Below, one piece after another: positions 1 through 34,458 of a stretch of DNA of 34,458 nucleotides (within the stretch, counting starts at the first letter, position 1; every line of letters begins with the position of its first letter). The notes below the pieces were generated by a model. The model did not search any database and was not told the origin of the DNA. It saw only the letters and a program-made list of their open reading frames with translations. Made by a program: the position numbers and the translations under genes. This stretch comes from a virus (Duplodnaviria; Caudoviricetes), in the IMG/VR virus record IMGVR_UViG_3300025396_000041, positions 1 through 34,458 of that record. One strand, 5' to 3'.

Positions 1-601
1 GTCCATAGATAGCAGACAGGTTACTACCATCACCGTAGAAGTATGATGCAACTGCTATATAACCTAAGTTAGCGTTTGCAGAAGTTAAGTTACCACCTGA
101 GCTAATGTTACCACTAACATTCAAGTTAGCCAATGTACCAACTAATGTGATATTAGATTGTGTTCTACCCGTTACGTTTGCTGCGTATGCGGCGTAATTT
201 GCATTACCTACAGTACCAGTAACATTAGCACCATTTAAACTAGTTAAACTTGCACCGTTCGCTACAATCTTATCAACTGTTAATGTATTTGAAGTTTTGT
301 CAAATGTTAGATTTGCACTGGCACCAAACGCACCATTGTCATTAAATTGGATCTGTGTGTTTGACCCTGTAACACCTACATCAAGTGGATTTTCCCAAGA
401 TAGTACACCTGAGCCATTTGTCTTTAATACATACCCAGCACTACCACCGGTGATTGTAAGGTTACTAATTGCACCTAAGTTTGTCGTACCAGTTACAGTT
501 AGGTTATTTGCAGAAACGTTGGCGTTAATGTCAACAACATCATAAATGGTTGTTTCACCTACTGAAAACCCCTGGACGGCATTAAACTTTTTGATTCCCA
601 T
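1..601 (-). CDS. Modular fibre/decoration-like virion protein, 3'-partial (runs off left end; absent from ORF track)
   Basis: ATG at 601-599 gives MGIKKFNAVQGFSVGETT..., and the frame is still open at the window edge (...YFYGDGSNLSAIYG). It shares the N-terminal FNxVxG[YF][ST]VG motif and the GYVLKTNGSGVLSW and TQIQFNDNGAFGASANLTFD modules with the 615-2696 protein. Confidence 0.85.
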   Translation of the reverse strand, partial: MGIKKFNAVQGFSVGETTIYDVVDINANVSANNLTVTGTTNLGAISNLTITGGSAGYVLKTNGSGVLSWENPLDVGVTGSNTQIQFNDNGAFGASANLTFDKTSNTLTVDKIVANGASLTSLNGANVTGTVGNANYAAYAANVTGRTQSNITLVGTLANLNVSGNISSGGNLTSANANLGYIAVASYFYGDGSNLSAIYG

Positions 602-614
602 GGTACCCTAAATT

Positions 615-2696
615 TTAGATTGTTGTATACTTAGTTGTCCATGTAGTAGAGTTACTACTAGACGGTGTCACTGCTATTTGAATATTTCCTGATGCGATAC
701 TTACCACAAACTGTCCACCTGCAGCACCTACACCAGATGAGAGAGATATTCCACCAAATACATCCCAGTCTACGTTTGCACCATCAGTAACCGCATGAAT
801 CTTAGCAATAGTATACTTATAATTAGTATCAACACCTTTTACAAAATATTCAACACCGTTGATTCCAGTTACTGGGAAAGTTGCAAGAATTTTAGCTGAT
901 GTACTTGAACTTGTTACAGTAGTTGCACCCTGTGTTGAGTTGCCAGTAACAAGACTAATGCCAGTTATAGTGTTAGCAGTAACGTTGTTTGCAGTAATAG
1001 TACCGGTAACGTTAGCATAACCAGTTATGTTTGCACCAGTTGGAGTAATAGTTACAGTTGTGTTTCCTGCCGCAGTGACAGTTACGTTACCACTTGCTGC
1101 AACGTTTACGTTACTTGTACCATTAGTAATACTACTTGTACTTACAGTAGACCAAGATAGTACGCCCGATCCGTTTGTCTTCAAGAATTGACCAGAAGTA
1201 CCATCGGTAGTTGGATATGTCAATCCACTAGCAATAAATGTTCCTGAAACAGTTAAACTTGATAATGTACCTACGCTAGTGATGTTTGGCTGTGCGTTGG
1301 TAGTTAAGTTACCTGCAACTGTTGTAGCATTAACATTACCAATGAAAGTTAAACCATGAATGTTAGCATATACGTTTGGTGTTACAACACCACTTGATAT
1401 ACTTAATACATCAGCGATAGCACGGAATTCATTGTTTACTGAACTCCAAATCCATGCTTGATTGATTGGACCTGTTAAATTATGTGAGTCGTAATTATGT
1501 AATAACAAACCACGATCTTTACCATCATAGCTAGTCAAGTTAGCTCCGTTACCAGAACCACCAATATCAATTAATAAGTCTTCAACTGCTAAGTTAGTTA
1601 CGTTTAAGTATGTTGTTGAACCAGCTACAGTTAAATTACCTTGAACTGTCAAGTCACTATTCAATTGTGTAGCACCTTGAACTGTCAATGATCCAACGTT
1701 AGCATTGTTTGCTGATTGGAATGCATCAACTTTAATTACGTTACCGGTTGCTCTAATGTATCCAGTAGAACCACCAATAAAGATGTTAGAGCCAGCCCAA
1801 ACGTTACGCCATGCACTTGAGCTATTACCCAAATCATAAGTGTTGTTTGTAGCAGGTATCCATGAACTCAATACAGCACCTGTTACACTTACGTTACCTG
1901 TATATATGTTGCCAGAGTTTGCGTTAGCAGTAACAGTTAAACTTGTTAATGTACCAACACTTGTAATATTAGGTTGTGCACCAGTAGTTAATGTACCTTG
2001 ATGGTAGTTAGCAATTACTAAGTTACCTAAGTTAGCAGTACCAGTTGCTACCAAGTTAATGTTATCGACAGCTAATGTATTAGATGTTTTATTAAAGGTA
2101 AAGTTAGCACTACCAGCAAATGAACCATTATCATTAAATTCAACTTGTGTGTTAGAACCACCGATACCAACACTACTTGGGCTTACCCAAGTTAATGCAC
2201 CTGAACCATTTGTTTGTAGAACGTAGCCTGTGCTACCACCACTAATGTGAATATTTGAAACGGGACCTAATGTAACGTTCGCAGAACTAGTAAAGTTAAC
2301 TGTACCATTTGCATTCAAGTTTGCAACATTAGCGTTGCCACTTGAGTTAAGATTAGTGATGTTACCTGTACCGGTTAATGTTAATAAATTGGTACCATCA
2401 AATGTCAAGTTAGCACTGCCACCTAAATCACCGGCGTTGTTAAATTGTAATTGACCGGTAGAACCACCTGCTTGCAAGAAGTCCCATGCAACTCCGTTAG
2501 CATGTAGTAAGTTATCAGTTAATAATCTAGTTGTGTAGAGATTACCATTGCCCGCTGACAAATAGATGTTTGCATTGCCTGGCAGAGTTGATGAAACTAC
2601 ATAACCTAGCGTAATATCACTATTCGCTAAGATCACATTTGCTGGGGTTTCGCCTACTGAGTAGCCACCAACTGAGTTAAAGAGTCTAATCGCCAT
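615..2696 (-). CDS. Gly/Asn/Thr/Ser-rich modular fibre or head-decoration protein (693 aa)
   Basis: Long ORF with internal repeats (AQPNITSVGTLxSLTV x2; TNGSGxLxW x2; [QE]FNxxGxxxGSANxTF x2). Lies downstream of the capsid gene. Exact virion location is inferred. Confidence 0.7.
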   Translation of the reverse strand: MAIRLFNSVGGYSVGETPANVILANSDITLGYVVSSTLPGNANIYLSAGNGNLYTTRLLTDNLLHANGVAWDFLQAGGSTGQLQFNNAGDLGGSANLTFDGTNLLTLTGTGNITNLNSSGNANVANLNANGTVNFTSSANVTLGPVSNIHISGGSTGYVLQTNGSGALTWVSPSSVGIGGSNTQVEFNDNGSFAGSANFTFNKTSNTLAVDNINLVATGTANLGNLVIANYHQGTLTTGAQPNITSVGTLTSLTVTANANSGNIYTGNVSVTGAVLSSWIPATNNTYDLGNSSSAWRNVWAGSNIFIGGSTGYIRATGNVIKVDAFQSANNANVGSLTVQGATQLNSDLTVQGNLTVAGSTTYLNVTNLAVEDLLIDIGGSGNGANLTSYDGKDRGLLLHNYDSHNLTGPINQAWIWSSVNNEFRAIADVLSISSGVVTPNVYANIHGLTFIGNVNATTVAGNLTTNAQPNITSVGTLSSLTVSGTFIASGLTYPTTDGTSGQFLKTNGSGVLSWSTVSTSSITNGTSNVNVAASGNVTVTAAGNTTVTITPTGANITGYANVTGTITANNVTANTITGISLVTGNSTQGATTVTSSSTSAKILATFPVTGINGVEYFVKGVDTNYKYTIAKIHAVTDGANVDWDVFGGISLSSGVGAAGGQFVVSIASGNIQIAVTPSSSNSTTWTTKYTTI

Positions 2697-2707
2697 TTTT
2701 CTTGTCC

Positions 2708-3400
2708 TTATTCTTTATAGCTTGTTACCATTATCTTGTAAGTGATAGTATCTGAAGACATTGGATTTACTGTTAAATTTACATTACTTGTTCCATCATA
2801 TACAACTGAGAAGTCAGCAACGCCTGGGCTAGATTGCGGAACATCAATTGTACCATATTCATAGAATCCAACTTCAGTACCTAATACACTTGCAAATAAT
2901 TTGCTAGTTTGTCTAGTGTTAGCAGTGGTATCAGTAGCAATGATTGTATAGTCAACTGAACAAATTGCATTTGCATGTTGTGAATGCAATACTTGTCCAG
3001 CAGCACTACTAAAAGTAGTTGCCATTACAACGGTTGTTGTTGAAAATTCATTTACACCTGTGCCTACAGTAAATGAACTTGCTTCTATTCTACCGGTAAC
3101 TGTTAGTAATGCACCGGTAGGATTAAAAGTAAATTCACTACTAGATGATGCTGCTCCACTTTCATTGAACAATACCCAACCATCTAAGCCTGGAGTAATT
3201 AAGTTACCAGAAATATTACCACTGAAGCTACCAATAAAAGTATTAGCTACAATGTTACCAGTAACAACTTGGTCACCGCTAATAGTAACATTACCGATGT
3301 TTGCTTGGTTTACTGTTAAATTTCCGTTAGCGTCTATAATAGGTATTGGAGGAATTCCTACTGTATATCCACCTACTGAATTAAATGCATCAACTGCCAT
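2708..3400 (-). CDS. Short paralogue of the fibre/decoration family (~230 aa)
   Basis: Start moved from the track's 3412 to the ATG at 3400 (MAVDAFNSVGGYTVG), which aligns with the paralogue starts and has GGGA upstream. C-terminal domain resembles that of 615-2696. Confidence 0.7.
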   Translation of the reverse strand: MAVDAFNSVGGYTVGIPPIPIIDANGNLTVNQANIGNVTISGDQVVTGNIVANTFIGSFSGNISGNLITPGLDGWVLFNESGAASSSSEFTFNPTGALLTVTGRIEASSFTVGTGVNEFSTTTVVMATTFSSAAGQVLHSQHANAICSVDYTIIATDTTANTRQTSKLFASVLGTEVGFYEYGTIDVPQSSPGVADFSVVYDGTSNVNLTVNPMSSDTITYKIMVTSYKE

Positions 3401-3428
3401 GTATGGTCCCAAATATTATCTTATCATT

Positions 3429-3436
3429 TATTTATC
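3429..3436 (-). promoter_or_regulatory. Putative late promoter GATAAATA
   Basis: T4 late-like box (TATAAATA) between the capsid terminator and the fibre genes. The same motif recurs at several structural gene starts. Confidence 0.65.
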
Positions 3437-3464
3437 ATTTTTTGACAATAGCTTCCTGTAGTGC

Positions 3465-3492
3465 CAACAAAAAGGGAGACCTTAGTCTCCCT
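3465..3492 (-). terminator. Intrinsic terminator after major capsid gene
   Basis: Stem AGGGAGAC (3473-3480)/GTCTCCCT (3485-3492) with a 4-nt loop, followed by TTTTGTT on the minus strand. Confidence 0.85.
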
Positions 3493-3539
3493 AATTGTAA
3501 CTTCCCATCCCGATGAGAATAAAAGTTTTGATTCCTTGA

Positions 3540-4751
3540 TTATTGGAATGTGATGTTAGACATCGCAATTTCACCCAAGTAGTCAGCAGCATTGCCGAAG
3601 CTAGATGCTGTGTTTGTCAATTCGATATAACCATAACGTGTCATAAATGATACGACTGGTTCGAATGTACCTGGATCCAATACAACACCGCTGCTCATCA
3701 ATGGAATGTATGGGCAATAGAATGCTGCTGCGTCTGTTTCGCTAGAACCTTTGTAACCAACTAGAACTGGTGTATTGTCTGCTGCATATGTGTTAACGAA
3801 AACACGCATTGCACCATTCAATGTACCAACCAATTTTGTATTTGTTGGAGCTTCGAAAGTACCTTCTGTTGTACGTGCAAAAGCTGAAGTAGTTGCAGAT
3901 TGCAATACTGTCAATGCTTGTGGACTTACAACTGCCCAGTTACCTGCACCGCGACGTGTACGTTGAGCGATCAAGTTAGCAACGCGGTTAATTAAAACTG
4001 CCAATGCTGCGTGTTCGTCACCAACGAAAGTAGCTGTACCAGATACTGTAGCTTGGTTGTATGTTGCTTCTGTAGAAGCCAATGTTGACAATGACAATAG
4101 AATTTCTTGGTCAATTTCAGCAGTGATTTCTTGTGCCAAAGCTGCCATGATTTCTGCTTCAACGTCAATACCGTGTTGTGATTGAGCGTCTTGAGCAGCT
4201 TCAAATGTCCAACGTGCTTGCAACTTACGTGACTTAGCTTCAACAGCTTGACGCAAGATTTGTACGCTGATTTGTTTACCGCCGTTACCTTCCAAGTTTG
4301 CTGTTGGAGCACCAGTATAACCAGAAGCTGATGTAGCGTCTGAACGTACTGTTGAGTATGCTTGTGCAATCTTGAATGGAGACAATGCTTCTTCTCCGCC
4401 TGTAACATCACCGGCACCGCCACCACCGTATGGGAAGTCAGAACCAGTTACGCTGTTAGCGTAGCGAACACGTAGAGTGTGAATTTGACCAACTGGGCCA
4501 GTCATTGGTTGAACACCAACTAGCTCGTTAGCAATAACTGTTGGCATAACACGACGGATAACTGGAAGAATCACACGGTTTAATGTAGCGATGTTACCAG
4601 CTGTAGTTGTGCCTGCAACAGATTCAGACAATAATGATTTGCGAGTGTTTTCTAAGATAACACCCATCGTTGATTTACGAGTACCTTTAAGACCTTCAAG
4701 TAGGGCTTCTTTAGTCTCATCCCAACGGCTTTCTAATAGAACTTGTGACAT
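3540..4751 (-). CDS. gp23: Major capsid protein (T4 gp23-like)
   Basis: Motifs RRVMPTVIANELVGVQPMTGPVGQIHTLRVRY, AKSRKLQARWTFEAAQD, AFYCPYIPL, FMTRYG. Strong SD AGGAGA. Confidence 0.97.
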   Translation of the reverse strand: MSQVLLESRWDETKEALLEGLKGTRKSTMGVILENTRKSLLSESVAGTTTAGNIATLNRVILPVIRRVMPTVIANELVGVQPMTGPVGQIHTLRVRYANSVTGSDFPYGGGGAGDVTGGEEALSPFKIAQAYSTVRSDATSASGYTGAPTANLEGNGGKQISVQILRQAVEAKSRKLQARWTFEAAQDAQSQHGIDVEAEIMAALAQEITAEIDQEILLSLSTLASTEATYNQATVSGTATFVGDEHAALAVLINRVANLIAQRTRRGAGNWAVVSPQALTVLQSATTSAFARTTEGTFEAPTNTKLVGTLNGAMRVFVNTYAADNTPVLVGYKGSSETDAAAFYCPYIPLMSSGVVLDPGTFEPVVSFMTRYGYIELTNTASSFGNAADYLGEIAMSNITFQ

Positions 4752-4781
4752 TTATGTTTCTCCTAAATATGTCTTTTAATT

Positions 4782-5879
4782 TTAAAGCCCTGCCAAACGT
4801 CTTAGACTAATCACGTTATCACGAGATTCATCATCAGCTTGTTTAACAGTTTTATCCCCAGTAACAGCTTTTACTGATTCAGATAAGACAGGTTTTTTAT
4901 TCTCTTTCTTCTCTGTAACAGTATTTAAAACTGCTGGTAGATACTTATCAAAAGCGGCCTGTAGACGAGGTGTTTGGACGCTTTCTAGTAAGTTACGCAT
5001 TACACTTGCTTTTTCCTCATTTAGAGTACCTAGCAATTCATCCATAGCTTTTTGACGGCTATTAGATTCTTTAATAATACGAACTTCACGTTCTTTGCTT
5101 TCCACTAATTTCTTAGCTTGAGCGATTTGTACGGTAGATTCCGCCAATTGTTGTTCTTTTTGTGCTAATGCTTGCATTAGGCCACGTGTTTCTGCTTTTT
5201 CATTTAAGTAAGTAGCAGAGAATTCGGTAGCGAAAGATTCAAAGATTTTACGACCAAAATCGTTTTCACGAGCGATCTTAATATCTTCTTTCAACTGACT
5301 TAGTTCACCCTTAAGATGTTTTGCAACAGATTCGTTAACTCTCTTAGCACTTTCAGCAACAAATTGTGCTTTCAATGCTTCTAATTGTTTACGACCTTCA
5401 GCAACTAATTTGACCTTAGCTTCAACAACGGCTTGTTTATCTTGTGAGAATTCTTTGATTTCACGAGCTAATGCACCAACAATAAATTGTTCTAGTTTGT
5501 TTTGGCTTTCTTTTTGAATTGAACGTTCGGTACGCAATTCTTTGATTTCTTCGGCTAAGTGTTTAACCATGAAGTCATTGAACTTGCTTGCGTTTTCACG
5601 CAATTTTTGTTGCGCTTTAACGCGGTCTTCATTCATTGCTTGTTTTTCTGCTTTAAATTCTTCAATTTCAGCAGATAAACCATCTGTCATCATTTTATCT
5701 AGGGCTTCTACCATTATTGTTTTATCGTGTTCAAATCGTTGTGCGAATTCTTCACGTAATTCAGCACGAACTTGTTCACGGGCTTCATTCAACTTAGATT
5801 CCCATGCCTCGTTTATAGCTTGGCTAGTTTCTTCGTTGATAATACCACTTTCAAGTAATGGTTTGATAGCATCAAACAT
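4782..5879 (-). CDS. gp22: Prohead core scaffolding protein (T4 gp22-like)
   Basis: Glu/Lys/Ala-rich coiled-coil protein between protease and capsid genes. Contains the GRKIFESF motif and many LxE/IxE sites. Confidence 0.85.
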   Translation of the reverse strand: MFDAIKPLLESGIINEETSQAINEAWESKLNEAREQVRAELREEFAQRFEHDKTIMVEALDKMMTDGLSAEIEEFKAEKQAMNEDRVKAQQKLRENASKFNDFMVKHLAEEIKELRTERSIQKESQNKLEQFIVGALAREIKEFSQDKQAVVEAKVKLVAEGRKQLEALKAQFVAESAKRVNESVAKHLKGELSQLKEDIKIARENDFGRKIFESFATEFSATYLNEKAETRGLMQALAQKEQQLAESTVQIAQAKKLVESKEREVRIIKESNSRQKAMDELLGTLNEEKASVMRNLLESVQTPRLQAAFDKYLPAVLNTVTEKKENKKPVLSESVKAVTGDKTVKQADDESRDNVISLRRLAGL

Positions 5880-5891
5880 GCTTTATCCCCT

Positions 5892-6524
5892 TTAAATTTT
5901 GAGGTCCTTGATAAGACGAACCATTTCGTCTTTCAGGTATCTCTGAACTTTTTTGTCGCCTTGGGCGTCTTTTGCAATCTCAAGTAACTTATGACCATGA
6001 CGCATGTTCATCATGCCTTCATAAATTGCTTTGGGATATGCATTAGGTGCGCTTGGTTGTGCAACAATATCCACAGTGACTATTTCAAAGTCACTAACTT
6101 GGCCATTCATATCGTTAACGTTGCCGCTACCTCTACTACTGACTCCGAGTTTCACACCACTCTCCAACATTGTAGACACTAACTGTCCCATTGGAGTTGG
6201 TAATATTTTTAACTTGCCGAATCCATTTGCACCATCCATCCACATTTGAGTAATCATATGTGATACACGATCCAAATTGATTTTTAAATCATCAGGGTGA
6301 TCTACTTCACCTAATACTGAATAACCTGTTTTGATTTGTTCATTAAGAGTATCAACAGCAGATTCAATTTCAGAAACAGGGTAAACACGCTCGTTAGCGT
6401 TTTTAACCCCGCCCTGAATGAAGATCCCTTTCATATAAAGGGACTTCTTACTGCCTTCACCTTCGCTTTCAACTATGATATTAGCACGGTCGAAAGTTAG
6501 GTTTTCTCTGAGATACAAAGCCAT
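5892..6524 (-). CDS. gp21: Prohead protease (T4 gp21-like)
   Basis: Motifs GIFIQGGVKNANERVYP, GEVDHP, GVSSRGSG, VDIVAQPSAPNAY. Confidence 0.95.
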   Translation of the reverse strand: MALYLRENLTFDRANIIVESEGEGSKKSLYMKGIFIQGGVKNANERVYPVSEIESAVDTLNEQIKTGYSVLGEVDHPDDLKINLDRVSHMITQMWMDGANGFGKLKILPTPMGQLVSTMLESGVKLGVSSRGSGNVNDMNGQVSDFEIVTVDIVAQPSAPNAYPKAIYEGMMNMRHGHKLLEIAKDAQGDKKVQRYLKDEMVRLIKDLKI

Positions 6525-6537
6525 TTCTCAGGTATCC

Positions 6538-7389
6538 TTACTTCTTAATGATTTTCTTAGTAGTCTTACGAGATTCACCTACGATAGACTTAGTGTTTTG
6601 ACCGTCATCACCATGCTTTGGTTTTGGAGCTGCTTCACCTTTTTCACTGAAGTTACCTTTGCCTGGAGCATTCTTAAATGTACCAGCACCTTTTAGGTCT
6701 TTAGTTGTTGGGTTTAACAAACCACCTTGTGTACCACCTTTAGTTGACTCACCGCCGCCTAATGATACAACTTTAGCACCATTACTAGAGATTTTTGTAT
6801 TCTTGTTTAATGATGGGCTTTTTGTGTAAGCACCATTGTCACCGTGTGTTACGGAAACTTTTTGCAATTGAACTGCTTCTTCCAAAGTTTCTTCTTCATC
6901 ATCTTCATCATCTTCAGATGCTTCCATCATGTCTTCTTCATCATCTTCAGAAGATTCCATCATGTCATCACCGTGTTCTTCACCTTCGTCACCAAAGTCT
7001 TCACCGTGTTCTTCACCGTCTTCTTGAGCCATTAGTTCTTCAAACTCGGCCATCAATTCGTCTAGTTTGTCTTCTAAGTCAACAACACGGTCTTCTAGGT
7101 CTTCTTCACCACCTTCTTCACCGCCAAACTCGTCAGAGTCTAGGTCAACTTGGTCATCGCCTTCGATGTCATCAAATTCTTCTTCGCCTTCACCAATGCC
7201 TTCTTCCTCAGCACCGATCTCGTCTAATAGTCCACCAACTTGGTCTTGTGAACCAAATTCTTCGTCCATTAGGCTTTCATAAATTTCACGGCTTTTTTCT
7301 ACCACAATATCGTGGAACAAAGCACGTGCTTTAGATTCGTCCTCATTGATAATCAAATCCATGAGTTGTTCAAACTTTTTATTATCCAT
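6538..7389 (-). CDS. Acidic prohead core/internal scaffold protein
   Basis: Very D/E-rich N-terminal two thirds and a basic Gly/Lys-rich tail. Sits between portal and protease, the position of T4 gp67/68. SD AGGAGA. Confidence 0.7.
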   Translation of the reverse strand: MDNKKFEQLMDLIINEDESKARALFHDIVVEKSREIYESLMDEEFGSQDQVGGLLDEIGAEEEGIGEGEEEFDDIEGDDQVDLDSDEFGGEEGGEEDLEDRVVDLEDKLDELMAEFEELMAQEDGEEHGEDFGDEGEEHGDDMMESSEDDEEDMMEASEDDEDDEEETLEEAVQLQKVSVTHGDNGAYTKSPSLNKNTKISSNGAKVVSLGGGESTKGGTQGGLLNPTTKDLKGAGTFKNAPGKGNFSEKGEAAPKPKHGDDGQNTKSIVGESRKTTKKIIKK

Positions 7390-7426
7390 TGTTTATCTCC
7401 TAAGTGTAAATGGCTTCTTGTAGAAT

Positions 7427-7434
7427 TATTTAGT
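7427..7434 (-). promoter_or_regulatory. Putative late promoter ACTAAATA for the core-protease-scaffold-capsid operon
   Basis: Late-box variant directly downstream of a terminator and ~38 nt before the 7389 start. Confidence 0.65.
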
Positions 7435-7443
7435 GGGTATCAT

Positions 7444-7473
7444 AAAAAAGAGCACAATAAGTGCTCACTTTTT
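7444..7473. terminator. Probable (possibly bidirectional) intrinsic terminator
   Basis: AAAAAA-GAGCAC-AATAA-GTGCTC-ACTTTTT: a 6-bp stem with a T-run downstream on both strands. Confidence 0.65.
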
Positions 7474-7494
7474 ACGTTTTCATTAAAGATATGC

Positions 7495-7716
7495 TTATAA
7501 TGCTGGTGTTTCAGCAACAGGTTCATATTGTTTACGAATTTTCTTTAAATTTTTAGATTTTTCATAGTTACGAACATCAAGCATTTTACGTAGTTTACGT
7601 ATCTGTCTTAATGTTAATTTTGTTTTTCTTGTCTCGCCCCATTTTATTTTACTGTTATCTTTACTAGTGTCTTGATAACCATCAATCGGTGCATCGTACA
7701 TTTCAAATAGTTTCAT
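7495..7716 (-). CDS. Small basic head-module protein (73 aa)
   Basis: Fills the gap after the portal, with AGGA upstream. N-terminal MKLFE resembles a prohead protease site. Confidence 0.75.
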   Translation of the reverse strand: MKLFEMYDAPIDGYQDTSKDNSKIKWGETRKTKLTLRQIRKLRKMLDVRNYEKSKNLKKIRKQYEPVAETPAL

Positions 7717-7728
7717 GTTAATTTCCTA

Positions 7729-9498
7729 TTACATTGGTGGAGGTGGAGTTGCGCCAGCTAATTCAGGTCCGCCCATAGCCGGAGTTGTTTCTCCACCCAT
7801 ATTGTCACCGCCCTCTGGTGATTGTTCCATATTATCAATTGATTCAGTATCTTGGTCGATATCACCTGCACTAATACCAATACTACGTAAATCACCACCT
7901 TCTGGTCCAGATTGTTCTGGGTCTTCACGTTCTTCAAACCATAGTCGTTGATTTTCTTCAATTTCTTCTTTGGTCAAGCCCAAGAAACGTTCCATAGCAA
8001 AACGTTTGCTAATATAAGGAAATGCTTCCATTGTTTGAAATACTGACACACGTGCATTATCTAGTTCACTCTGACGATAGGCTGCAAAGTTTTGTGGCTT
8101 GTTAAACTTAATATCAAACAATCCACTATCAATGTTAAAACCTCTCCAACGCAAGAACAACTTAAATTCTTCGTTCAACTTCTGACTGATATAGTTTTGT
8201 AGTCGCTCACAGTATTGATTGAAACGAAACTCTTGAATCATTGCTGTACCAACACGACCATCACTTAGTGGCATAGGATTGTCTTCAGGACCTTGCGGCA
8301 AATAACTACTTGGAACACGTAGACCACGTGCTAGTCTGTTGTTGAAGTAACGCAAGTCATCAATCTCACCTAAGTTTTGTCCACCTTGTAACATTTCAAC
8401 ACTTGATCCACGGCCATCTGCTGTTACTGGGAAGAAATAATCTTCGTTCATGCTTAATGGATTATATGTAGCATCCATCATAGCTTGCCCACCACCTACA
8501 CTTGGAATACGTCTTTGGTGAATTTCGTTTTTAACACGGTCAACATAAGCCATAGCCATGTGACTTGGCATGTTACCAACGTCAATTTTGAACACTCTGC
8601 GTTCAGGAGCACGTTGTACACGATAGATTAAGATAGCATCTTCTAATAATTCTTTTTGCTTATAAACTTTAAAGATGTTCTCTAAAACACTCATGCCAAA
8701 AGGCCAATATCTGTCCAAGCCTTCAGTTAAACTTAGATGAACTACATGTTTCGCATCTATGGCAGCTTCATTCAATGCTAAACTAAAACGACTTCCCGCT
8801 GTTCCGGATGGCATACTTGGAACTGTATAACCTTGACTAGCTATACCACCGCCTGTGCCACCAAATCCTGTACTAGGGTTAGCTTGGAAGTCTGTGGAAA
8901 CTTTCTCAGCAACACTCAAATTCTGTAAATTAGGGTTAATGTCTTTGATAACATACTGCTCAGGCTTTTTACCTTCTGTTTCATTAACAACAACTTTAGT
9001 AACTTTGACCATATCAACCCAGTATAACTTGAAATTTTCTGGGTCACGAATGAACACTTGATCTCCATATTTGATTGCATTACGGAAAACTTTAAACACT
9101 CTGGTCTCAAATTCATTCAGTTTACACCACTGTTGTAGTTGTTTTTTAAGTATTTCTACTTCATGCGGAGTAGGATCTTCACGGAATTCTATCTCAAAAG
9201 GTGTGTTATTTTGCTCGTTTTTCTGTGTACTGAACTCAGCAATAATGTCTAAACATGCATTAACTTCTGCATCAACATCCATCATTTCATACTGATTATA
9301 ACGTTCAATACGGTTTGGGTGTCCTGTATAAACTTCAGGTAAACGGCTCATGTAGTTCTTGTAACCAAACTCACTATTGTTGTAGCCGCCATCTTGTTCG
9401 CTACCCATGCCATTATTCCAGGCTCCCTTATTACTGTTGATACCAGAAATAGGACCTAGTTGACCGGTTAAATTGGAAAAACGCTTTTTATATGCCAT
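7729..9498 (-). CDS. gp20: Portal vertex protein (T4 gp20-like)
   Basis: Motifs LLEDAILIYRVQRAPERRVFKIDVGNMP, EDYFFP, GQNLGEIDDLRYF, LRVPSSYL. Confidence 0.96.
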   Translation of the reverse strand: MAYKKRFSNLTGQLGPISGINSNKGAWNNGMGSEQDGGYNNSEFGYKNYMSRLPEVYTGHPNRIERYNQYEMMDVDAEVNACLDIIAEFSTQKNEQNNTPFEIEFREDPTPHEVEILKKQLQQWCKLNEFETRVFKVFRNAIKYGDQVFIRDPENFKLYWVDMVKVTKVVVNETEGKKPEQYVIKDINPNLQNLSVAEKVSTDFQANPSTGFGGTGGGIASQGYTVPSMPSGTAGSRFSLALNEAAIDAKHVVHLSLTEGLDRYWPFGMSVLENIFKVYKQKELLEDAILIYRVQRAPERRVFKIDVGNMPSHMAMAYVDRVKNEIHQRRIPSVGGGQAMMDATYNPLSMNEDYFFPVTADGRGSSVEMLQGGQNLGEIDDLRYFNNRLARGLRVPSSYLPQGPEDNPMPLSDGRVGTAMIQEFRFNQYCERLQNYISQKLNEEFKLFLRWRGFNIDSGLFDIKFNKPQNFAAYRQSELDNARVSVFQTMEAFPYISKRFAMERFLGLTKEEIEENQRLWFEEREDPEQSGPEGGDLRSIGISAGDIDQDTESIDNMEQSPEGGDNMGGETTPAMGGPELAGATPPPPM

Positions 9499-9503
9499 AG
9501 ATA

Positions 9504-9511
9504 TATTTATC
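9504..9511 (-). promoter_or_regulatory. Putative late promoter GATAAATA, 5 nt before the portal ATG
   Basis: Minus strand reads TAA-GATAAATA-TATCT-ATG, with no SD. Confidence 0.65.
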
Positions 9512-11959
9512 TTAATGTCTAGCTTGCGTTAGTATTTGTTCGTTCACATCCAACACTTTACGTTGTTCACTAATCATGTCATCAAACTTGTCGGACATCA
9601 TTTCCATCATATCACTAAAGATTCTAATCAACTCATTTGAGTTTGATCCACTAGAACTTTGAACAAAATCACTCAAATTGTTTTTTGTAACTTGACTTTG
9701 TGAGCTAGAGTTATCTTTCATTTCTTTGTGAAAATTGTTGAAATAACTCATAGGAACAACTGCTTCTTTACCATGCAACTCAACTTGATAACCTGTAGTA
9801 GGCCCATTAAAGACTCCACCACTTCTTGCACCCGGAGCACGAGCATGGAAATGATGACCAGTCGATATGCTATCATTTTCTCCCTTCTGACCCTCTTCTT
9901 CAATCATAGTTTTATTTGGATCAAACCCATTCTTTTTCAAGTAATCCAATAATTTTTTTTCACCATCTGAACCAGGTGTAATAGGGTATGCAATGTTGTC
10001 TTCAGGATTAGTCCAAACTGTGTTTTCCGGTACCGTAAAGTCAACGTCCGTTCCTCTTCCATGACCACTCATTGTTGCCACATGTGACATTTTACCTTGT
10101 TTATCCCTGAAAGTTTCAGCGTCATTTAATGAAGTAATAACTGCTCCAGGAATAATTTTAGCCAATTGATTCAATGTATTTTGTAGGGCGGGCGTGATGG
10201 GTCCATTACCATAATTTTCTTTGGCCCTCAATGTGTCAGGAATTACAGGTGATGCACCTCCATTTTTTACTATACTTTCATTAGCTAATTTTTGTTCTAG
10301 CGGTGATTGATTTGTCTCACTTTCTCTTTTCTTACGTTCTAGATCGGCAATTTTTTTATCAATTTCTGCAATATCTTTAGCATTGAGGTTTTTACCCAAA
10401 GGTGTTGTTGACAATGCTTCTCTGTCAGCTTTTAACTTATTAATCTCTTTATCATACGCATCTACATCTTCTTTCATTGAGATTATTAGCTCGTTAACTT
10501 GGTCTAAATCACTCATATCAACAAACAATGCACGTAGGTCAGGACCACCAAATTTATACAATAGGTCAGCAAATGTTTTACCCAAATTCAAAACAGTCTT
10601 TTGAAATTTTTCAAGTGCAGGGTTTATACCATCACGTAAAATAAGTTCAAATTTTTCGTATGCATTTCTTACCAAACGCTGAGTTCTACCCTGTTGTGTG
10701 TATTCATCTTGATATTGGTTCTCACTATCTTTGTTGTGTTTACCAAGTTGAGCAGCATATTCTTTAGTATTGATGTTTGCCCATTGATTTGCTTCAACTA
10801 AACCCTTACCTGCAAGTCCAAGGTCTTTCATTCCATCTTTTACTGGACTAATACTAGTACTAAATGTTTTTGTCGTAGTTATATACTGTTTTCCTGCAGC
10901 TTTCAATGCTTCTGCAAACTCAAGCTGTGCTTGTTCGGCTGGTAGTTTCGCGGCATTAATAATTCTACGTAAATTATTTGCACCATATGTCATATCTGCA
11001 TATACTGCAATATCATCAATTGAAGCACCTGCATTAGCAATAATAGATTTTAACCCTTCAGCAGCATCACCTGAATTAGCAACAAACATTTGCAAACGTT
11101 GTGCTTCTTTTGGATCACGAATTTCAGATAAAGCCATTTGATAACGCAAATCATTTTGATCTGCCAATATCTTCTGTTCTGTTTGGTCTTTGGTTTGTCC
11201 TGTAATTGATGTTAACTCTGCTAAAATAGTTAGATATTCTCTAGAACCTTTAGTAATATCTTCCTGAGACAGTTTACTTTTTTGACCAGTTGAAGCAACT
11301 AATCCTAACCAAAATGCGCCATGACGTAATGTATCTTCAGCGTCATACCCAAGGCGTTTTAGCATAAACTCGAACGGTGTTATACCATCTTGTCCTAGTT
11401 TTAATAATGACTTTCTACCACCCTCAACTGTACCTCCAAATGATGTAAGATATTTTGCATTGTCTTGAATAATTTTGGTGTATGTAGCACTACCCTCATC
11501 AACACTTAAACCTACACTTTGAATGTCCTGTGCTAGTTGTTTCCAATCAGCATTACCCAAGTCACCAATGTTGGTTAAACCTTTGTATGTTTTAGCTAAT
11601 GCTTCATTTTGTTTTAGTACACCACCTACAAGACCACCAAATGCAGATATTAAAAACCCAACACCCTTACCAAGAATACCCAACTCACCTGCAAACCCTG
11701 AAGCTGCATTTGCCGCACTACCTATACCTGCAGCATACTTACCAGTTCCCTCATCGGCAGATATCATTGCCTTTGAAAAAGCTCCCATTGCCACAACTGT
11801 ACGCAATGACTCCCTTGCAAGGTCTTCTAGTTTATCTTTGCTTTTATTAGCAGCACCACTGACGGCATTTTGGCTTTCAGCCAAAGGATCAGTTGCTTCC
11901 TTTAAGTCGTTTAATGCTTCAACTAATTTCTTGACTTCTTCGTTTAAATTTTCATCCAT
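9512..11959 (-). CDS. Tape-measure-like protein with C-terminal peptidase-M15-like domain
   Basis: Ala/Gly-rich hydrophobic N-terminal segment and long helical body. Contains SGHGRGTDVD and GHHFH motifs, then GGVFNGPTTGYQVELHGKEAVVP. Adjacent to a chaperone-like gene pair. Confidence 0.7.
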   Translation of the reverse strand: MDENLNEEVKKLVEALNDLKEATDPLAESQNAVSGAANKSKDKLEDLARESLRTVVAMGAFSKAMISADEGTGKYAAGIGSAANAASGFAGELGILGKGVGFLISAFGGLVGGVLKQNEALAKTYKGLTNIGDLGNADWKQLAQDIQSVGLSVDEGSATYTKIIQDNAKYLTSFGGTVEGGRKSLLKLGQDGITPFEFMLKRLGYDAEDTLRHGAFWLGLVASTGQKSKLSQEDITKGSREYLTILAELTSITGQTKDQTEQKILADQNDLRYQMALSEIRDPKEAQRLQMFVANSGDAAEGLKSIIANAGASIDDIAVYADMTYGANNLRRIINAAKLPAEQAQLEFAEALKAAGKQYITTTKTFSTSISPVKDGMKDLGLAGKGLVEANQWANINTKEYAAQLGKHNKDSENQYQDEYTQQGRTQRLVRNAYEKFELILRDGINPALEKFQKTVLNLGKTFADLLYKFGGPDLRALFVDMSDLDQVNELIISMKEDVDAYDKEINKLKADREALSTTPLGKNLNAKDIAEIDKKIADLERKKRESETNQSPLEQKLANESIVKNGGASPVIPDTLRAKENYGNGPITPALQNTLNQLAKIIPGAVITSLNDAETFRDKQGKMSHVATMSGHGRGTDVDFTVPENTVWTNPEDNIAYPITPGSDGEKKLLDYLKKNGFDPNKTMIEEEGQKGENDSISTGHHFHARAPGARSGGVFNGPTTGYQVELHGKEAVVPMSYFNNFHKEMKDNSSSQSQVTKNNLSDFVQSSSGSNSNELIRIFSDMMEMMSDKFDDMISEQRKVLDVNEQILTQARH

Positions 11960-11968
11960 AATATGACC

Positions 11969-11996
11969 GATAAATATTGGGTATATAGTATTTAGT
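11969..11996. promoter_or_regulatory. Oppositely oriented late promoter pair (GATAAATA on +, ACTAAATA on -)
   Basis: GATAAATA at 11969-11976 (+) and TATTTAGT at 11989-11996 (ACTAAATA on -) in the divergent intergenic gap. Confidence 0.65.
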
Positions 11997-12026
11997 ACCT
12001 AAAAACATGACATTCTAGGAGTAAAC

Positions 12027-12851
12027 ATGTCAGACAATCCACTTAAACAGTTTTTTCGCAGACCATCAGTATATCTAAAATTGCCTAGCGGGGGCCAAGG
12101 ATATCCTTTAGGATCAATTGATATTCCAGAGAACGGTGAAGTTCCAGTGTACCCAATGACTGCAATTGACGAGATTACAAGCAAAACACCTGACAGTTTG
12201 TTCAACGGTGCTGCTGTTGTTGAATTGATTAGAAGCTGTGTTCCTAGTATCAAAGACCCTTGGGCAGTTCCAAACATTGATTTGGATCCTATCTTAGTTG
12301 CAATACGTGCAGCAACACACGGTTCTACTATGGAGATCGAAACTAAATGCCCAAGCTGTGAAGAATATTCTAAGTTTGACGTTAATTTAACTGGTGTTCT
12401 TGCTGGATTTAATCCCGGTGACTATCAATCATTACTAGAGTTGGGAGACTTGAAAATCAAGTTTAAACCAATGTCATACAAACAAGTGAATGAAGCTAGT
12501 TTAAAACAATTCAATGTTCAACAATCACTAAGAACGGTAATGAATACAGAGGATGAAGACGAAAGAACCGCAAAAAGCGATATTTTGATGAAAGAGATAT
12601 TGTCACTAACAGTTGACTTGATTTCCACAACGATTGAATATATCAAAGCCCCAACAGCAACAGTGTTTGAACGTGAATACATCATTGAGTTTCTACGTGA
12701 ATGTGATGCTAAAACCTTTGACCAGATCAAAACCTATAGCACACAACTAAAAGAAAGCACTGAGAATAAACCATTGAACATTACATGTCCTCAATGCCAA
12801 CACGAATTTAAACAAGCATTCAATATCAACGTTAGTGATTTTTTCGACTAA
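12027..12851 (+). CDS. gp26: T4 gp26-like baseplate hub/tail assembly protein
   Basis: Motifs YLKLPSGG, VYPMTAIDE, DLDPILVAIRAATHG, two CxxC (CPSC, CPQC) and a C-terminal DFF. SD AGGAG. Confidence 0.8.
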   Translation: MSDNPLKQFFRRPSVYLKLPSGGQGYPLGSIDIPENGEVPVYPMTAIDEITSKTPDSLFNGAAVVELIRSCVPSIKDPWAVPNIDLDPILVAIRAATHGSTMEIETKCPSCEEYSKFDVNLTGVLAGFNPGDYQSLLELGDLKIKFKPMSYKQVNEASLKQFNVQQSLRTVMNTEDEDERTAKSDILMKEILSLTVDLISTTIEYIKAPTATVFEREYIIEFLRECDAKTFDQIKTYSTQLKESTENKPLNITCPQCQHEFKQAFNINVSDFFD

Positions 12852-12888
12852 GACTTTTAACTTTGGGTCCGGAGGAAGTTAAAAGTCT
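12839..12888 (+). other. Putative programmed -1 ribosomal frameshift signal
   Basis: Slippery heptamer T TTT TTC (12839-12845), 5-nt spacer, then perfect 13-bp inverted repeat AGACTTTTAACTT/AAGTTAAAAGTCT (12851-12863/12876-12888). The -1 frame is open into the next ORF. Confidence 0.8.
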
Positions 12889-13075
12889 ACTAGACAACAT
12901 GGAAAAAGAATGTAGTCAGATTAAGGCAGACTCACTTAAAATGGCATGGTATATGAGAGGTGGTATTTCATATGAAGATATCCTTAACCTCTCAATTAGT
13001 GAAAGACAAGCAATTAGTAAAATTATTGAAAGTAACTTGGAAACAACTAAGACAAGTAAATTGCCATTCTTCTAA
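12845..13075 (+). CDS. gp51: gp51-like domain, probably expressed as the -1 frameshift extension of the gp26-like protein
   Basis: WYMRGGISYEDILNLSISER resembles gp51/tail-chaperone T-type motifs. It is in the -1 frame of the upstream gene. Neither TTG 12863 nor ATG 12899 has a well-placed SD. Confidence 0.7.
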   Translation, partial: RLRLLTLGPEEVKSLLDNMEKECSQIKADSLKMAWYMRGGISYEDILNLSISERQAISKIIESNLETTKTSKLPFF

Positions 13076-13108
13076 GCCGTAACTATTCATTTATCACAAC
13101 TTAGGGTT

Positions 13109-13185
13109 AACACTAACGATGAGCTTCGCTCATCAACCTTCACTTATTTCTTCGCTTTGCTCAGAAATTACGCTCGGTTATTGTT
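13109..13185 (-). other. Branched hairpin element with GCGAAGC mini-hairpin (ssDNA signal or terminator)
   Basis: Outer arms 13109-13117/13177-13185 (8 of 9 complementary) enclose GATGAGC-GAA-GCTCATC and ATTTCT-GA-GC-AAA-GC-GA-AGAAAT (minus-strand reading). Confidence 0.55.
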
Positions 13186-13223
13186 TTGTATTCTTTTAGT
13201 AATTCTAGTAGTAATATCTTTAA

Positions 13224-13600
13224 GGGGAATACACTTGCCGCTTAGAAGCCATGGTAGTGCTGTTCAAGCACTACCATTGGATTAACTTGCCATGCCCGTC
13301 TTCCACGTTGTTTATACCCGTATATTCTGCCAACTTTACTAAGCAAATATACGCCACCGGTTGCCCTATAAGGTTTATGGTCTGTAGTTGAATATACGCA
13401 CGGTTTAGTGTTTCATTCTGCAACGCATGTTCTATACCATCAAAACAAAGTAGGTATAGACTCATTGAGAGTTCGCTGTTTACTCGATTGCTCTCTCGGT
13501 GTTCCACACAATCAAAAGATCATGTGCTCTTCTCCAGAATCTGACGGCACAGCACAATCTGTACAATCTCAAGGAGGACTGACAAACTCAGTCAACGAAT
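13224..13600 (-). ncRNA. Candidate large structured non-coding RNA (~380 nt), family not recognised
   Basis: At least five clear local stems and a 12-bp long-range helix. Several helices need G-U pairs that exist only in the minus-strand RNA. No credible ORF. Boundaries are approximate. Confidence 0.65.
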
Positions 13601-13615
13601 TAAGGGTTCTGTATA

Positions 13616-14146
13616 TTAATTATTTTGATTTTGACTTGGTGTCTGCGAATATGATTTTACTAAATCTTTGTTTTTGTTGAAAAAGTTAGAATGTTCCATG
13701 ATGATCCAATCGCCCCATTGCTTGCTACTGTATAGAATGCATGAATCTGCTTTCCATGTTAGCTTGCCTTGGACTGCGACATATTGACCCTTACGATTAA
13801 ACTTCATAAAAAGAAGATTTAAATCGCCTTCGTCTTCTACATCAAGTAGTTGCTCTAGCCACGAATCAAGTTGTTTACACTCACCCGTAAGAGTTAAGTG
13901 CCACGGAAAGTCAGCATAGAATTTGCATTCTATATTCATTCTACTGAAACTTTGTCCTGGAACAATGTCTCCTTTGAATGAACGAATCTGACCTTCGTGC
14001 AAGACTTCGGTTCTTGCTTGATTCTTGCCACCCACATATGCGCCGGAACCGGGAGCACGAATGAACGATTCTCCGTAAGTTTCTGATAGAAACTTGGCTA
14101 CTTCTCTTTCGTAACCTGAACCTTTGTTTTTCTGTGGACTTGGCAT
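13616..14146 (-). CDS. Holliday junction resolvase-like PD-(D/E)XK nuclease (Hjc-like)
   Basis: Motifs KNKGSGYEREVA, RAPGSGA, GDI, IECK. Lies downstream of gp47/gp46. Confidence 0.85.
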   Translation of the reverse strand: MPSPQKNKGSGYEREVAKFLSETYGESFIRAPGSGAYVGGKNQARTEVLHEGQIRSFKGDIVPGQSFSRMNIECKFYADFPWHLTLTGECKQLDSWLEQLLDVEDEGDLNLLFMKFNRKGQYVAVQGKLTWKADSCILYSSKQWGDWIIMEHSNFFNKNKDLVKSYSQTPSQNQNN

Positions 14147-14151
14147 ATAAC

Positions 14152-14159
14152 TACTTAGC
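14152..14159 (-). promoter_or_regulatory. Putative late promoter variant GCTAAGTA, 5 nt before the resolvase ATG
   Basis: Minus strand reads GCTAAGTA-GTTAT-ATG, the same spacing as at the portal gene. No SD. Confidence 0.5.
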
Positions 14160-14179
14160 TGTTGAAAACTTGCCCAATA

Positions 14180-16249
14180 TTATTCTATATCAGTAGAAGT
14201 TGCATAGTTTGTGAAACCGTTTTCTTTGACTACTTTCAGTACGCTAGGAACACGACCTGCAAGTTCCTCACGATGTGAAACTAGCCAAATACTCTTTTGT
14301 CTAGTTCTACTCATGTCTTTTAAGATAGCAATACTGTTTTCAACGCCCATTGTATCAAGTCCCGAGTCAATTAACTCGTCAATGAACAATGTGTTGATAG
14401 GAACATATAAACTTTCCCAAACATCACGGAAAGCAAAACTTAACCCCAAGATCAAGCGATTGCGCTCACCGCGGCTTAAATTGTCAAAGTCTAACTCACG
14501 TCCTAGTTCTGTAATCTCAACTTGTAAATCATTTTTGAATACAACATTGTGAGGTAACCCGATCTTGTCTAGGTAATGCGTCAAACGATTGTTTAGATAA
14601 CTCAAGTTTTGGTCAATAATCTTTTTACGAACAAAACTATCTTTGCTGGTCAATAAGTCAAGCAAGAACTTTTGATGTTCTAGTTTCTTGGTTAACTCAT
14701 TGATTTTGTTAAAGTCAACTGTTTGTAGTGCATCACTTTCCATTTCATTGATTTGCTCAGTATATGGATCAGTTTCAACCGCTTTGTCTTCTAATTGTTT
14801 TTCAACACTTGCTAGTTTGCTGCGATGCTCAACTGCCTTTTCTTCTGTGTCATATATTGTTTTAGGTTGTGTGCCTAGTACAACTTCAGGATGATCCAAC
14901 AACTGTTTTGCATAAGGATCAACTTCTTTTTGTTTTTCTAGTATCTTGTTTTGCAAGTTACTGGCTTCGCTACCATGACGAATTGCTTCTGCTTCTGATT
15001 TGTAATATGTCTTGGGCTTGTCACCGACAATAATTTCTTTATCGTTCAATTCGTTATATTGATTCAATAGTGTAGTAGCATGGAACTGTGCATCTTCCAA
15101 CATCTTTTCTTTGTCATTCAAGACTTTTTGATGTTGTTCATCATGGAACTCTTGTCCACACGCATAGCACTTGTGGTCATGCAATGTAGCAATCTCACTT
15201 GTTAGTTTTTGAATTAGTTTATTCTCTTTATCAATGTCTTTTGATAACCGAGCTAATTCTTTGTTCTTGTCTTCAAGTTCTTTACTCTTGATAGCATAGT
15301 CAGATAATTGACGATGTGCATTCATTTCCTCAACAATGTCAATTGTTTCAAGTTTAGTTAGTTGCTTTTGTAAACTTTCAATATCTTTAGTGTGGCGATC
15401 TTGCCACTCTGTTTGGAATGCAAGCAATCTATTGCGTGAATCATATGCAGTTTTCTTTTGATTCCAAATCACTAAGTCTTTGTGCGCTAGTAACTCTTTT
15501 TCAATATCAATGTTGCTTAGTGATTCATATGTGTCAGCAAGGAACGCAATATCACTATCATACTTTGCTTTCCAAAGACCACGTCTACGTTTCAAACTTT
15601 CAATCTGTTCTTTGACACGCTTGTTGGCTTCTTCAATTGCTTTGACTTTGAATTCTTCAACTTGAATGTCATCCTTGACATTCTTCATTAATTCTTTAAC
15701 TACTTCAGCCTTCTCACTTAGCATAGTGATACCAAGCAACTGCTCAATAATTTCACGCTGCTCATTATTTTTCAACGCTAAGAATGGAGTACTGTACGTG
15801 TTCAACACAACAATATGCTTGAACATTTCACTGCTCATGTGGATGATACGCTCAATTTCTGCTTGAGTTTCTTTGTTCTCACCTTGTGCATCATCAGTTT
15901 TTTTCAATGTATTGTTAACATAGAACTTAAGCACATTGGGTTTACGACCACGCTCAATCTTGTACTCAATACCATTCACGCTAAACTCTAATGTAACCAT
16001 CATATTTTTAGCGTTGGTTCTATTGACTAAGTTATCTTTGCGAATATCATTGATAGGAACGCCAAAAAGGGCATAACTTAATCCTTGAATCAATGTTGTC
16101 TTACCTGTACCATTACGAGCACCGTCGCCACCTAAGTCTAAGTTCTCACCTAGAATAAGTGTCAAATCTTGTTTGTTAAAGTCAACTGCTTGTGTTACTG
16201 CGCCAATTGATAGAAAGTTTCGTAATGTTATGTTTTTAAGTAGGATCAT
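14180..16249 (-). CDS. gp46: Rad50/SbcC-like recombination ATPase (T4 gp46-like)
   Basis: Walker A GARNGTGKT, CYAC zinc hook, LSRGE signature, Walker B LFIDE, VSHR. ATGA overlap with gp47. Confidence 0.95.
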   Translation of the reverse strand: MILLKNITLRNFLSIGAVTQAVDFNKQDLTLILGENLDLGGDGARNGTGKTTLIQGLSYALFGVPINDIRKDNLVNRTNAKNMMVTLEFSVNGIEYKIERGRKPNVLKFYVNNTLKKTDDAQGENKETQAEIERIIHMSSEMFKHIVVLNTYSTPFLALKNNEQREIIEQLLGITMLSEKAEVVKELMKNVKDDIQVEEFKVKAIEEANKRVKEQIESLKRRRGLWKAKYDSDIAFLADTYESLSNIDIEKELLAHKDLVIWNQKKTAYDSRNRLLAFQTEWQDRHTKDIESLQKQLTKLETIDIVEEMNAHRQLSDYAIKSKELEDKNKELARLSKDIDKENKLIQKLTSEIATLHDHKCYACGQEFHDEQHQKVLNDKEKMLEDAQFHATTLLNQYNELNDKEIIVGDKPKTYYKSEAEAIRHGSEASNLQNKILEKQKEVDPYAKQLLDHPEVVLGTQPKTIYDTEEKAVEHRSKLASVEKQLEDKAVETDPYTEQINEMESDALQTVDFNKINELTKKLEHQKFLLDLLTSKDSFVRKKIIDQNLSYLNNRLTHYLDKIGLPHNVVFKNDLQVEITELGRELDFDNLSRGERNRLILGLSFAFRDVWESLYVPINTLFIDELIDSGLDTMGVENSIAILKDMSRTRQKSIWLVSHREELAGRVPSVLKVVKENGFTNYATSTDIE

Positions 16250-17259
16250 AGGTTATTGTAAATGTCTAGCAAAATCTTTTTGTCAAAGCTATTTGACTCA
16301 ATACTATTAATTTGGTCGATGACGATCTGGTCTACTGACTCAAACTTAAGACCATCAGGTCCTTGCTGTTCAGCTTGTTCAACCTTCATAGGTATCAATG
16401 CCATTTCACGCAATTTGTGTTCGGGAATAAGTGTTTCACGAATAAAGTTTGCTTCTTCATAACTAATATCAATGTCAAGATGTACTCTAACATGACTATC
16501 AGGTAATAGCAAACCCTGTGGGTTCTCTAGTATCTCTGATAACTTATAGACTCTGAACAATGGTTGTCCTGGCCAACTACGAAACTCTGGTTCACTATCC
16601 CATTCTAACATCATCATACCACGTTGGTCATCACCTGCGTCAGCATAGTTATGCGGGAAAGCATTACCAATGTACCAAATGTTTTTCTTTGCTTGTCGTT
16701 TATGAAAATGACCACTAAAGACTTTATCAAAACCACTCACATGGTCAGTGTTAAGTTCACCGTGATCTGGCATCTCAACCATAGCGTTCATGTAGAAGTG
16801 TGGTAACTCAAAATGACCAAACAAATATTTGCCTTTGAGTTTTTGCAATTTCTTGTAATCTTCTTGTACAAGCCATGGTGCGATTGCTACGTTACCCTCA
16901 CTGAAGAACTCATTAATAATTTTAACGTTTGGTAGATGTTTTGCCCATTCAACAGAATGAATATCACGGCGATCACGATAATATAAGTCGTGATTACCGG
17001 GGATAAAATATACAGTATCAAATGCATTGTTTAATTTCTCCAATGCTTGTAAACCAAATTGAAGTGTGTGAATGTTGATACTTGCACGATGATGATTCCA
17101 GTCGCCCAAGAAAAAACAAGTCTCGCAATTTTCTTTTTTAGCTTCTTCTATGAACCAATCCACAAAATTGGAACAGTCGGTGTTATGTACTAGGCTATTT
17201 GACTTCAAACCAAAATGAATATCGGTGAAGACAGCAGCTTTCTTAAAAAGGTTACTCAT
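16246..17259 (-). CDS. gp47: Mre11/SbcD-like nuclease (T4 gp47-like)
   Basis: Metallophosphoesterase motifs TDIHFG, LGDW, GNHD, GHFE, SGHFH. Confidence 0.95.
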   Translation of the reverse strand: MSNLFKKAAVFTDIHFGLKSNSLVHNTDCSNFVDWFIEEAKKENCETCFFLGDWNHHRASINIHTLQFGLQALEKLNNAFDTVYFIPGNHDLYYRDRRDIHSVEWAKHLPNVKIINEFFSEGNVAIAPWLVQEDYKKLQKLKGKYLFGHFELPHFYMNAMVEMPDHGELNTDHVSGFDKVFSGHFHKRQAKKNIWYIGNAFPHNYADAGDDQRGMMMLEWDSEPEFRSWPGQPLFRVYKLSEILENPQGLLLPDSHVRVHLDIDISYEEANFIRETLIPEHKLREMALIPMKVEQAEQQGPDGLKFESVDQIVIDQINSIESNSFDKKILLDIYNNL

Positions 17260-17266
17260 AAGTGTT

Positions 17267-17296
17267 AGTATAAAGGAATAGGGACTACAAAAGCAA
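17267..17296 (-). promoter_or_regulatory. Putative sigma70-type promoter TTGCTT-N18-TATACT for gp47-gp46
   Basis: -35 at 17296-17291, -10 at 17272-17267, and the ATG follows 7 nt later. Confidence 0.55.
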
Positions 17297-17303
17297 TCCC
17301 TAT
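17270..17303 (-). terminator. Hairpin after the late sigma gene (possible terminator)
   Basis: AUAGGGAUUGC-UUUU-GUAGUCCCUAU (11 bp including 2 G-U) followed by UCCUUUAU, a weak U-tract. Confidence 0.5.
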
Positions 17304-17311
17304 GGTTAAAT

Positions 17312-18205
17312 TTATTCTTCGTATGAACCGGCAGTGATACCTTGACGAGTCCAACTTGGGTTAAGCCCGTTTAGTTCTAAGATGTCATCACGAATGTTTT
17401 GGTTACGCTTCTCACTATTCAACACACGGCAGAAACTGTTTGTGATAGCCGCTGTATAATATGCGAATGGATTAGCCGATTTAGCTTCATTAAAGCGCAA
17501 GCCAACATACGTAAGCTGTAGAATGGCGCTGTTACGCATCTCATCGTTGTATGTGTACCCACGCCAATTAAATTTCATAGCATATTTTTCACACATCATA
17601 ATGTACATACGTGCTAGTTTGTTAGTGATTTGTCCGTGATCTTTTGAAAATTCGCCTGTTTTCAAATCACCAATCCAATGACTCTTACCCACACATTTGA
17701 TGTTGCCACCGCGGGTAAACTTGTAATGTTGAAATGGTGGGAAGTTTACTTTGACATGAACCATGTCGTCAATTTCTTGTTTGGTAGTTGTGTCTTCTAG
17801 GTCAGAAAAGATTTCATCTGGATCTTCTTCAAACGAAAAGATATCTTTTGCTGTTTTCTTTTTGTCCACTTTTCGCGGAGCTTTTGGTGCGACTGGAATA
17901 TGATCCCAGGTCATGACACGAAATACTAAGTCGGTGTCTTTGATATCTTCTGGGTTTACTTTTTCACCAGTTTCAACACTTAGTCGTGTAGCACGAGTTT
18001 CTTTTGCTTCCTGAATAATTTCAGGTTTCTGCATATGTTCAAAACTCTTTTCAAGAGTTTCAGTGGGCATGTCAACGATATAGTCATATCTATGATCCGA
18101 TGGGTCTTTGAATGAACAATATGCGTTTTTACTTGTGTGAATCTCTTTTAGAATGTCTTTATTATTTAGGTAGTTAACCGGCTTTTTATGTGGTATGAGG
18201 CTCAT
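17312..18205 (-). CDS. gp55: Late transcription sigma factor (T4 gp55-like)
   Basis: NYLNNKDIL ... KFNWRGYTYNDEM ... FNEAKSANPFAYYT ... EKRNQ match gp55 motifs. SD GGAGA. Confidence 0.9.
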   Translation of the reverse strand: MSLIPHKKPVNYLNNKDILKEIHTSKNAYCSFKDPSDHRYDYIVDMPTETLEKSFEHMQKPEIIQEAKETRATRLSVETGEKVNPEDIKDTDLVFRVMTWDHIPVAPKAPRKVDKKKTAKDIFSFEEDPDEIFSDLEDTTTKQEIDDMVHVKVNFPPFQHYKFTRGGNIKCVGKSHWIGDLKTGEFSKDHGQITNKLARMYIMMCEKYAMKFNWRGYTYNDEMRNSAILQLTYVGLRFNEAKSANPFAYYTAAITNSFCRVLNSEKRNQNIRDDILELNGLNPSWTRQGITAGSYEE

Positions 18206-18230
18206 AGTTCTCCGTTATTATGATGTAGAT

Positions 18231-18259
18231 ATTGTAATACTTTTGTTGCAGAAATGCAA
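18231..18259 (-). promoter_or_regulatory. sigma70-type promoter TTGCAT-N17-TACAAT for gp55
   Basis: -35 at 18259-18254, -10 at 18236-18231, 17-nt spacer. Overlapped by the palindrome TGTTGCA-N4-TGCAACA. Confidence 0.65.
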
Positions 18260-18292
18260 CAGATTACGGTAAAAATGGGGGTTTTTTGATGC

Positions 18293-18308
18293 GATAAATA
18301 TATTTAGT
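18293..18308. promoter_or_regulatory. Abutting opposite late boxes GATAAATA (+) and ACTAAATA (-)
   Basis: Sequence GATAAATATATTTAGT upstream of the baseplate operon. Confidence 0.65.
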
Positions 18309-18323
18309 AGAGGTATATTCACC

Positions 18324-19478
18324 ATGGCAGATCCAACAGTTTCTAACTCAGACCCGGCAGCAGCGAAAGCAAATGCCAATGCATCCACAACGACCACAAA
18401 AACAACAAATAGTCCAGTAACTGTTACTAGTACTCAGGCTCCTGCAGCTACGGCTGCGCCTAATACTCCTACTACACAACAAGAAGTCCCCGTGTCAACG
18501 GTGACAAATAGAGATGGTTCTATAACTCAGACTTTTGCTGACGGGTCAACATTGATAACTGACGCTAGTGGCCAGTACCAAACATATAATAGTACAAGTG
18601 CTAGTACTTATGGACAAACTGCGGCAAGTGACCCCTCAAATTCAAGTTCACCGTCATTTAGTCCGGCAGTGTTAAAATCAAAAGAAACTGCTCCTTCTCC
18701 TATCAGTGATTGGAGAGTCAAATTAAGTTTGAAGTCTGGAACTAACTACTTATATAACGCCGCTGGTACAAACGACTTGTTGTACCCATTAAAACTTACA
18801 GGTGGTATTGTTTTTCCATACACACCAACTATACAAACTGCATATCGTGCAAACTATGATCCAGCAGAATTGACTCATTCAAACTATAAAATGTACTTTT
18901 ATCGAAACAGTAACGTTGATGAAGTTCAAATTACATGTGATTTTACTGCACAGGACAACAATGAGGCTACATACATGTTAGCTGTGATACATTTCTTAAA
19001 ATCAGCAACTAAAATGTTCTATGGAAAAGATACTGAACCAAGAGCAGGTACTCCCCCACCATTAGTATATCTTGATGGATATGGTGAGTTTCAATTTAAC
19101 AAACACCCAATGCTAATCAGTTCATTCAATTATACATTACCAAACGATGTTGATTATATTAGAGCAACATCTGCAACCAAAACTCAACTAGGAACTACCG
19201 TTGGTGTTCAGGGTAATGCTTCGTTTAGTCCTGGTCTAGATTTTGTTGCAACTAGACTATTACATGCAAATTTAAACTCAGGTGGTAAATCTAGTGAACC
19301 AGTGTTTAATATTGTATCTACTGGTTATTCAACATATGTACCGACAAAAATTCAATTATCAATTACATGCTTACCTGTTGTGTCACGAGACAACGTAAGT
19401 AATCAGTTCAGTTTGAAAGATTATGCAACTGGTAGCTTGTTGAGAGGATCGCAACGAAACTCTGGAGGATTCTGGTAA
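18324..19478 (+). CDS. Baseplate/tail-tube-initiator-like protein with Thr/Ser-rich N-terminal extension
   Basis: GIVFPYTPTI, FTAQD, HFLKSATKMFYG, GTPPPLVYLDGYG, SFNYTLPNDVDYI are typical of tube-fold baseplate proteins. First gene of the baseplate operon. Confidence 0.65.
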   Translation: MADPTVSNSDPAAAKANANASTTTTKTTNSPVTVTSTQAPAATAAPNTPTTQQEVPVSTVTNRDGSITQTFADGSTLITDASGQYQTYNSTSASTYGQTAASDPSNSSSPSFSPAVLKSKETAPSPISDWRVKLSLKSGTNYLYNAAGTNDLLYPLKLTGGIVFPYTPTIQTAYRANYDPAELTHSNYKMYFYRNSNVDEVQITCDFTAQDNNEATYMLAVIHFLKSATKMFYGKDTEPRAGTPPPLVYLDGYGEFQFNKHPMLISSFNYTLPNDVDYIRATSATKTQLGTTVGVQGNASFSPGLDFVATRLLHANLNSGGKSSEPVFNIVSTGYSTYVPTKIQLSITCLPVVSRDNVSNQFSLKDYATGSLLRGSQRNSGGFW

Positions 19479-19777
19479 TGACTTATCCACAAACTAGTCC
19501 ATATTACAACACTGATGTTTACAATGGACAATTCTTAGACATTATGATTAATGTTAGTATTCTTCCAGATAACACTGATACCCTTTGGATTATAAACACT
19601 ACATATCATTTAAGACCTGATCTACTAGCCTATGACTTATACAAGGATAGTAGATTGTGGTGGGTATTCTCACAAAGAAATCCTAACAAACTTAAAGATC
19701 CTTTATTTGATTTTGTTGAGGGTACATCAATTTATATTCCACAATTGTCAAACCTACAAACTGCTTTAGGAATATAA
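19478..19777 (+). CDS. gp53: LysM-like baseplate wedge protein (T4 gp53/P2 gpX-like)
   Basis: RPDLLAYDLYKDSRLWWV...N...IYIP motif. TAATG coupling to the upstream gene. Confidence 0.85.
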   Translation: MTYPQTSPYYNTDVYNGQFLDIMINVSILPDNTDTLWIINTTYHLRPDLLAYDLYKDSRLWWVFSQRNPNKLKDPLFDFVEGTSIYIPQLSNLQTALGI

Positions 19778-19778
19778 C

Positions 19779-22295
19779 ATGGCGTTGAGCAACGAGGCAC
19801 TCTCATTTTTAAGTCAATACCAAAACTATGCTAATACTGCATTGGCACAGTACAATAACTACACCAATCAATTTATTAACTTAAAAGCAAATTCAACTGA
19901 TCCTGGATATTCAGCGAACCTTCAAAAGTTATCATCTGATTTTGCTAATTTCAAAAGTACCGTAAGTACTAACGCAGGTAATTTTGAAGATAAGGGTGTA
20001 GCTATCTTTGAAAGTCTTAGTGGTGATGATGCTAATACATTTGATGCAGAATGGGGAAGTATCACCTCTATATCTAAAAAAATAACCAAAAGTTCTTTGG
20101 ATAAAGATATTTCAAATGCTATTACAAGTGCAAAATCCAATCAGGCAAAGTCAGCTCCAACACAAAATAAAAGTGAAGATGATTCACCAATTGACACTGT
20201 AGTTGTCACTGACAAGAGACCAGTAACTCCAACTAAAAAACAAGCAAACATTACACCTGCATCAGCGACAGCACAACGCCCAACTAATCCGCTAAGCAAA
20301 TTCACTAGTTCTACGTATCGTTTAAGTTTGTATATGGTTCCAATAAGCGAATTCAATATCTACCAAGATACAGGAACATGGAACTTAAAGAACTTAACAT
20401 TGATTGTTAAAAGCGGTGGAATAACTCCGGGAATAGATTCAAATCGTAGTAGGTATTTTGACCTAGATTTGTACATAGATAATTTGGAGATACAAACAAT
20501 CGTTAGTGAAAAAGTAACTGGTATCTCTACTACATCTTATGATTTCAAATTTCAAATAATGGAACCTTATGCCATTAACTTTTCTGATAATTTAGTCAAC
20601 GCAGCTATTGAAATGCAGAAAAGAGAAAACAAACGAATGGATATCAACAATCCAATCAATGCATTGTATCAACATTACTTGTTAGCAATTGAATTTGTGG
20701 GATATGATAATAACGGTGTGATTCAAACAAACGATAAAACACTGATTCGCTATTTCCCAATTCAAATCATTAAGATGAATTTTAAGTTAGAGAATAAACT
20801 AACCGTATACGAAATCAATGCAAAACTAACTCCTGAATATATTGCAACCAGTAAAACAATTAGTAACTTTAGAGAAGCAACTACTGTTTCAGCTACTACT
20901 GTTGAAGATGCATTGAATAAACTAGCTGCTGCATTTAATGCAAGTGAACGAGTTTTATCAGGTCCTGATAAAAATCAAGAGATTCCTAATGAGTTCTTCA
21001 TCAAGTTTGAGAAGAATTCTAAAATAGCATCAGCCTTGTTGATTGATAAAAATCACTATTTGGTTGATAAAACTCCTATGCCTTCAGGACAACCCGAACC
21101 ACCAGAATCTGCTGTTTTGAGTTCTCTTGGTATTAATGTTCGTTTGTCAGAAAGTGCAAGCGCCGAAGTTGTAAAACAACAGCGTCAAATTACTGCTGCA
21201 CCGGGTGTATCTTGGTATAAGATTATTGACCAAATCATTACTCAAAGTGAATACATTATTTCAGCATTAAAAGTTGTGGATAAAGAACAACTTGATAAAG
21301 TTAAATCAACTGATAGAGATGCAGTCGTTAATAACAAACCAGAACCTTTATATTGGTATCATATTACACCATCGGTAAAAATCAAGGGCATCGACAAGAA
21401 ATCAAATCGGTTTGCCTATAGTATCACATTTGTTATTCAACAAAAAGAGATACCGTATGTTAGAGCACTTGCTATTGGCAGCACTACCACATACAAGGGA
21501 CCATACAAGAGATATGATTATTGGTACAGTGGTCAAAACAAAGAAATACTATCATACGAGCAATCATACAATATGTTATATTATGTGACTGCCGCAGCAA
21601 ATAGTGCAATAGCTAACAGTACAAATCAATATGATGATCCTTCACCGGTTCATCCAACTACCACAACTGATTCATCACCTACAGGTAGTTTACCAAATTC
21701 AAAAGAAACAGTCAATACAGTAAAAACATCATTGTATAGCCCATATGATAGTTTACATGCACAGATTAAAATCTTAGGTGATCCTGATTATTTGATGACT
21801 TCAGAAGCAAGTATCTATCAAATCATAACACAAAAAACATACGGTGAAGATTATACCATTAACCCTGCATCAGGTCAAGTGTTTATTGAATTGGGATTTA
21901 GTCAAGTAAAAGATTATAATTATCAAACGAATGATGGATTACTAAGACCAAACAATGACATTACTTTTTGGAACTATACACCTGAAATTAAAAAGATGAC
22001 CGGGAATAGAATGATTTACATGTTGCTTTCATTGAAAAGTCACTTTAGTAAAGGTCTGTTCACACAAGATTTGAAAACAGTGTTGCCACCGTTCAATAGT
22101 AATAATACTGTAAACGTGTCAACACCAACTGATGAAAGAAACACTGATACTGAATCAACTACTACTAGTAATACTACTACTAGTAGTACTAGCGCAACTC
22201 CCACGTTTGGTAAATTTGATCCCGGTGTAGGCAATGGCTGGGACAGTGATACACCTACAAAACCAAAAGTACAAACAGACAGTTCACGAAATTAA
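19779..22295 (+). CDS. Baseplate hub protein (gp27/VgrG N-terminal-like)
   Basis: Lies between the gp53-like and gp5-like genes. C-terminal IKILGDP ... YMLLSLKSHFSKGLFTQDL hub-type pattern. Confidence 0.6.
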   Translation: MALSNEALSFLSQYQNYANTALAQYNNYTNQFINLKANSTDPGYSANLQKLSSDFANFKSTVSTNAGNFEDKGVAIFESLSGDDANTFDAEWGSITSISKKITKSSLDKDISNAITSAKSNQAKSAPTQNKSEDDSPIDTVVVTDKRPVTPTKKQANITPASATAQRPTNPLSKFTSSTYRLSLYMVPISEFNIYQDTGTWNLKNLTLIVKSGGITPGIDSNRSRYFDLDLYIDNLEIQTIVSEKVTGISTTSYDFKFQIMEPYAINFSDNLVNAAIEMQKRENKRMDINNPINALYQHYLLAIEFVGYDNNGVIQTNDKTLIRYFPIQIIKMNFKLENKLTVYEINAKLTPEYIATSKTISNFREATTVSATTVEDALNKLAAAFNASERVLSGPDKNQEIPNEFFIKFEKNSKIASALLIDKNHYLVDKTPMPSGQPEPPESAVLSSLGINVRLSESASAEVVKQQRQITAAPGVSWYKIIDQIITQSEYIISALKVVDKEQLDKVKSTDRDAVVNNKPEPLYWYHITPSVKIKGIDKKSNRFAYSITFVIQQKEIPYVRALAIGSTTTYKGPYKRYDYWYSGQNKEILSYEQSYNMLYYVTAAANSAIANSTNQYDDPSPVHPTTTTDSSPTGSLPNSKETVNTVKTSLYSPYDSLHAQIKILGDPDYLMTSEASIYQIITQKTYGEDYTINPASGQVFIELGFSQVKDYNYQTNDGLLRPNNDITFWNYTPEIKKMTGNRMIYMLLSLKSHFSKGLFTQDLKTVLPPFNSNNTVNVSTPTDERNTDTESTTTSNTTTSSTSATPTFGKFDPGVGNGWDSDTPTKPKVQTDSSRN

Positions 22296-22306
22296 GGTGA
22301 AACGAT

Positions 22307-25300
22307 ATGACACAAAACACCAATAATCCAAATAAGATACCTAGAGAGTATACAGACGGCAGGGGTAATTCGCCGTTATATCCACACCCTATTATAGGTA
22401 AAGTAGTTCACAATGTTGACTCATTGCATAATGGAAGAATTCGTGTTATCTTAAAAAGATTAAACGGATCATATCCTGAAAACATTACATCTAATTGGTC
22501 AGCACCTATTAGCTATATGAGTCCTTTCTTTGGTTATACTCCAAACGAATCAAGCAAAAATGACTATGGTAGTTTTGCAGGCAACCCGCATAGTTATGGT
22601 ATGTGGGCAACACCACCTGATTTGGGTACGGAAGTATTATGTGTGTTTGCAAACGGTGATCCTAACTTTGGATACTATATTGGTTGCATCCCTTCAGCAG
22701 GGTTAAATCAAATGGTTCCTGCTATAGGTGCAGCAGATAAAGTTATATTAAACAATCAAGAGGCAGCAAGTTACGGTGGATCACCAAAATTACCTGTTGG
22801 TGAAATTAACAACGCAAACGATAAACAATCTTTTTCTGGTACATTATCAGATCAACCTAGACCAGTACATAGTTATCAAGCGGCAATATACAATTCTCAG
22901 GGTTTATTGCGTGACCCTGAAAGAGGTCCTATTGGATCAAGTGCTCAACGTGAAAGTCCAAGCAGAGTATTTGGTATCAGTACACCAGGACGTCCAATCT
23001 ATGCAGGTGGTTATACAGACAGTACGATTAAAGATGCAATCAATGATAGCGGAGTACCTGATGCTAGTTTAAAGGTTACCGGACGTGTTGGTGGACATAC
23101 ATTCGTCATGGATGACGGTGACGTTGAGGGCAATGACCAATTAGTTAGAATTCGTACAGCATTGGGCCATACTATATTATTGAACGATGCAGCACAAACA
23201 TTGTTCATTATGCATTCTAATGGACAAAGTTACATTGAGTTGGGCAAAGAGGGTACGATTGATATGTACTCAACTAACTCAGTAAACATTAGAACACAAG
23301 GTGATTTAAACTTACATGCAGATAGAGATATCAACATGAATGCAGGTAGAGATTTAAATATCTTTGGTAAGAATACACATATTGAAAGCCAAGAAAATAC
23401 GACACACTTCACTGGTAAAGCAATGAATACTACGGTATTAGGTACGCATACTGAACATGTGGGTGGTAGTTATAGTGTATTGGCAGGTAATGATGTTGGG
23501 ATCACATCTACATTAGGATCATTATATCTTAAAGGTGGTCCAATGATTTTGATGAACAGTGGTATCTGCCCAACACTACCATTGCCAGGCAAACAGTTAC
23601 CTAGAGTACAACATAGCGATACATTGTATGATTCTAATGTGGGATATGCAACAGCACCTAAGAAATTATTAAGTATTGTTAGTCGTGCTCCTGCACACGC
23701 TCCATGGGACGCGGCAAACAAGGGTATTGATGTACAAACTAATTTAAATTCAGGTAATGCAGTAGCATCAGTTCCATCTCCTGCTGTTACGCAAGTTAAT
23801 TCAACATTGCCACCGGCCCCGGCAAATCCTACAAGTGCATCATTGGTTACAACAGTTCCTACTACAGCACAAGTAACAAGTTCAAGTTCTATTGATCCTG
23901 CAACTACTTCTTCAATGGTATCACAAATGGCTGTAAGTGTTGCAAATGGACCTGCAGCAAGTGCGGTGCAACAAACTGTTGCGGTAGTTGACACGCCAAA
24001 CGGAAAACAAGCAGTTATTGGTTCTTTGGGTCTAACTCCGCAGCAATTAGTTACATCTGGTCATTTGAAACCAGGCGCTGATATCGCAATCAACACTGCA
24101 ATTAATTCTGGACAAAGTTTAGAAGCAGCAATGACTCCAAATTTATTCACAGGTAAAGATGGTGTTAACTCGTTACAAGACTTAGTTAAAAATACGGGCA
24201 CACAAACAAACATTGCAGCATCATTATTAAACCAAGCAAAAGATACACTAGTCAATAAGGGTATCATTACTGGAAAAGAGTCAATGTCTCAGACAGGTGG
24301 TTTGATTATGAGCACTGCGGTTGCTGGATTGAAGCCAACGCTTAACTATGCAGGAAGTGCTGTTAAGTCATTAATCACCGGAGACACTGCTGGATTCAGT
24401 AAAAACATATCAGCAATTGGTGATTCTATTACAGGTACAATCAATAACGTTGAAGATAAGATTTCGTCTACCGTTACTGGTCTTGAAGATAAGATTTCTT
24501 CAACTGTTAATAACTTAGAAGATCAAGTGTCGAACGCATATGACAATATAAGTTCTTCAATTGACGATTTAATGTCTGGTGGATTATTTGCTTCACTTAA
24601 CATTGAAGAAAAATTAAACACTTCTAGCGTGGAATCTTTCTTAAAAGGATTAAGTGATAATACAGCGGGTGCCTTCAATCAAGTTATCTCTGCATTTAAA
24701 GCATATGAAGCAAACGTGCCTATTAGTTTAGCCGCAGCAAATGAGGGAGTTCAAGCAGAAGTGGCAGTGTCAGATGTTGCTCCGGTTGTTCCCACTACAT
24801 ATTCACAAGCAGAAACTACTTTAAACAAATCTAACCAAGTGTTTATGACTAGCATTGCTGGTGTTATGGATTTGTCTAAAAACTCAGCAGTTAGTGCAGG
24901 ATCATCTTCTACTGATATTAACCAATTAGTAACCGCTACAGGAGGAAGCTCTACGACTACTACAACGACAACTACCCCTGATAGTATATTAGGAGGAGTG
25001 CCGGGTGGTCTTGCTGGTCTAAATAATATTGTGTCTAATGGACAAAATACGGTTACTGATATTCCACAAGTCAATTCGGTCAATTCAGTAATTAATAACA
25101 TTTCTGGATCAATTACCTCATCTAAGAATGTAATATCTACAGTTCAAAATTCAGTTAATAAGTTAGAATCTACTGGTTTAGTTGGTATCGTAACATCCAA
25201 TATGAACCCAAGTACTGTATCTAAAATATCAAGTGCATTGGGTTCTTTGGGATTGGGCGGTCCGTTCAAAACTATATTACCAACAGTAGCAACAGGTACT

Positions 25301-25582
25301 AACAAAACAGCAGCAGTTGTACAGGCTCAGACTGCAAAACTGTTAGGAGATCCAAAGATTCCTGCTCCAAACTTTGCAGGTAAACAAGCACAAACTGCAT
25401 CGGAAGTTGTCGCCAACAGTAAGAAATTGGATCAAATTAATGTAGCATTGTCTAAGCAACAATCTGCATTGGATAATTGGAATACTGCTAGAACCACCTA
25501 CGGGGAAAGTGATTCACGCACTTTAACTGCACAGGCAGCATATAAACAAGCGACAGCAAATGTCGATTCTTTAGTAGCATAA
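22307..25582 (+). CDS. gp5: Baseplate central spike (gp5/VgrG OB-fold plus beta-helix) with long C-terminal extension
   Basis: D..HNGRIRV, PPDLGTEVLCVFANGDPNFGYYIG, GHTFVMDD, RIRTALGHTILLND, spike-like repeats. Confidence 0.85.
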   Translation: MTQNTNNPNKIPREYTDGRGNSPLYPHPIIGKVVHNVDSLHNGRIRVILKRLNGSYPENITSNWSAPISYMSPFFGYTPNESSKNDYGSFAGNPHSYGMWATPPDLGTEVLCVFANGDPNFGYYIGCIPSAGLNQMVPAIGAADKVILNNQEAASYGGSPKLPVGEINNANDKQSFSGTLSDQPRPVHSYQAAIYNSQGLLRDPERGPIGSSAQRESPSRVFGISTPGRPIYAGGYTDSTIKDAINDSGVPDASLKVTGRVGGHTFVMDDGDVEGNDQLVRIRTALGHTILLNDAAQTLFIMHSNGQSYIELGKEGTIDMYSTNSVNIRTQGDLNLHADRDINMNAGRDLNIFGKNTHIESQENTTHFTGKAMNTTVLGTHTEHVGGSYSVLAGNDVGITSTLGSLYLKGGPMILMNSGICPTLPLPGKQLPRVQHSDTLYDSNVGYATAPKKLLSIVSRAPAHAPWDAANKGIDVQTNLNSGNAVASVPSPAVTQVNSTLPPAPANPTSASLVTTVPTTAQVTSSSSIDPATTSSMVSQMAVSVANGPAASAVQQTVAVVDTPNGKQAVIGSLGLTPQQLVTSGHLKPGADIAINTAINSGQSLEAAMTPNLFTGKDGVNSLQDLVKNTGTQTNIAASLLNQAKDTLVNKGIITGKESMSQTGGLIMSTAVAGLKPTLNYAGSAVKSLITGDTAGFSKNISAIGDSITGTINNVEDKISSTVTGLEDKISSTVNNLEDQVSNAYDNISSSIDDLMSGGLFASLNIEEKLNTSSVESFLKGLSDNTAGAFNQVISAFKAYEANVPISLAAANEGVQAEVAVSDVAPVVPTTYSQAETTLNKSNQVFMTSIAGVMDLSKNSAVSAGSSSTDINQLVTATGGSSTTTTTTTTPDSILGGVPGGLAGLNNIVSNGQNTVTDIPQVNSVNSVINNISGSITSSKNVISTVQNSVNKLESTGLVGIVTSNMNPSTVSKISSALGSLGLGGPFKTILPTVATGTNKTAAVVQAQTAKLLGDPKIPAPNFAGKQAQTASEVVANSKKLDQINVALSKQQSALDNWNTARTTYGESDSRTLTAQAAYKQATANVDSLVA
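24441..24540 (+). repeat. 33-nt (11-aa) tandem coding repeat inside the gp5 extension
   Basis: INNVEDKISST / VTGLEDKISST / VNNLEDQVSNA. TGAAGATAAGATTTC occurs at 24451 and 24484. Confidence 0.85.
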
Positions 25583-25585
25583 ATA
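25578..25585 (+). promoter_or_regulatory. Possible late box CATAAATA overlapping the gp5 stop, 4 nt before the gp25 ATG
   Basis: GCATAAATACGTCATG, with no SD. Confidence 0.45.
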
Positions 25586-25589
25586 CGTC

Positions 25590-26039
25590 ATGGCAAAGTT
25601 TATTGGATTCAACACACAAAACTACGATACTGTTAGAGCACCTAGAGTAAGCCCTGGTGCTGACGGTGGTGCTGGTTCATTTGCAACACCTACTGTTTTT
25701 GGTAAAAAGTTTACCGGATATGATGAGCAAATGGTGATTCAAGACTTTATCAATGCATTGAATATTCCACAGGGTTCTAAGACAGGGAATCCTGGCTACG
25801 GAACTACATTGTGGAGTTTTATTTTTGAACCCAATGACGTATCAATGCAAGTTGAGTTAGAAAATGAAATTAGAAGAATTGGATCGCTCGATCCTAGACT
25901 AGCATTAAACACAATTCAAATATACCCTCAAGATAGCGGTGTTTTGCTTGAAGTTGAATTTGCAGTCGTGCCCTTCAACAACGTGCAAACACTAGAAATT
26001 CTATTCGACCAAGCGTCAGGTACAGCAGCAGCACGGTAA
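25590..26039 (+). CDS. gp25: Baseplate wedge/sheath initiator (T4 gp25-like)
   Basis: GSKTGNPGYGTTLWSFIFEP ... DPRL motif. Confidence 0.9.
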   Translation: MAKFIGFNTQNYDTVRAPRVSPGADGGAGSFATPTVFGKKFTGYDEQMVIQDFINALNIPQGSKTGNPGYGTTLWSFIFEPNDVSMQVELENEIRRIGSLDPRLALNTIQIYPQDSGVLLEVEFAVVPFNNVQTLEILFDQASGTAAAR

Positions 26040-26059
26040 AAAACGCCATTTTCCTTAAT

Positions 26060-26067
26060 GATAAATA
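26060..26067 (+). promoter_or_regulatory. Putative late promoter GATAAATA
   Basis: Intergenic, 21 nt upstream of the gp6-like ATG. Confidence 0.65.
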
Positions 26068-26088
26068 CATTATTGAGAGAATAAACCT

Positions 26089-29000
26089 ATGGCAACAAGT
26101 TCAAGACAATCAGCAATCTTTGGGGTAAACGATTGGAAATCAATCTATAAAAATTATAGCCAAGCCGATTTCCAGAGCTATGACTATGAAACACTACGAA
26201 AAGTGTTTGTAGATTATCTACGTACCAACTACCCTGAAACATTTAATGACTATGTTGAGTCTAGTGAATACGTTGCTTTGCTTGACGTTATCGCATACAT
26301 GGGCCAAGCCCTTGCTTTCCGTAACGACTTAAACACCCGTGAAAACTTTATTGACACCGCTGAACGTAGAGACAGTGTTGTTAAACTAGCTAACTTAGTT
26401 GGCTACACTCCCAAACGTAATTTAGCCGGTCAAGGGTTTGTTAAGATTATCAATATTGCTACCACTGAGCAGATCCGTGATATCAATAATGTGAACTTGA
26501 CTAATTTGACTATTCTATGGAATGACGCAGCAAACTCAAATTGGCAACAACAGTTTAACACAGTATTAAATGCCGCATTTATCAACGCACAACGAGTTGG
26601 TAATCCTGGGCATTCAGCAACAATCGCAGATATTAAAACTGATGAATATAGTATTCAGCTTCCATTAGGAACTACTCCCGCTATCAAATTTAATGCTAAT
26701 ATCAACAATGTCAACATGAATTTTGAATGCGTTAGTATGTCTAGCGTAAATTCAAATACATTGTATGAAATGGATCCGGGTATTAATTCATACTTCAACG
26801 TACTATATCGTAATGATTTGTTAGGTTATGGTAGTGCTAATACAGGGTTTTTCTTGTACTTTAAACAAGGTACACTACAAACATATACATTTACCTTAGC
26901 TAATCAATTAGCTAATCAAACCGTTGATATTCCAATTCAAGGTATTAACAATGAAGATACTTGGTTGTATAAGATTGATCCAATTTCACAAGCATTGAGT
27001 CAATGGAATCAAGTAGATAGCATCTACTCAACCACATACACAAAGACACCAAATCAAACAGTGTTCAGTGTAACATCAGGATATAATGACCAAGTTACAT
27101 ATAACTTTGGTGATGGAACTTTTGGACAAATTCCTGTAGGTAGCTTTATTTCCTATGTTCGTGCAGGAGATGCAACGACATATACAATTGATCCTAGCGA
27201 GTTACAGGGTACAACAATTCAAATCCCATACACAAGTGCTCAAGGTCGTACAGAGACATTGACAATTGGCATCGAACTAACATTGCCTGTTTCAAATGCA
27301 CAAGCACGTGAAACATTAGCTAATATTAAAGAACGTGCTCCACAACGTTACTATACACAAAATCGTATGGTAAATGGCGAAGACTATAATAACTTCCCAT
27401 TCACACTATACAGTTCAATCATCAAAAGTAAAGCATTGAACCGTAGTAGTGTTGGCGTAAGTCGTAACTACGATTTACTAGACCCAAGCGCACGTTATTC
27501 AAGCACTAATGATTTTAGTGATGATGGTGGTTTATTCCAAATTACTGATGATGGCTTTGTCAATTTAACAGTTTCAACTACTAATGATATTGTTAGATTT
27601 TTAACAGATAACTTAGCAAGCATCCTAAGCAGTAACCGTTCTTATCAATTCTATGTTCAAGAATTCACACGTTATCTTGCTGAATCTGATTACGGCACTG
27701 GTGAAGTATTTTGGAATCAAACAACAAATGATGCAACTGAATGTACAGGTTTCTTTTTAAGTACAACAAACACGGGTGCGAGTCAAGCAGTTAACGTAGG
27801 CGTAGCTGCAAGTAACACAGTCAAGTACATTACTGAAGGAGCATTACTAGGTTTTATTCCTCCTGACGGATTCTACTTTGACACAAACAATCGTTTAGTT
27901 CCAGGATTGCCTGGACCTAGTGATATTACTGTTATTTGGACAAGCGTATCAAATATAGTAGGTGATGGATCAAATGCTGGTCAAGGTAATCTTTCAACTG
28001 GGGTTGGGCCAATCACTTTAACAAACCCAGTGCCAAGTGGTTGTATCTTAGTTTCAATCATGCCATCATTCACAAACGTGTTTGGTAACACATTGATTCA
28101 AAATATCATCACTTCTATAACATTGAATCAAAGTTTCACGTTGGTCTATAACAACTCATTGTTAGCTAACCAAGAGCGTTGGTCAATGAGCACAATTAGT
28201 GACCCTAGTTACTTTGTTAAGTTTACTAGTTTAGGTAACAATTCATATCAAGTAACGTATAGATCAACAATCTATTATTTTGGTAGTGTATCTAATATTA
28301 AATTTGTATTTGATGCTGACAAAATCATTTATGATTCTGTCACAGGTGAATTAATGAAGGATACAATCACCGTTTTGAAATCAAACAGTCAGTTTGGATC
28401 AAACTATCCAATCGCACAAGATGTAAAATTAGAAGTAGTTGGTCAAATGATTGAAAGTGATGGATATGTTGATGACTATTCTATTGAAGTTTCAACATCG
28501 GCATTGACAGTTCCGGGTACAAACAAGAACCCAGACTTCTTTAATGAACTAACTGGATTTGAATTTGGTGCATTGAACCTAAGACAATTTGTATTCTTCA
28601 ACCAAGTAACCGATACAAACTTGTTAACACGTTATGAAATGGTTGCATCTATTAATGTAGAATATAGCTATGGAACACTAAGTGACATTGCCAACGTAAA
28701 ATATGACTACCCGGTTGGCCAGATATTCTATGCAGTACTTGAAGGTAATTTCTATCAACTAATTCAAGATCCAACATATAGTAACATTGTTGATTTGGTA
28801 TTAGCACCAACATACAATGTTAAATTTGGTCGTCAAGGATTGTACTTCCAATATAGACATGTCTCCGGTGATTCTAATAGAGTTGATCCGGCAACTACAA
28901 ACATTATTGATTTGTATGTGTTGCCGCAAGGCTACTACACTAGCTATCAAAACTGGTTAGCTGATACTACTGGTAAAGTAAGTGAACCATTAGTACCAAC

Positions 29001-29457
29001 AATAACAGAATTAGCACAAGAATATAATCAGTTAAATAGTTATAAGATGTTAACCGACAGCATTATTTTAAACTGTGCAAAATTCAAACCATTGTTTGGA
29101 ACTAAAGCTCCTTCTGAGTTACAAGGTAAAATCAAACTTGTAAAAGCATCCACTACAAACGCAAGTGATGGTGAAATCATCACAACTGCATTGACAAACA
29201 TTAACGCATATTTTGATATTTCAAATTGGGACTTTGGAGATACATTCTATTTCAGCGAATTGAGTGCATACTTGCATTCTAAGATGGGAGATATGATTAG
29301 TTCAGCTATCTTAGTACCAAGTGATCCAACATTAGTATTTGGTGACTTATATGAAATTAAGTCTGCCCCATATGAAATTTTTGTCAGTGCTGCTACAGCA
29401 TCAGACATCACAGTAATCACAGCATTGACCCCGGCTGAATTGACCCCTGCAGGATAA
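26089..29457 (+). CDS. gp6: Baseplate wedge protein (T4 gp6-like), extended
   Basis: Motifs LLDVIAY, ENFIDTAERRDSVVKLANLVGYTPKR, FGDGTFGQIP, ETLANIKERAP..Y.QNRMVNGEDY. Confidence 0.9.
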   Translation: MATSSRQSAIFGVNDWKSIYKNYSQADFQSYDYETLRKVFVDYLRTNYPETFNDYVESSEYVALLDVIAYMGQALAFRNDLNTRENFIDTAERRDSVVKLANLVGYTPKRNLAGQGFVKIINIATTEQIRDINNVNLTNLTILWNDAANSNWQQQFNTVLNAAFINAQRVGNPGHSATIADIKTDEYSIQLPLGTTPAIKFNANINNVNMNFECVSMSSVNSNTLYEMDPGINSYFNVLYRNDLLGYGSANTGFFLYFKQGTLQTYTFTLANQLANQTVDIPIQGINNEDTWLYKIDPISQALSQWNQVDSIYSTTYTKTPNQTVFSVTSGYNDQVTYNFGDGTFGQIPVGSFISYVRAGDATTYTIDPSELQGTTIQIPYTSAQGRTETLTIGIELTLPVSNAQARETLANIKERAPQRYYTQNRMVNGEDYNNFPFTLYSSIIKSKALNRSSVGVSRNYDLLDPSARYSSTNDFSDDGGLFQITDDGFVNLTVSTTNDIVRFLTDNLASILSSNRSYQFYVQEFTRYLAESDYGTGEVFWNQTTNDATECTGFFLSTTNTGASQAVNVGVAASNTVKYITEGALLGFIPPDGFYFDTNNRLVPGLPGPSDITVIWTSVSNIVGDGSNAGQGNLSTGVGPITLTNPVPSGCILVSIMPSFTNVFGNTLIQNIITSITLNQSFTLVYNNSLLANQERWSMSTISDPSYFVKFTSLGNNSYQVTYRSTIYYFGSVSNIKFVFDADKIIYDSVTGELMKDTITVLKSNSQFGSNYPIAQDVKLEVVGQMIESDGYVDDYSIEVSTSALTVPGTNKNPDFFNELTGFEFGALNLRQFVFFNQVTDTNLLTRYEMVASINVEYSYGTLSDIANVKYDYPVGQIFYAVLEGNFYQLIQDPTYSNIVDLVLAPTYNVKFGRQGLYFQYRHVSGDSNRVDPATTNIIDLYVLPQGYYTSYQNWLADTTGKVSEPLVPTITELAQEYNQLNSYKMLTDSIILNCAKFKPLFGTKAPSELQGKIKLVKASTTNASDGEIITTALTNINAYFDISNWDFGDTFYFSELSAYLHSKMGDMISSAILVPSDPTLVFGDLYEIKSAPYEIFVSAATASDITVITALTPAELTPAG

Positions 29458-29471
29458 TATAGGTAATATAA

Positions 29472-32400
29472 ATGGCAACAATTAGAACACTTGATTTTTT
29501 ACCAGAGATTTTTCAAACTACACCTAACCAACAATTTTTATCATCTACGTTAGATGTGTTGGTTCAACAACCAGACTTCAATAGAGTGCAAGGTTTTATT
29601 GGTAGTAAGTTTGGTTATGGAGTCAAGAGTACAGATCAATATATCAAAGAACCAAATAGTATCCGTACTAACTATCAATTGGAACCTAGTATTGTTTTCA
29701 CAAAAACTGGTACTAGTAAGGCAGTTGATGTATTAACATATCCAGGTATCATTGATGCACTAAAATTGAATGGTGCCGCAACTGACAACCACAACTTATT
29801 ATTTTCCAGTGAATTCTACTCATGGGATAGTTTTGTTGACTTAGATAAAATGATTAACTATAGTCAGTACTACTGGATTCCAGAAGGTCCTGAAGCAGTA
29901 ACTGTCACGAATTCTGTTAATTATAGTCAATTAACATATACAGTAACGTCTACTGGGATTGACTATACCTTTGTTTCTGATAAGTTTGCGTTGTCTCAGG
30001 GTAACCCTGAGATTACATTAGTTCGTGGTGGAACATATGAATTCAATATTAATCAAAATACTGACTTTTGGATTCAAACTATTCCCGGTACATCTGGAAT
30101 TGATAGTGCAAGAGTAAATCAATCAACTAGAGAAATTTTTGGTGTTAGTAATAACGGTATAATGAATGGTACACTTACTTTTAATGTACCTTTTAGTGAT
30201 GCACAAAACTCAATGGTATATCCTAAAGGATTAGAAGTTGATTTAGTAGCTACGATGAATTTTGCAGACTTACAAGACATGCCTGCACAGGATGTTACTA
30301 TTGATGGGGTTGGTTACTTAGATAACAAAACAATCATTTTCTATGGTGCTGCACCACTAGACACTGGTACTATCAGTGGTTCAATCACACAAATCAACAA
30401 ACATTACTATACAGTTTCATATGTACTAGTTGATGGGGTAAGCACAATACAATTATCAGAAGCTGGCTTATTACCAGATAATGAAGCTATTCTAATCAGA
30501 ACAGGTACAGAATATATTGGTAGAGAGTTTGTTAAAAACTCATATGATTACATTTCTTTGATTCCTATTGTTACTGCATCATATGACACATTGTATTACC
30601 AAGATGGTACAGACCCAAATAAAGTCGGTGTAATCAAATTAGTTGATACGGCAACATCATCTTACATTGACGTTAACAATATTTTAGGCAAAACAACTTA
30701 CACTAGCCCTAACGGTATTACTTTCACAAATGGTTTAAAGATCACATTCCAAGGTAATGTAGTTCCAGAATCATACTTACAAGATAACTATTATGTTGAG
30801 GGCGTAGGTTCTAGCATCGTGCTGGTACCTGAATCAGCACTGTCAGTTCCTGAACAATTTGCTCAAGTTATTACTGTAGGAGACACTACTGTTAGATTAC
30901 CAGTAGATCAAGATTACTTGACTATTAATCGCGGGGCATTGAATAGAAATGCATGGAGCCGTAGCAATCGTTGGTTTCACGCTGATGTATTGAAACTCAC
31001 TATTGCAAATAATGTGTCTGCACCGTTAGCAAGCGCAGCATTAAGTAATTCATCAAGTATGGCTAAGCGCCCAATCTTAGAGTTCTATCCAAATTTAAAA
31101 TTATTTAATTATGGTTCTGTAGATTGTGGTGCAGTAACATACATTGACAATAACTCATATGACGCATTTAATCAAGTTGCCGGTCAAGTAAGTTTCAGAC
31201 CTGATGGTTCTACTAGTGCTATCACTAATGGTACTAGAATTATTTTTGCAGCAGATAATAACTTAGAAGTTAGAAGTAAAATTTATGAAGCACAGGTCGA
31301 GACTGTTGCTCCTACAAATTCAAATACATTAACAACAGTACTCAGAAAAATTGATACTCAAGTTCGTTTTGCTATTCCACAAACTACAGTTCCACCAACA
31401 GTTGGTAGATATTACACTGTAGCAGGTAACTCTAATTCTAGCTATAACGGAACATACATTGTTACTGATAGCACACAATCATCAGTGACTTTGTTGTATC
31501 CAGCGGATCCAGGTATATTTGGTAACACAGCAACAACTATTACTGTACAACCAGAAATCGTTTTAGTACCTGTTGTAGATATCAAGTTTAACGATATGAT
31601 TTCTGTATTGTCAGGTGACACGTTTGGTGGCAAGACATTCTATTTTGATGGTTCTGAATGGAACGAATCACAACAGAAAAACAATATCAATCAACCACCT
31701 TTGTTCGATTTGTTTGACTATCTAGGCAACAGCTTAGGTGACCCACATAGCTACCCAAGTTCTAGCTTTGTTGGTTGTACATTACTTGAATACAAAAAGG
31801 GCACTGGCACAAACGATTCTATCTTAGGATTCCCTATCAGCTACACAAGTATCAACAACTTAGGTGATGTTGAATTTAATATTTCCCTGAATAGCGATAC
31901 CTTTAACTACTCATTGAACGGTGTATCTACTACTGCGTTAGTTAAAACCGCATATGCATACGAATATACTTCAAACACTAATTTTATTAGAAAGATTGGT
32001 TGGCAAACTGCTGCTGATTTAAGCTATCAAAATCAAGTATTTGATTTGCAATATACTGGAATTCCAGGAACTCCTACATTTACTGTAGACATTGCAATGA
32101 AAGATCCTGCAACCACTAAGTGGCCTACCATTGTTGTTTATTCAGACAATGTACGTTTGGATCCAACTGGTTACACAGTTACTACAACTAGCAATAGTAC
32201 AACAGTTACATTAACAACTACTCCTGAAATTGGAACACCTGTTGTGATTATGCTATATAGTGACCAAGTAAGTAAGATAGGTTATTATGAAATCCCACCT
32301 ACACTAGAAAGCAATCCTTTCAATCAGGCGATTGGTTCTATCACATTGGGTGATGTTCGTGGACATTATAAGAGTATTTGCAACAACATATCTACTCTTA

Positions 32401-34458
32401 CCGGTATTGCATTTGGTGCAAACAACTACAGAGATTTAGGTAATCTAGTACCATTTGGTACTCGTATTGTTCAGAATAGTGCACCATTGGTTTTACCTGC
32501 CGCATTCATTAGAAACAATGACTATAATTTCTTTAATGCAACTACATTCAATGCATATGAATATGACAAGTTTAAGAATTTACTAGTTTCTAGTATTGAT
32601 ACACTTAACATTGATTTAACACAACCTGCGCCTGGTTTGTTAGATACCATACTTGGATTCTTAACTGCATCTGGTTTAGATTCTAGTTCGTTTTTTTGGA
32701 GCGATATGCTCCCATGTAAAACACCTACATATTCAAACACATACAGCTTTAAAACTAATCTACCTATCTCATTCTTTCAATTGAATCAGATATATGACTT
32801 TACTAAAGCAAATTACAATAGTGTCTTGGTTTATTTAACACGCACTACGGTAGACCAAGGTACAACGATTACGCAATTGGTAAGGGGTATTGATTATATT
32901 GTTTCTGACACTACTGCAAGATTAGAAATTGTTGCAGATTTGTTACCAAACGATACTATCACAATCAATGAATATGCACAAACATATGGTAATTTTGTAC
33001 CTAGCACTCCAACTAAACTTGGATTGTATCCTGCATTCATCCCAGAAGTAGTATTGGATGACACATACACAACTCCAACATACTTTATCAGAGGTCACGA
33101 TGGTTCTCAGACTAAATTATATGGAGATTATGTCAATGAATTGTTGACTGACTTACGTGACAAAGTATTGTTAGAATTTGAATTACGAGTCTTTAACAAC
33201 TTAAAAGTTTCCAGTTCTGTTTCAGTTGGACTAGATCAACTAGTACCAGGTAAAGACAGAGATGTTGGCTACACATACAACGACTATCTTTCAGTTTATT
33301 CAACATTGTTTTTAAACTGGGTTGGTACGAATCGTATTAATTATACAACACAGAATTATGATGCGTTCAATGAGAAAACATGGAACTATTCAGGTAGTAG
33401 TTTAAAATCAGATGGATCATTGTTAACTTCTGGCAACTGGAAGGGCATCTATCTATGGTTATACGACACTGTATACCCTCACACACGCCCGTGGGAAATG
33501 TTAGGGTTAACAATTAAACCAACATGGTGGGATAGTTATTACGGTGCAGCACCTTATACAAGTGAAAACACAGTAATGTGGACAGACATTAGTAATGGTT
33601 TTGTCTATAACAACGGTGATTCATATATTAACAAACAACGCATTAGACCTGATCTATTATCTATGATTCCTGTTGACAATCAAGGTAATTTGATATTACC
33701 GTTCAGCAACTTCATAGGTAGCTATAACTTTGAACAATTTAAAAATAATTGGAAAGTAGGCGACATGGGTCCTACTGAGTACTCATATCGTTCAAGTAGC
33801 GCATGGCCGTTTGATTTGATGAAAATTGCAGCATTGATGCGCCCAGCTAAGTTCTTTACATACAACATTGATTTGGATGTATATTCACATAATCAAGAGT
33901 TTGGACAATGGCTAGTCTATGGTAGGTTACGTACAAACATTGGTGATCCTAATAATCTATTAAATTTCTATGGAACTGATGCCACTGCTGCTGAACATAG
34001 TTACTTGAACTGGATTATTGATTATCAAAAACAATTTGGTATGAACGGCACCAGCCAAATCGTTGATTTGTTTACTAATTCTGATGTAAGACTTTCTTAC
34101 AGAATGGCAGGATTTAGTGATAAGACATTGTTGAACTTTATGTTAGAAATGGGTTCAGCATCAGCGAATTCATTACTAGTTCCTGAAGATAGTTATTCAG
34201 TGTTGTTGTACAACAACCAACCAACAGATACATTAATCTATAGCCCAGTTATTATTCAAATATCTAATAATGGTTTCAGAGTTTATGGTAATAAACAAGT
34301 CAATGCATACTTCATTACATCAGCTCCTAAGTTAGGAATATTTGATACTATTGCAATTGATACGGTTAGTGCTCAAGTGCCTAGAAATTATTTTAACGAC
34401 AAGACTATCACATATCCATACGGCGCTGAATTTGAAACGGTTGACGACTTGTTAACTT
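29472..34458 (+). CDS. Giant baseplate wedge/structural protein (gp7-like position), 3'-partial, >1660 aa (absent from ORF track)
   Basis: ATG at 29472 gives MATIRTLDFLPEIFQT, with AGGT upstream. The same frame is open at the right edge (...EFETVDDLLT), and the track lists no stop-terminated ORF from this start. The N-terminal LPxxF pattern and the position after gp6 suggest a gp7-like role. Confidence 0.85.
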   Translation, partial: MATIRTLDFLPEIFQTTPNQQFLSSTLDVLVQQPDFNRVQGFIGSKFGYGVKSTDQYIKEPNSIRTNYQLEPSIVFTKTGTSKAVDVLTYPGIIDALKLNGAATDNHNLLFSSEFYSWDSFVDLDKMINYSQYYWIPEGPEAVTVTNSVNYSQLTYTVTSTGIDYTFVSDKFALSQGNPEITLVRGGTYEFNINQNTDFWIQTIPGTSGIDSARVNQSTREIFGVSNNGIMNGTLTFNVPFSDAQNSMVYPKGLEVDLVATMNFADLQDMPAQDVTIDGVGYLDNKTIIFYGAAPLDTGTISGSITQINKHYYTVSYVLVDGVSTIQLSEAGLLPDNEAILIRTGTEYIGREFVKNSYDYISLIPIVTASYDTLYYQDGTDPNKVGVIKLVDTATSSYIDVNNILGKTTYTSPNGITFTNGLKITFQGNVVPESYLQDNYYVEGVGSSIVLVPESALSVPEQFAQVITVGDTTVRLPVDQDYLTINRGALNRNAWSRSNRWFHADVLKLTIANNVSAPLASAALSNSSSMAKRPILEFYPNLKLFNYGSVDCGAVTYIDNNSYDAFNQVAGQVSFRPDGSTSAITNGTRIIFAADNNLEVRSKIYEAQVETVAPTNSNTLTTVLRKIDTQVRFAIPQTTVPPTVGRYYTVAGNSNSSYNGTYIVTDSTQSSVTLLYPADPGIFGNTATTITVQPEIVLVPVVDIKFNDMISVLSGDTFGGKTFYFDGSEWNESQQKNNINQPPLFDLFDYLGNSLGDPHSYPSSSFVGCTLLEYKKGTGTNDSILGFPISYTSINNLGDVEFNISLNSDTFNYSLNGVSTTALVKTAYAYEYTSNTNFIRKIGWQTAADLSYQNQVFDLQYTGIPGTPTFTVDIAMKDPATTKWPTIVVYSDNVRLDPTGYTVTTTSNSTTVTLTTTPEIGTPVVIMLYSDQVSKIGYYEIPPTLESNPFNQAIGSITLGDVRGHYKSICNNISTLTGIAFGANNYRDLGNLVPFGTRIVQNSAPLVLPAAFIRNNDYNFFNATTFNAYEYDKFKNLLVSSIDTLNIDLTQPAPGLLDTILGFLTASGLDSSSFFWSDMLPCKTPTYSNTYSFKTNLPISFFQLNQIYDFTKANYNSVLVYLTRTTVDQGTTITQLVRGIDYIVSDTTARLEIVADLLPNDTITINEYAQTYGNFVPSTPTKLGLYPAFIPEVVLDDTYTTPTYFIRGHDGSQTKLYGDYVNELLTDLRDKVLLEFELRVFNNLKVSSSVSVGLDQLVPGKDRDVGYTYNDYLSVYSTLFLNWVGTNRINYTTQNYDAFNEKTWNYSGSSLKSDGSLLTSGNWKGIYLWLYDTVYPHTRPWEMLGLTIKPTWWDSYYGAAPYTSENTVMWTDISNGFVYNNGDSYINKQRIRPDLLSMIPVDNQGNLILPFSNFIGSYNFEQFKNNWKVGDMGPTEYSYRSSSAWPFDLMKIAALMRPAKFFTYNIDLDVYSHNQEFGQWLVYGRLRTNIGDPNNLLNFYGTDATAAEHSYLNWIIDYQKQFGMNGTSQIVDLFTNSDVRLSYRMAGFSDKTLLNFMLEMGSASANSLLVPEDSYSVLLYNNQPTDTLIYSPVIIQISNNGFRVYGNKQVNAYFITSAPKLGIFDTIAIDTVSAQVPRNYFNDKTITYPYGAEFETVDDLLT

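What the first reader, a model, noticed from the sequence alone, without database searches (positions are those of the whole stretch)
13224..13600. Unrecognised ~380-nt highly structured RNA immediately downstream of the resolvase-like nuclease
Seen, minus-strand RNA 5'->3': GACUGA/UCAGUC (13593-13577). Then a long-range helix UGCUGUGCCGUC (13554-13543) with GACGGGCAUGGCA (13300-13288), 12 bp with 2 G-U and 1 bulge, closing ~240 nt. Inside it lie CACAUGAUC-UUUU-GAUUGUGUG (13526-13505, 2 G-U), GAGAG/CUCUC, UCUAUACC/GGUAUAGA (13460-13431), CGUAUAUU-UGCU/GGCA-G-AAUAUACG (13353-13319) and possibly GCGUUG/CAACGU. After it comes the perfect 10-bp AUGGUAGUGC/GCACUACCAU (13277-13251), flanked by GGCAAGU direct repeats. 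The G-U pairs would be A-C mismatches on the other strand, which fixes the orientation. This is by far the largest non-coding gap in a tightly packed window. I see no hallmark of tRNA, tmRNA, RNase P, group I/II intron or hammerhead. Inference, three models: (1) a folded pre-primer RNA forming an R-loop ahead of the AT-rich/hairpin element, analogous to ColE1 RNA II; (2) an RNA partner or guide of the adjacent PD-(D/E)XK nuclease; (3) a new stand-alone large phage ncRNA or ribozyme.
Basis: partly seen in the sequence, partly recalled or inferred. Interest (0 to 1): 0.85.

Follow-up and report, generated by a model that had tools for sequence, protein, structure and literature searches.

The report
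Jumbo-phage knotted RNA, likely replication primer
The gene-free gap holds a conserved element of about 370 bases whose compensating base changes show a doubly knotted RNA-type fold, followed by twin short repeats and DNA-type hairpins; it likely is an RNA that grips its own DNA to start phage genome copying, which is untested.

Summary
Real. G-U outnumbers A-C 185 to 25, which fixes the minus strand. The window has no Rfam match. A sister subfamily carries Polynucleobacter-1 (RF01718) as an alternative 5' domain. Cultured RaK2-like phages have an element with the same 3' anatomy at the same locus, in 4-5 co-oriented copies; that link rests on synteny and motifs only. Key clue: two short repeats flanking the last hairpin change together to the same letter (101/108 here; 66/66, 66/66, 65/66 in the sister group; copy-specific in cultured phages), with no complement nearby in the two groups searched. 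This fits RNA pairing with its own template DNA, as ColE1 RNA II does. An A+T-rich tract and C-GNA-G hairpins follow. Best reading: origin pre-primer RNA (0.55), with no transcript or origin data. The nuclease-guide model is weak, because three unrelated nucleases occupy the upstream slot. The scan noted this element before on other genomes.

The parts
13233..13600 (-). Structured RNA element, about 370 nt, double pseudoknot; ends inferred from conservation
13577..13593 (-). P1 hairpin
   Evidence: 2 of 6 pairs covary at E<=0.05
13532..13576 (-). P2 domain, CUCC/GGAG closing stem; homologous to the 5' domain of sister subfamily B
   Evidence: 108/108 paired at 4 pairs; profile hit E=6e-8 to L548
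13505..13526 (-). P3 variable hairpin
13355..13501 (-). Core junction closed by P4 (13501-13497/13359-13355), holding P5 (13495-13467), P6 (13465-13427) and P7 (13424-13419/13365-13360)
   Evidence: 96-100% paired with compensatory changes
13308..13448 (-). Pseudoknot PK1: P6 loop 13448-13443 with 13313-13308
   Evidence: 3 of 6 pairs E<=0.05, 10-13 double changes on the tree each
13316..13381 (-). Pseudoknot PK2: 13381-13379 with 13318-13316
   Evidence: 13381:13316 shows U-A 69, A-U 13, G-C 10, C-G 10
13319..13353 (-). P10 hairpin
   Evidence: 8 of 11 pairs E<=0.05
13285..13295 (-). Repeat copy 1, GC-(AU bulge)-GGCAAGU; proposed DNA-pairing segment
   Evidence: first letter identical to copy 2 in 101 of 108, 58 expected
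13251..13277 (-). P11 terminal hairpin between the repeats; sequence nearly invariant
13233..13241 (-). Repeat copy 2, GC-GGCAAGU; conservation ends here; proposed DNA target site
13170..13232 (-). A+T-rich tract, like a DNA unwinding element (inferred)
   Evidence: 75% A+T in the 45 nt after copy 2 against 57% in the RNA, n=108
13147..13167 (-). Hairpin with tandem G-A pairs (loop AAA here, GAA in most relatives)
   Evidence: pattern in 93 of 108
13118..13134 (-). Perfect hairpin with C-GAA-G triloop, DNA mini-hairpin type
   Evidence: C-GNA-G is the best hairpin in 82 of 108
13633..13643 (-). GAC-N5-GTC palindrome in the resolvase gene tail; role unknown
   Evidence: 83 of 94 loci
13616..14146 (-). 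Holliday junction resolvase gene (PHROG 244, PF24608); upstream neighbour, replaceable
12027..13075 (+). Baseplate hub gene (PHROG 150) and 70-aa ORF; convergent downstream neighbours
18231..18259 (-). TTGCAT-17-TACAAT sigma70-like promoter ahead of the sigma-SbcD-SbcC-resolvase operon; possible source of the transcript (inferred)
   Evidence: read

Best explanation
The element is a conserved, doubly pseudoknotted RNA-type structure with twin repeats, an A+T-rich tract and GNA hairpins behind it, and it likely works as a replication-origin pre-primer RNA. Inferred steps: (1) It is transcribed on the minus strand, here probably as the 3' end of the sigma-SbcD-SbcC-resolvase operon. (2) The knotted body folds and presents repeat copy 1. 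(3) With P11 looping out the 54 nt between the repeats, copy 1 pairs with the template DNA strand at copy 2 (7-9 bp, small bulge) and nucleates an R-loop into the A+T-rich tract. (4) The displaced strand folds into G-A and C-GNA-G hairpins that load helicase or primase. (5) The RNA 3' end, made by RNA polymerase release or RNase cleavage, primes the phage DNA polymerase. Shown by sequence comparison: the fold, the strand, the repeat identity and the downstream hairpins. Not shown: transcription, the R-loop, priming.
For: Twin repeats change to the same letter. Clade A: 101/108 against 58 expected, E<=0.05 on the tree null. Sister clade B: 66/66, 66/66 and 65/66 at three variable positions against 33, 39 and 34 expected; at the first two positions all 14 and 7 parsimony changes are joint (14 of 80 loci could not be anchored and were left out). 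No fixed complement in cis: 1 of 67 in B, 0 of 21 in RaK2-like copies. Paralogs in one genome differ but each matches itself: GAP32 99 kb copy ACC/CCGTCAG against ATC/TCGTCAG in the other four; XaC1 117 kb copy. This points to a partner in cis. ColE1 precedent: an rG stretch in the RNA pairs with a dC stretch in the template (PMC4412123, passage). T4 origins are a promoter plus an A+T-rich unwinding element, are multiple, and three lie near strand switches (PMC3016281, passages). C-GNA-G hairpins lie on the strand that would be displaced: 82/108 and 50/65; such mini-hairpins occur at G4 and RSF1010 priming sites (PMC13037366, passages). GAP32 has five co-oriented copies 64-84 kb apart, each behind TGGTATAAT. 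The element is single-copy in 4 complete lake genomes searched with the core model and lies 4.8-5.7 kb from the genome-wide divergent gene-strand switch in 4 of 4 genomes analysed. A 5'-3' exonuclease gene (PF02739) is in 5 of 5 genomes (that T4 RNase H belongs to this family is recalled).
Against: No data on transcript ends, strand, R-loop or origin firing; the RNA-library contigs cannot show them. A 7-9 bp bulged hybrid is weak on its own. T4 R-loop formation needs no specific sequence, so a complex fold is more than T4 requires. Identity is imperfect: clade A position 7 is 95/108 against 83.5 expected; RaK2-like position 4 is 16/21, with five G/C or T/C mismatches. Mismatches show no clear wobble bias. 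A cis complement was not searched directly in clade A; there I rely on the absence of a covarying partner column. No dedicated promoter found in the window: 3 sites against 3.7 in shuffles. The strand-switch position is shared synteny, not four independent cases. The GC-skew minimum is near the element in only 2 of 4 genomes, and fourfold-site skew follows the gene strand. No RNase HI in 5 of 5 genomes. The link from the window's clade to cultured phages is not detectable by profile (0 hits; B to C E>=0.12). Vibrio phage 2.275.O and SCTP-2 show no such gap beside the nuclease slot.
Confidence: 0.55

Rival explanations
1. A stand-alone large RNA or ribozyme acting as a free RNA or RNP. The twin repeats would be symmetric contacts (homo-pairs, a dimer interface, or two sites for a dimeric protein), and the hairpins a terminator or tail.
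For: Complex tertiary fold with invariant unpaired motifs such as ACUACA and GCGAAC. The last hairpin scores as terminator-like. The repeats differ completely between clades while the fold persists.
Against: Fixed locus across genera. Paralog-specific repeat matching argues against one shared protein. The downstream loops follow the DNA C-GNA-G rule with a free middle base.
Confidence: 0.2
2. Same RNA-DNA capture, but used to start recombination-dependent replication, concatemer resolution or packaging and not primer extension; the R-loop or displaced strand is cut by a junction nuclease.
For: All the repeat evidence applies. The main copy sits behind SbcCD and a nuclease gene: resolvase, GIY-YIG or endonuclease VII.
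Against: Extra copies examined in cultured phages lie among small hypothetical genes. 11 of 47 clade-B loci have another gene directly upstream.
Confidence: 0.13
3. Guide or scaffold RNA of the adjacent PD-(D/E)XK nuclease, like the RNAs of TnpB or IscB.
For: 160 of 160 close resolvase loci carry the RNA directly downstream (the profile was built from 47 of them).
Against: Three unrelated nuclease folds fill the slot. G006 has the GIY-YIG gene and no resolvase hit; G002-G004 the reverse. SCTP-2 has the resolvase without a gap. There is no variable guide, only a self-matching repeat.
Confidence: 0.06
4. A cis-acting mRNA element (stabiliser, antiterminator or terminator) at the end of the recombination operon, or a template whose repeats serve reverse-transcriptase jumps.
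For: It lies at an operon end between convergent genes; template jumping would also demand identical repeats.
Against: No reverse transcriptase (PF00078) in 5 of 5 complete genomes. GAP32 copies have their own promoters.
Confidence: 0.06

Closest known systems
ColE1 RNA II pre-primer (PMC4412123, PMC4555960, passages seen)
   Same: Folded RNA ahead of an origin; an RNA segment pairs with the template strand to make a persistent hybrid; the displaced strand exposes helicase or primase sites. Proposed here by inference.
   Different: No homology tested or expected; this RNA has two pseudoknots, a mixed-sequence 7-9-nt repeat and not a G/C tract, only 50-98 nt between repeats, and no antisense RNA I was found or tested.
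Phage T4 R-loop origins oriF and oriG (PMC3016281, passages seen)
   Same: T4-type replication genes, several origins, transcript plus A+T-rich tract, position near a strand switch.
   Different: T4 origins share no sequence motif and need no specific RNA sequence; this element is a conserved structured RNA with a self-matching repeat.
Polynucleobacter-1 RNA motif (RF01718; PMC2864571, table entry and supplement hits seen)
   Same: RF01718 matches the 5' 135-157 nt of the same gap in 5 of 20 distant loci scanned, joined to the 3' core of sister clade B. Other clade-B members carry a 5' domain homologous to the window's.
   Different: The window has no RF01718 match at E<=10. RF01718 is 141 nt, lacks the pseudoknotted core and the repeats, and has no assigned function.
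DNA mini-hairpins at G4, St-1, alpha3 and RSF1010 ssiA priming sites (PMC13037366, passages seen)
   Same: C-GNA-G triloops with sheared G-A pairs on one strand.
   Different: Here they follow a large RNA gene in a double-stranded jumbo phage; protein binding is untested.
GOLLD and ROOL large phage RNAs (search listing of 10.1101/2024.12.08.627333 only; otherwise recalled)
   Same: Large, intricately folded, phage-borne, function unclear.
   Different: No Rfam match; smaller; fixed locus with DNA-type signals behind it.

Membership tests
Any Rfam 15 family (tRNA, tmRNA, RNase P, group I/II introns, ribozymes, GOLLD, ROOL) | Covariance-model match at the gathering score | tested here: not met
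   0 matches in the window; only two chance lncRNA hits at E 7-10, both outside the element; ARAGORN 0
Polynucleobacter-1 (RF01718) | 141-nt model match | tested here: not met
   No hit in the window; hits in 5 of 20 distant loci
Polynucleobacter-1 (RF01718) | Same locus and linked 3' core (superfamily relation) | tested here: met
   RF01718 sits behind the same resolvase on the clade-B core; clade B links to the window by its other 5' domain, E=6e-8
ColE1-type RNA II origin | Folded pre-primer RNA transcribed through the origin | tested here: inconclusive
   Fold shown; transcription not shown
ColE1-type RNA II origin | RNA segment pairing with template DNA | tested here: inconclusive
   Identity covariation without a cis complement fits it; no direct test
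ColE1-type RNA II origin | RNase H cleavage and extension by DNA polymerase | not testable with these tools
   RNase HI absent in 5 of 5, 5'-3' exonuclease present in 5 of 5
ColE1-type RNA II origin | Antisense RNA I control and RNA II sequence homology | not tested
   No Rfam match of any kind in the window; no direct comparison made
T4 R-loop origin (oriF/oriG) | A+T-rich unwinding element downstream | tested here: met
   75% against 57% A+T; unwinding itself untested
T4 R-loop origin (oriF/oriG) | Own middle-mode promoter | tested here: inconclusive
   None in the window; extended -10 ahead of all five GAP32 copies
Nuclease guide RNA (TnpB/IscB type) | Dedicated cognate nuclease | tested here: not met
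   Resolvase 7, GIY-YIG 29, other 11 of 47 clade-B loci; endonuclease VII in RaK2-like phages
Retron or DRT ncRNA | Associated reverse transcriptase | tested here: not met
   0 of 5 complete genomes with PF00078; a very divergent enzyme could be missed

The most novel reading that the evidence does not exclude
An ancient class of RNA origins shared by RaK2-like and lake jumbo phages: a doubly pseudoknotted RNA that actively captures its own DNA through a 7-9-nt self-guide, and whose invariant core itself catalyses strand invasion or makes the priming 3'-OH. That would be an RNA initiator in place of an initiator protein, with RF01718 as one of its swappable 5' modules.
Probability: 0.2. Interest if true: 0.95.

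Novelty: new variant of a known kind. Interest (0 to 1): 0.8.

Why it matters
How RaK2-like jumbo phages start replication was not described in the papers my ten searches returned. The element gives candidate origins in cultured E. coli phages and a sharp genetic test (copy-1/copy-2 rescue). It would extend structured pre-primer RNAs from ColE1 plasmids to giant phages, with a far more elaborate fold, and would give the orphan motif RF01718 a context. Even if the origin idea fails, repeats that covary by identity are an unusual signature of an RNA recognising nucleic acid outside itself.

Tried and rejected
UGCCG pairing with either repeat: 77-83% paired, no significant covariation. Small ORFs over the gap (78 and 90 aa): no PHROG or Pfam hit. 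BLAST of the gap against cultured phages: chance hits only; two clade-B queries gave one weak hit inside a gene and none. Core model R1 on PA5oct, SCTP-2, Phosso and G001: no significant hit; RF01718 absent there too; bulged twin repeats in their gaps were not consistent, so I do not count these phages as carriers. 13 of 119 pattern loci without a profile hit were inspected and lie in long reading frames. Cellular genomes: 0 of 120 pattern loci reached 30 bits, but only 3 of 64 parts were scanned. GC skew as origin evidence: equivocal. Other GNA-like hits in complete genomes: those inspected lie in genes. Metatranscriptomes: 7 runs with small shares; contigs touch parts of relatives' RNA region but cannot show strand, ends or level. 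Longest-common-substring test of clade-A repeats was weak (5.39 against 5.07, maximum shuffle 5.53); the position-wise test carries the signal. The pair listing for RaK2-like copies was too noisy to confirm their pseudoknots. Alignment A3 was made but no model was built from it. The PA5oct paper's four ncRNAs lie elsewhere. No complex or structure prediction was run.

Full report
Setting. The window is a 34-kb virus record of a T4-related jumbo phage. Its cultured relatives by capsid protein are Phosso, RaK2-like phages and PA5oct at 64-67% identity. The gap lies between a minus-strand operon (late sigma factor, SbcD, SbcC, PHROG 244 resolvase) and the convergent baseplate-hub gene with a 70-aa ORF. 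Rfam, at gathering score and at E<=10, and ARAGORN give nothing for the element.

Observation. Folding z-scores are modest on both strands (12 relatives range -1.5 to -5.1 sense and -1.8 to -5.1 antisense), so the case rests on comparison. All 76 resolvase loci with both flanks keep the gap. A profile built from 47 of them finds the element in 160 of 160 close resolvase loci. 255 full-length hits reduce to 108 non-redundant sequences at 67% mean identity (I call this clade A). With a G-test, APC and a tree-based substitution-shuffling null (my script, 20 simulations, not R-scape), 29 of 74,691 column pairs reach E<=0.05, 26 of them canonical. They define P1, P3, a core junction (P5, P6, P7, closed by the nearly invariant P4), P10 and two pseudoknots, both closed by one 3' strand (13318-13308). 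G-U 185 against A-C 25 shows selection on the minus strand as RNA.

Wider family. At 50-58% resolvase identity the same gap holds a diverged version, clade B. Some B members have a 5' domain homologous to the window's (E=6e-8 for L548). By eye they also keep the core order and both pseudoknots, with one PK2 pair the top covarying pair among 21 sequences. Others carry Polynucleobacter-1 as 5' domain on the same 3' core: 5 of 20 loci scanned, and 15 of 67 by a motif test. The only paper naming that motif in the library is Weinberg 2010; I saw its table entry and supplement hits, which give no function. Cultured GAP32 and 121Q have the same gene order with endonuclease VII in the nuclease slot and a gap of about 0.8 kb. 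That gap has the clade-B core motifs (CCGTT...GAC/GCAACCCGC), a terminal hairpin and twin repeats. It matches 72 phage records at 285 places. GAP32 has five copies, all on the plus strand, at 35, 99, 177, 262 and 341 kb, each behind TGGTATAAT. Profiles do not link the window's clade to these copies (0 hits; B to C E>=0.12), so that link is inferred from synteny and anatomy.

The twin repeats. One significant column pair in clade A covaries by identity: 13295 and 13241 read G-G 73, U-U 19, C-C 7, identical in 101 of 108 against 58 expected. They open two repeats flanking the last hairpin, the first with a small bulge. Outliers change the whole repeat together (for example GTTGAA twice in L258, CTGCATGT twice in L361). 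In clade B (CT-c-RGATRAN against CT-RGATRAN) three variable positions agree in 66/66, 66/66 and 65/66 anchored loci; 14 of 80 could not be anchored. In 21 copies from five cultured phages two variable positions agree 21/21 (10.5 expected each) and one 16/21; invariant positions there are partly fixed by my search pattern, and these phages are kin. Copies within one genome differ but match themselves. No fixed complement lies within the element in B or in the cultured copies. The simplest partner complementary to both repeats is the template DNA strand. ColE1 uses this logic: an rG stretch of RNA II pairs with a dC stretch of the template (PMC4412123, passage). That the two stretches lie about 245 nt apart and so form a direct repeat is recalled; my searches did not give that passage.

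Downstream signals. Conservation stops after copy 2. A 75% A+T tract follows, then a tandem G-A hairpin (93 of 108) and a perfect hairpin whose loop is C-GNA-G in 82 of 108 A and 50 of 65 B loci, with the middle base free. This is the rule of DNA mini-hairpins found at single-strand priming sites (PMC13037366, passages), on the strand that an R-loop would displace. T4 origins consist of a promoter and an A+T-rich element, are multiple, and some lie at strand switches (PMC3016281, passages). The element lies about 5 kb from the divergent strand switch in 4 of 4 complete genomes, but this is shared synteny, and GC skew adds nothing independent.

Nuclease. The upstream gene is not fixed. Among 67 clade-B loci, 47 had a scorable upstream ORF: 7 resolvase, 29 SegE-like GIY-YIG, 11 other. 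A dedicated guide role is therefore unlikely, though a junction-type nuclease usually sits nearby.

Results against the reading. There is no transcript, R-loop or origin evidence. The window has no dedicated promoter. RNase HI is absent in 5 of 5 genomes, although a 5'-3' exonuclease is present in 5 of 5. The proposed hybrid is short, and identity is imperfect at its edges. PA5oct, Phosso and SCTP-2 give no model hit. T4 needs no such RNA fold.

Novelty. Ten literature searches returned no description of this RNA or of origins in these phages. For PMC10690425 I saw the listing and searched four of six held supplements for motifs without a hit; two zip files and three large files could not be read and may hold a fragment. 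For PMC7318152 I saw passages and three parts of one supplement; for PMC4555960 one passage. The scan itself noted this element before on other genomes. I had seen the identity pair; the twin-repeat, own-DNA wording, the multi-copy lead and the RF01718 lead came from those notes and were re-tested here. Verdict: a real, undescribed structured RNA; it works most likely like ColE1 RNA II or a T4 R-loop origin (0.55) and is not shown to be a member of either.

Noticed in passing
window 12839-12863 (+): TTTTTTC just before the hub gene's stop, followed by a 70-aa ORF without ATG: candidate -1 frameshift, already noted by the scan on other genomes.
   Followed up: no
window 13643-13633 (-): GAC-N5-GTC palindrome 49-105 nt ahead of the RNA core in 83 of 94 clade-A and 10 of 46 clade-B loci; possible dimeric protein site or processing signal.
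   Followed up: partly
window 13095-13087 (-): GATAAATGA after the hairpins, the commonest such motif (31 of 108); resembles a T4 late promoter (recalled) and points antisense into the hub genes.
   Followed up: partly
window 13388-13384 and 13274-13270 (-): Invariant ACUAC is complementary to the GUAGU arm of the nearly invariant P11, and CAUGG in copy 1 to CCAUG after it: a possible alternative conformation without covariation support.
   Followed up: partly
L081:1479-2991 (PA5oct); L083:1987-3000 (Phosso); L205, L407, L408, L410: 0.75-1.5 kb gaps between hub genes and an inverted resolvase. PA5oct has TTGACA-17-TATAAT pointing into its gap, and Phosso has an RNase HI gene next to its gap. 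Possibly a distant analogous RNA; no model hit.
   Followed up: partly
G002, G003, G004 against G006: PD-(D/E)XK resolvase and SegE-like GIY-YIG gene are mutually exclusive in these four genomes. PHROG 447, labelled NAD synthetase, matches the GIY-YIG protein best, which looks like a mislabel.
   Followed up: partly
L414:4056-4747, L430, L424, L459: A further diverged version of the gap, with CACTACCC in the 5' part and GAGCG(A)TAGCGA hairpins at the end; no Rfam hit for L414 and L459.
   Followed up: no
L460:4170-4290 (approximate): Tandem array of a 15-base unit, about 8 copies, in a gap about 0.7 kb behind a resolvase gene.
   Followed up: no
L030, L032, L065, L439, L471, L474: Loci with 0.6-0.9 kb extra DNA or a rearranged hub pair beside the element; inserted genes not identified.
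   Followed up: no
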